From Clostridia bacterium (GTDB lineage Bacteria > Bacillota > Clostridia > Christensenellales > CAG-917): a DNA stretch of 64,000 bases. A program made the position numbers and the translations under genes. Below the pieces are notes generated by a model that worked only from the letters and a program-made list of their open reading frames with translations, ran no database searches and was not told the DNA's origin. Positions within the stretch are counted from its first letter, which is position 1. Every line of letters begins with the position of its first letter. Below, one piece after another: positions 1-64,000 of this stretch. The stretch spans positions 180,964 through 244,963 of the forward strand of contig JAFZMH010000008.1 in the NCBI GenBank assembly GCA_017553325.1, read 5' to 3'.

Positions 1-411
1 TTTGATGGCGTCTGTTACGTCGAGTTCAAACGGCATATAGCCGCCGCTGTGCTCGCCGACTGCGATACCGTTCAAGGTCACTTGACACTCAAAATCGACG
101 GCGTCAAAGTGCAATACCGTGTGCGCCTTCAAAAAACTTGCGGGCACGTCGAAGTTGCGGTGATAGTAGAGCGCGTCCTTCGGGGTGACCATGGTGCCCT
201 CGGGAAGCCCCGAAAGCAGACTCTCGGGAGAGTAGGGGACGAGGATCTTGCCTTGATAGCGTCCGGTAAACTTTTCGCTCTTTCTCAAGATGGCATAGTC
301 CCATTTGCCGTTCAACGTGATATAACTGTCCCTTGCAAATTGGGGACGCGGATATTCTGAAAGTGGTATTTCGCTCACTTCAAATGGTGTGCGAAGACGT
401 CTGGTTGACAT
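1..411 (-). CDS. Glycoside hydrolase family 2 (beta-galactosidase/glucuronidase-like), N-terminal fragment; continues past window start
   Basis: Absent from the ORF track because it is open to the window edge. My minus-strand translation starts at ATG 409-411, with GGAGG (as CCTCC) at 417-421. It reads MSTRRLRTPFEVSEIPLSEYPRPQFARDSYITLNGKWDY...HTVLHFDAVDFECQVTLNGIAVGEHSGGYMPFELDVTDAIK. The LxFxxVxxxxxVxLNGxxVGxHxGGYxPFxxDVT block is the GH2 sugar-binding signature. Confidence 0.75.
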   Translation of the reverse strand, partial: MSTRRLRTPFEVSEIPLSEYPRPQFARDSYITLNGKWDYAILRKSEKFTGRYQGKILVPYSPESLLSGLPEGTMVTPKDALYYHRNFDVPASFLKAHTVLHFDAVDFECQVTLNGIAVGEHSGGYMPFELDVTDAIK

Positions 412-614
412 ATTAGCCTCCATATATTGTTATAAACTTTCTATTATTATACCATATATACCATATATCTTCAAGTGCCAATTTAAAAAATAAGGCGAAA
501 TTTGCAAATAATCGTACGGTTGTATGCAAAAGCACGATTTTTTACGAAAAAATTTGCAATGATAAAAAATTCGGTTGCCATCGCGGACGATTAGTGGTAC
601 ACTAAAACCACATA

Positions 615-713
615 GGAAGTAGTAGAATATCGTGCGTTAAGTGCCGGATGGACGCGGGGTGCCAACGGACGAAAAACCAAGGTTTGCGATACGATATTCA
701 CTCCGGGCTTGCC
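615..713 (+). promoter_or_regulatory. THF (tetrahydrofolate) riboswitch aptamer in the folC leader
   Basis: Read by eye: GGAAGUAG..GAAUAUCG-UGCGUUAAGUG-CCGGAUGG...ACGAA...UGCG..CGAUAUUC-ACUCCGGG-CUUGCC. GAAUAUCG (625-632) pairs with CGAUAUUC (692-699). CCGGA (644-648) can pair with UCCGG (702-706) as a pseudoknot. The GUAG, GCGUUAAGUG and ACGAA strings match the THF-I core as I remember it. A folate operon follows directly. Confidence 0.7.
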
Positions 714-759
714 GATATACGACAAACTTTTTTGGGGACGCTTCCGTGGGAGGCGTCTT

Positions 760-2088
760 TTGAATTATATCGAGGCAACAAACTGGATAAAGAATATCGA
801 GCGGGCGGGGAGCGACTACGGCATCGAGCGTATGCGCGAACTCCTTGTGCTTCTCGGCGAGCCGGACAGGGCACTCAAATACGTGCACGTTGCGGGGACG
901 AACGGCAAAGGCTCCGTATGCGCGTATCTCACCTCGATTTTGAAGGAAGCGGGTTTGAAGGTCGGCACCTACAATTCTCCTTCCGTATTTTGCTACAACG
1001 AGAGATGGCTTATAAACGGAGAACCCTTGAGCGACGAGCTCGTTGCCAAGTATCTCACAGTCGTAAGAGATACGATTGAAGCGGAGCAAAAACTCAGAGA
1101 GGCGTTTTCTCTCGACAAGTTTCAACCGACGGCGTTTGAGATAGAAACGGCGGTTATGTTCCTTGCTTTTTTCGAGGCGGAGTGCGATATATGCGTCTTG
1201 GAGACGGGACTCGGCGGACGTTGGGACGCCACGAACGTCGTCTACGATAAGGAACTTGCGGTAATAACTCCCATCGGTCTCGACCATTGCGGAATACTCG
1301 GCAACACGCTCGGCGAGATAGCAAGCGAGAAAGCGGCTATAATAAAAGACGTGGGAGTGACGCTGGAACAAGCCCCCGAAATCATGGAGCAAATTCGTCA
1401 TCCGTACGTCTTTGAGGATGGTAAAAAGACGGTGAGAAACCCGCGCATAGAACTTGCAAAAAAAACTGAGTTTTTGACTGCTTCAAAGGACTGGCAAAAG
1501 TTTTTGTACGACGGCGAAGAATATTTTATTTCAATGCTCGGCAGACACCAAATCGACAACGCGTCGCTTGCAATCTGCGCCGTGAAAGAACTCGTCAAAA
1601 AGCATTGGCAGATAAGCGATGACGCAGTAAAACGCGGGCTTGCAAACACCGTATGGCACGCAAGGCTTGAAATTGTAAAAAATGCAGAACAGAGGTTTAA
1701 TATAGTCGTTCCCGCAGGAAAAACCCTCGTTTTTGACGGTTCGCACAACCCGCACGGCGCAAGAACTTTGGCGGACGGAATTGCCGAATACTTCAAAGGA
1801 GAGCGCGTTGCACTTGTGCTTGGCATACTCAAAGACAAGGACTACGAGGGGGTTGTAAAGACGCTTTTGCCACGTGCGGACGAGGTCGTTTGCATCACTC
1901 CTCCGTCTCCGCGTGCGCTTGAAAAAGAGGCGCTTGAAACGACGGTAAAAAACGTCTGCAAACAACAAAACAAGGATATAAAAGTTTGCGTTGCAAACGA
2001 TATAAAAAGGGCGGTGCGGGACGCGCTTGACGGCGACGCTCAAGTCGTCGTGCTCTGCGGTTCGCTCACACTTTTCTCCGCGCTTTAA
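760..2088 (+). CDS. folC: Folylpolyglutamate synthase / dihydrofolate synthase
   Basis: Contains the [12 protein letters not shown]-loop and Mur-ligase-type layout. The track ORF is 709..2088. I trimmed the start to TTG 760 (GGGAGG at 748-753, 6-nt spacer) because 709-713 lies in riboswitch stem P1. The start remains uncertain. Confidence 0.9.
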
Positions 2089-2105
2089 GGAGAAAGGAGG
2101 CAGAT

Positions 2106-2654
2106 ATGGTTGACAAGAAAAGAATTGAAGCAGCGGTGAAACAAATTCTCATCGCAATCGGCGAGGACGAAAACCGCGAAGGGCTCAAAGACACGCCCGA
2201 GCGCGTCGCCCGCATGTACGACGAATTGACGGCCGGCTACGACGATGACGCAAGCGTGCATCTTTCGCGCACGTTCGCGGAGACGAGAGGAGAACTCGTG
2301 CTTGAAAAGGACATCGCGTTTTCCAGTATGTGCGAGCATCATCTCATGCCGTTTTTCGGCAAGGTGCATATAGCGTATATACCAAACGGCAAAGTGGTGG
2401 GGTTGTCCAAACTCGCGCGCGTTGTCGAGGTGTATTGCCGCAGGTTGCAACTTCAAGAACGTATGAACGCCGAGATTGCGGACGCAATATGGCAGGAACT
2501 CTCTCCCAAAGGCGTGTTCGTCGTCGTCGAGGCGGAGCATACCTGTATGACCGCGAGAGGCATAAAGAAAGTCGGCTCCAAGACCGTCACTATGGCGGTG
2601 CGCGGTGAGTTTTCGGAAGAACTCAAAAATCAAGTGCTTGCACTCGTCAAATAA
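2106..2654 (+). CDS. folE: GTP cyclohydrolase I
   Basis: [36 protein letters not shown] is the classic FolE core. An AGGAGG RBS lies upstream. Confidence 0.95.
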
Positions 2655-2655
2655 T

Positions 2656-3447
2656 ATGAGAAAATCATACGATTTTGAAATAAGCGGAAGACGCTTTGAG
2701 AGCGGAACGCACGTCATGGGCATTTTGAACGCCACACCCGACAGTTTTTTTGCGGCGAGCAGGTTGCAAGACGACGCGGTAAAGCGTGCGGGCGATATGC
2801 TGAAAGAGGGCGCAGAGATCCTTGACATTGGCGGACAATCAACTCGCCCGAACTCCAAGCCCGTGAGCGCGCTTGAAGAACTGTCTCGCGTCTTGCCCGT
2901 GGTGGAAGCCATACGAGCGGAGTTTAAGGACGCGCTCATTTCCGTCGACACCTACTATCCCGAGGTTGCACAGGCGGTTATTAGAGCGGGCGCGGACCTC
3001 ATAAACGACGTGAGTTGCTTGAATGACGACGAACTCGCCCGTGTGATTGCGGAGGGAGGAGCGTCCGTCTGCGTTATGCACAACAGAAGGGACAGCAAGA
3101 TTGCCGATATGTTCCTCGACAAGGAGATAGGACTTTCTAAGGCGGTGAAAAAACTTTTGAATGCCGGCGTTGAAAAGCAAAAGATTTTGCTCGACGGCGG
3201 AATCGGTTTCAACAAGTCCAAAGACGAGGACTGGGCGCTGCTTGAAGGCTACGGCAAACTCGTGGAATACTTTGACGAATATCCTTTGCTCCTCGGCACT
3301 TCGAGGAAGTCGATGTTTGGCGGAGAACCCGAGACGAGGCTGTCCGCAACTCTCGACAGCACCGCGCTTGCGGTGAAACAGGGCGTATTGTTTGTGAGAG
3401 TCCACGACGTAAAAGAGAACAAAGCGGTTATTACCGCTTTGGAGTGA
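2656..3447 (+). CDS. folP: Dihydropteroate synthase
   Basis: Contains GILNATPDSFF, DIGGQSTRP and GIGFNKS motifs. The start was moved to ATG 2656, 1 nt after the folE stop. The track ORF start 2605 overlaps folE. Confidence 0.93.
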   Translation: MRKSYDFEISGRRFESGTHVMGILNATPDSFFAASRLQDDAVKRAGDMLKEGAEILDIGGQSTRPNSKPVSALEELSRVLPVVEAIRAEFKDALISVDTYYPEVAQAVIRAGADLINDVSCLNDDELARVIAEGGASVCVMHNRRDSKIADMFLDKEIGLSKAVKKLLNAGVEKQKILLDGGIGFNKSKDEDWALLEGYGKLVEYFDEYPLLLGTSRKSMFGGEPETRLSATLDSTALAVKQGVLFVRVHDVKENKAVITALE

Positions 3448-3480
3448 ATTCTCACTGCGTTCGGTTATGGAAAGGAAAAT

Positions 3481-4308
3481 ATGAAAGGTACGATAATTTT
3501 GAAAGATTACGAGGTCGTGGCGTGCCACGGCGTGAACCCTGAGGAAAAAGCGGCTCCGCAGAGGTTTTTGTTTACCGTAAAAGTCGATACTGACTTTTGG
3601 GCGTCAAGCGCGAGCGACGACCTGAATGGTACCGTGAGTTATAGTGCGGTCAAAAAGGTTGTCAAAGCCGTCGCGCAGGAAAACTCTTTCGACCTCATCG
3701 AGACGCTTGCCTGCACAGTGGCAAAGAAAGTGCTTCTTGCGTTTCCTCTTGCCGACGGGGTGAGCGTCAAGGTCAAAAAGCCGGACGCGCCCATGAGCGG
3801 AAACTTCGACTACGTGGCGGTTGAAACTCGGCTTGAATGGACTGAGGCGTATTTTGCGCTCGGCTCGAACGAGGGGGACAGAAACGCTTATCTCGACATT
3901 GCAATCAATATGCTTGAGGCTGACGACAATTTCAAAGAAGTTGTTGAGAGCAAGAGAATAGAGACTGAGGCGTACGGCGGAGTGGCGACGGGCGAGTTTG
4001 TAAACTCCTGCGTCAGGCTCAAAACCCTGTATTCCGCACGCGAACTCTTGGCAAAAATCGGAGTGATAGAAAAAGCGGGGGACAGAGTCCGCACCGTGCA
4101 TTGGGGAGACAGAACTCTCGACGTCGATATTATCTTTTTTGGCGACGACGTGATTGGAGACGACGACCTCGTCGTTCCGCATCCTGATATGCAAAACCGC
4201 GAATTCGTGTTGAAACCTCTCCTCGAACTCTGCCCGAACAAAGTGCATCCTCTCTTCAAAAAGCGCGTGAGAGAACTCTATTTCGACCTTACGACAAAGA
4301 GACTTTGA
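3481..4308 (+). CDS. folB-folK: Fused dihydroneopterin aldolase / HPPK (6-hydroxymethyl-dihydropterin pyrophosphokinase)
   Basis: The N-terminal ~115 aa are FolB-like (ILKDYEVVACHGVNPEEKAAPQRFLFTV). The C-terminal half is FolK-like (AYFALGSNEGDR, WGDRTLDVDIIFFGD, VVPHPDMQNREFVLKPL). Confidence 0.9.
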   Translation: MKGTIILKDYEVVACHGVNPEEKAAPQRFLFTVKVDTDFWASSASDDLNGTVSYSAVKKVVKAVAQENSFDLIETLACTVAKKVLLAFPLADGVSVKVKKPDAPMSGNFDYVAVETRLEWTEAYFALGSNEGDRNAYLDIAINMLEADDNFKEVVESKRIETEAYGGVATGEFVNSCVRLKTLYSARELLAKIGVIEKAGDRVRTVHWGDRTLDVDIIFFGDDVIGDDDLVVPHPDMQNREFVLKPLLELCPNKVHPLFKKRVRELYFDLTTKRL

Positions 4309-4325
4309 TGTCAAAACGGCAAAAT

Positions 4326-4352
4326 AAAAGGCACTCAAACGAGTGCCTTTTT
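4326..4352. terminator. Bidirectional rho-independent terminator between folK and the antiporter gene
   Basis: AAAA-GGCACTC-aaac-GAGTGCC-TTTTT. Confidence 0.85.
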
Positions 4353-4365
4353 CGATATAAAACTT

Positions 4366-5499
4366 TTAGAAGATTGCGATGACGTGCAGTGTGTTGAGCA
4401 CGAGCAAGGTGATATAAGTCACGTAGCCTGCAATCAACAGTCCGCCTTGCCAACGCTGGAATTTGCCGAGCGCGAGAGCGGGGAGAAGCGCAAGTCCTGC
4501 GACTGCCAAGCAGAAGGGGAAGTCGAGCGTCAAACTCTGCGGAGAGACGGGGAGTGGCGTGCTGAATTTGCCTGCCGAAATAAACGAGCAGAGAGGCAAG
4601 ATGAGCGAAATATCAATGATATTCGCGCCGATGACGTTGCCGACCGAGAGGTCCGATTTCTTCTTTGCGATAGCGGTGATTGCGGTGACGAGTTCGGGCA
4701 GAGACGTGCCGACTGCGAGTATGGTGACGCCGATGAGGTCGTCGCTGACTCCCAAAAGGCTTGCAAATTCCGAGCCGTTGTCGCACATAAGTTGCGCTCC
4801 CACGACGATTGCGCCCGCACCTACGATAAAGAGAATTATGTTTTTGACGAGGGTGGACTTTTCAAACTGTATTCCCGTGCGTTTTATCGTAAGCATTGAT
4901 TTGGAGTTGAAATCCTTTTGGATTTCAAACTCAAATTCTTCTGCGGTGTACAATTGAACGCCGTCTTTTGAGATGTCGTCTTGTTCTTCAAGCGCGGAGA
5001 GTTTTGCATGACGTTTTGCGCTCAACAAATTTTCAACCATAAAGGCGAAGAAGAACGCAATGACAATGAGACCTTCCCACCATTCAAGCACTTTGCCAGT
5101 CGAACTGAGTGCCCAAAGGACGGAAATGACGCCCAGGAGCATACATATCTTTGCTATATAATCTCTGCGCTTCAAGATGCCAGGCATAAACAAGAGCGAA
5201 AGTGCCATAATAAGCGCGATGTTGCAGTTGACCGAGCCTACCGCGTTGCCGATTGCCATACCTGCGCTACCTTCGGCGGCGGACAGGCTGGACACCAAAA
5301 CCTCGGGCAGGGTAGTTGCAACGGATACTATCGTTGCGCCTATGATAAAAGTGGGGATGCCGCTGACCTCGGCAAACCAACTTGCCGCGTCGACAAACCA
5401 ATCGCCACCCTTGACGACGAGTGCGATACCGACAATAAGCAGGATGATACATCCTGCCATCGTCGTTGCTTCCATAAGACTTAAAACCGAAAAAAACAT
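4366..5499 (-). CDS. Ca2+/Na+ antiporter, CaCA (YrbG-like) family membrane protein
   Basis: Two alpha-repeat motifs are present (GATIVSVATTLPEVLVS and VGTSLPELVTAI; GNAVGSVNCNI and GNVIGANIIDI). It is multi-TM. The start is uncertain (ATG 5499, 5475 or 5460), with no clear SD. Confidence 0.85.
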   Translation of the reverse strand: MFFSVLSLMEATTMAGCIILLIVGIALVVKGGDWFVDAASWFAEVSGIPTFIIGATIVSVATTLPEVLVSSLSAAEGSAGMAIGNAVGSVNCNIALIMALSLLFMPGILKRRDYIAKICMLLGVISVLWALSSTGKVLEWWEGLIVIAFFFAFMVENLLSAKRHAKLSALEEQDDISKDGVQLYTAEEFEFEIQKDFNSKSMLTIKRTGIQFEKSTLVKNIILFIVGAGAIVVGAQLMCDNGSEFASLLGVSDDLIGVTILAVGTSLPELVTAITAIAKKKSDLSVGNVIGANIIDISLILPLCSFISAGKFSTPLPVSPQSLTLDFPFCLAVAGLALLPALALGKFQRWQGGLLIAGYVTYITLLVLNTLHVIAIF

Positions 5500-5593
5500 A
5501 ATCTATTTTGTTGGCATTTCAAGGCGCGGAACTTCGCAAATTTCCCTGAAAATGCAAAAATTGTGCCTTCCGAATAATGGAAGGCACAAAAAC

Positions 5594-6166
5594 TTATTCT
5601 TCGTCTTTCTTTGCTTGCGCTCTCAAAAGGTCGCGGATCTCGCGGAGCAAATCGTCGGTTGTTTCGACAGGTTCTGCAGGAGCAGGTTCTTCTGCCGGCG
5701 CTTCCTCAACTGCCGCTTCTTCTGCCGGTGCTTCTTCAGACTTCTTGACGAGTTTTTCTGCTTCGAGTTTTGCCTTTTCGCCCGCAGCTTTCAAGGTGTT
5801 GATGACCTTGATGATTGCAAAGAGAACTGCCGCAACAAGCAAGAAGTTGATGATTGCCATGATAAACGCGCCCCAGTTGATATAGACCGATTGAGTGAGG
5901 TCGATTTCCTGGATGCCGTTGACCCAGCCGTAGTTGTAAACTACGACGCCGTCCGCGTTCTTGCCGACGAGCATAGTGATGAGTCCGTTTACGCCGTCGC
6001 CAATCGGAATTGAGTCGATGAGAGGCTTGAAGATGTTGTTGACAAGTGCGGTCACGATAGCCGTGAACGCTGCGCCGATAATCATACCAACGGCAAGATC
6101 AACGACGTTGCCTTTGGTGATGAAATCCTTAAACTCTTTCAAAAGTTTGAATTTTGGTTTTTTCAT
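5594..6166 (-). CDS. mscL: Large-conductance mechanosensitive channel, long form
   Basis: KEFKDFITKGNVVDLAVGMIIGAAFTAIVTALVNNIFKPLI is the MscL N-terminal signature. The start was set to ATG 6166 (SD CTAGGAG), not the track start 6193. Confidence 0.9.
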   Translation of the reverse strand: MKKPKFKLLKEFKDFITKGNVVDLAVGMIIGAAFTAIVTALVNNIFKPLIDSIPIGDGVNGLITMLVGKNADGVVVYNYGWVNGIQEIDLTQSVYINWGAFIMAIINFLLVAAVLFAIIKVINTLKAAGEKAKLEAEKLVKKSEEAPAEEAAVEEAPAEEPAPAEPVETTDDLLREIRDLLRAQAKKDEE

Positions 6167-6317
6167 AACGTATCTCCTAGTTTGGTTATACAATAAATAT
6201 AATACTATATTTAGGTTTCGTCAAGAGAAAGATTTTTTTCCTATCAAAAAGTGCGTGCAAACGGCAAAAATTCTCATTTTTTCACGAGATATTGACATCT
6301 CGTTTTGATGATGCTAT

Positions 6318-6443
6318 CATAGAGTCGCTAGGGGTGCCGAGAGGCTGAGATTATACCCTTCAACTTGTGAGATAATCCTCGCGTAAGGAAGCCGATTTTC
6401 TATTTGTTGAAGCTTGAAGCACTCCTAGAAAGGAGTGTTTTTT
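6318..6443 (+). promoter_or_regulatory. TPP (THI-box) riboswitch with terminator / RBS-sequestering hairpin
   Basis: CTAGGGGTGCC..GGCTGAGA..ACCCTT..GATAAT..GCGTAAGGAA matches the THI-box core. Downstream, CACTCCTagaaAGGAGTG-TTTTTT (6420-6443) contains the SD of the following gene. A TTGACA-17-TATCAT promoter begins near 6294. Confidence 0.88.
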
Positions 6444-7670
6444 ATGACTGAAAAAGAAGTGAAAAAGGCGATTTATTCCAAGGTTAAAGACCTTATTGAT
6501 GGTACTTCTATGACCGCGCTCTATTTGACGATAGGGCTTGTTGTCGCAATTGTTGTGATTGGGCTTTTGATTTTCAAGTTCAAGCGCGACAAGTTTGAGA
6601 CCTTCAAAAAATGCGCGATTGGCGTTGTCGTCGGCTATGCCGTTGCGCTCACCGTCGTATTTGCCTATCTCGTCTCAGAAAAGAATATGTCAAACCCGAG
6701 CGTGGATATGGATATGTATGCGGTTTTGTTCTATCCGATTCTCGCGACGATACTTGTGATTGTTGCGGGCGCAATCGCAATGCTCGTCGCGTCCGTGTTC
6801 TCCAAAAAGGCGATGAAGGTGACGGGGTTTGTGACGCTTGCGCTGACGGCGGGCGGATTTGTCGCCATAATGGTGGAGATGTCAAAATATTATAAGGCTG
6901 TTGCGGATTGGTACCCCGACACCAACCTCACAGGGCTTATCGTGTCCGCAGTCGTGTTTATTGTGTTGACGGCTGTCGTATATTTGCTTGGAGACAAACG
7001 CAGCTTTAACGACACGAAATCTCTCGTCTACGGCGCGGTCGCGATCGCGCTTGCCTACGCGCTCTCCTACGTCAAGTTTTTCAGGATGCCGCAGGGAGGT
7101 TCGGTGACGTTTGCGAGTATGTTGCCGCTTCTCATCTATTCTTGTATGTTCGGCACGCGCAGAGGAACGCTCGTTTGTCTAATATACGGCACGCTTCAAG
7201 CAATGCAAGACCCGTGGATAATTCACCCTATGCAGTTCCTTTTGGACTATACGCTCGCCTATGGAATTTTGGGCGTCAGCGGGCTTTTTATGGAGAAAGG
7301 TCTTTTCAAAAACAAAAAGATTTTCGCCTTCCTGACAGGCGGTGTGTTGGCGGTGTTTTTGAGATACGCGTGTCATGTCTGCTCCGGCGTTTTCGCATTT
7401 GCGGACCTCACGGAATATGGCTCATACACGGGCGCGCTCGTGTATAGTCTCACCTACAACACGACGGTATTTGTGGACATGGTGATTGCTCTCGCCGCAG
7501 GTTCTACGCTCTTCCTCTCGAAGTCCTTCTCGGCGCAGATGCAGAGAAGCGCGGACGACCAAAAAGCCGAACCGCTACCGTATGACGAACATCACGACCA
7601 CGGCGACGAAGAAGGAATCACACCTTTCATTGTTCCGATTGAAAACAAGGAAGATAAAAGTGAAGAGTGA
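6444..7670 (+). CDS. thiT: Thiamine transporter ThiT/YuaJ family, with N-terminal multi-TM extension
   Basis: The C-terminal half has MPQGGSVTF, LLDYTLAYGILGVSG, LRYACHVCSG and YSLTYN, as in YuaJ/ThiT. A TPP riboswitch precedes it. ATG 6444 follows AAAGGAG. Confidence 0.88.
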   Translation: MTEKEVKKAIYSKVKDLIDGTSMTALYLTIGLVVAIVVIGLLIFKFKRDKFETFKKCAIGVVVGYAVALTVVFAYLVSEKNMSNPSVDMDMYAVLFYPILATILVIVAGAIAMLVASVFSKKAMKVTGFVTLALTAGGFVAIMVEMSKYYKAVADWYPDTNLTGLIVSAVVFIVLTAVVYLLGDKRSFNDTKSLVYGAVAIALAYALSYVKFFRMPQGGSVTFASMLPLLIYSCMFGTRRGTLVCLIYGTLQAMQDPWIIHPMQFLLDYTLAYGILGVSGLFMEKGLFKNKKIFAFLTGGVLAVFLRYACHVCSGVFAFADLTEYGSYTGALVYSLTYNTTVFVDMVIALAAGSTLFLSKSFSAQMQRSADDQKAEPLPYDEHHDHGDEEGITPFIVPIENKEDKSEE

Positions 7671-7687
7671 AAACGAATAAACGGATA

Positions 7688-7719
7688 AAGGAATGGTCGC
7701 GGAGGCGACCTTCCTTTTT
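7688..7719 (+). terminator. Rho-independent terminator after thiT
   Basis: AAGGAAtGGTCGC-ggag-GCGACCTTCCTT-TTT. Confidence 0.8.
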
Positions 7720-7853
7720 GCTCCTTTAGATCTCAAATCAAGCATACGCCTTGTCGGCGTATTCGTTTTTTATGCCCAAACGCCTTTGTATGCAAGCATC
7801 CACGCCGATTGCACATAAAAAAACACTCCCAACAAAGTTGAGAGTGCTTGATT

Positions 7854-7927
7854 TGGCAGGAGATATAGGAATCGAACCTACACAGTGGGAGTCAGAGGCC
7901 CAAGTGCTACCACTACACCAATCTCCA
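7854..7927 (-). tRNA. tRNA-Gln (anticodon CUG)
   Basis: Hand-folded cloverleaf: TGGAGAT..D-arm..TGGGC-CTCTGAC-TCCCA..GTAGG-TTCGATT-CCTAT-ATCTCCT-G-CCA. The anticodon loop is C-U-CUG-A-C, the discriminator is G, and CCA is encoded. Position 1:72 is U:U. Confidence 0.85.
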
Positions 7928-8056
7928 TCGCAACAACGATTATATAACATACGCAAAAAAAATGCAAATAAAATTTTAAATATCAACACATTTATTGACA
8001 GAACCGAAATATCTTGCTAAAATATACCACGCTGACTAAAAAATTATACCAACTAT

Positions 8057-8133
8057 CGGGGTGTAGCGCAGTTTGGTAGCGCGCATGGTTCGGGACCATG
8101 AGGCCGCGAGTTCAAGTCTCGCCACTCCGACCA
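8057..8133 (+). tRNA. tRNA-Pro (anticodon CGG)
   Basis: CGGGGTG-TA-GCGC-AGTTTGGTA-GCGC-G-CATGG-TTCGGGA-CCATG-AGGCC-GCGAG-TTCAAGT-CTCGC-CACTCCG-A-CCA, a clean cloverleaf. Confidence 0.93.
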
Positions 8134-8393
8134 GACGAAAAGACGTGCCAATCGGTACGCCTTTTTTCTTAAAGGCGCGACCTTTCAACCACGTCTTTTC
8201 GTCTGCTTCGCGCGCATAATTGTATGCTATATCACCACAATGACACAACAACTCAAACCAGTGTTCCGCACAATTCTGCGCTTGAATGCGCTGCGCGCGT
8301 CCACAAAAAAGTGCTTTGCACCGAGTTTGTGCAGTGGAACCTAGCAACATAGTTGCAACGGTACCACAAAAAGCAGCGCACAATTTTCGCCAC

Positions 8394-8425
8394 AAAAAAA
8401 CCGTCCGCAAATGGACGGTTTTTCA
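8394..8425. terminator. Bidirectional terminator downstream of the peptidase gene
   Basis: AAAAAAA-CCGTCC-gcaaat-GGACGG-TTTTT. Confidence 0.8.
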
Positions 8426-8440
8426 ACTGATTAAAAACAA

Positions 8441-9376
8441 TTATTCTTCTGATTCCTCGTCGAACTCGATTTCATATTGAGCGGAGGTTGACACGGCGTT
8501 GACGATAGCTTGCATAGTCGCTTTGACGACTGCGCTTTCAAGAACGGCGAAATTGACGACGGGGACTTTGCCGTTTGACATACAGAACATAGTGTCTCCG
8601 TCATAATCGGTATGGACGGGGCGTATCGCGCGGGCAAGTCCGTCGTGGGAGACGCTTGCGAGCTTGGTTGCCTCGACCTTGTCAATCTTTGCGTTGGTGA
8701 GGATACAGCCTATCGTGGTGTTCGTGCCAAACAGGAGTTTTGCAAATTCTCCGTCCGCGAGCACCTTTTCCGTATCGAGGAAAGAGCCGTCGGCTGCCTT
8801 TGCGCCCGCGATGATTTTGTTTGTGCTTGGGTTGACAACGTCGCCCATAGCGTTGACCGCGACGACTGCCGTGACGGTGAGCCCCGCAACCTTTACCGTT
8901 GCCGCGCCGATGCCGCTCTTCGTGGCGTATTTGAGCCCTCTTATCTTGCCGACTGTCGCGCCTTTGCCGACGCCTATATTGCCAAAATCGGGGGTTTTGC
9001 AAGCGTTTTCGCACGCTTTAAACCCAATTTCTGCTGTTGGAAAGTGATATTCCTTTTGGTTGAGGTCGTAGATTACGGCACCCGTGACGATGGGGACAAT
9101 CTTGCCCAAAACCTTGTATCCTATGCCGTTTTGACGGCACCATTCCATAACGCCCGTCGTGCTTGCGAGCCCGTATGCGCTACCGCCCGTGAGCACTACG
9201 GCATTGATTTTTCGCATGGCTTTTTCGGGGCGGAGAAGATCCGTCTCGCGTGTGCCGGGGCCGCCCCCTCGACAATCGCAACCTGCTACCGCACCCTTTG
9301 AAAGAATGACGGTGACGCCTGTGTAATCGTCGTTTGCGTGCCCGATTTTGAAGCCGCTTGGAATTGTAATTTTCAT
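8441..9376 (-). CDS. P1/S58 family peptidase (DmpA-like L-aminopeptidase)
   Basis: KIGHANDDYTGVTVIL, GGGPGTRETDLL and NAVVLTGGSAYGL are DmpA/S58 hallmarks. The start was set to ATG 9376 (GGAG with a 5-nt spacer). Confidence 0.85.
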   Translation of the reverse strand: MKITIPSGFKIGHANDDYTGVTVILSKGAVAGCDCRGGGPGTRETDLLRPEKAMRKINAVVLTGGSAYGLASTTGVMEWCRQNGIGYKVLGKIVPIVTGAVIYDLNQKEYHFPTAEIGFKACENACKTPDFGNIGVGKGATVGKIRGLKYATKSGIGAATVKVAGLTVTAVVAVNAMGDVVNPSTNKIIAGAKAADGSFLDTEKVLADGEFAKLLFGTNTTIGCILTNAKIDKVEATKLASVSHDGLARAIRPVHTDYDGDTMFCMSNGKVPVVNFAVLESAVVKATMQAIVNAVSTSAQYEIEFDEESEE

Positions 9377-9508
9377 AATCACTCCAAAACTCGTTTTTTT
9401 TATTGTACCACAAATTGAAAAACTATCAACAGTTTTTTGAGTTTATCTTTATTGACAATTTTCGCGTGCAGGCAGTATAATACACGTATCAAATTTCAGG
9501 AGCACGTT

Positions 9509-9955
9509 ATGTATTGTCCATATTGCGGGAACAAACTTGACGACGGAGCAAAGTATTGTTCAAACTGCGGCGCGGAAGTGAAGTCCCCCGAAAACAGTTT
9601 TGAGCCCACCGCCGTCGCGGATAAAAAGGACGAATTTGAATTTGATTTCAACTCCGTCCCAAACTCGAACCCTTATGAAAACGGTTATCAACCCCCAAAG
9701 AGAGAAACGGACGGGGACACGAAGCCGGGGCTTTTCGGACTGTTGGGATTTTTCGTGCCTATCGTCGGCATAATCTTATTTGCGCTTTGGAGGGTGGACC
9801 GTCCTCAACGTGCGAAAGCCGCTCTCACGGGCGCGATAATAAGCATCGTAGTTTACGTTCTTATTTCGATTATATATGCGATCGTCGTTGTTGTCTCCGG
9901 CGTTTTGTACGAGCCGACTTATTATGCCATCCTGCCACTAATCGCTCTTAGATAA
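9509..9955 (+). CDS. Zinc-ribbon domain membrane protein
   Basis: MYCPYCGNKLDDGAKYCSNCGAEV gives a CxxC...CxxC ribbon. There are two C-terminal TM helices. GGAG lies upstream, and a perfect TTGACA-17-TATAAT promoter begins near 9461. Confidence 0.75.
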   Translation: MYCPYCGNKLDDGAKYCSNCGAEVKSPENSFEPTAVADKKDEFEFDFNSVPNSNPYENGYQPPKRETDGDTKPGLFGLLGFFVPIVGIILFALWRVDRPQRAKAALTGAIISIVVYVLISIIYAIVVVVSGVLYEPTYYAILPLIALR

Positions 9956-9960
9956 AAATC

Positions 9961-9987
9961 ACGCCTCGCAGTAAGCGAGGCGTTTTT
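9961..9987 (+). terminator. Rho-independent terminator
   Basis: ACGCCTCGC-agtaa-GCGAGGCGT-TTTTC. Confidence 0.85.
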
Positions 9988-10057
9988 CTTTTGTGTTTCT
10001 TGTGTGCATAAAGACTTTTTCTTTTGTGCAAAAATAGTTTTTGCAAAAAACGGGAGA

Positions 10058-10987
10058 TTATTCCTTTATAAGGTCTTCAAGGGAAGGTTGCTCGTAAACG
10101 ATGAATCTGTCAAAGAAGTCCGCAACGTCCTCTTGGCATTGTTTTGCGGAGCGGTCAAGGAGCGCTTCGTGACGAGAGCCTTCGTAGAGGTGCAAGTCGG
10201 TGGTGATTCCGAGGTCGCGGTACATCTTGTCGAGTTTCTTCACTCCCTTCGAGTTGTTGCCGACCATATCCTGCGTCCCCGAGAAGATGCCGATTGCTGT
10301 GGTCGGGTTGAGTTTCGCGAGATTTTTCTTGCTATAGAGTTTTGAGGTTTCGCTCATCATGTAGAAATCAAACCCAACGCTCATATCAGTGTGGCAATAC
10401 TTGTCCTCGTTGAACGTCTTTCTGCGCTCAGGCAAACTGTTGACCCATTGACCTTTGCCCGTGTCGCCCTTGTATTTGAACATATTGTCGGACATCCAGT
10501 TGACCATCTTCGGACGCCAATTTCTTGCAACCAAGAATATGGGAGCAAGGCAAATTTTGCCGAGGTTGAAGAGGTCTCTCATGTGTCCTGAGCCGACGAG
10601 CGCAATCGCTCTGACGTCCGTGCCCGCCTGCGCAAACGCCTGTGACAGGAAACTGCCGTAGGAGTGCCCGAGCAGGAAGACGGGGAGGTCGTACTTTTCT
10701 TTGAGCCACTCGCGGAAGAAGAGTTCGTCCTGTAAGGTCTTTTTGAAGATATTGCCCTTGTGCCTGCCGCGGTTTTCATCCGTTTCCGTTCTGCCGTGCG
10801 CGCGATGGTCGTCTGCAAAGACGATATAGCCGCGAGTATTCAAGTATTCGGCGACTTCTTGGTAGCGTCCCGCGTATTCGGACATACCGTGCACAATCTG
10901 CACGACGCCTTTCGGAGCGTCAACGTCGTCCCAAAGCGTGCAAAAGATTTCGGTTTCGTCAAAGCTTTTGAGTTTAAATTCTTGCAT
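10058..10987 (-). CDS. Alpha/beta hydrolase (lysophospholipase / monoacylglycerol-lipase-like)
   Basis: Contains HGMSEYAGRY..DDHRAHGRT and the nucleophile elbow GHSYGS. A GAGAGGAAAT SD precedes the ATG. Confidence 0.85.
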   Translation of the reverse strand: MQEFKLKSFDETEIFCTLWDDVDAPKGVVQIVHGMSEYAGRYQEVAEYLNTRGYIVFADDHRAHGRTETDENRGRHKGNIFKKTLQDELFFREWLKEKYDLPVFLLGHSYGSFLSQAFAQAGTDVRAIALVGSGHMRDLFNLGKICLAPIFLVARNWRPKMVNWMSDNMFKYKGDTGKGQWVNSLPERRKTFNEDKYCHTDMSVGFDFYMMSETSKLYSKKNLAKLNPTTAIGIFSGTQDMVGNNSKGVKKLDKMYRDLGITTDLHLYEGSRHEALLDRSAKQCQEDVADFFDRFIVYEQPSLEDLIKE

Positions 10988-11115
10988 ATTTCCTCTCCCA
11001 AAAAAGATTACTCATATATTATAAACCTTAAAAGAGCACATTTCAATATGCGCACGCAATTTTTTTTGACAAATTCCGCCAAAAAACAGAATAAAAAAAT
11101 GCTCTTGGAGCGCTT

Positions 11116-11316
11116 TTAATCTTCAAGTCCCAAGAGGTAATCGGCGGAGACGTTAAAAAATTTGGCAAGCTGATAGATATAGGATGCTTTCGGCTCATTG
11201 ATGCTAGCCTCCCAAAAACTAACAGCCCTGTGCGTCACGCCGATTTCTTTGGCTAATTGTTCTTGCGACAAACCTGCTTCTTTTCTTAATTCATAAATTC
11301 GTTCTGCAATTTTCAT
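11116..11316 (-). CDS. XRE-family helix-turn-helix regulator, 66 aa
   Basis: The HTH is LSQEQLAKEIGVTHRAVSFWE and the C-terminus ends ADYLLGLED. It is about 52% identical by hand alignment to the 66-aa protein at 23142..23342. No SD is visible. A TAATAT box lies 9 nt upstream of the ATG. Confidence 0.85.
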   Translation of the reverse strand: MKIAERIYELRKEAGLSQEQLAKEIGVTHRAVSFWEASINEPKASYIYQLAKFFNVSADYLLGLED

Positions 11317-11388
11317 AGTAAAGACATATTAGAAGAAAACTACCAAAATATCTTGACCTGGAAGAAATCTACCAGTAATATTATAAAT

Positions 11389-11703
11389 ATGGGCGATTAT
11401 TATTTTAGGACGGAAAATTTCAACGAAGAAGTCATGCAAAAGTTTGCGGAGTTTTTAAAAGCAAACGATTTTTACGTTATAAAGAGCAGACCGCACACAA
11501 AAGAAGTCTTTACGTTGCCTTCCGAACCCGAAAAGAGAGAGGAACTGCTTGTCAAAATCACGAATGCCTTGAACGACGGGTTTTACAGCAACGACTCTTG
11601 TATCGCATATTTATATGAACTTTTTAGGAGTTATCAGGTCGAAATCGAAGAAAAAACCAAAAAAGAAAATATTTTTTTAAAAAATTTCGATAAATCCAAA
11701 TAA
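11389..11703 (+). CDS. Hypothetical 104-aa protein, apparently leaderless
   Basis: The ORF lies in an AT-rich islet. TTGACC (11353-58), a 17-nt spacer and TAATAT (11376-81) end 7 nt before ATG 11389. The track start TTG 11353 is the -35 box itself. I recognise no domain. Confidence 0.55.
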   Translation: MGDYYFRTENFNEEVMQKFAEFLKANDFYVIKSRPHTKEVFTLPSEPEKREELLVKITNALNDGFYSNDSCIAYLYELFRSYQVEIEEKTKKENIFLKNFDKSK

Positions 11704-11813
11704 AACTCAAATCAGGTTTGTATATATTGCGAAAACAAAATCAAACCTTTCTTTTATCTCTCTATGAAAATACGTACCGATGCGACGGTGCGCTTTTTTC
11801 TTTTATGAAACTA

Positions 11814-12983
11814 TTATTGTATTTGCAAAACGAAAAATTTCAGGTATTGCGTTTCGTCGGCGAGAAGCAGGGACGGATGGTCGGGGGCTTGCGATTTGAT
11901 TTCCACCGTACGGACGCGACGTCCGCTCTCTTTTGCGGCTTCGCCAAGCATCTTTTCAAAGAGAGGGAAGGTCATATAGTGAGAGCAGGAGGACGTAATC
12001 AAAAACCCGCCTTCTCGCACGAGTTTCATGCCAAGGATATTTATATCCTTGTAGCCACGATAGGCGTCTTTGACTTCGTCCGCGCTCTTGCAGAATGCCG
12101 GTGGGTCGAGAATGACAGTGTCAAACTTTCTGCCTTCCGCTTTGAACCTGCGCAGAACTTCAAAGACGTCGTCAGTCAAGGTCGTCACGTTTTTATAGCC
12201 GTTGAGCACCGCGTTTTTTTGGACGGTCTCGGTTGCAAGGCGTGAGATGTCCACCGCTAGCACGGACTTTGCCACATTTGCCACGTTCATGCTGAACCCG
12301 CCGCTGTTTGAAAAACAGTCGAGGACGTCCGCGCCAACCGCATATTTTATTGCGCACGCGCGGTTTTCTTTTTGGTCGAGGAAGTAGCCTGTCTTTTGCC
12401 CGTGCTTTACGTCCACGGACATTTTGACGCCGTTTTCCTCAATGATTATTTCGTCGGGGACTTCGCCGTAGAGCACGCCCGTCTTTTCTTCGAGTCCCTC
12501 TTTTTGGCGGACGGCTACGTCGCTGCGTTCGTATATGCCTTTGGGGGAGAAGAGATTTGCGAGAAGGCGCACTATGCGTTCCTTTTGCTTGTCAATACCG
12601 AGCGAGAGAAATTGCACGACAAGATATTCCGAATACTTGTCGACGATGAGCGCGGGCAGGTCGTCCGCCTCGGCAAACACCAGACGGCAGGAGTTGTCAT
12701 AGCCGAGTTTCTTGCGATAATCGGCGGCGGTTTGAAGTCTTGAAGCAAAAAGTTCATCCGTGTCCGTCTCGTTTTCATCATAGATGAAAATTCTCACCAA
12801 AATTTTGGACAGGTGATTGATATAGCCCTTGCCGACAAACTTGCCCTCATACGAGTATACGCTTGCAAGCGAGCCGTTTTTGTCCTTGCCTTCGATTTTT
12901 GCGACCTCGTTGGCATACACCCAACTGTGGCCGGAGAGGAGGCGCTTCTCCTCATTTTTTTTGAGATAGATTTGATATGGCAT
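11814..12983 (-). CDS. Class I SAM-dependent rRNA (m5C) methyltransferase, RlmI/YwbD-like
   Basis: The PUA-like N-terminus has KRLLSGHSWVYANEV. The methyltransferase core has VLDCFSNSGGFS and ILDPPAF. The start was trimmed to ATG 12983. Confidence 0.85.
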   Translation of the reverse strand: MPYQIYLKKNEEKRLLSGHSWVYANEVAKIEGKDKNGSLASVYSYEGKFVGKGYINHLSKILVRIFIYDENETDTDELFASRLQTAADYRKKLGYDNSCRLVFAEADDLPALIVDKYSEYLVVQFLSLGIDKQKERIVRLLANLFSPKGIYERSDVAVRQKEGLEEKTGVLYGEVPDEIIIEENGVKMSVDVKHGQKTGYFLDQKENRACAIKYAVGADVLDCFSNSGGFSMNVANVAKSVLAVDISRLATETVQKNAVLNGYKNVTTLTDDVFEVLRRFKAEGRKFDTVILDPPAFCKSADEVKDAYRGYKDINILGMKLVREGGFLITSSCSHYMTFPLFEKMLGEAAKESGRRVRTVEIKSQAPDHPSLLLADETQYLKFFVLQIQ

Positions 12984-13151
12984 AAATCTTTGCCCTCGCA
13001 TTATTGATTGCTTTGATTTTATCACAAACAAATAAACAAATCAAATGTATATTTGAAGGGTGAAAAAGAAAAATATGAAAAATATTTCACATTTTGTTGA
13101 CAACCGCCGAAAAAGTGATATTATAGTAGTAGAAAAACGAGGAGAACGCTT

Positions 13152-15422
13152 ATGAAGCGCAACGAAAACCCGAGCAAAAATATGCACGGTGACGAAAAAC
13201 TGAACAAACTGAAACACGACCTGCCCGAAAACGAGGGCGGGGCTTGTTGCTGTCATAATGAGCACAAAGAAGACGATTACGACTGCTGTGGCAACGCGGT
13301 CAAAACGCACAAGCACGAGGATGACGACTACGATTGTTGCGGAAACGGCGTGAAGCACAGTCACGACGACGATTGCTGTTGCGGTGGTGAAGAACATCAT
13401 CACGAAGAAGGTTGCTCCTGCGGTTGCGGCGGCGAAGTGTCCAAAAAGAAAAGAAAAGGACGTTTGAGCGGAGTCGCAGTGAGAATTATCGTCCTTGCCG
13501 TGTCCCTTGTGTTTCTCGTCGTCGGCTATTTCAACTGGCATCAAATTTCGATGGACAGCGGTCAAAAGTGGCTGATGGCGTTTTACTACGTCAACCCCGC
13601 GTGGGTGGCGGTGCTACTTTGCGGTATCCCAATCGCAATAACCGCGGTCAAGGCGCTTGCCAAAAAGAAAGTCAATTCTCCGCAACTTATCACGCTTGCT
13701 ATGCTTGCGTCCATAGTGCTTGAAATTATGTGCCTTGCGGGTATTAAAATGGAGACGTCGGGGCACAGCCACAGCTACGTCTTTGCTGCGGGCGAAATCG
13801 CATTCCTCATGCGTCTCGGCGGACTGCTTGAGAGTTTGACGGTGGCAAAGTGCCGTTCGGGCATCGAAAGGCTCATAGCCCTCGTGCCGAAAGAAGCGTT
13901 TGTCAAGCAAGCGGACGGAAGCCTTGTCAAGACAAGGCTCAGAAACATAAATATCGGCGATATCGTGGTAATCAAGACGGGCGAACTTGTCGCGGTGGAC
14001 GGCGTTATCGTCAAGGGTGAAGCGTCCATCGACCAGTCTTCGCTCACGGGCGAATATCTCCCCGTGGACGTCGGAGTGGGCGACAGCGTTTTCGGCGGTA
14101 CTATGAACAAAAACGGCGTGATCGAAGTCGAGGTGACCAAGCGCGAAAAGGATATGACCATCGCAAAAATGGCGGAACTCGCCGTCGAAGCGGAAGGCAA
14201 AAAAGCGCCTATCGCACGTTTGGCGGACAAGGCGGTCAAAATCATATTGCCGATAGTACTCGTCACGTCGCTTATCGTCGGCATAGTGTCCGGCTTTGCT
14301 TTTGAACTCAGCTGGGTGCAGGCGCTCGTGAGAGCCGTGACGGTGCTCGTCGTGTTCTGTCCTTGCGCTCTCGCGCTCGCAACTCCGACTGCAGTGGCGG
14401 CGGGACTCGGCAACAGCGCAAAAAACGGCGTGCTTGTCAAGAGCGGTGAAGCACTTGAAAACCTCTCGCGTATGGACACCGTCTGCTTTGACAAGACGGG
14501 CACTTTGACGGAAGGCAAAATTGCGCTCGACAAGGTTGTGGCGCTTGATCGCACGGAAGACGAACTCGTAAGGCTCGTCGCAAGCGTGGAAAAATTCAGC
14601 GAGCATCCTCTCGCTGTCGCAGTGCTCGAAAGGGCGAAAGATATGACGCTCCTTGACGTTGAAAACGTCAAAACCTTGCAGGGCATAGGCATTTGCGCGT
14701 TTGTGGACGGCTATGAGGTTCTCGTCGAGAGCCTCAAAAACGCAGTGGCAAACGGCATAGATTTGCATGAGGTGCAAGCGGAAATCGACGAGCAACTCTC
14801 CGTCGGCAAGACGGTTGTCGTCGTGCTTGAAGACAGCGTGCTTGCAGGTATTCTCGCGTTTTCGGACACGGTCAAAGAGGACGCAAAAGAGGTCGTTGAA
14901 TCCCTCAAGTCCTCGGGGCTTGCAACTATTATGCTGACAGGCGACAACGAAAAGAGCGCAAACTACATCGCGGAAAAGTGCGGCGTCGGTGAAGTGCGTC
15001 ACAGTCTGCTCCCCGCGGACAAATTGAAAGAGATTGAAACTTTGCAAAGCGAAGGGCACAAGGTCGCTATGGTGGGCGACGGCGTCAACGACGCACCGTC
15101 TTTGCGCCTTGCGGATTGCTCTTTTGCGATGGGCGGTATAGGGAGCGATATTGCAATCGACAGCGCAGATATAACCATACTTGGCGACGACGTCAAAAAG
15201 GTGGACGACACGATAAAACTGTCAAAGCGCGTAATGTTTGCAATAAAGCGCAATATCGTGATTGCAATGGGCATAAACGCGATTGCCGTAGTGCTCTCAT
15301 TCCTCGGGCTTTTGCAACCGTGGAGCGGCGCGCTCGTGCACAACTTTACGTCCGTGCTCGTCGTGGCGTCATCTGCGTTGTTGCTGTACGATTTTAAAAA
15401 GTCAAAAAAAACGAGCGGTTAG
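13152..15422 (+). CDS. Heavy-metal translocating P1B-type ATPase (Cd/Zn/Co-like)
   Basis: Contains CPC (VFCPCALALATP), DKTGTLT, TGDN and VGDGVNDAPSL. The N-terminus is rich in Cys, His and Asp. Confidence 0.93.
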   Translation: MKRNENPSKNMHGDEKLNKLKHDLPENEGGACCCHNEHKEDDYDCCGNAVKTHKHEDDDYDCCGNGVKHSHDDDCCCGGEEHHHEEGCSCGCGGEVSKKKRKGRLSGVAVRIIVLAVSLVFLVVGYFNWHQISMDSGQKWLMAFYYVNPAWVAVLLCGIPIAITAVKALAKKKVNSPQLITLAMLASIVLEIMCLAGIKMETSGHSHSYVFAAGEIAFLMRLGGLLESLTVAKCRSGIERLIALVPKEAFVKQADGSLVKTRLRNINIGDIVVIKTGELVAVDGVIVKGEASIDQSSLTGEYLPVDVGVGDSVFGGTMNKNGVIEVEVTKREKDMTIAKMAELAVEAEGKKAPIARLADKAVKIILPIVLVTSLIVGIVSGFAFELSWVQALVRAVTVLVVFCPCALALATPTAVAAGLGNSAKNGVLVKSGEALENLSRMDTVCFDKTGTLTEGKIALDKVVALDRTEDELVRLVASVEKFSEHPLAVAVLERAKDMTLLDVENVKTLQGIGICAFVDGYEVLVESLKNAVANGIDLHEVQAEIDEQLSVGKTVVVVLEDSVLAGILAFSDTVKEDAKEVVESLKSSGLATIMLTGDNEKSANYIAEKCGVGEVRHSLLPADKLKEIETLQSEGHKVAMVGDGVNDAPSLRLADCSFAMGGIGSDIAIDSADITILGDDVKKVDDTIKLSKRVMFAIKRNIVIAMGINAIAVVLSFLGLLQPWSGALVHNFTSVLVVASSALLLYDFKKSKKTSG

Positions 15423-15473
15423 ATGCTCAAAAACAAGATTAAAAATGCAAACCTCTCCTTTTTGTTTATATCA

Positions 15474-15508
15474 AGAAAGCGCAACCGTTTGGCTGCGCTT
15501 TCTTTTTG
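15474..15508. terminator. Bidirectional terminator between the ATPase gene and clpB
   Basis: AGAAAGCGCAACC-gttt-GGCTGCGCTTTCT-TTTT. Confidence 0.85.
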
Positions 15509-15537
15509 GAGAGAAGGGGACTTGCCCCATTGTATGA

Positions 15538-18129
<2,592 letters not shown>

Positions 18130-18171
18130 AAGTCGCTCCTTTGAGAGTTTGGCAATCAATTTGAAAGATTG

Positions 18172-18227
18172 TTAGCACTCTCATCTATTGACTGCTAAAA
18201 TTATAACACGCAGAAAAAATTTGTCAA
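18172..18227 (-). promoter_or_regulatory. clpB promoter (TTGACA-16-TATAAT) with CIRCE operator (18172-18198)
   Basis: The minus strand reads TTGACA-N16-TATAAT-t-TTAGCAGTC-aatagatga-GAGTGCTAA. The CIRCE consensus is TTAGCACTC-N9-GAGTGCTAA. Both arms are identical to the groES copy. Confidence 0.8.
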
Positions 18228-18323
18228 TATATTTTTGCCGTATTTTTGAAAAAATATAGAAATATTTTGTTTTAGGGCACAAAAAAAGCGCGGCGAGTGC
18301 CACGCTTGTTTTTGTGAATATTT

Positions 18324-18902
18324 TTATCGTTTTACAAAATAATGGTCGATATTTACGAGGTTCGCATATGCGAGCAAGTCCTCTTTCGTGTGCTTTTCGG
18401 GGTTGTCGAGGCAGTAGAGCGCGCTGTTTATGAGTCCGCCCGCGATGAAGCTCGCAAGGATGTGAATCGGAATTTTTATCTCATAGTTCTCTTTGTACTT
18501 TGAGAACTGATAGCGAAGCGACTGCGCGATAGAGTCTTGAACGGTGGAGATGACTTTGCCGTTGCGGTTGTTGATGAGTATGCGGGAGACGTGTCCCTTT
18601 TCTTCATAGAAGAATTCAACCGCCATCGACACCAAAAGACGCAGAGTGTCGTTTGGGCACGTTGCCTTGCTGTCCTTGGTGAATTGCTCGTAGAGTTCGT
18701 CCTTGAGTTCCTCAAGAGAGTAGGAGAGGAGATGATATTTGTCTTCAAAGTGTGCATAGAAGGTCGCGCGGTTGACCATCGCTTTTTGGCAGAGGTCTAT
18801 GACGCTGATTTTTTCGATTGATTCATCCTCCATCATGCTGAGCAGGGTATTGCTCAAGAGCTTTCTTGTTCTTACGATTCGTAAGTCTTCTTTGTATGCC
18901 AT
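18324..18902 (-). CDS. TetR/AcrR family transcriptional regulator
   Basis: The N-terminal HTH is SVIDLCQKAMVNRATFYAHFEDKYHLL. An AAGGAGAAAAT SD is present. Confidence 0.9.
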   Translation of the reverse strand: MAYKEDLRIVRTRKLLSNTLLSMMEDESIEKISVIDLCQKAMVNRATFYAHFEDKYHLLSYSLEELKDELYEQFTKDSKATCPNDTLRLLVSMAVEFFYEEKGHVSRILINNRNGKVISTVQDSIAQSLRYQFSKYKENYEIKIPIHILASFIAGGLINSALYCLDNPEKHTKEDLLAYANLVNIDHYFVKR

Positions 18903-19189
18903 ATTTTCTCCTTATCAAGTGCGTTTATCATAGCACGAATGTTATTATGACACACATTCGCTTTTTTGTCAATATACCACACACCTGTTAGTTTTGAACG
19001 CCACCTGCGCGAAATAAAGTTTTATCATCAAAAAAGCATATTTTGCGCGCAAAACAGTTGACATTTTTTTGAGCACAGTGTTAATAATATAGTGTTGCGC
19101 TCCGCGCATTTGCGGGTGAACGCGCACGCGATAAGAACATTTTTCGTTCCGTTTCGCATATAATGCGAACTTGGAGCAGTGGGTATAAT

Positions 19190-21031
19190 ATGGAAAAACA
19201 AAAAGCACCGAGAGCGAAGGGAGGACTTAGAAAACTCGCAACCTGCGTTGGCGAATTCAAAACCGTGTCGATTATGGCGTCGGTTTTCGTTGCTATCGAA
19301 GTGTTGTTCGAGGTCTTTATTCCGCTTATAATGGCGCAACTCATCAACGTTGGTATGGATGCAGATTCGACGGAATTTACGTTTATGCTCGACCTCGGCA
19401 ACTTGCGCGAGCCGCTCTTTACGATGTACAACCGCGTACACTTTATCATCGTCTGCGGGGCGATGATGATTGGCATGGCGATTTTGTCCTTGCTCTGCGG
19501 GGCGATGTCCGGCAAGTGCGCTGCGTCGGCGTCCACCGGTTTTGCGATGAATTTGAGGAGAAAAGTTTTCTACAAAGTTGAAAACTTCAGTTTCTTGAAC
19601 CTTGACAAATTCAACACCGCAAGCCTCGTCACGCGTCTCACAACCGACGTTGCCAACATTCAAAACTCATATATGGTCATAATCAGGTTGCTCGTTCGCG
19701 CGCCGTTTATGCTCATTATGGCGCTCTGTATGGCGATTTCAATCAGCCCGAAACTCTCGATAATCTTTGGCGTCACGCTCCCGATATTGCTCGTCGGCTT
19801 GCTTGTCGGCGTCAAAGTCGTCTTCCCGAGATTTGAGAAGATGTTGAGAAAATACGACGACCTCAACGAGTCCACGCAAGAAAACTTGATTGGCATTCGC
19901 GCGGTCAAAGCGTACGTCAGAGAGGACTACGAAATCAAACGTTTCAAGTCCGTCAGCGAGACGGTCAGAAAGTTGCAATTCTCCGCAGAGAAGGTCATAG
20001 TGTTCGTCTCGCCGTTTATGCAAATCTTGGTGCACGCCTGTATCATCTGCATAGTTTGGTTCGGCGGAAACGACATCATCGAAGGCGGAATGTTGCTCGG
20101 CGACCTCAGCGCGTTTTTGAGCTACGTTATGCAGATTTTGATGTCGCTTATGATGGTGGCGGTGTCCTTCCTCATGATAGTGCTTTCGCGCGCGTCTATG
20201 GACAGAATTGTCGAAGTTTTGGACGAGAAGATTGACATCGAGGACACGGAGGGCGCGACGGACGAACTCCCGATTGACGGCTCTATTGACTTTGAAAACG
20301 TCAATTTTTCATACAGCAAAAACCCCAACAATCTCAACCTCTCGAACATTGACTTGCACATAAAATCGGGCGAGACTGTTGGTATCATCGGCGGTACGGG
20401 CTCGGCAAAGACCTCGCTCGTACAACTTATCCCGCGCCTTTACGACGTGCTGGACGGTTCCGTTAAAGTGGGCGGCAAGGACGTCAGAGAATACAAAATC
20501 GAGCCGCTTCGCGAGGCTGTCGGTATGGTGCTCCAAAAGAATACGCTGTTCTCGGGCACGATAAAGGAGAACCTCTTGTGGGGCAACAAGGACGCGACGG
20601 ACGAGGAGATTTACGACGCGGCGAAGGCGGCGCAGGCTCACGACTTTATTATGTCCTTCCCAAAGGGCTATGAAACCGACTTGGGACAGGGCGGCGTCAA
20701 CGTGTCCGGCGGACAGAAGCAACGTCTTTGCATAGCGCGTGCGCTTCTCAAAAAGCCGAAGATTATGATTTTGGACGATTCGACGTCCGCAGTCGATACG
20801 GCGACGGACGCGGCGATAAGAGCGGGGCTCAAAGAAAAATTCGGCGATACGACGGTGCTCATCATCGCACAGCGTATCGCGTCCGTGCAGGAAGCGGACA
20901 AGATAGTCGTCATGAACGACGGCAAGATTGACGCCGTAGGCACGCACGAGGAACTCCTCGCGCACAACGAAATCTACCGTGACGTGTATATGTCTCAACA
21001 GCACGGCTCGGACGAAGGGGAGGTGAAGTGA
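19190..21031 (+). CDS. ABC exporter permease/ATPase, degenerate-site subunit of a heterodimer
   Basis: A TMD is followed by an NBD. The Walker A is GGTGSAKT (deviant), the signature is VSGGQKQR, and the Walker B is ILDDSTS (D replaces the catalytic E). The start could be 19190 or 19163. Confidence 0.88.
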   Translation: MEKQKAPRAKGGLRKLATCVGEFKTVSIMASVFVAIEVLFEVFIPLIMAQLINVGMDADSTEFTFMLDLGNLREPLFTMYNRVHFIIVCGAMMIGMAILSLLCGAMSGKCAASASTGFAMNLRRKVFYKVENFSFLNLDKFNTASLVTRLTTDVANIQNSYMVIIRLLVRAPFMLIMALCMAISISPKLSIIFGVTLPILLVGLLVGVKVVFPRFEKMLRKYDDLNESTQENLIGIRAVKAYVREDYEIKRFKSVSETVRKLQFSAEKVIVFVSPFMQILVHACIICIVWFGGNDIIEGGMLLGDLSAFLSYVMQILMSLMMVAVSFLMIVLSRASMDRIVEVLDEKIDIEDTEGATDELPIDGSIDFENVNFSYSKNPNNLNLSNIDLHIKSGETVGIIGGTGSAKTSLVQLIPRLYDVLDGSVKVGGKDVREYKIEPLREAVGMVLQKNTLFSGTIKENLLWGNKDATDEEIYDAAKAAQAHDFIMSFPKGYETDLGQGGVNVSGGQKQRLCIARALLKKPKIMILDDSTSAVDTATDAAIRAGLKEKFGDTTVLIIAQRIASVQEADKIVVMNDGKIDAVGTHEELLAHNEIYRDVYMSQQHGSDEGEVK

Positions 21032-21032
21032 T

Positions 21033-22961
21033 ATGCCGGGACCAAGAGGAAATGCGGCAATTCAAAAAGGCAAAGGTTTCCGCGCGGCAAGTCCGATGAA
21101 GACCTTCAAACGTATTCTCACCTATCTCAAACCGTTTAGAGTCAGGCTGATTTTTGCCGTGCTCGCGATGATTGCAAACGTCGTCACGAACATAGCGGGG
21201 ACGTTTATGCTGTCCATCGCCATAAACGACTACATTTTGCCGCTCTTCAAGCACGAGTACGTCAGTTTCGGCGCGCTCACGGGCATAGCGGCGCTCGGCG
21301 GTTTTGTCGCGGTTATGGCGAGCATATATCTGTTCGGCGCGTTTTTGCAATATATTTCGCACTACGTCATAATCGGCGCGACGACGAAAGTGCTTGAAAA
21401 CGTCCGCAACGAGATGTTCGAAAAGATGGAAAAACTGCCCATCAAATACTTCGATACGCACACGCACGGCGACATTATGAGCCTTTACACCAACGACACG
21501 GACACTTTGCGCGAACTTCTGTCCAACGGTTTGCCCAACCTCATCACCAACGCGTGCACGATATTGGGTATGTTTATTGCGATGCTCATTTTGTCTCCGC
21601 TCCTTACGCTCGTCTCCGTTGCGATGCTTGCAATCATGCTTCTCATCACAAAGACGATAGCGGGCAAGAGCGGGAAGCACTTTGTGCTTCAACAGCGTCA
21701 AGTCGGTGCGCTCAACGGGTTTATAGAGGAGCACATGGACGGGCTGAAAGTCGTCAAAGTGTTCTGCCACGAGCAAGAGGAAAAAGCGGACTTTGACAGC
21801 CACAATCAAACGCTCCGCGGAGCGTCCAAAAAGGCGCACACCTACGCGAACGTACTCATGCCGATTATGGGCAATCTTTCCTACGTCTCTTATGCGATAA
21901 CGGCAATCGTGGGCACGATACTCACGATAAACGGTTTCGGCGGTATGAACTGGGGCAAACTCGTGTCCTTTATGCAATACTCCCGTCAATTTTCCAACCC
22001 GCTCTCGCAGATTGCGCAGCAGATGAACGGAATTTTGATGGCGCTTGCAGGTGCGGAACGTATCTTTGAACTCATAGACCAAGAACCCGAACAGGACGAA
22101 GGCTACGTCAAACTCGTCAACGCGAGAGAGGACGAAGACGGCAATATGATAGAGTGCGAAGAATACACGGGTATGTGGGCGTGGAAACACTACCACAAAG
22201 CCACGGACACGACCACTTTCGTCAAGTGGCGCGGGGAAGTGGAGTTTGAAAACGTATCCTTTGGATACGATCCGGAAAAGACCGTGCTCAAAAACGTCAC
22301 GTTTGAGGCAAAGCCGGGACAAAAGTTTGCTCTCGTCGGCTCCACGGGCGCAGGCAAGACCACGATTACAAACCTCATAAACCGATTCTACGATATAAAC
22401 GAAGGCAAGATACGCTATGACGACATCAACATCACCAAGATAAACAAGCAGGATCTCCGCCACTCTATGGCGATGGTGCTTCAAGACACACACCTGTTTA
22501 CGGGCACGGTCAGAGACAATATCCGCTTTGGCAAACTTGACGCTACGGACGAAGAAGTGGAGAACGCAGCAAAACTCACAAACGCGGACTATTTTATCCG
22601 CCACTTGCCGGACGGCTACGACACTATGCTCACGGGCGACGGCACCAACCTCTCGCAAGGTCAACGTCAGCTCCTCGCAATCGCAAGGGCGGCTGTTGCA
22701 AACCCGCCTGTGCTCGTTTTGGACGAGGCAACCAGCTCGATCGACACTCGCACCGAGAAACTCATCGAGCAGGGCATGGATGGGCTTATGAAGGGCAGAA
22801 CGGTGTTTGTCATCGCTCACCGTCTCTCCACAGTCCGTAACGCCGACGTGATCCTCGTGCTTGAACATGGCGAGATCATCGAACGCGGTAACCACGATGA
22901 GTTGATTGCCCTCAAGGGTAAGTATTATCAGCTTTATACTGGTGCTTTCGAACTCGACTAA
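21033..22961 (+). CDS. ABC exporter permease/ATPase, consensus-site subunit
   Basis: The Walker A is GSTGAGKT, the Walker B is VLVLDEATSSID, and the signature is deviant (LSQGQRQ). It starts 1 nt after the upstream stop. Confidence 0.9.
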   Translation: MPGPRGNAAIQKGKGFRAASPMKTFKRILTYLKPFRVRLIFAVLAMIANVVTNIAGTFMLSIAINDYILPLFKHEYVSFGALTGIAALGGFVAVMASIYLFGAFLQYISHYVIIGATTKVLENVRNEMFEKMEKLPIKYFDTHTHGDIMSLYTNDTDTLRELLSNGLPNLITNACTILGMFIAMLILSPLLTLVSVAMLAIMLLITKTIAGKSGKHFVLQQRQVGALNGFIEEHMDGLKVVKVFCHEQEEKADFDSHNQTLRGASKKAHTYANVLMPIMGNLSYVSYAITAIVGTILTINGFGGMNWGKLVSFMQYSRQFSNPLSQIAQQMNGILMALAGAERIFELIDQEPEQDEGYVKLVNAREDEDGNMIECEEYTGMWAWKHYHKATDTTTFVKWRGEVEFENVSFGYDPEKTVLKNVTFEAKPGQKFALVGSTGAGKTTITNLINRFYDINEGKIRYDDINITKINKQDLRHSMAMVLQDTHLFTGTVRDNIRFGKLDATDEEVENAAKLTNADYFIRHLPDGYDTMLTGDGTNLSQGQRQLLAIARAAVANPPVLVLDEATSSIDTRTEKLIEQGMDGLMKGRTVFVIAHRLSTVRNADVILVLEHGEIIERGNHDELIALKGKYYQLYTGAFELD

Positions 22962-23082
22962 ACCGCGCTATTTGGCGACCTGCTTTGTCATGTTTGCGTG
23001 CACTCGCACACCGTGTACGCTCTTGTACACTGGGTGGCTCGCGTGCGCACCTTTCGCGCATCTCATCCAAATAATCGCGGTT
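22961..23082 (+). repeat. Stop-codon-anchored palindromic element, copy A
   Basis: AACCGCGCTATTTGG | CGACCTGCTTTGTCA (box1) | imperfect hairpin with apex GTGTACgctcttGTACAC | TTTCGCGCATCTCATC (box2) | CCAAATAATCGCGGTT. It is flanked by TA (22959-60) and TA (23083-84). Its first A completes the TAA stop. Confidence 0.8.
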
Positions 23083-23115
23083 TAGCAAACTGTAGTTGAT
23101 ATGGAATAAAAAAAT

Positions 23116-23143
23116 AAAACCTTCGCATTTGCGAAGGTTTTTT
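23116..23143. terminator. Bidirectional terminator (ABC exporter / C-protein gene)
   Basis: AAAACCTTCGC-attt-GCGAAGGTTTTTT. Confidence 0.85.
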
Positions 23144-23342
23144 AATTTTCAAGTCCAAGTATATAATCTGTTGTTTCGTTGAAAAACTTTGCGAGGGCAA
23201 CGATTGCTGATGCTGTCGGCTCAGTTTTGCCGAGCTCCCATTTTGCAATCGCCGATTGGCTAAAGCCAATTTCTTTTGATAAATCCATTTGACTTATGCC
23301 TTTGGACTCTCTCAACTCTTTCAATCTTTCCTTGAATTCCAT
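23142..23342 (-). CDS. XRE-family HTH protein, probable controller (C) protein of the adjacent R-M system
   Basis: It is 66 aa with the HTH ISQMDLSKEIGFSQSAIAKWE. It is divergent from the M-R genes. TATAAT ends 6 nt before the ATG, so it appears leaderless, as described for several C-protein genes. Confidence 0.7.
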   Translation of the reverse strand: MEFKERLKELRESKGISQMDLSKEIGFSQSAIAKWELGKTEPTASAIVALAKFFNETTDYILGLEN

Positions 23343-23359
23343 ATTTTCATTATAGCCGT

Positions 23360-23430
23360 GTCAAGTCTAAAAATACTTGACAAGTCTTATAAGACTTAAT
23401 ATAATTAAATTCAAGTATTAAAAGACTTGA
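23360..23430. promoter_or_regulatory. Divergent R-M control region: three palindromic operators plus a consensus promoter for M-R
   Basis: O1 is GTCAAGTCTaaaaATACTTGAC (23360-81). O2 is the perfect palindrome AAGTCTTATAAGACTT (23382-97). O3 is TCAAGTATTAAAAGACTTGA (23411-30). TTGACA (23377-82), a 17-nt spacer and TATAAT (23400-05) place O2 within the spacer. Confidence 0.7.
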
Positions 23431-23439
23431 AGGATCTCT

Positions 23440-24123
23440 ATGCCAATTTCTACAAAAGGTCAAAATCCAAACAATAAATATAAGGCTAATTTCAAAAACA
23501 AGGCAGATGGTCTTGACCTTTTAAGGCATATTGATGACAAGTCAATAAAGGTTGTTTTTTTTGATCCTCAATATAGAGGGGTTCTTGATAAACTTAAGTA
23601 TGGGAATGAAGGTGTTAGTCGAGGAAAGGGAAGAGCAGAGCTTACACAAATGAGCTTTGAGACTATACATGAATTCTTGTTTGAAATACAAAGAGTTTTA
23701 GTGCCCAATGGTTATTTGTTTTTGTGGGTTGATAAGTTCCATTTGGTTGAAGGTGTAAAGCAATGGTTTGCTGATTTGAACGAGTTAGACACCGTTGATA
23801 TGATAACCTGGAACAAAAAAAGAATGGGAATGGGTTATAGGACAAGGAGAATTAGCGAGTATCTTGTTGTTGTTCAAAAACAACCTCGGCTTGCAAAATC
23901 TACTTGGTCAATACACAATATTCCAGATGTTTGGGACGAAGAAGTAAAAAAAATACATCCGCATACAAAACCTATTAAACTGCAGGCAAAACTAATTTCT
24001 GCGACAACAGAAGCAGGTGATTTTGTTTGTGATCCAGCAGCGGGTGGATATTCAGTTCTTGAAGCATGTAAGTATACAAACAGAAATTTTATTGGTGGAG
24101 ATATTGAATTTGGGGAGGAATAA
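23440..24123 (+). CDS. DNA methyltransferase, beta-class N6A/N4C type (type II R-M)
   Basis: Motif IV DPQY (aa 42-45) precedes HPHTKPIKL and motif I FVCDPAAGGYSVLEA. This order is typical of the N4/N6 (PF01555-like) family. Confidence 0.88.
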   Translation: MPISTKGQNPNNKYKANFKNKADGLDLLRHIDDKSIKVVFFDPQYRGVLDKLKYGNEGVSRGKGRAELTQMSFETIHEFLFEIQRVLVPNGYLFLWVDKFHLVEGVKQWFADLNELDTVDMITWNKKRMGMGYRTRRISEYLVVVQKQPRLAKSTWSIHNIPDVWDEEVKKIHPHTKPIKLQAKLISATTEAGDFVCDPAAGGYSVLEACKYTNRNFIGGDIEFGEE

Positions 24124-24125
24124 CA

Positions 24126-24821
24126 ATGGCGAAAATTGCTAATGCACGTGGGCGTAGTGATGGTGGTTCAGGATATACGCGTGTACTGAAAAATGATGAA
24201 CTTGGTGTTTTGGTCAGTCGCGTTCAAGCAACCGTTATTTCTAATGGCAATGAACTCGAACGATTAATTTTAGAACGCACAAATAATATTGATAATTTGG
24301 ACAATTTTATTGATGAAACAATTGACGCAAAAACGGTCGACGGTGTTTATTTGTGCCCCAAAAGAGTATATGCAAAATCAAGATACTTGATTTACGATAA
24401 CCAAAACAATAAAATCGAACCTGATTTACTTATATTTATAGTTGAACAACGAAGAATTTGCAAGGTTGTTGAACTTAAAGATGGCGATGCTTTTGATACT
24501 AAAAAATCGGCAGGAGAAAAGCAACATTTGGAAGAGTTTGTTTTAAAATTTGGCTCTCAAATACCGTTTGTTGCAGAATACTATATATGCTGTTTTAATC
24601 AAACTGATAAAAACATTATTTTTACTGGCTTTAAAGGAGCATTTGATATGGCTCACATTTTGACTGGTAGAGATTTGTGCAATATATTAAGAATTAACTA
24701 TGATGAGATAGTTGAAAAAAGAAAGGCTGACGCAGAAGACAATTTTGAATACTTTTTGAACCAACTTATTGCAATTGATGAAGTCAATAATTATTTAAAG
24801 AATAAATTAAAGGCTGTTTAA
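24126..24821 (+). CDS. Putative type II restriction endonuclease (PD-(D/E)xK)
   Basis: It starts 2 nt after the methylase stop, with a GGAGG SD. IEPDLLIFIVEQRRICKVVELKDG gives a PD...ELK catalytic motif. I cannot recall a family match. Confidence 0.6.
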   Translation: MAKIANARGRSDGGSGYTRVLKNDELGVLVSRVQATVISNGNELERLILERTNNIDNLDNFIDETIDAKTVDGVYLCPKRVYAKSRYLIYDNQNNKIEPDLLIFIVEQRRICKVVELKDGDAFDTKKSAGEKQHLEEFVLKFGSQIPFVAEYYICCFNQTDKNIIFTGFKGAFDMAHILTGRDLCNILRINYDEIVEKRKADAEDNFEYFLNQLIAIDEVNNYLKNKLKAV

Positions 24822-24824
24822 TTT

Positions 24825-24954
24825 ATTTAACGCTTTGATTTAGATGAGATGCGCGAAAACAAAATAAATCACCCCGCCCAATGTACTAAAACGTACATGA
24901 CGGGGTGCATTTTTTGTAGTTGACAAAGCAGGTCGCTAAATCAAAGCGTTAAAT
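24825..24954 (-). repeat. Stop-codon-anchored palindromic element, copy B (reverse orientation, belongs to the trkH 3' end)
   Basis: Has a perfect 19-bp outer repeat, ATTTAACGCTTTGATTTAG / CTAAATCAAAGCGTTAAAT. Box1 (24921-35) and box2 (24843-58) are identical to copy A. The inner hairpin CACCCCGCCCAATGTACtaaaacGTACATGACGGGGTG is followed by T-runs on both strands. Confidence 0.8.
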
Positions 24955-26477
24955 CACGCCTTTTTCCAAGACTTATAGTAGAACAGCATAAGGATAGGTA
25001 TAATCTCAAGTCTGCCGATAAGCATATCGAACATAAGGACGATTTTTTCCAGTATGCCGTAGTTTGCAAAGTTGCCGAGTGGGCCGACTGCGCCGATGCC
25101 GGGACCTATGTTGTTGAGGCAGGAGATGACGGCGGAGAGGTTGGTGGCGATGCCCTCTGCGTTCTTGTACGGGGAGAGGATGGCGAGGATGAGCGTCGAG
25201 AATATCAAGATGAGGATGTAGATGATAAAGAAGTTTTGAATTTCCTCGACGGTTGAGTCAGGCAGAGCCTTGCCGTCCATTTTGACCGTTTGAACCGAGC
25301 GCGGAGAGTTGAGTTTGCGCACGTGGTTGATGGACGATTTGGTGAGGATGATGGCTCTTGACATCTTCATACCGCCTGCCGTTGAACCTGCCGAACCGCC
25401 TATGCACATGATGAGGAGCATCATGACCTGAATTATCGTCGGCCAAGCGGCAAAGTTGCCGAGTTCGCCAGTGCCGTAGCCCGTTGTGCTCATCATACTT
25501 GCGACGTTGAAGGTGGTGTGTCTGACCGCCTCGGCAAACGTGTAGGTGTGTACGGTGCCGTCCTCAAGCACTATGGACGTATGGCTGCCCATAAGTATTG
25601 CGACGATAGTCGCACACGCACCGATATAGAGCCCGATAAGACAGAACAATTCCTCATTTTTGAGGGACTTGAAGTGCCCGATGAGTATCATATAATAGAG
25701 GTTGAAGTTGACGGAGAAGAGAAGCATAAACACGGTGATTACAACTTCGATGCTGACCGAGTTGTATGCGCCTATGCTTGAACCCATAACCGAGAACCCG
25801 CCTGTCGATGCGGTTGAAAACGCGTGGCAGAAACTGTCAAACACCGGCATCCCACAGATGCAGAGTATTGCGACCAAGATGAGGGTGAGCACGATGTACA
25901 TCGCGTAGAGAATTTGCGACGTGAAGCGAAGTTTGCCCACAAGTTTACCAAATTGATAGCCGGGAATCTCCGCTTTTGCAAGCGCGGTGGACGCCTTGTC
26001 GTTTTTCGGCAAAACCGCAATGACGAACACGAGCACGCCCATACCGCCTATCCACTGTGTGAGCGCACGCCAGAAGAGGAGAGATTTCGACATATCAAAA
26101 TAGCCGTCAGGTCTCACCCGCGTCAAAATGCTCGAGCCTGTGGTTGTAAAGCCGGAAATCGTCTCAAATAGCGCGTCGATATAGTGGGGGATCGCTCCCG
26201 AAATACGGAATGGGATCGCGCCGATAAGTCCAAGCAATATCCACGCAAGTCCGCACATAACGAAACCGCTTTGAGGTCGGAGATTGCGTTTGTCCTTTGG
26301 CGGGCGCACGATAACGCCGACCGCGCCGAGTACGACTGCGATTGCGATTGCGATGCCAAAGGCGAGTATTGTTTTGTCCTCGTGATAGCCAAGCGCCATA
26401 AACATCGGGATGCACATGAGCGCGCCGACGATAAGCAAGATTTCTCCGAGAACGTATGCTGTCAGTCTATAATTCAT
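24954..26477 (-). CDS. trkH: Trk/Ktr-type potassium uptake protein, membrane subunit
   Basis: A 507-aa polytopic protein with TrkH-type repeated pore motifs (TTTGSS, STGGFS, TTGYGTG, GSTAGG). Confidence 0.9.
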   Translation of the reverse strand: MNYRLTAYVLGEILLIVGALMCIPMFMALGYHEDKTILAFGIAIAIAVVLGAVGVIVRPPKDKRNLRPQSGFVMCGLAWILLGLIGAIPFRISGAIPHYIDALFETISGFTTTGSSILTRVRPDGYFDMSKSLLFWRALTQWIGGMGVLVFVIAVLPKNDKASTALAKAEIPGYQFGKLVGKLRFTSQILYAMYIVLTLILVAILCICGMPVFDSFCHAFSTASTGGFSVMGSSIGAYNSVSIEVVITVFMLLFSVNFNLYYMILIGHFKSLKNEELFCLIGLYIGACATIVAILMGSHTSIVLEDGTVHTYTFAEAVRHTTFNVASMMSTTGYGTGELGNFAAWPTIIQVMMLLIMCIGGSAGSTAGGMKMSRAIILTKSSINHVRKLNSPRSVQTVKMDGKALPDSTVEEIQNFFIIYILILIFSTLILAILSPYKNAEGIATNLSAVISCLNNIGPGIGAVGPLGNFANYGILEKIVLMFDMLIGRLEIIPILMLFYYKSWKKA

Positions 26478-26502
26478 AATTCCTTCACGGCAGAGCCGAT
26501 TT

Positions 26503-27861
26503 TTAGAAGTTCAAAATGTCGTTGAGGTTGTCAAAACCTTCTTCGAGCGTCACGATGATGACGCTGTCGCCCTCTTTGATGACGTCTTGACCTGTCGGCG
26601 TGATGAGTTCTTCATCACGAATGATGCCGGCGATGAGAAGGTCGTCTTTCAAGTTGATGCGAAGGTCTTGGAGGGGTACGTCGAAACGGCGGAAATTTTT
26701 GCCCGCTTCAAATTCGAGGATTTCAGTCGTCTCGTCGATTATGTGGAAGAGACGTTTGACGCCGCTTCCTTTCTTGTTACCCATAAGTCGCACGAATCTC
26801 ACGATTTGGTCGGCGGCCGAGGTCTTTGTGGAGACAACGCTGTAAATTCCGCTCTTTTGCAGGATGTCGTGATAACTGAGTTGGTCGATTTTTGTGATGA
26901 CTTTCGGCACGTTTCTCGAGGACGCGAACATACTCATTATGATATTCTGTTCGTCGATATTGCCGAGGGTGACGAAAGCGTCGCAAGAGTCTATGCCCTC
27001 GTCGATGAGCAAGCTTTGATCCGTGCCGTCGCCGATGATGACTTCCGTGTGATTGAGGTCTTCGCTCAAGAAGGTGGCTCTCGCCTTGTCCTTTTCGATG
27101 AGTTTGGTGGAGATGCCCGCCTTTGCTATCTCGTTGCAGAGATATCTGGCCGTCGTCGAACCGCCCACGATGAGAACGTTCTTTGCCTGCTTGTTCCAGC
27201 CGAGTTCCTTGAAGAAGGAGGAAATATTCTTCGTCGTCGCGGTGAGGAAGAGTCTGTCGTCCACCTGAATGACGAAATTGCCGTCGGGGATGATAGCCTT
27301 GCCGTTTCTTTGCGCGGCGCAGATAAGAATTTTCGACTTGAACGTGTCTTTCAGATTTTTGAGGACGAGCCCTTGAAGTTTTGAACCTTCCTCGACTCTG
27401 AATTCAATAAGTTCGACTTTGCCTTCCGAGAACTGGTCGACTTTGATTGCGGAAGGGAAGCGAAGCATACGACTGATTTCTCTCGCCGCTTCCTGTTGCG
27501 GGTTGACCATCATGTTGAGCCCGAGTTCGCTGTCGTCGGAGAAGAGGTCGGCGTAGACCGCTTGAGAAGTACGGGCAATCGTCTTTTTGACGCCGAGCTT
27601 CTTTGCGATGATACAGCAGAGAATGTTCATCTCGTCTCTGTTGGTCGCGGCAATGAAAAGATCCGCGGACGCTACGCCCGCTTCGTACAACACGTCGTTG
27701 CTTGCTCCGTTTCCGACCACGCCTTTGACGTCGTAGTTGTTGACGGAATTTTCAACTTTTAGAGCGTCTCTGTCGATCACGACGACGTTGTGTCCCTCTT
27801 CGGTGAGTTCTTTGACCAGCGTCATTCCGACCGAGCCGAGCCCTGTGATAATAATATCCAT
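26503..27861 (-). CDS. trkA: Trk system potassium uptake protein TrkA (two RCK/NAD-binding modules)
   Basis: MDIIITGLGSVGMTLVKEL and a second VLIVGGSTTARYL Rossmann motif are present. It lies adjacent to trkH. Confidence 0.92.
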   Translation of the reverse strand: MDIIITGLGSVGMTLVKELTEEGHNVVVIDRDALKVENSVNNYDVKGVVGNGASNDVLYEAGVASADLFIAATNRDEMNILCCIIAKKLGVKKTIARTSQAVYADLFSDDSELGLNMMVNPQQEAAREISRMLRFPSAIKVDQFSEGKVELIEFRVEEGSKLQGLVLKNLKDTFKSKILICAAQRNGKAIIPDGNFVIQVDDRLFLTATTKNISSFFKELGWNKQAKNVLIVGGSTTARYLCNEIAKAGISTKLIEKDKARATFLSEDLNHTEVIIGDGTDQSLLIDEGIDSCDAFVTLGNIDEQNIIMSMFASSRNVPKVITKIDQLSYHDILQKSGIYSVVSTKTSAADQIVRFVRLMGNKKGSGVKRLFHIIDETTEILEFEAGKNFRRFDVPLQDLRINLKDDLLIAGIIRDEELITPTGQDVIKEGDSVIIVTLEEGFDNLNDILNF

Positions 27862-28162
27862 ATAGCCTCATTGCAAATTTGATGTGGCAATTATAGCACT
27901 TTTTTTCGATTTGTACAACTAAATTTTATATCAAGCGTGTGCGCACCGCATTATGCACGTGCGAAATTTAGAATAGTACGGCGCAAAAATACGCAATAAT
28001 TTGCCGCGCAAGCCGCAAACTATTACAATAAACGCCTAAAATTAGAATAATTTTAGATATTTTGGCATTAAAGGAAAGAGATTATTGACAATCGCAAAAA
28101 ATCATAATAAAATATGGTTGTCGAAAATATTCGTATAACAATTTTTGTTATGAGGTGAAAAT

Positions 28163-29053
28163 ATGCTACTTGATTTGCTTGATGAAGAGGCAAACGAAGT
28201 CGCGGCGGAAGCGGCGGAGACTCCAACCGCTCAAAACTTTTTTGAAGCGTTTTTGGAGGATGTGAGAGCGTTCTTTACGAGAGCGGGGCTCAATATCGTA
28301 ATCGGACTTCTCATAATCATTGTCGGTCTTATAATCTGCAAGATTATAAAGGTCGTCATCACGCGCATTATGCGCAGGACCAAAAAGGACGAGGCAGTCG
28401 TCCACTTTGTCGCGTCACTGGTTGACATAGTGTTGAAGGTCTGCGTGCTCGTCGCGGCGCTTGCAACGATGGGCGTCAATACTGCGTCGATAATCACAGT
28501 GCTCGGCACTTGCGGTGTTGCAATCGGTCTCGCGCTCAAAGACAGCCTTGGCAACGTTGCGGGCGGGATGATGATAATTGTCAACAAGCCTTTCAAAAAG
28601 GGCGATTATATCAGCGGCGCAGGGCAAGAGGGTATTGTGCAGACAATCAACCTTTTCAACACCGTGCTTCTGTCGCTCGACAACAAGGAAATCGTCATTC
28701 CAAACGGCTTGCTCTCAAATTCAAATATTGTCAACTTCTCGGCAATGCCAACTCGTAGAGTTGACATAGATGTCAATGTCGCGGTGGACACCGACCTTGT
28801 CAAGGCGCAAAACGCAATCTTGTCCGTCTGCGGTGCGCACGCCAAGGTTCACAGCGACCCGGAGCCATTCTGCCGTATGAACAGGGTGGAAAACGGCGCA
28901 ATCATCATCACCATCCGTGCATGGTGTGATACATCAGAATATTGGGGAGTCTATTTTGACCTTCAAGAGCAAATCCGCGAGAAATTTATTCAACTCGGAA
29001 TTGTTGTGCCGTATCCGCAACTCGAAATTCACGTTGAAAACCGCACGGATTGA
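28163..29053 (+). CDS. mscS: Small-conductance mechanosensitive channel (MscS family)
   Basis: TM helices are followed by LKDSLGNVAGGMMIIVNKPFKKGDYI..G.V..I.L..T, a typical MscS beta-domain. Confidence 0.88.
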   Translation: MLLDLLDEEANEVAAEAAETPTAQNFFEAFLEDVRAFFTRAGLNIVIGLLIIIVGLIICKIIKVVITRIMRRTKKDEAVVHFVASLVDIVLKVCVLVAALATMGVNTASIITVLGTCGVAIGLALKDSLGNVAGGMMIIVNKPFKKGDYISGAGQEGIVQTINLFNTVLLSLDNKEIVIPNGLLSNSNIVNFSAMPTRRVDIDVNVAVDTDLVKAQNAILSVCGAHAKVHSDPEPFCRMNRVENGAIIITIRAWCDTSEYWGVYFDLQEQIREKFIQLGIVVPYPQLEIHVENRTD

Positions 29054-29161
29054 GCGACTTGCGGTGTCAGAGGCACTTTTGCCGTCGGTTGCGTACGTCT
29101 TTGTACGCGCGCTCCGTCAAAAACACCTCTTCCTTGCATCTCATCTCAACCGCACGGTTTT
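29037..29161 (+). repeat. Stop-codon-anchored palindromic element, copy C
   Basis: AAAACCGCACGGATTGAG | CGACTTGCGGTGTCAG | ..GCGTACgtctttGTACGC.. | CTTCCTTGCATCTCAT | CTCAACCGCACGGTTTT. The left arm covers the last 14 coding nt of mscS (29037-29050) and its TGA (29051-53). Confidence 0.7.
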
Positions 29162-29212
29162 GAGTCACTTATTTTGAGCAGTTGTGAAATTCTATTATAA
29201 AAAAGGTAAATT

Positions 29213-29506
29213 ATGTTAACCAGCAGTGAAAGAGCCAAGCTCAAATCTATTGCGCAAAACTTAAGTCCAATATTCCAGATTGGAAAGAACGGCGTAGGGG
29301 ACAATCAAGTGAATGACATACTTGATGCACTTAGCGCGCACGAACTCATCAAAATATCTGTGCTTAGAGGTGCGGAAACGCCCACAAAACTCATTTTGGA
29401 CGAAGTGTGCGAGCGCACAGGTGCAGAGCCAGTGCAAGCCATCGGCAACAAGATTGTCATCTACAAACGTAGCAACAAAGAAGGAATTGAACACGTCCTC
29501 GATTGA
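29213..29506 (+). CDS. yhbY: YhbY/CRM-domain RNA-binding protein
   Basis: LTSSERAKLKSIAQNLSPIFQIGKNGVGDNQVNDILDALSAHELIKISVL matches the YhbY family pattern. Confidence 0.88.
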   Translation: MLTSSERAKLKSIAQNLSPIFQIGKNGVGDNQVNDILDALSAHELIKISVLRGAETPTKLILDEVCERTGAEPVQAIGNKIVIYKRSNKEGIEHVLD

Positions 29507-29669
29507 GCCATGTTGTATGTGCCAATAAATTGTGGCACATGACATGTATGCCTCAATCTCGTCGTTTCTTCGCGCAAATGATCGTGTGCTAAACTTTAAG
29601 AGAGATTGCAAGTCAAACAATGTTTCGCACCAATCCTTTGCTTGATTTGTAAGCGGAATAATACAAATT

Positions 29670-29852
29670 ATGGATTTTGAAAAGGCAAAACTAACACCAA
29701 TCAATGAGCCGAAGCCCAAAAAGGACGAAACCCCTGCCGAGAAAGCCGCGAGGGAAGAGCTCAAGCGCGCTCGTCAGCAAACTCAAAACTTTAAGCAAAA
29801 GTATTTTGAGTTATATGATGATGTAAAAATTAACCATAGAGAGGATTGGTGA
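29670..29852 (+). CDS. Hypothetical 60-aa Lys/Glu-rich protein (weak call)
   Basis: The ORF has no visible SD. It is followed by the hairpin GGATTGGTGA-N10-TCACCAATCC (29843-29872) and a terminator. It may be non-coding. Confidence 0.3.
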   Translation: MDFEKAKLTPINEPKPKKDETPAEKAAREELKRARQQTQNFKQKYFELYDDVKINHREDW

Positions 29853-29896
29853 GCGCGAAGCGGTCACCAATCCGCATGTTTGTTTTATCTATAAAA

Positions 29897-29925
29897 TAAA
29901 AACCGACTCAAACGAGTCGGTTTTT
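29897..29925. terminator. Bidirectional terminator
   Basis: AAAAACCGACTC-aaac-GAGTCGGTTTTT. Confidence 0.88.
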
Positions 29926-29940
29926 AATATGGATTTAAAA

Positions 29941-31386
29941 TTATTCTTTTTCTTTTGGCTCGGCAGATTTAATAACTCTTGGTCTATACCTAAGCGCCTG
30001 CACAATGAAGTAAATGGCAATGGCGAGTCCTACTGCGCCGACGATGCCGAGCAAGCACCACCAAAGCGCGGGGGAGACGCCGTTGCCGGATTTGGCGCGT
30101 TGCCACATACCGACGAGTGCTTCTCCGCGTGTTCCGAAGTCGCGCATGACGCCGAGACTTTCGTTGATTTCGGGGTATCTGCCTTCGTCTTCAAAGTATT
30201 CGTCCGTGTCATACTCGTTTTCTTCGAGGATGGCGAGGACGTCCTCGTCCGCCATAAGTTTGTCCTTTGCGACAGCGCAGGTATAGCCGATTTCCATAGA
30301 GTTGCTGATTGCCGACGTGGGCTGGCACATAAACTCGATGAACATCATAGCGGCGAGTTTGTTGTTGACGGATTTGGGGATGCACCAGCCGTCATACCAA
30401 ATGTTGCTGCCGATTTCAGGGACGTAGTAGCCGAGGAGATATTCGTCCGTGTCCTCGTCGTAGCTTTCTTCGACGGCCCAAAGCGCGTCGCCTGACCACG
30501 CGAAGTCAGCATAGACGATTTCGTTGAGCATATCGTCCTTGCCGAAGTCGACTTCGTAGCCGGAGATGTGGTCGCGTTGTTCTGTGAGCACCTTCTCGGA
30601 GGCCTTGAGCATTGCGTCGTCCGTGCAGTTGATAAGATCTCCGATTGAGTAGTTTTGATAGCCGTCGGGGAGTAAGTCGTATTCCTTCATATAGAGCACG
30701 GAGGCGGCGTAGGTGTCGCGGACGCTGTCCTTCATAAGTATCTTGTTTTCGAGGTCCTCGTTTTGCTGAACGTTCCAGAGCACGCCCCAGCCGTATTCTT
30801 CGAGTTCTTCTTCGGATACAACGTTTACGTTGTAAAGTATGCCGAGAGTGCCCCACATATACGGCGTCATAAAATCGGTGTATGGTTTGCCGTCCTTTGA
30901 TTTGACCTCGCTGAACGTGTCTGATATGACGTCCATAACCTCGGCGTCAATGTTGCCCCAGTTTGCATTCAAAGAGGACATACCCGAAAACTCAAAGTCA
31001 ATATCGTCGAGCGTGCCGTCGTTTTGGAGTTCTGCGTACACGTCCTTTTGGCTGAGCAGGCAGTCCGCAAGCAAGAGTTTTTCAATGGCGTAGTCGCTCG
31101 GGCAGATGAGGTCGACGTTTGCGTCGCCTTTTAAGACCTTCGTCATCATCGTTTCGTTGGTGTCGTAAGTGGTGTAGGTGATGTCAAGGCTTCTGCCCGT
31201 TGTAGCCTTGTAGAGTTCGGTAAATTCGTCGAGGAGGGAAGAGTCGATATAGTCCTCCCAGTTGTAGATGACGAGTTTGTCCGTTCCGCTCGCACCGTCT
31301 TCCGACTTGTTGCAGGCGGAGAGAAGCGGAAGGAGTAGGCAGGCGATTATTGCGATAACGAGAATGAGTTTCAATGACTTTTTCAT
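29941..31386 (-). CDS. potD: Spermidine/putrescine ABC transporter substrate-binding lipoprotein with C-terminal TM tail
   Basis: The lipobox is LLSAC. The PotD-like body has VIYNWEDYID and ICPSDY. It sits in an operon with potABC. A C-terminal hydrophobic helix reads LWWCLLGIVGAVGLAIAIYFIV. Confidence 0.85.
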   Translation of the reverse strand: MKKSLKLILVIAIIACLLLPLLSACNKSEDGASGTDKLVIYNWEDYIDSSLLDEFTELYKATTGRSLDITYTTYDTNETMMTKVLKGDANVDLICPSDYAIEKLLLADCLLSQKDVYAELQNDGTLDDIDFEFSGMSSLNANWGNIDAEVMDVISDTFSEVKSKDGKPYTDFMTPYMWGTLGILYNVNVVSEEELEEYGWGVLWNVQQNEDLENKILMKDSVRDTYAASVLYMKEYDLLPDGYQNYSIGDLINCTDDAMLKASEKVLTEQRDHISGYEVDFGKDDMLNEIVYADFAWSGDALWAVEESYDEDTDEYLLGYYVPEIGSNIWYDGWCIPKSVNNKLAAMMFIEFMCQPTSAISNSMEIGYTCAVAKDKLMADEDVLAILEENEYDTDEYFEDEGRYPEINESLGVMRDFGTRGEALVGMWQRAKSGNGVSPALWWCLLGIVGAVGLAIAIYFIVQALRYRPRVIKSAEPKEKE

Positions 31387-32207
31387 TATTTCGCCTCCTT
31401 TTCCTTTGCTTTCGCCTTGCTGACCTTGTAAATATTCGTGCCGAATACCGTCGCGAGGATGATTATAAAGATGATGCTGAATATCGCGTACCAGAAGGGT
31501 TCAAGCCCTTGAACGCGCGCGTCCGAATAGATGTAGGTGGACAGCGTGTTAATGCCGGTTGCGGCGCCTTTGTTGATTTGGGTGATGATGAAGTCGTCCA
31601 TCGACATCAAAAACGCCATCACGAAACCGCTGAAAATGCCGGGGGTGATGATGGGAATCATAACCTTGGTCATTGCTTTCATCGGGTTTGCGCCGAGGTC
31701 GAGCGCCGCCTCGTAGATGTTCGGGTCCATAGACTCTAGTTTGGGGAGTACGGAGAGCACGACGTACGGAGTGCAGAACGCTATGTGCGCGATGATGAGT
31801 CTCAAATAACCTTCGGGGAACGCGAACGTGACGAAGAATATCATAAGAGACACAGCCATGACGATTTCACTGTTGATAATCGGGAACTGGTTGACGTTTT
31901 CGACGATTCTTCTCGTGCGTCTGCCGAGGTTGAAGATGCCGATTGACGCAAACGTACCCATTACCGTTGCGACCACGGACGCGATTGCCGCAATCAAGAA
32001 CGTGTTGCCGATTGCCGCCCACAGTTCGGGCGATTTGTCCGACGTGAATATCGCTCTGTACGCCTCGAACGTGAAACCTTGACTGAAATTGAAGTTGGAA
32101 CTGTTGGAGAAAGAATACACGATGAGCAGTACGATAGGAGCGTACAGTATGACAAGAATTACAAGCAGATAAAACTTCTCGAAAAAGTTTCTGATTTTCT
32201 TCACCAT
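31386..32207 (-). CDS. potC: Polyamine ABC transporter permease
   Basis: A 6-TM permease with the EAA loop YEAALDLGANPMKAMTKVMIP. It shows TAATG overlap with potD. Confidence 0.9.
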   Translation of the reverse strand: MVKKIRNFFEKFYLLVILVILYAPIVLLIVYSFSNSSNFNFSQGFTFEAYRAIFTSDKSPELWAAIGNTFLIAAIASVVATVMGTFASIGIFNLGRRTRRIVENVNQFPIINSEIVMAVSLMIFFVTFAFPEGYLRLIIAHIAFCTPYVVLSVLPKLESMDPNIYEAALDLGANPMKAMTKVMIPIITPGIFSGFVMAFLMSMDDFIITQINKGAATGINTLSTYIYSDARVQGLEPFWYAIFSIIFIIILATVFGTNIYKVSKAKAKEKEAK

Positions 32208-33001
32208 AACGACCTCCTTACCGCATTCGCATTGCTGTTGAACGCGTTCATAATAAGGTTGGAAATAAGCACGAATGCAAGCATGACGAGGGACATAATA
32301 GAGCCAACGCCGTACAGTCCTTGCTCAAAACTCAGTTGGATAGAATCACCGAAAAGGAAGATTTTTCCGTTTGAGAGGAGTTGTGAAATCGCATACGTCG
32401 AGATGGTTGGAATAAACACCATAGTGATACCGCTGATGATACCGCTCGTCGAGAGGGGAAGCGTCGTCTTCAAAAATACCGTCGCCTTTGACGCGCCGAG
32501 GTCCTGCGCCGCTTCCGCATAGCACTTGTCTATGGACGATATCGTCGTGTGAAGCGGGAGTATCATAAACGGCAGATAGTTGTAGACCATGCCAAACAGC
32601 ACCGTGCCCATGCCGAGTTCCACGCCGATTGCGATGAAGATTGCTTTGGTCGCGAGCGTGCGGATGAGGAAGTTGACGAACATCGGCAGTATGTAGAGGA
32701 GCACGAGTATTCGTCCGCTTGACATCTTGGAGCAGAAATACGCCACGGGGTAGCCTATGATGAGGCAGAACGCCGTGGTAATCACGCCCACAAGCAACGA
32801 GTTGCCGAGTACAATCAAATTCGCGCGAGAAGTGAAGAAAGTCTTGAAATTCTCGAGCGTGAGATTGTTGTCGCTATCAAGGAACGCGTTGACCAGTATC
32901 AACACGAGCGGGATGACGACAAAAAGCAACAAAAAGAGGATGTAAGGCACGCTAAACACCTTTTTTGTCAGCCTTAGTTTTTTGAACTTGATTTTTGCCA
33001 C
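32201..33001 (-). CDS. potB: Polyamine ABC transporter permease
   Basis: The EAA loop is YAEAAQDLGASKATVFLKTTLP. It overlaps potC by 7 nt. Confidence 0.9.
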   Translation of the reverse strand: MAKIKFKKLRLTKKVFSVPYILFLLLFVVIPLVLILVNAFLDSDNNLTLENFKTFFTSRANLIVLGNSLLVGVITTAFCLIIGYPVAYFCSKMSSGRILVLLYILPMFVNFLIRTLATKAIFIAIGVELGMGTVLFGMVYNYLPFMILPLHTTISSIDKCYAEAAQDLGASKATVFLKTTLPLSTSGIISGITMVFIPTISTYAISQLLSNGKIFLFGDSIQLSFEQGLYGVGSIMSLVMLAFVLISNLIMNAFNSNANAVRRSLW

Positions 33002-33003
33002 TC

Positions 33004-34626
33004 TTATTCGCCCTCCTTTTCAGATTCTTCGGAAAGGAGAGGAGCGGACTCAGCCTCGACGAGGATTTCTTCCACTGCGTCGAACTCTTCGGGTTCTTGC
33101 TCGCGAATTTCCTCGATGTAGGCTTGTTCCTCTGCGGTCAAAGTTTCGTCCACGACGACGTGCTCTTGCACGACCTCGTTTACGTCGCGTTTTTCGATGA
33201 GAATTTTGTCCGGCGCAATCTTTATGCCGACGCGGTCTCCTTTGAACCAGTCGTAGTCCGTGTCCGCAAAGAAATTGTAGTGGTCGTCCGTTGACAAAAT
33301 CGCCTGATAATAACTGCCCTTATAGATGGACGATACGACGGTTGCGGAGATGACGCCGTCGTTCTCGTCGTCCGTGATTTCCACGTCGTCGAAGTCGATG
33401 GAAACGCGAACGGGGGTGTCGACGGGAAGGTCTGTCTTGCACTCGAAGTCCGCTCCGCAAATCTCTACGAGATTTTCACCCGTGATGACGGTGTCGAGTT
33501 CGTTCATAAGGCGAGTCTTGTGCATGATGTGAAGGTCGAACGGCTTGATGTAGAGTCCGACGGTTTCGCCGACCTCGTAGTTGTTTGTGTCGTGCGCCAT
33601 AAGTTCGTTGCCGCTCGCAAGCAAGGTGATTTGATAGTGGTCGCCCTTGAACACCGACGAGATGACCTCTGCGGTGATGAGCGTCTTTTTGTCGTCCACA
33701 GCCTTGATTTTGAGATCCTCGGGGCGGATGATGACGTCAATCGGCTCGTTCTTTTTGAAGCCCTTGTCCACGCAGTCGAAGACGTGGTCGCAAAATTCGA
33801 CTTTGCAATCGTCGAGCATGACGCCGGAGAGAATCGTGCTTTCGCCGATGAAGTCCGCAACGAAAGCGTTTGCAGGCTCGTCGTAGACCTTTTCCGGCGA
33901 CGCGATTTGTTGAATCTCGCCGTATCTCATGACGACGATCTTGTCGCTCATCGTGAGCGCTTCTTCTTGGTCGTGCGTGACGTAGATGAAGGTTATGCCG
34001 AGACGCTTGTGCATATCCATAAGTTCGAGTTGCATATCCTTTCTCATCTTGAGGTCGAGTGCGCCGAGAGGTTCGTCAAGGAGAAGAACTTCCGGTTCGT
34101 TAACGAGAGCGCGCGCGATAGCGACGCGTTGTTGTTGTCCGCCGGAGAGGGAGGACACGTTTCTGTGACCGTAGTCCTCGAGGTCGACGAGTTTCAAGAA
34201 GCGGTTGACTTTCTCTTTGATTTCCGCCTTTGTGTATTTTCTGAAAAGTTGAATGGTTTCGCCCTTCTTGTTGACTTTCGTTCCGTTGGGGATGACTTTG
34301 AGTTTCAACCCGAACGCGATATTGTTGAACACGTTGAGGTGGGGGAACAGTGCGTATCTTTGGAATACGGTGTTGACGGGGCGGAGGTGCGGCGGGACGT
34401 TGGTGATGTCCTTGCCGTTGAATATGATTTTTCCGCTCGTGGGCATTTCAAAGCCGGCTATCATACGAAGAGTGGTGGTTTTGCCGCAACCGCTCGGACC
34501 GAGCAGGGTGACAAACTCGCCGCGCTTTATGGTGAGACTTGCGTTTTTGACCGCGTCTTTGCCGTCGTACGTCTTGTAGACGTTGCGAAGTTCAATAATG
34601 TTGTCAACGGGTGTGATGTTTTTCAT
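33004..34626 (-). CDS. potA: Polyamine ABC transporter ATPase with extended C-terminus
   Basis: Contains [24 protein letters not shown] and the PotA-type FVADFIGES. It is 540 aa, with two successive TOBE-like segments and an acidic tail. Confidence 0.9.
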
Positions 34627-34674
34627 AGGCGTTTCCTTTTTTGATTTTCTATGCGTATGTTATTTTATATTTAA

Positions 34675-35208
34675 TTAAAAGGTTGGTGGAGCTGCAATCC
34701 ACAACACTACCACTTTCTCATTCGTGCGGTTTTCGAGGTGGTGTGGTTTTTCGGAGGAGTAATAAAACACCTCGCCTTTTTTCACGTTGTAGGCAGATTT
34801 GCCGAGGTGGAGAGTGAGACTGCCTTTTAGCACATAGCCAAATTCCTCGCCCTCGTGCGGAACGTCCTCTTCGAGAGAGGAGTGAGGTTCTATCGTGACG
34901 AGAATCGGCTCCATCTCATTCTTTTGCGCGTTTGGAACGAGCCATTCAATCTTGTGCGTCGGGGCGAGTTTTTCAATAAATTCCGCCTCGGTGAACACGA
35001 CTTGCTCCTCGTTTTCATCGCGGAAAAACTCGGCAAATGTCGTGCCGAGCGCCTTCAAGATGTCTTCAAGCGTTGCGATAGAAGGGGAAGTAAGTTCGTT
35101 TTCAAGTTGCGAGATATAGCCCTTTGTGAGTTCGCATCTGTCCGCGAGTTCCTCTTGGGTGAGATTTTTTTGAAGTCTCAACCTTTTGATTTTGATGCCG
35201 AGTTCCAT
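34675..35208 (-). CDS. XRE-HTH plus cupin domain transcriptional regulator
   Basis: The HTH is IKRLRLQKNLTQEELADRCELTKGYISQLEN. The C-terminal cupin has GEEFGYVLKG..L. The start was trimmed to ATG 35208. Confidence 0.85.
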   Translation of the reverse strand: MELGIKIKRLRLQKNLTQEELADRCELTKGYISQLENELTSPSIATLEDILKALGTTFAEFFRDENEEQVVFTEAEFIEKLAPTHKIEWLVPNAQKNEMEPILVTIEPHSSLEEDVPHEGEEFGYVLKGSLTLHLGKSAYNVKKGEVFYYSSEKPHHLENRTNEKVVVLWIAAPPTF

Positions 35209-35249
35209 ACTCTCTCCAAAACACATATCGTGTTGTATGTTTAACTTGT

Positions 35250-35335
35250 CTAAACTTTCGGCTCGGTTTAGCAAAAATCAACGCTTCGTTTAGCAAGTTT
35301 CGCAATTTTAATCTCGAAGTTTAGCAAAACTAAAC
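35250..35335. promoter_or_regulatory. Cluster of GTTTAG/CTAAAC motifs upstream of the HTH-cupin regulator and pot operon
   Basis: CTAAAC occurs at 35250-55. GTTTAGCAA occurs at 35266-74, 35288-96 and 35319-27. CTAAAC at 35330-35 forms GTTTAGcaaaaCTAAAC. Confidence 0.5.
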
Positions 35336-35530
35336 TTAATTTATAGTTGCATTATATAAATTTGAAAGAACAATGTCAAACATATTCCATTATATTTTTA
35401 AAAAAATAATTCACAATAATTTCTTACGTTTTGTTTAGAAATTTGCACTTGGAAATAAATGGTGCTATAATATGCTTGATTTGAGCAAAACTCAAAGATA
35501 CGGGGCGGAATTCCGTCCCAAGGAGGCAAT

Positions 35531-36616
35531 ATGAAAAGAAAAATCTTGATGGCAAGTTTGGCGGCGGTTTTGGTGCTTACGATGTGCCTCGCAGTGTTTG
35601 TGGCTTGCAATCCGGAGGACATAACGTCTTTCAGGCTCGACCTGAACGACAAAAACGCGGACTATACGCAAGAGTATAGAGAACTAAACAGCATCGAGTC
35701 CCGCAACATCGTCAAAGTGGTCAACAAAGACCTCTACAAAAACTTCTCGACAGGGCTTCCCAATGCGACGAATATGATTGCGCCAAGCGGAAAGGCGTTT
35801 GCAGGTTGGTATTTTGACAACAAGACCTACGAGGGCACGGAGTTTTCCGAGTACAACTGGAACCGCTTCCAACGCGATGCGGAAGAAGGACAGAAGAAGT
35901 ACGTCCTCTACGCACGCTGGATCCCGCAAGGGCAGAGCGTCATATATTTTGACCTAAACAACAAAGACGCGGATTATACGCAAGCATATCGTGCGTCGCA
36001 CAACAATTTTGACCATCGCACGCCCGAATTTATCGTGACGAGAGACAGCGCGGAAAATCAACTTGCAAAGATGCCACTTTTGCCAAACGTGTCTTTCACA
36101 GTTCCCGCCGACGTCAATTTTGACGACTGGTATTTGGAGGACGGTTCAAAGGCTACGCTTGCAAACTTACTTGCAAAAATAAACGCGGGCGAGGCTCAAA
36201 TCAAGGTCGAAGCGCACTGGGTGGCAAAACCAACGATAAATTATTATTGCTCGTTGCCTGAATCTGATTTTGAAAACGGAAAGTGGTTTGAATTTGCATC
36301 AGGGGCGAAATCAGGCGGCACTGTTTTGAGAGAGTCCTATGCTGATCTCATCGAGGCGCTCCCAACCAAAAGCGACATCGTATATCACAGACTCAACGCG
36401 CCGGAAGAGAAGTATCTTGATTATTCGGGCGAAGAAGCGTTTGCTACGTTTGATTGGGCGATACCCGTCCGCGATGAACACGGTGCGCTCGTTCGCACTA
36501 TCGAACTCACGGAAGACAATTGGAATGAGTATATAGAGAGTTTTGACGCCTATTATCCCGCCGAACTCACAATGGTTTACACCTTGAACCCCAACTACGA
36601 ACCGATAAAAGAATAA
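35531..36616 (+). CDS. Surface lipoprotein with internally duplicated domain (Listeria/Bacteroides-repeat-like)
   Basis: The signal peptide and lipobox read VFVAC. Duplicated blocks are LDLNDKNADYTQEYR / FDLNNKDADYTQAYR and FAGWYFDN / FDDWYLED. An AAGGAGG SD is present. Confidence 0.75.
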   Translation: MKRKILMASLAAVLVLTMCLAVFVACNPEDITSFRLDLNDKNADYTQEYRELNSIESRNIVKVVNKDLYKNFSTGLPNATNMIAPSGKAFAGWYFDNKTYEGTEFSEYNWNRFQRDAEEGQKKYVLYARWIPQGQSVIYFDLNNKDADYTQAYRASHNNFDHRTPEFIVTRDSAENQLAKMPLLPNVSFTVPADVNFDDWYLEDGSKATLANLLAKINAGEAQIKVEAHWVAKPTINYYCSLPESDFENGKWFEFASGAKSGGTVLRESYADLIEALPTKSDIVYHRLNAPEEKYLDYSGEEAFATFDWAIPVRDEHGALVRTIELTEDNWNEYIESFDAYYPAELTMVYTLNPNYEPIKE

Positions 36617-36636
36617 ATGTTTGTTATATATAACAA

Positions 36637-36662
36637 AACACCGAGCAATGCTCGGTGTTTTA
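36637..36662. terminator. Bidirectional terminator
   Basis: AAAACACCGAGC-aat-GCTCGGTGTTTT. Confidence 0.88.
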
Positions 36663-36687
36663 ATTTTTGTTTTAAATAACCGGTCAA

Positions 36688-36915
36688 TTAATCCCAGTTA
36701 GTTAAAAATTTGCCTTCTTTGTCTGTGAAGGATCCGCAGAGGATCATGATGAAATCAACGAGTGCTCCGATTCCAAAGAGTCCGCCTGTGAAGAGGTAGA
36801 GGATGCCCGTGCCGACCTTACCGACAAAGAAACGATGGATACCGAGTCCGCCGAGGAAGAAGCAGAGCAAGCATGCTGCAAGTCTTGATTTTGGTGAAGA
36901 TGATTTTTCTGTCAT
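36688..36915 (-). CDS. TM2 domain-containing small membrane protein
   Basis: [41 protein letters not shown] matches the TM2 pattern. Confidence 0.85.
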
Positions 36916-36940
36916 TGTTGTTTTCTCCTATATACAATTT

Positions 36941-37405
36941 TTATTGTTCGTCTTTCAGGTCATCGTACTTTTGCACGAGGGTGCCCGCTTCGGCAAAGAG
37001 TTGCATGGAGAACTCGTCCGGATACGGATATTTGTAGATGACACGCTTTATCCCGCTGTTGATGATGAGACGGGTGCAGATGGTGCAAGGTTGATGCGTG
37101 CAATAGAGCGTTGCTCCTTCGAGCGTGATGCCGAGTTTTGCCGCTTGGCATATAGCGTTTTGTTCCGCGTGCACGGCGTAGCATTTTTCCGCCTGCGTTC
37201 CGCTGGCGATACCGAGGCGATCACGCATACAGTAGCCCTTGTCGCGGCAGGGCATAACCCCCGCCGGCGCTCCGTTGTAGCCCGTAGTCAAGATGCGTTT
37301 GTCGCGCACGATGACCGCGCCGATTGCGCGTCCCGCTCTTGCGCAGCTCGTCCACGTTGAAACGAACTCCGCCATATTCATAAATCTTTCATCCCATTTG
37401 TTCAT
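36941..37405 (-). CDS. dCMP deaminase (ComEB-like cytidine/deoxycytidylate deaminase)
   Basis: Zinc motifs HAEQNAI and PCTICTRLI are present. The size (154 aa) is typical. Confidence 0.9.
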   Translation of the reverse strand: MNKWDERFMNMAEFVSTWTSCARAGRAIGAVIVRDKRILTTGYNGAPAGVMPCRDKGYCMRDRLGIASGTQAEKCYAVHAEQNAICQAAKLGITLEGATLYCTHQPCTICTRLIINSGIKRVIYKYPYPDEFSMQLFAEAGTLVQKYDDLKDEQ

Positions 37406-37516
37406 AATTCACCTGTAGTTTGGGTTGATAAACTGATTTTAACATATAAATAAACAATATTCAACACCGACGGCGAAATTTTGTGTCAAAAAATTCAAAA
37501 TATTTGGCATAATATA

Positions 37517-37574
37517 TTGACATTTCGAGGGGTATGGGTATATATTATTAGCAGTCAAGCACCGAGAGTGCTAA
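37517..37574 (+). promoter_or_regulatory. groESL promoter (TTGACA-18-TATATT) with CIRCE operator (37548-37574)
   Basis: TTAGCAGTC-aagcaccga-GAGTGCTAA starts 2 nt after the -10 box. Confidence 0.88.
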
Positions 37575-37607
37575 AATTCTTTGAAAAATCATTACGGAGG
37601 CATAGAT

Positions 37608-39520
<1,913 letters not shown>

Positions 39521-39553
39521 GTTTTGGCCTACTTAATATGTTTAAGAGATAAT

Positions 39554-39588
39554 AAAACACCGACGCTTAGAAGCGTCGGTGTTATTTT
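39554..39588. terminator. Bidirectional terminator (groEL / mgtE)
   Basis: AAAACACCGACGCTT-ag-AAGCGTCGGTGTT-ATTTT. Confidence 0.88.
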
Positions 39589-39599
39589 AATTTTATAAC

Positions 39600-40964
39600 T
39601 CAACTTAATATCGCGATAGAAATAGTGCAATAAATAATAAGCGACAGGGCGTCGACTATGGTCGTGATGAAGGGGCTTGCGACGACGGCAGGGTCGAGTT
39701 TTATCTTCTTTGCAAAGAGGGGGAGAATTGCGCCGACGAACTTTGCAAGTACGATAGTGATGAAGAGCGCAAGCGATACGACAGCGGACGTGATGACGTC
39801 GTAGCCCTCGAAGCGGAAGAGCAATCTGTCGATGAGTTGGAGTTTGGCAAAGCAAGCGATTGCAAGCACAAGTCCCAACAAAATGGACACTCGTAGTTCT
39901 TTCCACAGCACTTTAAACACATCGCGTGGCACCAAATCGCCGATTGCGAGCGAACGAATTACGGTGACGGACGCCTGCGAACCAGCGTTTCCGCCCGTGT
40001 CCATGAGCATAGGCACGCAGGCAAAGAGCACTGTGGAGATTGCGGCAAGTTTTGACTCGTACGTGTTGATGATAAGTCCCGTAAAGGTTGCCGACACCAT
40101 GAGCACGAGAAGCCACGGCACGCGGTTGAGCCATATTTGCCAAACGCTTTGTTCGAGATAGGGCTTGTCCGACGGACGGATAGCCGCCATCTTCGCGATA
40201 TCTTCGGTTGCCTCTTCTTCGATGACGTCGATAGCGTCGTCGATGGTGATGATACCGACGATGCGGTTTTCTTGGTCGACGATTGGCACGGCGGTCAAGT
40301 CGTACTTGGAGAGCAGGGAGGCGACGTATTCTTGGTCGGCATAGGTGTCGGCGGAGATGACGTCCGTCTCCATTATGTTTTCAATCACCGTGTCGTAGTT
40401 GTTGAGGAGCAAGGTTTTGACGGATACGACGCCGATAAGTTTGCGCGTTTCGTCCGTCACGTAGCAGTTGTAAATCGTCTCCTTGTCAAGCGCCTGTTTT
40501 CTGATACAGTCAAAGCACTGTCTCACCGTCCATTGTTTTTTGAGGCTGATATACTCGACGGTCATGACGCTGCCCGCGCTGTCCTTCGGGTATTTGAGAA
40601 TTTGGTTTATGAGTTTTCTAGTCTCAGAGTCCGATTGGTTGATGATACGTTTGACGACGGTTGCGGGCATCTCTTCGATGATGTCGACGGTATCGTCCAA
40701 AAACATCTCGTCAAAGACCGATTTAAGTTCCGCATCGGAGAAGGCGTTGATGAGATACTCCTGCGTGTCGCTGCTCGCTTCGACAAACGCTTCCGCCGCG
40801 TTTTCCTTTGTGAGCAGACGGAAAAGTATGAGAGCTTCTCTCTCGTCGTTGCCCGCGACTTCGTCGAGCAAAAGAGCGATATCCTGCGGGTGCATATCGT
40901 TGAGTTGCGTCTTCAAAGCGACGTAGTTTTTTTCTTCAATCAAGGTTTCGAATTGTTCAAGCAT
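39600..40964 (-). CDS. mgtE: Magnesium transporter MgtE
   Basis: An N-domain (LNDMHPQDIALLLDE), two CBS domains and a TM domain (PMLMDTGGNAGSQ) are present. The start was trimmed to ATG 40964 (AAGGAGGTG). The track ORF extension covers the M-box. Confidence 0.93.
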   Translation of the reverse strand: MLEQFETLIEEKNYVALKTQLNDMHPQDIALLLDEVAGNDEREALILFRLLTKENAAEAFVEASSDTQEYLINAFSDAELKSVFDEMFLDDTVDIIEEMPATVVKRIINQSDSETRKLINQILKYPKDSAGSVMTVEYISLKKQWTVRQCFDCIRKQALDKETIYNCYVTDETRKLIGVVSVKTLLLNNYDTVIENIMETDVISADTYADQEYVASLLSKYDLTAVPIVDQENRIVGIITIDDAIDVIEEEATEDIAKMAAIRPSDKPYLEQSVWQIWLNRVPWLLVLMVSATFTGLIINTYESKLAAISTVLFACVPMLMDTGGNAGSQASVTVIRSLAIGDLVPRDVFKVLWKELRVSILLGLVLAIACFAKLQLIDRLLFRFEGYDVITSAVVSLALFITIVLAKFVGAILPLFAKKIKLDPAVVASPFITTIVDALSLIIYCTISIAILS

Positions 40965-40995
40965 ATCGCACCTCCTTTCGCGGCAGGGGAGATAC

Positions 40996-41196
40996 AAAAA
41001 AACCGCGCTTGCAATAGCACGGAAACAATACACGAAAAATGCAAATCCTACCATTACAAGCTTTAGCATCATCGGGCGATGAAATTGCGTTAGACGACGC
41101 CTTGGTTTCGACGTCACCTGCTAACCGCGCGGTAATGTGTCTCCACATTATTGTCGGTAGCAATCCGTATCCCGATGGTAGCCTCACCTACCGGAG
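40996..41196 (-). promoter_or_regulatory. M-box (ykoK leader) Mg2+ riboswitch with terminator
   Basis: The minus strand reads GGUAGGUGAGGCUACC..GGGAUACGG..UGCUACCGA..GGAGACA..GGUUAGCAGGUGA..GCUAAAGCU..GGUAGG, followed by the hairpin CCGUGC-N8-GCGCGG-UUUUUUU (40996-41022). Confidence 0.85.
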
Positions 41197-41341
41197 ATTT
41201 AAACTACTGTTATCTTATGCCAATTTTTTTTTCGTGTCAACGATTTGAAGACATTTGTTTGATATTTTTTCAAAAAGTTTTTTTGCCGTTTATTATAAAT
41301 AATAAAGTTATGCTTTACAAGTTTTGCGCATACAATTTGTT

Positions 41342-42106
41342 ATGCGCAGACAAATGGAGTCGAGGTACGGACGCGACGGCAGACAAAATCTCTTCGTCGT
41401 AGGCGTGATAGTTTTGTGTTTCATCGTCACGCTCGGGTTGTCGTTTATCTTTTCCGGCAAAGGTTTTTTGAGCCTTGCCGGCGTCTTCGGCAAGGAAAAA
41501 ACGAGGACAATCTATGCGGTTGCCGTGGGCGGCTACGATGATATGACGCTCGCCCGTGGCAGTGCCGAACTCATAAGAAACAGGGGCGGCGCAGGGTATA
41601 TTCGACAAAATGCGGATGACGACAACAACAAAATCGAAATAATATTTGCGGTCTACAAGGACGCGAATTCCGCGGAGAAAGTGCTGTCGTCCCTTGAGGA
41701 CAGGTCGGCGTACGTTCAAGAAATCTCCATAAAAGAGAGCAATCTCGACTGGTGCGAGGGGGACTTGAAAGTAGCCTGTCAAAACGCGATGACCTACTTT
41801 GATATTGCGTTTGATGAGATGTACGACGTGAGCAATTCGCTCAATGACAACGCAATCTCCGTAGGGGACGCAAAGACCAAAATCAGGGTTTTATACAGTC
41901 ATATTGAAGATATAAAGTCCGTTTTTTATCAAAAAGTACAAAATCAAGACAAGCCTCAAATCACCGAAATCAAGCTTGCTATCATCACTGCGCTCGCGCT
42001 TTTGGACAACGTCGAATACGGCTCGTCCGCCAAGTGCGCGTCGTCCGTTCGCTATCAAATTGTGCAACTCGTATACTGCTACAAAAGTTTGTGTGCCAAC
42101 GTTTGA
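41342..42106 (+). CDS. Membrane-anchored protein with SPOR-like domain
   Basis: An N-terminal TM helix reads LFVVGVIVLCFIVTLGLSFIF. It is followed by YAVAVGGYDDMTLARGSAELIRNRGGAGYI...IIFAVYKDANSAEKVL, a SPOR-like beta-alpha-beta pattern. The start is uncertain (41324, 41342 or 41354). Confidence 0.65.
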   Translation: MRRQMESRYGRDGRQNLFVVGVIVLCFIVTLGLSFIFSGKGFLSLAGVFGKEKTRTIYAVAVGGYDDMTLARGSAELIRNRGGAGYIRQNADDDNNKIEIIFAVYKDANSAEKVLSSLEDRSAYVQEISIKESNLDWCEGDLKVACQNAMTYFDIAFDEMYDVSNSLNDNAISVGDAKTKIRVLYSHIEDIKSVFYQKVQNQDKPQITEIKLAIITALALLDNVEYGSSAKCASSVRYQIVQLVYCYKSLCANV

Positions 42107-42161
42107 GTATGCCGTAAAATTTTTCTTGCTATTATAACTGAATTAGTTTATAATATCAAAT

Positions 42162-43655
42162 ATGGCATACACATCTTTATACCGCAAGTATCGTCCGGAC
42201 ACCTTTGACAAAGTCATCGGTCAGGACCATATCGTGCGGACTCTCAAAAATCAAATAGAGACCAACTCCATCGGGCACGCCTACATTTTTACGGGCACGA
42301 GAGGGACGGGCAAGACGTCCGTCGCCAAGATATTCGCTCGCGCCGTCAACTGTTTGCACCCCGAAAACGGCTCGCCCTGCGGAAAGTGCGAAAACTGCGT
42401 CGAACTTGCAAAGAGCGGCAATTTTGACATTCTCGAAATCGACGCGGCGTCCAACAACTCCGTCGACCAAATTCGCGAACTCACGGAGAAAATCAATTTT
42501 CCGCCCACGATAGGCAGATACAAAGTTTACATCATCGACGAAGTTCACATGCTCTCGAAGGCGGCGTTCAACGCGCTCCTCAAAACTTTGGAAGAGCCGC
42601 CCGAACATGCGATTTTCATCCTTGCGACGACTGAGATTCATCAGATTTTGCCGACTATTCTTTCGAGATGTCTGCGTTTCGACTTCAAGTTGGTGCCCAA
42701 CTCCGTTATTGCGGAGCGTATCCGTTTCATCTTTGACGACATCGGGTGCAAGTATGAGCCCGAGGCGGTTGAGCTTATCGCGTCTTCCGGCAACGGCAGC
42801 GTGAGAGACGCGCTCTCGGTTGCCGATATGTGCGTGAGCTACTGCGAAAACAACGTCACGTACGGCGGCGTTTTGGAAGTGCTCGGCGCGTCCGACCCTC
42901 AAAAACTGACCTCGCTCTGCACGGCGATTGCAGACGGGGATATAGACAAGACGTTGCAGGAAGTTGCAAATCTTTGCGACCTCGGCAAGAGCGTGAACAT
43001 TCTTGCAATCGACATAGCGACGACTTTTAGAAACGTGCTCTACATCAAAAACTGTTCGCAGGCAAAGAGACTTCTCGCGCTTCCAGAAGGCATATATGCA
43101 TCTCTCAAGGGGATGGCGGACAAGTATTCCACGGAGAAGTGCCTGTCAATTATGAAGATTATGTCAGGGCTTGAAGGGGAACTCAGATATTCCTCTCAAC
43201 ACAGGATAATCTTCGAGGCGGCGGTGACGCTTGCGTGCCTCGGCGGAGACAGCGACACAAAGTCCGAAGAACTTGCTCTCAAGGTGGCAAGGCTTGAAAA
43301 GGTCGTAGCCACGATGAAGAAATCGGGTTTTGAGCCCGCACCTGCAGCCCCGGATGCACGGCAGGTGTGGAAGCAGGTTGCATCCGGTCTCGAAAAGAGC
43401 AATATGAAATTTTTGGCTTTCGCGGCGCTTGAAGCGGAAGTTGAAATGACGGAAACCGAATTTATAGTAAAAATTGCTTCGCCCGCGACGCTCGGGCTTT
43501 TCCTTGACAAGAACAATCGCGACGTCATCAACAAGATTTTCCAACCCTTGTCAAACGGTAGGAAGCTCGTGTTCAAGGACTTCGTGCATCTCGATGAGGA
43601 CAAGGCTCTGCCGTACGTCAAAGAGATGTTCGGTCAGTGGGTAGAAATCAAATAA
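42162..43655 (+). CDS. dnaX: DNA polymerase III subunit gamma/tau
   Basis: Contains HAYIFTGTRGTGKTS, a Zn module C..C..C..C (CLHPENGSPCGKCENC), IIDEVHMLS and the SRC motif. Confidence 0.95.
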   Translation: MAYTSLYRKYRPDTFDKVIGQDHIVRTLKNQIETNSIGHAYIFTGTRGTGKTSVAKIFARAVNCLHPENGSPCGKCENCVELAKSGNFDILEIDAASNNSVDQIRELTEKINFPPTIGRYKVYIIDEVHMLSKAAFNALLKTLEEPPEHAIFILATTEIHQILPTILSRCLRFDFKLVPNSVIAERIRFIFDDIGCKYEPEAVELIASSGNGSVRDALSVADMCVSYCENNVTYGGVLEVLGASDPQKLTSLCTAIADGDIDKTLQEVANLCDLGKSVNILAIDIATTFRNVLYIKNCSQAKRLLALPEGIYASLKGMADKYSTEKCLSIMKIMSGLEGELRYSSQHRIIFEAAVTLACLGGDSDTKSEELALKVARLEKVVATMKKSGFEPAPAAPDARQVWKQVASGLEKSNMKFLAFAALEAEVEMTETEFIVKIASPATLGLFLDKNNRDVINKIFQPLSNGRKLVFKDFVHLDEDKALPYVKEMFGQWVEIK

Positions 43656-43677
43656 TAAATTATATAGGAGACAACAA

Positions 43678-44001
43678 ATGGGATACGGCGGATTTGGCGG
43701 CGGCAATATGCAGCAACTGATGAAACAAGCACAGGCAATGCAACGCAAACTTCAAGAGGCACAGCAGGAAATTGCCGAAACGGAACTCGTGGGTAGCGCG
43801 GCAGGCGGTATGGTGGAGTTTACGATGATGGGGGACAAGACTCCCGTCTCGATAAGCATCAAACCCGAAGCGGTTGACCCGGACGACGTTGAAATGCTTG
43901 AAGATATGATCCTTGCGGCAATCAACGACGCAAACGCTCAAGCGGACAAACTTCAAAAAGATTTGATGGGGCCGCTCGGCGGAGGCATGGGACTTCTATA
44001 A
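43678..44001 (+). CDS. ybaB: Nucleoid-associated protein YbaB/EbfC
   Basis: NMQQLMKQAQAMQRKLQEAQQEIAETELVGSAAGGMV. It follows the conserved dnaX-ybaB-recR order. Confidence 0.93.
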   Translation: MGYGGFGGGNMQQLMKQAQAMQRKLQEAQQEIAETELVGSAAGGMVEFTMMGDKTPVSISIKPEAVDPDDVEMLEDMILAAINDANAQADKLQKDLMGPLGGGMGLL

Positions 44002-44585
44002 TGAAATATATTGAACCACTTGCCCGCCTGATTGGGCAACTCACCAAACTTCCGTCCGTCGGCGAAAAGACGGCGGCAAGATATGCCTATGCGATTCTCA
44101 ATGCACCCGACGAGGATGCGGAAGAACTCATAGCGGCAATCAAGGACGTCAAAGAGAACGTCCACTTTTGCAGTGTGTGCGGCAACTACACGGAGGACGA
44201 CGTCTGCGAGATATGCAAGACGCGCGAGCAAAAAGTCATCTGCGTTGTCAAAGAGCCGCGAGACATCGTCGCGCTCGAAAAGGTCAAGGACTTCAAGGGC
44301 GTATATCACGTGCTCGGCGGAGTTATCTCTCCAATGGAACACGTCGGCCCCAACGACATTAGAATAAAGGAACTTCTTGCCCGTCTCGACGGAGTGGAGG
44401 AGGTCATCCTTGCCACCAACCCCGACGTGGAAGGCGAAGCAACCGCAATGTATATCGCTCGTCTCATCAAACCGCTCGGCATCAAAGTCACGCGTATTGC
44501 CCGCGGACTCCCCGAAGGCTCAGTCATTGAGTATGCCGACGAAAGCACATTATCAAGGGCTATGTCTTCACGAATCACACTGTAA
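44001..44585 (+). CDS. recR: Recombination protein RecR
   Basis: LPSVGEKTAARYA (HhH), a C4 zinc finger (CSVCGNYTEDDVCEIC) and a Toprim domain are present. It shows TAATG overlap with ybaB. Confidence 0.95.
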   Translation: MKYIEPLARLIGQLTKLPSVGEKTAARYAYAILNAPDEDAEELIAAIKDVKENVHFCSVCGNYTEDDVCEICKTREQKVICVVKEPRDIVALEKVKDFKGVYHVLGGVISPMEHVGPNDIRIKELLARLDGVEEVILATNPDVEGEATAMYIARLIKPLGIKVTRIARGLPEGSVIEYADESTLSRAMSSRITL

Positions 44586-44775
44586 AACCGCACTATTTGG
44601 CGAATAGCATTGTCAAAGCCCGTTTGCTCGGGGGTCTTGCGTTTCACGCATCGTCCACATCGTTGTTTACAGTCCTTGCAAGCAAGTTGTAAACGCCTCG
44701 TGGTCACGTACGCTCAAGTACGCTCCTCCGTCACAAACGGGCTTCTTCGCGCTCTTCATCCAAATATTGCGGTTT
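44585..44775 (+). repeat. Stop-codon-anchored palindromic element, copy D (long variant)
   Basis: AAACCGCACTATTTGG | CGAATAGCATTGTCAA | nested hairpins including CGTACgctcaaGTACG | CTTCGCGCTCTTCAT | CCAAATATTGCGGTTT. It is flanked by TA/TA. Complementarity continues outward (44573-82 versus 44778-87). Confidence 0.8.
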
Positions 44776-44798
44776 TACAGTGTGATTGAACAAACGCC

Positions 44799-44818
44799 CT
44801 TTCTTGCATCTCATCTCA
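44799..44818 (+). repeat. Isolated box2 fragment of the same repeat family
   Basis: CTTGCATCTCATCTCA (44803-18) is identical to 29133-48 in copy C. No partner box1 or outer repeat was found. Confidence 0.55.
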
Positions 44819-44877
44819 CTCACGCACTTATATCACTATGTGTTTTTTATTATTATTCTTATTTAAACTAATCAATA

Positions 44878-45010
44878 TTGACAATTTGGCGGTTTTGCCG
44901 TAAAATAAAAGTGCTACAAACTTTATATCACAAATTGACGCCTATTCACTTGGTAACAGGTGTGTTTTGCGTTTACATAGTCAGTTTGTGATGTTGTAAA
45001 GGTTTGTAGC
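44878..45010 (+). promoter_or_regulatory. Promoter (TTGACA-17-TAAAAT) and ~100-nt 5' leader hairpin of the LRR gene
   Basis: TTGACA lies at 44878-83 and TAAAAT at 44901-06. The arms 44913-39 (GCTACAAACTTTATATCACAAATTGAC) and 44980-45010 (GTCAGTTTGTGATGTTGTAAAGGTTTGTAGC) are largely complementary. Confidence 0.6.
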
Positions 45011-45080
45011 AGAATCAGCAAGATGCACTTGTTATATTTTTACGCTTTTTATGTGCGTTTTGCAAAAAGGAGAATAGAAG

Positions 45081-48000
45081 ATGAAAACAAAACGCACTAT
45101 TCTATTTGTCATCGTAATAATTTTGACGATTGCGCTTTTGACGTGTGTTCTCACAGCCTGCGATTTATTTAAGTCAAGAGACAACGAGAATAACAACAAT
45201 GACGGCACAGTTATAGGCAACACTGGGGGCGACCAAGGCGGTGACTCCAATATAAATCTTGATGACAACCAAGGTGGAGATAATCAGGGAGGCAACAGCC
45301 AAGGCGGAGGCTCCAATATTAATCCAGATGACAGCCAAGGAGGGGGTCAAGGCAATCAAAACCAAACCAACGTAAACGATGACGCTTTGAACAAATTTGT
45401 CGGTTTGGCTGTTCAGTCAATCCAATCTTCAGAAAGCAAATCTGACGAGATTAATATAGGAGACAATAGTTATGTCGTTTCAGTTCGCGTAGTTGACTCA
45501 GTGAGTGCTTCTGATTTTGATAGTCAATTATCTTCTACAGAAAGCGGTTATAACGGCGGAATATATGTAGGCGAAGATTGCGATATCAATTTGGAAGACG
45601 TTACACAAATGAATTTTGGCGACGTATTGTATGTCGCAATAAACGTTGGAGACCAAGTGTATGTTTGCGAAGTTGTTGTGTATGAAGAAGCAACCGTGGA
45701 TGAAAACCATGAACACTCTTACGGAGATTGGGTTGTTGTGAAAGAGCCAAGCTGCTTGGGACAAGGCACTCGCAGAAGGGTTTGCCCAATTTGCGGAGAA
45801 GTTGAAACTGAAAACATAAACGCACTCGGGCATGATTTGGATGAAAACAACGTTTGCAGACGTTGTGGAGAAGAAGAGATTAGAGTTGAAGGGCTCACGT
45901 TTGAACTGCTTGAAAACGATACATACTCAATAATAGCATATAGCGGAAGTGAAGCGGAACTTGTCTTGCCGGATTCATATCTTGGCAAACCAGTGACAAG
46001 CATAGGTGGTAGCGCATTCCGTGGTTGCGCGGGGGTGACATCCGTCACCATCACAGACAGTGTGACAAGTATAGGAAACGGTGCATTCAAAGGTTGTTCA
46101 TCACTTGTCAGCATAACAATCCCATTTGTTGGTGCAAAAGTAGGGAAAACAAGCAGTGACACCTATCAATATCCATTTGGTTATATCTTTGGCACAAGCA
46201 GTTATACGGGAGGAACAGCGGTATCACAAACATATTATGGTTCAAGTACATCAAGTACAACCAGCACAACATACTACATTCCATCATCACTCCGCAGTGT
46301 TACAGTGACAGGTGGCAACATATTGCGTGGTGCATTTTATGGTTGTTCAATGCTTAAGTCCGTCACCATCCCCGACGGTGTGACAAGCATAGGTAATTAT
46401 GCATTCAATAATTGCAGTGGTTTGACATCCATCACAATCCCCGACGGCGTGACAAGCATAGGTGATGATGCATTCCGAGATTGTACCGGCTTGACGTCCG
46501 TCACCATTCCGGACAGTGTGACAAGCATAGGCGAGTATGCATTCTATGGATGCACCGGTTTAACTTCCGTCACCATTGGCAACGGTGTGACAGGTATAGG
46601 CTATCAGGCATTCTCCGGGTGCACCAGTTTGACATCCATCACAATCCCGGACAGTGTGACAAGCATAAGCATGGGTGTATTCAATGGATGCACTGGTTTG
46701 ACGACAATCAATTATACAGGGGATATAATAGATTGGTGTGCAATGAGCCGCTCATCCAGTTTATTGTCATCTTCAAGAACATTGTATATAAATGGTGAGG
46801 CTTTGACAGGCGATTTGGTTATTCCAAGTGGTGTTGCAACAATACCTAAATATGCATTCTCTATTTGTACCGGATTGACATCCGTCACAATTCCCGACAG
46901 TGTGACAAGCATAGACGGTGAGGCATTCTATGGATGCACCGGTTTAACTTCCGTCACCATTGGCAACGGTGTGACAAGCATAGGCGGTTCTGCATTCAGT
47001 GGATGCACCGGTTTGACATCTGTCACTATCCCAGACAGCGTGATAGGTATAGGCTATCAGGCATTCTATGGATGCACAGGTTTGACATCCGTCATCATTG
47101 GTAATGGCGTGACAAGCATAGGTGCTGATGCATTCTCAGGTTGTACCGGTTTGACTTTCATAACTATTCCTAACAGTGTGACAAGTATAGGTGAGCGTGC
47201 ATTTTCTGGGTGCTCATCACTTGAAAGCATAACCATTCCATTTGTTGGTGGATCTGCAACAGCAACATCTGCAAGCGGTTCAACTTTGTTTGGCTATATA
47301 TTTGGCACAACCAGTTATACCGGTGGGACAGCAGTAACGCAACTCTATTACGATTCATATGCATTATTAGGCATAAACGAAACCTACTATATTCCGACCA
47401 CGCTTCGCAACGTGACGGTGACAGGTGGCAATATACTGTATGGAGCATTCTCTGGATGCACCGGTTTGACATCCATCACGATTCCCGATAGTGTGACAAG
47501 CATAGGAAATTATACATTTGATGGCTGCACCGGTTTGACATCCGTCACAATCCCAAACAGCGTGACAAGCATAGGCATGTATGCATTCAAAGGATGCAGA
47601 GGTTTGACGTCAGTCACCATTGGCAACGGCGTGACAAGCATAGGCTATTATGCATTCGATGGCTGCACCGGTTTGACATCTATCACTATTCCAAACAGCG
47701 TGACAATCATAGGCGATCGAGCATTCTATGGATGCAATAGTTTGACATCCGTCACCATTGGCGACAGCGTGACAAGTATAGGCTATGCTGCATTCTCCGG
47801 ATGCACCGGTTTGACATCCATAATAATTCCAAACAGTGTGACAAGCATAGGTGGGTATGCATTTGCTGGATGCAGCAGTTTGACGTCTATCACTATTGGC
47901 AATGGTGTGACAAGTATAGGCTATGATGCATTCTCTGGATGCACCGGTTTGACATCCGTCACGTTTGAAGAAAACAGCCAATTGATAAGCATAGGCGATC

Positions 48001-49376
48001 GAGCATTCCGTGGCTGCACTAATTTGACGCATATCACAATTCCAAACAGTGTGACAAGCATAGGTGCTGATGCATTCTCTGGATGCACCAGTTTGACATC
48101 TATCACTATTCCAAACAGTGTGACAAGTATAGGTAAATATGCATTCCGAGGTTGCACCGGATTGACATCTATCACCATCGGCAACGGCATGACAAACATA
48201 TGGGATTATACATTTGATGGATGCACCGGTTTGACGTCCGTTACATTTGAAGAAAACAGCCAATTGATAAGCATAGGCGATTATGCATTCCGTGGCTGCA
48301 CTAATTTGACGCATATCACAATCCCGAACAGTGTGACAAGCATAGGACGTAGTGCATTCTCCGGATGCACCGGTTTGACATCCATAATAATTCCAAACAG
48401 TGTGACAAGCATCAGTTTTTCTGCATTCAATGGATGCACCGGTTTGACATCCATAATAATTCCAAACAGTGTGACAAGTATAGGTGAGGGTGCATTTTCT
48501 GGGTGCTCATCACTTGAAAGCATAACCATTCCATTTGTTGGTGAATATGCAACAGCAACGTCTGAAATCAGTTCAACTTTGACTTTGTTTGGCTATATAT
48601 TTGGTAGAAACAGTTATCAAGGGGGAGCTGCAACACAACAGAAATATTATTCTTCTTCAGGCGGTTCATCAGACACATACTACATTCCAGCCACGCTTCG
48701 CAGCGTGACGGTGACGGGTGGAAACATCTTGTATGGGGCATTTTATAACTGTTCAATGCTTACGTCCATCACAATTCCTGACAGTGTGACAAGCATAGGC
48801 TATTATGCATTCCGAGGTTGCACCGGATTGACGTCCGTTACATTTGAAGAAAACAGCCAATTGACAAGCATAGGCGATTATGCTTTCTACAACTGCACCA
48901 GCCTGACATCAATCACCATTCCGGATAGCGTGACAAGCATAGGCAATCGGGCATTCTATGGATGCGGTTTGACGTCCGTCACAATCCCCGACAGTGTGAC
49001 AAGCATAGTTGATTATGCATTCTATGGCTGCACTGGCTTGACATCCATCACCATCCCGGACAGTGTGACAAGCATAGGGAATTATGCATTCTCTGGTTGC
49101 ACTGGTTTGACGTCCGTCACTATTCCAAACAGTGTGACAAGCATAGGAAACTATACATTTGATGGATGCAGTAGTTTGACATCCATCACTATTGGCAATG
49201 GTGTGACAAGCATAGGCTATTATGCATTCGATGGCTGCATCGGTTTGACAGATATCAATTTCAATGGAACGATAGAACATTGGAATGCAATTTCAAAAGG
49301 TTATTGTTGGAACGATCAAACAGGCAATTACACTATTCATTGCACGGACGGAGATATCGCAAAATCAAAATCATAA
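45081..49376 (+). CDS. BspA-like leucine-rich-repeat (LRR_5-type) surface lipoprotein, 1431 aa
   Basis: The lipobox is VLTAC. A G/Q/N/D-rich linker follows, then a CxxC..CxxC segment. About 45 units of the type LTSVTIPDSVTSIGxxAFxGCxG follow. The C-terminal cap reads INFNGTIEHWNAI. Confidence 0.9.
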   Translation: MKTKRTILFVIVIILTIALLTCVLTACDLFKSRDNENNNNDGTVIGNTGGDQGGDSNINLDDNQGGDNQGGNSQGGGSNINPDDSQGGGQGNQNQTNVNDDALNKFVGLAVQSIQSSESKSDEINIGDNSYVVSVRVVDSVSASDFDSQLSSTESGYNGGIYVGEDCDINLEDVTQMNFGDVLYVAINVGDQVYVCEVVVYEEATVDENHEHSYGDWVVVKEPSCLGQGTRRRVCPICGEVETENINALGHDLDENNVCRRCGEEEIRVEGLTFELLENDTYSIIAYSGSEAELVLPDSYLGKPVTSIGGSAFRGCAGVTSVTITDSVTSIGNGAFKGCSSLVSITIPFVGAKVGKTSSDTYQYPFGYIFGTSSYTGGTAVSQTYYGSSTSSTTSTTYYIPSSLRSVTVTGGNILRGAFYGCSMLKSVTIPDGVTSIGNYAFNNCSGLTSITIPDGVTSIGDDAFRDCTGLTSVTIPDSVTSIGEYAFYGCTGLTSVTIGNGVTGIGYQAFSGCTSLTSITIPDSVTSISMGVFNGCTGLTTINYTGDIIDWCAMSRSSSLLSSSRTLYINGEALTGDLVIPSGVATIPKYAFSICTGLTSVTIPDSVTSIDGEAFYGCTGLTSVTIGNGVTSIGGSAFSGCTGLTSVTIPDSVIGIGYQAFYGCTGLTSVIIGNGVTSIGADAFSGCTGLTFITIPNSVTSIGERAFSGCSSLESITIPFVGGSATATSASGSTLFGYIFGTTSYTGGTAVTQLYYDSYALLGINETYYIPTTLRNVTVTGGNILYGAFSGCTGLTSITIPDSVTSIGNYTFDGCTGLTSVTIPNSVTSIGMYAFKGCRGLTSVTIGNGVTSIGYYAFDGCTGLTSITIPNSVTIIGDRAFYGCNSLTSVTIGDSVTSIGYAAFSGCTGLTSIIIPNSVTSIGGYAFAGCSSLTSITIGNGVTSIGYDAFSGCTGLTSVTFEENSQLISIGDRAFRGCTNLTHITIPNSVTSIGADAFSGCTSLTSITIPNSVTSIGKYAFRGCTGLTSITIGNGMTNIWDYTFDGCTGLTSVTFEENSQLISIGDYAFRGCTNLTHITIPNSVTSIGRSAFSGCTGLTSIIIPNSVTSISFSAFNGCTGLTSIIIPNSVTSIGEGAFSGCSSLESITIPFVGEYATATSEISSTLTLFGYIFGRNSYQGGAATQQKYYSSSGGSSDTYYIPATLRSVTVTGGNILYGAFYNCSMLTSITIPDSVTSIGYYAFRGCTGLTSVTFEENSQLTSIGDYAFYNCTSLTSITIPDSVTSIGNRAFYGCGLTSVTIPDSVTSIVDYAFYGCTGLTSITIPDSVTSIGNYAFSGCTGLTSVTIPNSVTSIGNYTFDGCSSLTSITIGNGVTSIGYYAFDGCIGLTDINFNGTIEHWNAISKGYCWNDQTGNYTIHCTDGDIAKSKS

Positions 49377-49401
49377 TCAAAAGCAATAATTGCTCAATAA
49401 T

Positions 49402-49436
49402 AAACAAACACGCAATTGTGCGTGTTTGTTTTGTTT
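49402..49436 (+). terminator. Rho-independent terminator after the LRR gene
   Basis: AAACAAACACGCA-att-GTGCGTGTTTGTTTTGTTTT. Confidence 0.85.
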
Positions 49437-49487
49437 TATACTATTTATCCGCAATTGAGCTGACTTGTCAGCGAACATTCATTGAAC

Positions 49488-49519
49488 AAAAAATCTCGGA
49501 ATCAAACCGAGATTTTTTT
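49488..49519. terminator. Bidirectional terminator
   Basis: AAAAAATCTCGG-aatcaaa-CCGAGATTTTTTT. Confidence 0.85.
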
Positions 49520-49570
49520 GAACATTCATGACGCAATGCGTCCATTCATTGAGCGTAGCGAACATTCATT

Positions 49571-51115
49571 TTATTCACACACAGTGTGAATAAACTTGTC
49601 AAACGCTTTCTGTCCTTCGTCCGTGTTTTTGAAGACTGCGGTGGTGTCGAGGATGGTTTCGCAAGCCTTGTTGATATAGTCGGTGATGGCTTCGCTTGCC
49701 TTCTTTTCGCTGATGCCCGTGCCGTAGTCCACGACGAGTTGGGTTATCATGCCGAGGTGCTTGTGCAGAGGATGCGTTTCTTCCGCAATAGCCTTGAAAT
49801 CGAGGGGAGTTTTGCCCGTCAAGATGTCGCGCATTTGATCCGCTTCGGCTTTGAGTCTGCCGGGGAGGATGAATACGCCCATGACCTCGATTATGCCGAT
49901 TGACTCTTGCTTGATATTGTGGAGTTCAACTGCGGGGTGGAAGATTCCAAACGGGTGCGCCTCGTCCGTCCTGTTGTTGCGGAGGATGAGATTAAACTCG
50001 TATTCGCCGTCCTTGTTGACGGAGGCGATAGGGGTGATTGCGTTGTGTTGCACGCGCTCGCCGTTCTGCTCGGTGTGCGAAAGGACGTTCATTGCGGGTT
50101 CGTCCCAAGTGTCCCAAGCACTGTAAAAGCGATTGACCGCTTCGAGCACTTGTTTTCTGTTTTTGCTTGCTATGCGCACGATTGAGTTGTACCAATCGAC
50201 GATGGAGACGTCAACGTCTTGAAGCCCCGCCATCTTAAAATGCTTTCTCGCAGGACGTTCAAAGACGGGGAGTACCTTCTTTCCGCCTTGATAGTGGTCG
50301 TGCGCAAGGATAGACCCGCCCACGATGGGGAGCGCGGCGTTTGATCCGATAAAGTAGTGTGGGAACATATCGAGAAAATCGAGCATGCGTCTGAACGTCG
50401 CGTCCGTCACGCACATAGGTCTATGCTCCTCGCAGACCGCGATGAGGTGCTCTTCAAAGTATTGATATGGGCTATACTGCATAAACCACTTTTCGCCGTC
50501 TAGTTCAAAGGGGACTATGCGGATAGTTTGACGCGGAGGTTTTGCCGCGTTGCCCGCAAAGCCGAGGTTCTCGATGCAGAGCAGGCACTTCGGGTATCCG
50601 CCTTTGGCGAGTTTTGCAAGGCGCACTTGCTCGGGAGTCTTTTCCGGTTTCGCGAGGTTTATCGTCACGACAATTCTGCCTCTTTGCCCTTCGTTCTCCC
50701 AAATGATGTTCTTGTCAAGGTCGGGGCGTCTTAGATACGCGGAGTCCTCGCCGAGTTTGAAGAGCATATCCGTTGCCGCCTTCGTGCCGGAATACCTTGC
50801 GACGTCGTCAAACATCTCAATCGTTTTGGACGGCGACGGCATGCAAAAACCGATGAGTTTCGTCTCAAAAAGCAGTTTGTCCGTCTCCTCGATAAGTCCC
50901 TTTTTGACGGCGTAATCGGAGAGGGCGCTCATAACGGAATAAAACTCGTATTCGCCGACCTCGTTGTCGGACGGTTCGGTGAGTTTTAGAGCATCTAACA
51001 GGATATTTTGCACGTAATAGGTGTCGTAGTCCTGAAGATAAAGCTTGCGCACGGCATAATCAACCAAGCGCTTAACGTTCAGTTTTGCAGTTTCTTCCGC
51101 TGATAATCTCGGCAT
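49571..51115 (-). CDS. galT: Galactose-1-phosphate uridylyltransferase (class II, ~500 aa type)
   Basis: SILAHDHYQGG and the overall length are typical of Gram-positive GalT. The start was trimmed to ATG 51115 (GGAGG upstream). Confidence 0.9.
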   Translation of the reverse strand: MPRLSAEETAKLNVKRLVDYAVRKLYLQDYDTYYVQNILLDALKLTEPSDNEVGEYEFYSVMSALSDYAVKKGLIEETDKLLFETKLIGFCMPSPSKTIEMFDDVARYSGTKAATDMLFKLGEDSAYLRRPDLDKNIIWENEGQRGRIVVTINLAKPEKTPEQVRLAKLAKGGYPKCLLCIENLGFAGNAAKPPRQTIRIVPFELDGEKWFMQYSPYQYFEEHLIAVCEEHRPMCVTDATFRRMLDFLDMFPHYFIGSNAALPIVGGSILAHDHYQGGKKVLPVFERPARKHFKMAGLQDVDVSIVDWYNSIVRIASKNRKQVLEAVNRFYSAWDTWDEPAMNVLSHTEQNGERVQHNAITPIASVNKDGEYEFNLILRNNRTDEAHPFGIFHPAVELHNIKQESIGIIEVMGVFILPGRLKAEADQMRDILTGKTPLDFKAIAEETHPLHKHLGMITQLVVDYGTGISEKKASEAITDYINKACETILDTTAVFKNTDEGQKAFDKFIHTVCE

Positions 51116-51152
51116 AAAACCTCCAAAATGAGAAAACAAAAATCGACTTTAT

Positions 51153-51295
51153 TTATTGTATCATATTCCGTTTGCACTTTCAATATGAAAACCGAAAATC
51201 GTCGCGATTGCCGATTCGTTTTTGAGATTAAATATGCGTCCCGCATATTTATTCCGTTTTCAACTTGCTTTTGAGAAAGAGATATGATACAATAA
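51153..51295. promoter_or_regulatory. Divergent galT/galK control region with mirrored extended -10 promoters and a central palindrome
   Basis: TTATTGTATCATAT (51153-66) is the exact reverse complement of ATATGATACAATAA (51282-95). Each reads TGaTACAAT toward its gene. The palindrome AAATATGCGtccCGCATATTT lies at 51230-50. Confidence 0.6.
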
Positions 51296-51325
51296 CTATA
51301 CTTATTATATGATTTTGGGGGCAAT

Positions 51326-52582
51326 ATGGCAACTGATAAAGAAAAATTCTTTGAAAATAATTTGGCTTTCGAAAGAATGTGCGACGACGTATACGGTATG
51401 CCGTCTTCCGTGCAGAAGCCCAGATTTTTGGAACTTCTTGAAATGCACGAGGAGATATTCGGCACTGACGAGGTGAATTTTTATTCCTCTCCCGGCCGCA
51501 TTGAGATCGTCGGCAACCACACCGACCACAACGGCGGAAAGGTGCTGTGCGCGGCAATCAATTTCGACACTCTCGCCAGCGTTTCACCCCGCAAAGACGG
51601 TATAATCGAAGTCAAGTCAAAGGGTTATCCAATGCTCAGAGTCGACACGTCGAAAGTCAACTTTATGGCAAGCGAAATCGGCACGTCAACCGCGCTCATC
51701 AAGGGCGTCGTGGACTACTTCCTTCACACGAACAAGAAAGTCGGCGGGTTTTCCGCTTGTATGACTTCGTCTGTGCCAAAGGGAAGCGGCGTTTCGTCTT
51801 CAAGTTCTTTTGAACTTGTCATTGCCGAAATCTTGAACGTTCTTTACAACGACGAGGCGCTTGACGCAATCTACAAAGCCAAGGCCTCCCAATATGCCGA
51901 AAACACCTTCTTCGGCAAGCCCTGCGGACTAATGGACCAAAGCGCAATCGCACTCGGCGGAGTCAACCTCATCGACTTTGCCGATTTTGAAAACCCTGTT
52001 GTCGAGCGCGCGAACTGGGCTTTTAAAGACCTCGATATCTACGTCATCGCGACGGGCGGAGACCACTCCAACCTCACGGACGACTATGCGGCAATTCCAT
52101 ACGAGATGAAAGAGGTCGCAACTTTGTTCGGCGTAAAACTCTTGCACGAAATTCCGCGTGAAAAGTGGGAGGACGAAAAGTATTTCATAAAGGACAAGGT
52201 CAGCGAAAGGGCGTATCTCAGAGCCGAGCACTTCTTCGAGGAGAACACGCGCGTCGAAGACGCTGTCAAGGCAATCGACAACCGCGACGAACGCGCCTTC
52301 CTCGACATAGTCAACGAGTCGGGACTCAGTTCGAGATACAAACTTCAAAACACGTATTCGCCGGCAGGCAAAAACAAGAACCTCGAAAACGCGCTCGACA
52401 GAGTCGTCAAAATAGACGGCGTCGTAGCAAGCCGTGTTCACGGCGGCGGTTTTGCCGGCACGATACTCGTCTTCGCAAGAAAAAACGCATTCGGCGTGAA
52501 TGCAGCTCTCAACGTGATGTTTGGCGAACACAACGTGTTCAAAATGGCGATACGTCCTTGCGGCGCCGTCAAATTGTTCTAA
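51326..52582 (+). CDS. galK: Galactokinase (GHMP kinase)
   Basis: GRIEIVGNHTDHNGG matches the galactokinase signature. PKGSGVSSSSSFE is the GHMP motif. GGGGG lies upstream. Confidence 0.92.
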   Translation: MATDKEKFFENNLAFERMCDDVYGMPSSVQKPRFLELLEMHEEIFGTDEVNFYSSPGRIEIVGNHTDHNGGKVLCAAINFDTLASVSPRKDGIIEVKSKGYPMLRVDTSKVNFMASEIGTSTALIKGVVDYFLHTNKKVGGFSACMTSSVPKGSGVSSSSSFELVIAEILNVLYNDEALDAIYKAKASQYAENTFFGKPCGLMDQSAIALGGVNLIDFADFENPVVERANWAFKDLDIYVIATGGDHSNLTDDYAAIPYEMKEVATLFGVKLLHEIPREKWEDEKYFIKDKVSERAYLRAEHFFEENTRVEDAVKAIDNRDERAFLDIVNESGLSSRYKLQNTYSPAGKNKNLENALDRVVKIDGVVASRVHGGGFAGTILVFARKNAFGVNAALNVMFGEHNVFKMAIRPCGAVKLF

Positions 52583-52702
52583 ATCGCGCTATTGGGCGAA
52601 TAGCCGTGTCAACGCGCTTTGCCTTGTCAACCGTGTACGCCTATGTCACCGGGGTGTCAATTCGAAGCACGTTTCCTTGCTCTTCATCCCAATATCTCGA
52701 TT
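52582..52702 (+). repeat. Stop-codon-anchored palindromic element, copy E
   Basis: AATCGCGCTATTGGG | CGAATAGCCGTGTCAA | ..GTGTACgcctatGTCAC.. | TTCCTTGCTCTTCAT | CCCAATATCTCGATT. It is flanked by TA (52580-81) and TA (52703-04). Its first A completes the galK TAA. Confidence 0.75.
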
Positions 52703-52753
52703 TATAAACGATTTTCATAATAATCAAAAAAAAACCTTTTTGAGGATAAGTAT

Positions 52754-53884
52754 ATGTTGTTTTCAGCAGTAAACCCCGTAGCGTTTGAAATCGGCAATTT
52801 GTCGGTGAGATGGTACGGTATAGTAATTGTGCTTGGCATGATAATCGGGCTCGCTTATGCCTGCCGTCAATCTCACGTTATAAAACTTACGATTGACGAC
52901 ACGATAGAGCTCTTCTTGTGGATAGTTCCGCTTGCCGTCGTGTTCGCGAGACTGCTTTACGTCATCGTCCGTCCGAGCGCGTATTTTGCGCCCGAACTGT
53001 GGGAGGACTTCGGCAAAGGCTTTATCAATATGATTGCCGTTTGGGAGGGGGGTCTCACGATAATCGGCGGTATTTTGGGCGGTATTTTGGGCGGTATATT
53101 CTTCACCATCCGCCACAGAAAGCAAATCAATTTCGGCAACGTTGCGGATATCGTCATCGTTCCGCTTCTCACGGGGCAAATCGTCGGCAGACTCGGCAAC
53201 TTCTTCAACCAAGAAGCATTCGGCATCCCGATTGACAATCCGCATCTTCAAACTTTCCCGTTTGCAGTCTATATCGACAGCCCAAGCGGTGTAGAGACAA
53301 AGCATCAGGCAGTTGTTGACGCCGCACTCGATAGAGGTCAAGAGCTGTTTGGAGAGAGAGCGTATTGGTTTGCCGCCACCTTCTTTTACGAGATGGTTTG
53401 GAACACGATTGGTTTGTTCATCTGCTATGCGTTTTGGAAGAAGGGCAGCACGAAGAAATACCCGGGACTCCTGCTCATATTCTACATGTTCTGGTATGCG
53501 CTCGGCAGAGCGTGGATAGACTCGATTCGTATGGACGGTCTGCTCGTCACGCAAATCGCTTGCGGTATCGTCGCTCCGCTCGGCTTGATTGCGATGATTT
53601 GCTACGTGCTCCTTCGCAACAGTCAACTCTCTTACCGTCGTATTCGCGCGCTCAAAGAGGCAAACGAACTAGGCGGCGCAATGCTCACGGAATTTGATGT
53701 CAAAAACTACGTTCGCATAGGCAATATTTTGAAGAACGAAAAGAACCCGCTCCGCATCTTGTATGGCGCAAAGAAGCCGTATCTTGATGTTGACTTTGAC
53801 AGCCTCGACTACTATCACGTCCCCAAGGACTACAAAAAGATATTCAAAAACGCAAAGAACGAGGTATACGTCCTCGCAAAATAA
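52754..53884 (+). CDS. lgt: Prolipoprotein diacylglyceryl transferase with C-terminal extension
   Basis: Contains VRWYGIVIVLGMIIG, GRLGNFFNQEAFG and the YPGLLLIFYMFWYALGR core. About 95 extra C-terminal residues are present. Confidence 0.9.
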   Translation: MLFSAVNPVAFEIGNLSVRWYGIVIVLGMIIGLAYACRQSHVIKLTIDDTIELFLWIVPLAVVFARLLYVIVRPSAYFAPELWEDFGKGFINMIAVWEGGLTIIGGILGGILGGIFFTIRHRKQINFGNVADIVIVPLLTGQIVGRLGNFFNQEAFGIPIDNPHLQTFPFAVYIDSPSGVETKHQAVVDAALDRGQELFGERAYWFAATFFYEMVWNTIGLFICYAFWKKGSTKKYPGLLLIFYMFWYALGRAWIDSIRMDGLLVTQIACGIVAPLGLIAMICYVLLRNSQLSYRRIRALKEANELGGAMLTEFDVKNYVRIGNILKNEKNPLRILYGAKKPYLDVDFDSLDYYHVPKDYKKIFKNAKNEVYVLAK

Positions 53885-53928
53885 TACGCACACAATTTTT
53901 CAAACTATGTTTGAAACACGGTGGAAAA

Positions 53929-55371
53929 ATGAGTTTTGATTATACGACCGAAAGGGTAAAAACGAACAACCTGACGCTTCTCACCGACCTCTATCAACTC
54001 ACGATGATGAACGGCTACAAGATTTGTCATCTCGACAAGACGAGGGCGGTGTTCGACGTGTTTTATCGCGGAAACGGCGGGTACAGTTATGCAATCGCCG
54101 CAGGACTTGAACAGGCGATAGATTACATCCTCAACCTGCACTTCGACGAGAGCGACGTATCGTATCTGCGCTCCCTCAAAATCTTTCCGGAGAGTTTCCT
54201 CGAAACGCTCAAAGATTTCCGTTTTACAGGCGACATAAAGGCGGTGCCGGAAGGGACGCTCATCTTTCCGTACGAGCCTATTTTGACGGTTTCAGCACCT
54301 CTTTTCGAGGCGCAACTCGTGGAGACCGCGCTCCTCACGTTCATCAATCACCAGACGCTCATCGCAACGAAGGCGGCGAGGCTCAAAGAGTGCACGAAGA
54401 ACAAGATAAGCGAATTCGGTCTCAGAAGAGCGCAGGGCGCGGACGCAGGCATCTACGGCGCGCGTGCGGCGTATATCGGCGGAGTGAGAACGACGTCCAA
54501 CGTCGTCGCGGGCAAACTGTTTGACATCCCGGTCACGGGCACGCATTCGCACAGCTGGGTTATGTCCTTTTCAAGCGAACTCGAGGCGTTTGAAAAGTAT
54601 GCGGAGATATATCCCGACAACTGCTTGCTCCTCGTCGACACCTACGACACGTTGAAGAGCGGCGTACCCAACGCAATCAAAGTGTTTGACAAACTCAAAG
54701 CCGCGGGGCACAAGCCTATCGGTATTCGTCTCGACAGCGGAGACCTCGCGTATCTCAGCCGTAAGGCGAGAGCGATGCTGGACGCCGCAGGTCATCAAGA
54801 CGCGCTCATATTCGCGACGAACGACCTTGACGAAGACATCCTTCTCGCGCTCAACAACCAAGACGCAAAGATTGACGTCTACGGCATCGGAACGAAACTC
54901 ATCACAAGCTATCAAAACGCCTCTCTCGGCGGAGTTTACAAACTCTGCGCAATCGAGGAGAACGGCAAGCTTGAACCGCGTATCAAGGTTTCAAACAGCC
55001 ACGAAAAGACCACAAACCCGGGCGTCAAAAAGATTGTGAGAATTTTGAAGGACGGGATGGCGCAGGCGGACCTTATATGTCTCGAAGACGAAGTCTTCGA
55101 CGCCTCGAAACCCCTCACGATTTTCCACCCCGAGCAGACGTGGAAAAAGACTACGCTTGAAAACTACGAACTCGTTGAACTTATGAAGCCGATTTTCAAG
55201 GACGGCAAACTGGTCTACGACAAGCCGTCGCTCAAAGAGATTGCAAAATACGAGGACGAGAGTACAGGGCAATTCTTCCCGGAATACAAGCGCGTCATCA
55301 ATACGCAGGAGTACAAGGTCGACCTCTCCTACAAACTTTGGAAACTCAAAAACGAGCTTCTCAACAGATAA
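53929..55371 (+). CDS. pncB: Nicotinate phosphoribosyltransferase
   Basis: Contains LLTDLYQLTMMNGY, FGLRRAQG, GTHSHSW and RLDSGDL. The start was set to ATG 53929. Confidence 0.92.
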   Translation: MSFDYTTERVKTNNLTLLTDLYQLTMMNGYKICHLDKTRAVFDVFYRGNGGYSYAIAAGLEQAIDYILNLHFDESDVSYLRSLKIFPESFLETLKDFRFTGDIKAVPEGTLIFPYEPILTVSAPLFEAQLVETALLTFINHQTLIATKAARLKECTKNKISEFGLRRAQGADAGIYGARAAYIGGVRTTSNVVAGKLFDIPVTGTHSHSWVMSFSSELEAFEKYAEIYPDNCLLLVDTYDTLKSGVPNAIKVFDKLKAAGHKPIGIRLDSGDLAYLSRKARAMLDAAGHQDALIFATNDLDEDILLALNNQDAKIDVYGIGTKLITSYQNASLGGVYKLCAIEENGKLEPRIKVSNSHEKTTNPGVKKIVRILKDGMAQADLICLEDEVFDASKPLTIFHPEQTWKKTTLENYELVELMKPIFKDGKLVYDKPSLKEIAKYEDESTGQFFPEYKRVINTQEYKVDLSYKLWKLKNELLNR

Positions 55372-55390
55372 CGTTGATTTGCAAAGATTT

Positions 55391-55417
55391 GCACTCGGCA
55401 ACGTCCGAGTGCTTTTT
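55391..55417 (+). terminator. Rho-independent terminator after pncB
   Basis: GCACTCGG-caacgt-CCGAGTGC-TTTTT. Confidence 0.88.
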
Positions 55418-55510
55418 GTTTGCGCTCATTTGCCGTTTTCAGTCAAAAACCGCCTTTTAAAAGAAAATATTTTCGCGGCGCGCGATTTATTTTTAAAGAA
55501 AGGAGTTTTT

Positions 55511-56188
55511 ATGAGGGAACGTACGCGTTTTAGAGTGAGATACAGAGGTTATGACAAAAAAGAGGTTGAGAGTTTTATAGTCGAGACGCAGTCGAAAAAC
55601 GAGACGACGCTCGCATCGCAGAGGGAGAGAATAGCCTCTCTTTTGCGGGACAACGACGATTTGAAGGCAAAACTTGCCGTGCTTCAATCGAGGGAAGAGC
55701 AAATAAAGCTCACGCTTTTGAAAGCCACCAAGACAGCGGACGAACTCGGCGAGCAGATAAGAAGCAGATTTAAAGAGGAACTTGACAGGTTGCGGTTTTT
55801 CCGCGCAAAGTGGACGGCCGCGTACGAGGAACTCAAAGACCGCTATCACTTTTCAAAGGACGCGCTCAATATGGAGAGCGTCGCCGTGCAGACGGAACTC
55901 GATTTGACGAGATATCTCACGCAGGAGTTTTCTTTGAACCGCGGAGACGAGACGGACGATATGGAGGCGTATTTCAAAAAGGAGGTTGAGAGACTCACGG
56001 CGCTTCAACAGACTATGCAGAAGGAGACGGAGAGCAAGTCGAAGGACGTCAAGGAAAAACTCCGTCTTGCAAGCAAAAAGGCGCAGGAAAGCGTTGACGA
56101 GGGAGCGTTCAGCATGGATGAAGCCTTGCACCCGACGGAGAGTCTTGAAGAAATCTGTCAATCGCTTGGACTTTCAAATATGGAATAA
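55511..56188 (+). CDS. DivIVA-domain coiled-coil protein
   Basis: FRVRYRGYDKKEVESFI is the DivIVA N-terminal motif, followed by a long coiled coil. ATG 55511 follows AAAGGAG. The track ORF start 55241 overlaps pncB. Confidence 0.8.
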   Translation: MRERTRFRVRYRGYDKKEVESFIVETQSKNETTLASQRERIASLLRDNDDLKAKLAVLQSREEQIKLTLLKATKTADELGEQIRSRFKEELDRLRFFRAKWTAAYEELKDRYHFSKDALNMESVAVQTELDLTRYLTQEFSLNRGDETDDMEAYFKKEVERLTALQQTMQKETESKSKDVKEKLRLASKKAQESVDEGAFSMDEALHPTESLEEICQSLGLSNME

Positions 56189-56214
56189 AGATATAATATA
56201 ATAAAACAATAAAT

Positions 56215-56243
56215 AAAAACCGCGATTTTGCATCGCGGTTTTT
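56215..56243. terminator. Bidirectional terminator
   Basis: AAAAACCGCGAT-tttgc-ATCGCGGTTTTT. Confidence 0.88.
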
Positions 56244-56260
56244 AAATTTTTGAATAATGC

Positions 56261-57151
56261 TTAGTCGCTCAAAATCGTTGCGTTTTTAAGCGTGTAGACG
56301 ACGTAGTAGGTTTCGCCGTCGCTCGTGATAGGTTCAACGAATTTGACGAGTACGTTCTTCATCGTGAGCGCGCTGTTGGACGCTTTCATCGGGTCAACCG
56401 CATAGTAAAGCGTTTGGCTGAGCCCCGCGACTTTGGTCGAGCGGGAGAGAGAAATCCTGTAGCAACTGACCGCGCTTTGGTCGAGGGTTGCGGTGTAGGC
56501 AGTTTCGACGTTTTCAAGAGCAGAGCAACTTGCGTTCAAGGTGACGGCGGAGATTTCGGTTTGAGATACGAGGGGTACCGCAAACGAAAAACTGAAATTC
56601 GTGGAGAAAGTTTGCACCGTACGCAAAGATTGATGAAACTCGTTGTTGTCGAAATAGGTGCCCGAAAGTTTTATCGTGCCGCTATTTGATATGCCGTTTA
56701 TGACTCTTTCATAACTGAAATTCGCGCCGTAATAGGTGCCTTGCATACGGAAAACTTCTTCGCCGTTCTCTTTCTGCACGCGGGATGAGCTCGCCGGAGT
56801 CATAAGGGAAGTGCCGTCCACTATGTTGAAATAGCAAGCGGTTGTGTATTCCGTCGTGCCCATAACGAGATGCCCCGTGACGAGCATGCCCTTTGGAACG
56901 TTGACGAGCGCTTCGCGGAAATAGTCGTGAATGGTCGAGCCGGCGGGATACTTTTTGATGCTGACGGTGTAGGTGCCGTTTGTGTTCGTGAGCCCGTTTG
57001 TGACGTCGTAGACGAAGACTTCTTCCTTGTGGTCGATGAGGAAGTCGGAAAGTTGTCCCTGAGTGGTCGCTCTGTTGCAGGCAACGAGCGTCGTTGCCAA
57101 AATCGCGAGAACGAATATTGACAATACCAAAATAATAAGTTTTTTCTTCAT
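56261..57151 (-). CDS. Lipoprotein of unknown function
   Basis: MKKKLIILVLSIFVLAILATTLVACN gives a signal peptide and lipobox. The start was trimmed to ATG 57151. I recognise no domain. Confidence 0.7.
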   Translation of the reverse strand: MKKKLIILVLSIFVLAILATTLVACNRATTQGQLSDFLIDHKEEVFVYDVTNGLTNTNGTYTVSIKKYPAGSTIHDYFREALVNVPKGMLVTGHLVMGTTEYTTACYFNIVDGTSLMTPASSSRVQKENGEEVFRMQGTYYGANFSYERVINGISNSGTIKLSGTYFDNNEFHQSLRTVQTFSTNFSFSFAVPLVSQTEISAVTLNASCSALENVETAYTATLDQSAVSCYRISLSRSTKVAGLSQTLYYAVDPMKASNSALTMKNVLVKFVEPITSDGETYYVVYTLKNATILSD

Positions 57152-57401
57152 AATACGTTTATTATAGCACAAAACAAAAATCCTGCAAGAAAAACGAGCA
57201 CAATTTCGAAAAACTGCGAATTTTTTTGTTCTCTCTCCGCGTACCGAAAACGGGACGCCTCGTTTGCTATAATTGCCTATGATAGGCAAAAGAAAAAACC
57301 AATACTCTGTTTTTTCAACTCAAATATATAAAATATAATTATATTTTATATATTTGCAAAAAGCGCTTGAATTTGAAACGATACGGACGTATAATCAAAC
57401 T

Positions 57402-60400
57402 ATGAAAATCGTAATTTCCAACACGTCGCACGGCGCCTACAAGGGCGTGGTGCAAGAAATCAAAAAGCATTTGGACGCTCAATCTGAAAACGTGGTGCTT
57501 GCTCCCGACCGCTTTACGGCGTTCGTGGAGAGGGGGCTTATTTCCACGCTCGAACTCGAGAGCACTTTCGGCATCGAGGTTATGTCCTTTACGCGTCTTG
57601 CGAACAAACTCATCGGTAAGGACATCAAAAAGTGCCTTACGCCCGAGGGTTCGGTCATGTTGATAAGCAAGGTCATTTTGGACGTCAAGGACAAACTTTC
57701 CTACTATAAAAACGTGACCAAAACCGACGGTTTCGCAAGCGAACTGTACGCCGCGCTCACCGCGCTCAGGAACAGCGGAGCGACTGCGGAGTCATTGCGT
57801 GAAAAGGCTCAAAAAATCGAGGACGGAACGCCGCTCAAGGCAAAACTCCTCGACATATCGCTGATTTACGCCGAGTACCTCGTGCAACTTGAAGAGAACC
57901 ACAGCGACTCCTCTACGCGACTCGTTGCGCTTGCCGAGTATCTTTCATCTCACCCCGAGTCCGTCGCAAACAAGCGGTTTTATTGTACGGACATATACGA
58001 GTTTTCCTCTCCCGAGCTTGAGATTTTGAGAAGTATAGACAAATATGCGTTGTCTCTGACGATAGGCGTCACGAGTGGCTACGATAACCCGAACAAGCGC
58101 ATTTACCCGGATAGGGTTATTGCAAAACTCAAATCTATCTGTGACGGCAAAGCGGAAATCGTGAGAAACGACGAGACTTTGTCTCCGCCTATCGAAGCGG
58201 TGTCAAGGTGGCTGTTCTCCTATTCGTTGCCAAAGGCGAGAGTGGAAAATCGCGACGAAAACGGAAACGAAAAGATTGTTCTCCGCGTGGCGAAAGACCG
58301 CTACGACGAGATATTGAAGCTCGCGCTCGACGTGTCACGCCACGTGCGCGAAGGCGGGCGATACAAAGATATAGAGGTGTTCGTCAGCGATATGGACTCC
58401 TATCAGGCGGAGATAAAAGCCGTCTTTTCAAGATACGGGATACCATTCTTTATCGACCAAAAAGAACTGTTGTCCGAGCAGACGAAAGTGCGCTATCTTC
58501 TCTCTGCGCTCGCAGTAGTGCGAAGTGGTTTCAGATGCGCGGAAGTCATAGATTTCGTCAAAAATCCGCTCTTTTTCGAGTGCCTTGAAAACGGGGAAGA
58601 AGAGGTGTTTTTGTTTGAAAACTACGTGCTCAAATACAACGTCGACCATTCGAGGTTTTTGTCTCCTTTCGAACTTGACGATAGATACGGCAAATCGCAT
58701 AATCAAGAGTTTAAGTTTGAAGAATTGGATGAAAAAACCCGTTTTATGCTTGAAAGCGAGGAGAACGTCGTCCCAGAGAGAGTGCGTCAAAAACTCGTTG
58801 AAACGCTTGTGAAAATCAACTTTAAGGGCGTCGTTCAAACGTCTGAAATCACGAGTGGGTGCAAGCAACTTTTGATTGGCGTGAACGAGGCGTGGAAAAA
58901 GCACGTCGAAAAACTTGCCGAGATCAGTATGTTCTATGAGAAGTGCGCGGAGCAAGTCGACCAAAAGATCGACGCCGTGCTCGACGAAATCGACGACGTC
59001 ATCAAAGGGGCGCGCATCGTGAGCGAATTCGAGGCTATTTTGAAGTCGATGATAAAGACTTTGAAGATTGCGCTCGTGCCGACGTATCTCGACTGCGTGT
59101 TCGTCGGGAGTTTCGACAGCAGATTTATGGGCGGAATGGACGTCTACGTTTTGGGCGCGGTCAGCGGTAAGTTGCCGTCGTCGCAGGGTGGTGGCGTCGT
59201 CATCAACCCGAACGACGAAGAAGCGCTCGAAAGTTTGGGCGTCGAAGTTTCGCCAACGTCCTATCAAAAAATTATGACGGGGATGTACGCCGTGTGCGAC
59301 ATTATGAAAAAACCGCACGGCAAACTCGTCGTGTCGTATCCCGAAATCGCCGACGGGGCGTTTATGAAGCCCTCCGTAGTGATAAGCGAACTTATGGGAA
59401 TACTGTCGCTAAACAGCGAACCGATAAAGCCCGAACGCATAGACTTTGAACATCTCAGCAAAATTTACGGGGACGAAAGGATCAAACTCACGGCTGATTT
59501 GTTCGCGACGAAGCGCGGGACATATCACGAGGTTTTGAGGAGCGCGCTCCCGAGCGTGTCGCCGTCCTCGTCATCATCCAAGGTGTTGCCGGAGGAACTT
59601 TTGACATACGGCACGGCGTTCGATACGCTTGAAGTGGGCGACAAAACTAGATTTGAGAGTTTTGGCGTGGAGCCTGAGAGAATAAACGTCCGACGCAAAG
59701 CATTGCCGACTACGAGCGTAAGCAGGCTCGAAAAGTTTTATTCCTGCCCGTATCAGCATTATTTCGCCTATATTCTTTCTTTGAAAGAGCGTCAGGAAGG
59801 CGAGTTTTTGGGGACGGAAAACGGCACGATTTTGCACTGTGTTTTGGAACAGTTGTTTACGGACATTCGAGACGGCAAAGTGGACGACGAAACGCTTGAC
59901 GGAAAGTGCGACGTATATTTCGACCTCGCGGTAAAGGAAAAGGGATACGAATATCTCTATGAAAAACCGCACACGAGGCGCGCGCTCTTGAGACTTAAAC
60001 GCGAGAGCGCGACCATGGTGAAAAATATGTTCGAGTTGAGCAAGCGTTCGAGTTTCAAACCATACTTGCTCGAAGCGAAAATAGGCAAAGAACCGATACT
60101 TCCGCTCTCGATAATCGCGGGAGAAAAGAAAGTCGGGTTCAAAGGCGACATAGACAGAATAGACGTGAAGGACGACGATTTTCTCATCGTCGACTACAAG
60201 ACATTCAACGCGACGAGCGATTTAAAGGAATTGTATTACGGACAAAAAATACAACTTTATATCTATATGAAAGCCGTTGAGAATAGCCTGAAAAAGCGTC
60301 CCGTCGGCGTTATGTACTTGCCGATTTTGGACGGTTTCGTCAAAAAGGACGAGCGCAAATACGTTTATCAAGGACAGTTTTTAAACGACGACGCCGTACT

Positions 60401-60719
60401 CGAAGCACTAGACGAAAAGTATGCGACTTCAAAGACGGAGACGGTTTTGCCTTTGACGCCTACGGGAAAACTAAGCGCAAACGTCTTTCTTGAAGACAAC
60501 GTTCTCGATAAGCTTGGCGATTATGCGCTTGCAGTTGCCGCCAAGGGCGAAGAGGCAATCGAAAACGGTTTTATCAAGCCGTTCCCCGTCAGGAACAAGT
60601 GCAATAAATGCGACTATAAAGATATATGCGATTACTATATGTCGAAGGAAAGAGCGAAGGGAACCGTCGGGCTCGGAGCCTTTGACCTGACCGAAGAGGA
60701 AGAGGAGGAAACGATATGA
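57402..60719 (+). CDS. addB: Helicase-nuclease complex subunit B (AddB/RexB type)
   Basis: A C-terminal PD-(D/E)xK nuclease (GDIDRIDV..IVDYKT) is flanked by four Cys (CPYQHY ... CNKCDYKDIC), an AddB-type Fe-S arrangement. The N-terminus has no canonical Walker A. It overlaps addA via ATGA. Confidence 0.88.
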   Translation: MKIVISNTSHGAYKGVVQEIKKHLDAQSENVVLAPDRFTAFVERGLISTLELESTFGIEVMSFTRLANKLIGKDIKKCLTPEGSVMLISKVILDVKDKLSYYKNVTKTDGFASELYAALTALRNSGATAESLREKAQKIEDGTPLKAKLLDISLIYAEYLVQLEENHSDSSTRLVALAEYLSSHPESVANKRFYCTDIYEFSSPELEILRSIDKYALSLTIGVTSGYDNPNKRIYPDRVIAKLKSICDGKAEIVRNDETLSPPIEAVSRWLFSYSLPKARVENRDENGNEKIVLRVAKDRYDEILKLALDVSRHVREGGRYKDIEVFVSDMDSYQAEIKAVFSRYGIPFFIDQKELLSEQTKVRYLLSALAVVRSGFRCAEVIDFVKNPLFFECLENGEEEVFLFENYVLKYNVDHSRFLSPFELDDRYGKSHNQEFKFEELDEKTRFMLESEENVVPERVRQKLVETLVKINFKGVVQTSEITSGCKQLLIGVNEAWKKHVEKLAEISMFYEKCAEQVDQKIDAVLDEIDDVIKGARIVSEFEAILKSMIKTLKIALVPTYLDCVFVGSFDSRFMGGMDVYVLGAVSGKLPSSQGGGVVINPNDEEALESLGVEVSPTSYQKIMTGMYAVCDIMKKPHGKLVVSYPEIADGAFMKPSVVISELMGILSLNSEPIKPERIDFEHLSKIYGDERIKLTADLFATKRGTYHEVLRSALPSVSPSSSSSKVLPEELLTYGTAFDTLEVGDKTRFESFGVEPERINVRRKALPTTSVSRLEKFYSCPYQHYFAYILSLKERQEGEFLGTENGTILHCVLEQLFTDIRDGKVDDETLDGKCDVYFDLAVKEKGYEYLYEKPHTRRALLRLKRESATMVKNMFELSKRSSFKPYLLEAKIGKEPILPLSIIAGEKKVGFKGDIDRIDVKDDDFLIVDYKTFNATSDLKELYYGQKIQLYIYMKAVENSLKKRPVGVMYLPILDGFVKKDERKYVYQGQFLNDDAVLEALDEKYATSKTETVLPLTPTGKLSANVFLEDNVLDKLGDYALAVAAKGEEAIENGFIKPFPVRNKCNKCDYKDICDYYMSKERAKGTVGLGAFDLTEEEEEETI

Positions 60720-63700
60720 CGAGCGCGCTTGACGTAAAAGATATTTACCTGCCCGAAGAACTCACCGACGCTCAAAAGCGAGCGGTCACCGAGGACGGAG
60801 AGATAATAGTCTCGGCGTCGGCAGGCTCGGGAAAGTCCTCCACGATGATAAAGCGTATTTTGAGGCTACTCCTTGAAGGCGTTTCGTTGAAAGATATGCT
60901 CGTTCTCGTCTACAACAACGCCGCGGCAGACGAATTGAGAGAGAAATTGCACGACGCGCTCTTTGCCGTCGCTTGCAGATTGGACGGAGAAAAGCAGGAA
61001 TTTATAAAGAAGCAACTTGATGAATTGTCGTTTGCGCATATAAGCACGATACACGCGTTTTGCCAGTCCCTCATAAAGGAAAATTTCAGCGTGCTCGGAA
61101 TATCGCCGACTTTTGAAGTGCTTGACGAAAACGCCAACGACGAATATATGAACGAGGCGCTGGACAACGTCTTCAACGCGTACGGCGAGGAAGAAGACGA
61201 AACTTTTGAGCGCATATCCGAGATATTCTCCCGTCACAGAAAGGACGACAATCTCAAGGAAAATATAAAACGACTCTTTAACACCATAGACATTCAATCT
61301 GACAAAGATGCGTTTTTCGACAACGTGCGCGAGTGCTACAAGGACTTTGAAGACAGCAAATTTTTTGACATAATTCTTGCGTACGAGCACGATTTTTTCG
61401 GCAAAGCGGCAAAAGTTTTGAAACCTTGCAAGGAACTGTTCGACAACTGTGAAGAAGTAAGTTCTCTCCTGAGTTATCGCGCCAAAATAGCAAACGCCTA
61501 TGATACGGCGGTCAAGATTGCAACCGCAAACAGTTTCACCGAAATGTGCAATGCGGCGTACGAGTTTAGAGATACTACCGTTAAACTGAATAATTGCGAC
61601 GAAGCGTACACCTCGGTCGTGCCGACAGCGAGGTTGTGCATCAGCGATATGAAAGAAGAGATGACGGAACTCAAAATGTTTTTCGGCAATGCGGAAACGA
61701 TAAAAAAGGCGCACGAACAGAGCGGGAAGATAGTCGAAAAACTCATCGAGATAGTGGGGCGTTTCGGCAAAGAACTCGCGCGCCTCAAAGAAGAGGACAA
61801 CGTGCTCGGGTTTGAAGATTTACAACACAAGGCGGTTGAACTTTTGACAAACGAAAGCGTGAACTTGAAAAAGTACAAGCAAGTGTTCGTCGACGAGTAT
61901 CAGGACGTAAACCCGACGCAGGAGTTTATCATCTCGAAACTTGTGGACGGCAACTGCTTTATGGTGGGCGACACGAAACAAAGCATCTATGCTTTCCGCC
62001 TCGCGGACCCGACGAATTTTTCAAACAGGCAGGCGAGATACGAGCGAGGAGAGGGTACGGCAATATATTTCAATCGCAATTTCAGGAGCGCAAGGCAGAT
62101 ACTCGAAGCGGTAAACGGGGTTTTCGACGTGATTATGACGGTGGACTCCGCCGGCGTCGATTACAAGCGTACCGCCAGATTCGAGCTTGAAAACGCAGTG
62201 CCGGACGGAGACGTCGAATTGCACCTCTTCAAACTTGAAAACGCTAAGGAACAAAAGGACGGTCCCCACGGCGTATACGACATAACCACCGACGAAGAGA
62301 GCGCCGAAACGCTGACTTCGGCAGACGCGGAAGGAATATTTATAGCAAACAAAATCAAGGAACTTTACGGCAGAGCTATCGGCGACGACGGCTATTTGAG
62401 ATACGGAGATTTCTCCGTATTGTTCCACAGCCGCTCCGCAAACGCGCAGAGGGTTATAAACCGTTTGAGACAGGCGGGCATACCCATCGACGACAGCGGT
62501 TTCGAAAAGACAAAGTCCGCGCCCGAGCGCGAGTTGATGCTCATTTTGAACGCGATCGACAACCCGAGACAGGACATCGCTTTCGCGGGGTATCTGCTCT
62601 CGTTCTTCGGTGGATATACGGAGGAAGAACTTGCACAAATAGCCGCTTTGGACGCGGGCACTTTTTACGACAAGTTTTTGATATATTCAAAAAAGGACGA
62701 CGCGCTCGCAAAGAAAATTCTTGCCACGATGAGCGTCCTTGACCGTTATAGAGTCAAGGCGAGTTTCAAAAACGTCAAGGAATTGGCGGGCGGTATCGTC
62801 GCGGACTTCTCCTACGACGCGTATTTGATGAAGAACGGCGAAGCGGACGTCTACGGACTCAAAGCCTTTATCGCCGGCATCTCGGACAAGGACAACGAGT
62901 CGCTCGGCAGATTTTTGCGCGAGTACGGGACGGAGACTTCAAAGAGGTCGGCGCAGACAGAGTGCGATAGGGTGCACGTCTCCACATTCCACGGTTATAA
63001 AGGACTTGAAAACGAGGTCGTATTCGTGAGCGATTTGGGCGCGACTTTCAACAGTAAGGACGTTTCGGGAGACCTTACAATAAACCCAAAGGGCTATCTG
63101 GCGCTCAACTATTTTGATTTTGACAGGAATGAAAAGAGCGAGTATACTCTCTCGAAATTCGCGGTCAAAAAACTTCATGACAAAAAGACCGTCGGCGAAG
63201 AGATGCGCCTCATGTACGTAGCGATGACGCGCGCAAAGAGATATATGTATTTGACTTCGTCGATAACCGAAACGAAACGCAAAAATAACTTCGGCGAGAT
63301 AAAAAGAATAGCGTTGCCGCATAGTATGCTCGATTTGATTGGCAACGCGCTCGCAGATGGGTGCAACCTAAAAACTTATAATCATACCGAGGAGGACTTT
63401 TCGAGCGCGTCCGCAAACGCCGTCAAATACGTCCTGCCCCCCGCTGACAAAGTGCTTGAAAGGGAGATACTTGCGGCTCAAACCTTTGAATATCCGCACG
63501 AAAACGCTACGAGACTTGCAATCAAGTACAGCGTGTCCGCTCTTGACAGTTTGGACGAGCAGGCGGTTTCTGCGTTTGCGGAGGGCGAATTCAAAAACGT
63601 CGGCACGATATATCACAAGGTCATGCAACACGTCGACTATTTCGCAAAGGGCGTCGACGGAGTGAAACGCGAGATAGAAAGACTCCTTCAAGAAAAGCTT

Positions 63701-64000
63701 TTGACCGAAGAGGAAATCGCGACGATAAGGGAAGTTGACGGCGAGAATTTCGAGCGCAAGATAGAGACCTGCCTTGCAAGCGATATCATGGAAACCGCCC
63801 GCAAATTTGAAAAGCAGGGCAGGTGTTTCAGAGAAAAAGCCTTTATGATGTACAAGCCCGCAAGGGAGATAAAGGACGATTTCGACGCGGACGAAAAGGT
63901 GCTAGTGCAGGGCGTTATAGACCTCTTTATCGACGGCGACGAGAAGATAATCGTCGATTTCAAGAACTCGAATCTCAAAGATGAAGAAACGCTCAAAAAG
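60716..64000 (+). CDS. addA: Helicase-nuclease complex subunit A (AddA/RexA, UvrD-like), 3' end beyond window
   Basis: Not in the ORF track because it is open at the window edge. My translation reads MTSALDVKDIYLPEELTDAQKRAVTEDGEIIVSASAGSGKSSTMI. It also contains VFVDEYQDVNPTQ, VGDTKQSIYAFR, NFRS and VSTFHGYKGLE, which are UvrD/AddA helicase motifs. Confidence 0.92.
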   Translation, partial: MTSALDVKDIYLPEELTDAQKRAVTEDGEIIVSASAGSGKSSTMIKRILRLLLEGVSLKDMLVLVYNNAAADELREKLHDALFAVACRLDGEKQEFIKKQLDELSFAHISTIHAFCQSLIKENFSVLGISPTFEVLDENANDEYMNEALDNVFNAYGEEEDETFERISEIFSRHRKDDNLKENIKRLFNTIDIQSDKDAFFDNVRECYKDFEDSKFFDIILAYEHDFFGKAAKVLKPCKELFDNCEEVSSLLSYRAKIANAYDTAVKIATANSFTEMCNAAYEFRDTTVKLNNCDEAYTSVVPTARLCISDMKEEMTELKMFFGNAETIKKAHEQSGKIVEKLIEIVGRFGKELARLKEEDNVLGFEDLQHKAVELLTNESVNLKKYKQVFVDEYQDVNPTQEFIISKLVDGNCFMVGDTKQSIYAFRLADPTNFSNRQARYERGEGTAIYFNRNFRSARQILEAVNGVFDVIMTVDSAGVDYKRTARFELENAVPDGDVELHLFKLENAKEQKDGPHGVYDITTDEESAETLTSADAEGIFIANKIKELYGRAIGDDGYLRYGDFSVLFHSRSANAQRVINRLRQAGIPIDDSGFEKTKSAPERELMLILNAIDNPRQDIAFAGYLLSFFGGYTEEELAQIAALDAGTFYDKFLIYSKKDDALAKKILATMSVLDRYRVKASFKNVKELAGGIVADFSYDAYLMKNGEADVYGLKAFIAGISDKDNESLGRFLREYGTETSKRSAQTECDRVHVSTFHGYKGLENEVVFVSDLGATFNSKDVSGDLTINPKGYLALNYFDFDRNEKSEYTLSKFAVKKLHDKKTVGEEMRLMYVAMTRAKRYMYLTSSITETKRKNNFGEIKRIALPHSMLDLIGNALADGCNLKTYNHTEEDFSSASANAVKYVLPPADKVLEREILAAQTFEYPHENATRLAIKYSVSALDSLDEQAVSAFAEGEFKNVGTIYHKVMQHVDYFAKGVDGVKREIERLLQEKLLTEEEIATIREVDGENFERKIETCLASDIMETARKFEKQGRCFREKAFMMYKPAREIKDDFDADEKVLVQGVIDLFIDGDEKIIVDFKNSNLKDEETLKK

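Follow-up and report, generated by a model that had tools for sequence, protein, structure and literature searches.

REP/BIME elements and REPINs, which are associated with RAYT in Proteobacteria, are abundant, non-coding intergenic palindromes at gene 3′ ends; they are co-transcribed as stabilizing or terminating hairpins and persist at orthologous sites while their content turns over. The Neisseria Correia/NEMIS, enterobacterial ERIC/IRU, and pneumococcal RUP/BOX elements are imperfect palindromes of 100 to 150 bp present in tens to hundreds of copies per genome. These MITEs often lie near or overlap stop codons, can alter the C-terminus, and fold in the mRNA; their terminal inverted repeats are conserved, they come with direct duplications (TA or other), and both orientations occur. 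Integron attC sites are hairpins conserved in structure rather than in sequence, with asymmetric unpaired bases, and they follow or include the upstream stop codon in a fixed orientation.

The window, by which we mean the whole 64-kb stretch of DNA analyzed, contains a hairpin-forming repeat of 125 to 145 bp per unit that resembles each of these systems. It occurs as five full copies and a 3′ remnant, at a density of about one copy per 13 kb. REPs are 20 to 40 nt long, with a conserved 5′ tetranucleotide and an arrangement in inverted doublets, whereas the window repeat is a single hairpin of 125 to 145 nt whose arrays are direct tandems; unlike REPs, it has two conserved internal loops, a conserved apex, the stop codon inside its stem, and a fixed orientation. 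No RAYT gene flanked by repeats was found in the 64-kb window. Compared with the MITEs above, its arms are site-specific and partly copies of host-gene sequence, a direct duplication is absent, and the copies are near-uniform in orientation. The integrase, attI site, cassette array, and RYYYAAC/GTTRRRY cores of the attC system are likewise missing: the window encodes no integrase, by inspection the core sites are not matched by arms like CTGACGCTCTC...GAGAGCGTCAG or ACTAAACC...GGTTTAG, and copies lie 2 to 15 kb apart behind trkH, recR, galK, pgk, gyrA, and lysS, among syntenic housekeeping genes. Like intrinsic (bidirectional) terminators, about half of the copies have an A tract, a G+C-rich basal stem, and a T tract, and the copies are positioned where a terminator would be expected; the repeat differs in its stem of about 55 bp with a conserved interior, in the half of the copies that have no T tract, and in the separate terminator that follows one window copy. 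Finally, according to PMC8794818, replication template switching creates and maintains hairpins and their "compensatory" changes. Such quasipalindrome mutagenesis explains two-sided changes and the growth of stems into the flank; it is, however, a mutational process rather than an element family, and leaves conserved boxes, dispersal, and orientation unexplained.

A first-pass annotation of the window had described five elements, each with an outer inverted repeat enclosing box1, a long inner hairpin, and box2. Inspection of the sequence bore out both the elements and their layout. The box1 pattern GCGANNNGCNNTGTCA occurs exactly five times in the window, always within an element (0.03 occurrences expected from shuffles), and a covariance model trained on 78 copies recovered exactly the same five, with copies A, B, C, and E at 88 to 100 bits and copy D at only 26 bits because an insert splits it. 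As also claimed, copies A and B have box1 CGACCTGCTTTGTCA and box2 TTTCGCGCATCTCATC exactly in common, and Pfam agreed with the naming of the upstream genes as ABC exporter, TrkH, MscS, RecR, and GalK.

Copy A (22959 to 23084, plus strand; 91.2 bits) lies directly 3′ of the ABC exporter gene. Its left arm TAAACCGCGCT (22959 to 22969) contains the TAA stop codon (22959 to 22961), and its core spans 22970 to 23072 (d = 11, where d is the distance in nucleotides between the start of the stop codon and the opening ATT of the core), with box1 at 22975 to 22990, the apex GTGTAC-gctctt-GTACAC at 23013 to 23030, and box2 at 23052 to 23067; the right arm AATCGCGGTTTA occupies 23073 to 23084. The predicted fold has an energy of −51 kcal/mol (z −3.6). 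A canonical terminator, separate from the copy, lies 34 nt downstream at 23116 to 23141. The orthologous site is occupied as well in UBA1260 (L031), RUG767 (L056), and a human-gut species (L131 to L156). Copy B (24825 to 24956, minus strand; 99.4 bits) follows trkH, with a TGA stop codon at 24954 to 24956, the core at 24838 to 24942, the right arm at 24825 to 24837, and d = 15; it folds at −55.5 kcal/mol (z −8.2). It fills the entire gap that separates trkH from a convergent gene, the second of a methylase island (TAA at 24819 to 24821), and orthologous loci without copy B (L031 and L130) are likewise without the island.

Copy C (29036 to 29162, plus strand; core 29049 to 29150; 88.1 bits) follows mscS, whose reading frame runs through the left arm GAAAACCGCACGG and ends at a TGA (29051 to 29053) inside the conserved ATTGAG; its orthologue in L130 (15187 to 15331) specifies an identical element-encoded C-terminus. 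Copy D (44573 to 44787, plus strand; partial match of 26.4 bits) follows recR, with its TAA at 44583 to 44585, core at 44595 to 44765, and d = 12. Its inner stem holds an insert of about 70 nt (44636 to 44705), of which no second copy was found, and its palindrome reaches into the recR coding sequence, where AATCACACTGTAA (44573 to 44585) pairs with TTACAGTGTGATT (44775 to 44787). Just downstream, at about 44795 to 44830 on the plus strand, a 3′ remnant comprises a box2 pattern match, TTCTTGCATCTCATC (44801 to 44815), and a partial right arm; it is the leftover of an older copy displaced by D. Copy E (52580 to 52704, plus strand; 100.2 bits) lies between galK and lgt, with a TAA at 52580 to 52582, the core at 52591 to 52693, the right arm ATCTCGATTTA at 52694 to 52704, d = 11, and a fold with a z score of −4.35.

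Folding was computed for copies A, B, C, and E, with D set aside, and gave one long hairpin in each case (z −2.8 to −8.2 versus shuffles). The core of about 100 nt has a fixed geometry, the matched box1-to-box2 pattern measuring 94 to 99 nt, and opens with a basal ATTNNG/CNNAAT stem. The boxes had been described as unpaired; instead, box1 GCGAnnnGCnnTGTCA faces box2 TTCnnnGCnnnTCATC, and together they form two conserved internal loops with short helices. Above them stand a variable stem of about 20 bp and an apical YGTAC-N5-6-GTACR hairpin. The GTAC-N6-GTAC apex proposed earlier holds for copies A to D, and copy E has a degenerate version (GTGTAC..GTCAC). Basal arms of 9 to 14 bp flank the core; they are site-specific, and the upstream gene's stop codon lies within them.

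That the stems co-vary, as the annotation had claimed, was clear across the family. Double compensatory changes occur at 27 of 36 pairs, with a covariation score of 0.557 compared to at most 0.164 in slid controls and a score reached by none of 500 shuffles. Paired cells amount to 92.2% (36 to 46% in slid controls) and double-changed cells to 634 (88 to 171). The stems are under the pairing constraint of a structured nucleic acid, and the test does not separate selection on RNA from templating of DNA. In 79 of 90 copies the antisense strand gives the more stable fold, by about 8 kcal/mol, and it is therefore not evident that selection acts on the sense RNA. Most of this advantage is due to invariant positions; the variable stems have roughly as many G.U as A.C pairs, and wobble pairs therefore do not decide which strand folds.

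A scan of public genomes extended the family beyond the window, to about 95 further copies across 74 genome loci. Most come from Christensenella-like Clostridia MAGs, and a distinct subfamily comes from Patescibacteria (CPR) MAGs, where copies sit behind genes that we take, from reading their translations, to be gyrA, lysS, a cysteine desulfurase (nifS-like), and a thioredoxin-fold gene (dsbA-like). There were no copies in 0.8 Mb from relatives with 54 to 58% protein identity. At gathering thresholds, Rfam 15 found in the whole window only an M-box, a THF element, and two tRNAs; a permissive search with copy A and a copy from L044 gave only sub-threshold chance matches of 7 to 21 bits against cut-offs of 40 to 125. 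The PLSDB plasmids gave no blastn match, and full-text literature searches returned no description of the repeat. A phage-borne element was considered and rejected: the 52 relaxed-pattern matches in viral contigs are about the number expected by chance, and none fits the covariance model. The annotation had likewise recognized no named repeat, MITE, or RNA family. The same annotation had named random placement and orientation, stems without compensatory changes, and a match to a known family as observations that would count against it; we found non-random position and orientation, abundant compensatory changes, and no known-family match.

Several other likenesses were also discarded. A small antisense ORF (from the ATG in GATGA to the TAG in AATAG) is at odds with element lengths that are not tied to multiples of three, and an outward promoter using the TTGACA of antisense box1 has no −10 element at a suitable spacing, both by inspection. 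By eye, likenesses to a hammerhead (GAUGA...GAAA) and to loop A of the hairpin ribozyme (GUC) have the wrong motif order and spacing. The same is true of K-turn or C/D motifs on the antisense strand, and C/D-box matches reach only 7 to 10 bits.

Copies are placed on the stop codon of an upstream gene that runs on the same strand, and box1 is the box nearer to it. A long ORF ends in the box1-side basal arm of 66 of 92 copies; the box2 side has such a stop in only 12 of 92, random positions have one in 8.6%, and the stop-to-core distance is mostly 9 to 14 nt. At gene-anchored metagenome loci, all 61 of 61 copies lie on the strand of the gene. The non-random placement and orientation relative to genes noted for the window also hold in copies from other genomes. 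Orientation set by replication was rejected: five of the six copies with a negative local GC skew (−0.03 or below in element orientation; skew over 8 kb is noisy) follow a same-strand long upstream ORF, window copy B among them, and so track the gene instead. In the sixth (L019:4129), no ORF ends within the arm on the box1 side.

Strain and locus comparisons revealed how the copies change. At eight of nine variable pairs of the outer arms, one-sided (wobble) changes number 0 to 1 per pair (5 at the ninth), compared with 13 to 34 double changes. Two copies with cores 99% identical (L035 and L041) carry the arms CCGCGCT/ATCGCGG and CCTTGTG/CACAAGG, respectively. The right arm TTTGTTATTCCAACTCGA, present in five strains of a single species, exactly matches the reverse complement of the gene end TCGAGTTGGAATAACAAA, and other variants follow their own synonymous codons; copy D contains a 13-nt inverted copy of the recR end. 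An inverted duplication of the coding flank was rejected as a general rule, since the enrichment over all copies is only modest (at least 7 of 12 matches in 24% versus 9% in the null, with a few very strong cases). At one site in one species, a copy (L132) has identical outer arms and boxes and an inner stem swapped for one found 6.5 kb away, and at a second site the tandem copy number varies from one to two. At three places a newer copy is followed downstream by the remnant of an older one, always a 3′ part; two polymorphic metagenome sites show, as copy D does, a new copy on the stop codon with an older 3′ remnant behind it, and strain comparisons indicate that new copies are added on the gene-proximal side. 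Copies turn over through ectopic gene conversion, through gain and loss in tandem, and through replacement on the gene-proximal side. Since wobble pairs are rare and near-identical cores carry different self-complementary arms, templating at the DNA level accounts for the covariation better than stepwise compensation at the RNA level does.

We consider it about an even call that the family comprises undescribed non-coding, non-autonomous, hairpin-forming intergenic repeats, REP/MITE-like in kind, that are spread and maintained by DNA-level copying. An alternative is a cis-acting 3′ UTR RNA, either a new ribozyme or a protein-binding RNA with functional loops and apex, in which the basal stem sequesters the stop codon and couples folding to termination, and whose multiplicity reflects recruitment at many genes. 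Such an RNA would account for an orientation strictly bound to the upstream gene, the narrow stop-to-core distance, the fixed length, and the invariant nucleotides held in internal loops between covarying stems in two phyla; position 40/117, a G.U or U.G pair in the sense strand of 53 of 78 copies, fits it too. We nevertheless judge it unlikely, given host genes that are functionally unrelated, a distribution patchy enough to leave the 0.8 Mb of relatives empty, and copies that are replaced, tandem-duplicated, truncated, or lost between strains while the gene stays, in addition to the rarity of wobble intermediates, the better-folding antisense strand, and the absence of any Rfam match. A substrate for a single-stranded DNA recombinase or nuclease (HUH/RAYT-type, integron-integrase-like, or other), which would recognize the hairpin by bases that are extrahelical or in loops and place it at gene ends in a strand-specific manner, appears improbable to a slightly greater degree. 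The asymmetric left and right boxes, the stems kept in structure rather than sequence, the fixed geometry and orientation, the consistently gene-proximal new copies, and the lack of a direct target duplication would fit such an enzyme. No gene for one was found in the window or at a consistent position beside the copies, however, and the repeat is three to four times longer than REPs, has no attC core sites, and flanks syntenic housekeeping genes rather than cassettes; where skew and gene conflict, orientation follows the gene, unlike what is known of IS200/IS605-type insertion.

The annotation had read the TA bracketing some copies as a possible target duplication, which would suit a classical MITE moved in trans by a TA-duplicating DDE transposase (IS630/Tc1-like, with CTAG/TA targets). 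In size the repeat is like a typical MITE, one genome holds many near-identical copies, and the termini are often C-TA-A...T-TA-G (CTAAACC...GGTTTAG in copy A). The flanking TAs are, however, inverted rather than direct and form the halves of the inverted repeat (TAA/TTA), and in other genomes the ends are TGA...TCA or CTGA...TCAG, with no TA. Empty-site comparisons (L058/L045, L019/L013, and L130/window) revealed no single-TA target; these are cross-species comparisons at about 80% identity, in which intergenic divergence blurs the exact junctions, and across species, L130 and L031 included, intergenic DNA is too diverged to define insertion points. Terminal arms that are unlike in copies with 98 to 99% identical cores (L035/L041 and L045/L012) and that can be copies of host coding sequence, as well as the non-random orientation, weaken this reading further. 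Neither a longer parent element nor a transposase was seen: no box1...box2 pair encloses an ORF in about 1.8 Mb of sequence, and no transposase was found in the window. The genome loci covered come to about 0.5 Mb, each reaching at most 22 kb around the matches, and an autonomous partner may lie elsewhere. Pfam found no transposase, integrase, or HUH nuclease among 50 window ORF translations, which were housekeeping or without a hit except for a DNA methylase encoded in the island that lies between A and B. Already weakened by this evidence, a trans-mobilized MITE is very improbable.

Under DNA-level copying, the long palindrome would stall or break replication, and repair or template switching would then copy cores from other copies. 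The non-coding right arm would be re-templated from the constrained gene end, yielding "covariation" in single steps. The invariant boxes and fixed length would imply recognition by a putative protein, and the sense orientation would be kept because the repeat is transcribed as the 3′-terminal hairpin of the upstream mRNA, where, its base opened by the terminating ribosome, it would protect the 3′ end or act as a barrier in the manner of a terminator. Regarding a terminator role, a T run of at least four ends 49 of 92 copies, an 8-nt stretch after the right arm holds at least five T in 39 of 92, and only T3 to T4 lies behind the right arms in the window. No other terminator is predicted after copies B, C, D, and E. 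Termination is not the general function, since copy A has its own canonical terminator and about half of the copies have no T tract. Points against DNA-level copying are the de novo arrival of copies at new gene ends, for which any mechanism is hypothetical, the better-folding antisense strand, and the orientation bias, which has no DNA-level explanation in a templating model and is attributed, provisionally, to selection. Invariant boxes, constant length, and occurrence in two phyla are more typical of a protein-recognized substrate or functional RNA than of a passive palindrome. A doubtful but more specific possibility is a mobile hairpin module, in which a core of about 100 nt is installed in the sense direction at stop codons by transposase-independent, self-templating replication or by a hairpin-specific enzyme common to CPR and Clostridia; the basal stem would be an inverted target copy of the host gene's last codons instead of a direct duplication, and the hairpin would couple translation termination to the mRNA 3′ end.

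If DNA-level copying is correct, the Christensenella-like Clostridia, a little-studied gut lineage associated with health, gain an abundant structured repeat, as do CPR bacteria. Many of the "conserved hairpins with covariation" in the carrier genomes, which could be mistaken for functional RNAs, would then have an explanation, and the repeat would offer a natural example of stems, including stems made from coding sequence, that are created and "compensated" in single DNA-templated steps, with direct consequences for interpreting covariation in the search for new RNAs. With its invariant loops and its strictly sense placement on stop codons, it makes a testable case for a protein partner or 3′-end control. 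The host genes themselves are affected as well: the repeat has rewritten C-termini or stop codons in mscS and pgk, and this is relevant to gene calling in MAGs.

The first-pass annotation had proposed five elements with one shared layout in the window (copies A, C, D and E on the forward strand and B on the reverse), and all five were found where it had placed them. Five matches to the box1 pattern, GCGANNNGCNNTGTCA, are present in the window, all inside the elements, against an expectation of 0.03 from shuffled sequence. Folding against shuffled controls was run on A, B, C and E, with D left out, and each of the four forms a single long hairpin that is stabler than its controls (z of −2.8 to −8.2). 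A covariance model built from 78 copies returned exactly the five copies from the window, the remaining matches being ordinary small terminator hairpins. Pfam searches agreed with the identities given to the upstream genes (ABC exporter, TrkH, MscS, RecR and GalK), and the reported fragment is present as a box2-type 3′ remnant at 44795-44830. Copy D carries in its inner stem an insert of ~70 nt (44636-44705) that itself contains a small hairpin; neither the window nor any of the fetched loci has a second copy of this insert.

The hairpin begins with a site-specific basal arm of 9-14 bp, followed by a one-base mismatch directly above it, an ATTNNG:CNNAAT stem in which both N pairs covary, and a 1x2 loop with C opposite AT. 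Above these, box1 and box2 face each other (GA/TC, a 2x2 loop, NGC/GCN and a conserved internal loop with nnTGTC opposite TCCnn), and beyond the boxes a fully variable inner stem of ~20 bp leads to a conserved apical hairpin, YGTAC-N5-6-GTACR. Measured from ATT through the last base of TCATC, the matched pattern spans 94-99 nt in all copies of both phyla. In a 78-sequence alignment, 92.2% of cells were paired versus 36-46% with slid partners, and two-sided changes were seen in 27 of 36 pairs. The covariation score of 0.557 was attained by none of 500 shuffles and compares with at most 0.164 in slid controls.

These elements form an undescribed family of hairpin repeats that is confined to certain clades. 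Rfam gave no match at any threshold, and no description of the element was found in the literature searched. The window derives from a metagenome scaffold; a single scan of GTDB species representatives with a 24-base split pattern returned 74 loci, most of them in MAGs labelled Christensenella sp., Clostridia or Clostridiales, and the covariance model identified ~95 copies, direct tandem pairs included, in the 0.52 Mb of these loci. A somewhat shorter subfamily was found in Patescibacteria, on six contigs belonging to five MAGs (Uhrbacteria, Paceibacterota, Saccharibacteria and one with no label beyond ‘bacterium’). The plasmids searched gave no match, and in viral contigs a looser pattern matched as often as expected by chance, with no match fitting the covariance model. 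In 80 metagenome loci fetched via the ABC exporter gene, independently of element presence, every relative at 75-82% protein identity has copies, and 0.80 Mb of sequence from those at 54-58% yielded none; the family is thus patchy as well as clade-restricted.

The elements are anchored at the stop codon of a gene on the same strand. In 66 of 92 copies, the stop of an ORF of at least 60 codons lies inside the box1-side arm, mostly 9-14 nt upstream of the ATT that opens the core; on the box2 side the count is 12 of 92, mostly short ORFs, and at random positions 8.6%. In a few copies, the window's mscS among them, the ORF continues through the arm to a TGA within ATTGAG, and many copies lacking a box1-side stop are downstream members of tandem arrays. 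The orientation relative to genes is, as proposed, non-random: the metagenome loci fetched by gene contain 61 copies, every one of them on the gene's strand. Local GC skew, which is noisy over 8 kb, is clearly negative in the element's orientation for six copies. Five of these, including window B, lie behind a long ORF of their own strand, which speaks for an orientation tied to the gene and not to replication. The sixth (L019:4129) has a box1-side arm without an ORF stop. Patescibacteria copies obey the same rule, lying behind gyrA, lysS, cysteine desulfurase-like (nifS-like) and thioredoxin-fold (dsbA-like) genes, names that were read from the translations. Orthologous copies sit directly 3′ of gyrA in two different Patescibacteria MAGs (L053 4849-4987 and L065 449-587), and the element is therefore kept at this one site across species of that phylum too.

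The gene end can itself be altered. At window 29036-29053, the left arm and conserved core encode the last five codons and stop of mscS (…ENRTD*), and in the closest relative (L130 15187-15210) the orthologous copy ends the gene in the same NRTD*, preceded by an Asp codon; this C-terminus is element-derived and retained across species. In a cross-species empty-site comparison, pgk is shortened by two codons and ends in an element-associated TAA; divergence at such junctions is too high to define a target.

The TA...TA bracket, earlier raised as a possible target duplication, is formed by the outermost bases of the inverted repeat (TAA/TTA), and other genomes have CTGA...TCAG. REP/REPIN and the hairpin MITEs (Correia, ERIC) are the most similar systems in behaviour, but the element departs from REP in size and doublet organisation and from MITEs in target duplication and terminal repeats. 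A classical TA-duplicating MITE is very unlikely; its defining features were tested and not found. Same-genome copies with 98-99% identical cores can differ in their arms, each perfectly self-complementary (example arms are CCGCGCT/ATCGCGG in L035 versus CCTTGTG/CACAAGG in L041).

Copying, conversion and arm re-templating occur at the DNA level. Strains of a human-gut species with near-identical flanks carry several forms of the element behind the exporter gene; in one, the right arm TTTGTTATTCCAACTCGA is the exact reverse complement of the gene end TCGAGTTGGAATAACAAA, and further forms agree with the synonymous codons of their own gene ends (CGACTAA/TTAGTCG, CTTGAATAA/TTATTCAAG). In window copy D, 13 nt of recR are likewise in the palindrome (AATCACACTGTAA versus TTACAGTGTGATT). 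Such extension into the coding sequence is modest across the whole set of copies, with at least 7 of 12 positions matching in 24% versus 9% in permuted pairs. The exporter site is occupied in every element-bearing relative, with unrelated interiors, and strains share identical arms and boxes but have either of two unrelated inner stems. One of these stems recurs unchanged in a copy that the same strain carries 6.5 kb downstream, a case of ectopic gene conversion. At a second site, strains differ in having a single copy or a tandem pair, and in three places (the exporter site, this second site, and copy D of the window with the fragment behind it) a complete copy at the stop codon is followed by the 3′ remnant of an older one. 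In L130, the exporter element is reduced to left arm and box1 (10207-10240), beyond which lies unrelated sequence containing a terminator-like hairpin of its own. In the window, elements A (+) and B (−) bracket a DNA methylase gene (PF01555) and an adjacent 231-aa ORF without a Pfam match (23440-24821), which look like a small restriction-modification island; at the orthologous loci, the two closest relatives (L031 and L130) have neither this island nor copy B.

Long palindromes may stall or break replication, and repair from other copies combined with intramolecular template switching would then move cores and, with the constrained gene end as template, rebuild the free (right) arm. Template switching is documented to generate hairpins and apparent compensatory changes (PMC8794818). 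Selection would keep the sense orientation alone because the element would form a 3′ hairpin of the upstream mRNA, and the invariance of the boxes, like the constant length, suggests a putative protein partner. We give this reading as a whole (a stop-anchored hairpin repeat copied at the DNA level, sense-selected as a 3′ mRNA hairpin, with a putative protein partner) about an even chance of being right. There is a smaller chance that the way in which the element is installed, through an inverted copy of its target, is a new mechanism in its own right.

A genuine 3′-UTR RNA device, which the covarying stems might suggest, is unlikely. Eight of the nine variable pairs of the outer helix show at most one one-sided (wobble) change and the ninth five, with 13-34 double changes per pair, which is not what stepwise RNA compensation predicts. 

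The antisense strand folds ~8 kcal/mol better in 79 of 90 copies, largely through invariant positions (C.A becoming U.G; a purine-rich loop). G.U and A.C occur about equally often in the variable stems, and at one loop position 53 of 78 copies have a sense-strand G.U or U.G; pairing thus favours neither strand clearly. Roughly half of all copies have a terminal T run of at least 4 with a matching A run, resembling a bidirectional terminator, and the other half do not. Within the window, a canonical terminator lies downstream of copy A only; none was found near B, C, D or E. It is quite improbable that the element is the substrate of a hairpin-specific ssDNA recombinase or nuclease. Like it, attC sites are structure-conserved hairpins at a stop codon, but the element has neither the core sites nor the cassette setting of attC. 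The 50 window ORF translations scanned include no transposase, integrase or HUH protein, and no box1...box2 pair enclosing an ORF was found in the sequence examined.

The window also contains two riboswitches above the Rfam gathering threshold, an M-box upstream of mgtE (41039-41202, reverse strand) and a THF riboswitch 5′ of a Mur-ligase-family (folylpolyglutamate synthase-like) gene (616-711, forward strand). A 1431-aa BspA-type leucine-rich-repeat protein (45081-49376; PF13306, 11 stretches) has 69-nt periodic coding repeats that dominate the direct-repeat scan of the window. Several ‘BRZ’ Clostridia MAGs carry a second, unrelated repeat family (L068 3450-4900; also L071, L072, L059, L061 and L014), whose units of ~32 nt, CACGTrnACTTATTCGGAG-like and in both orientations, fill 1.7 kb of non-coding sequence that lies 3′ of a hairpin element.
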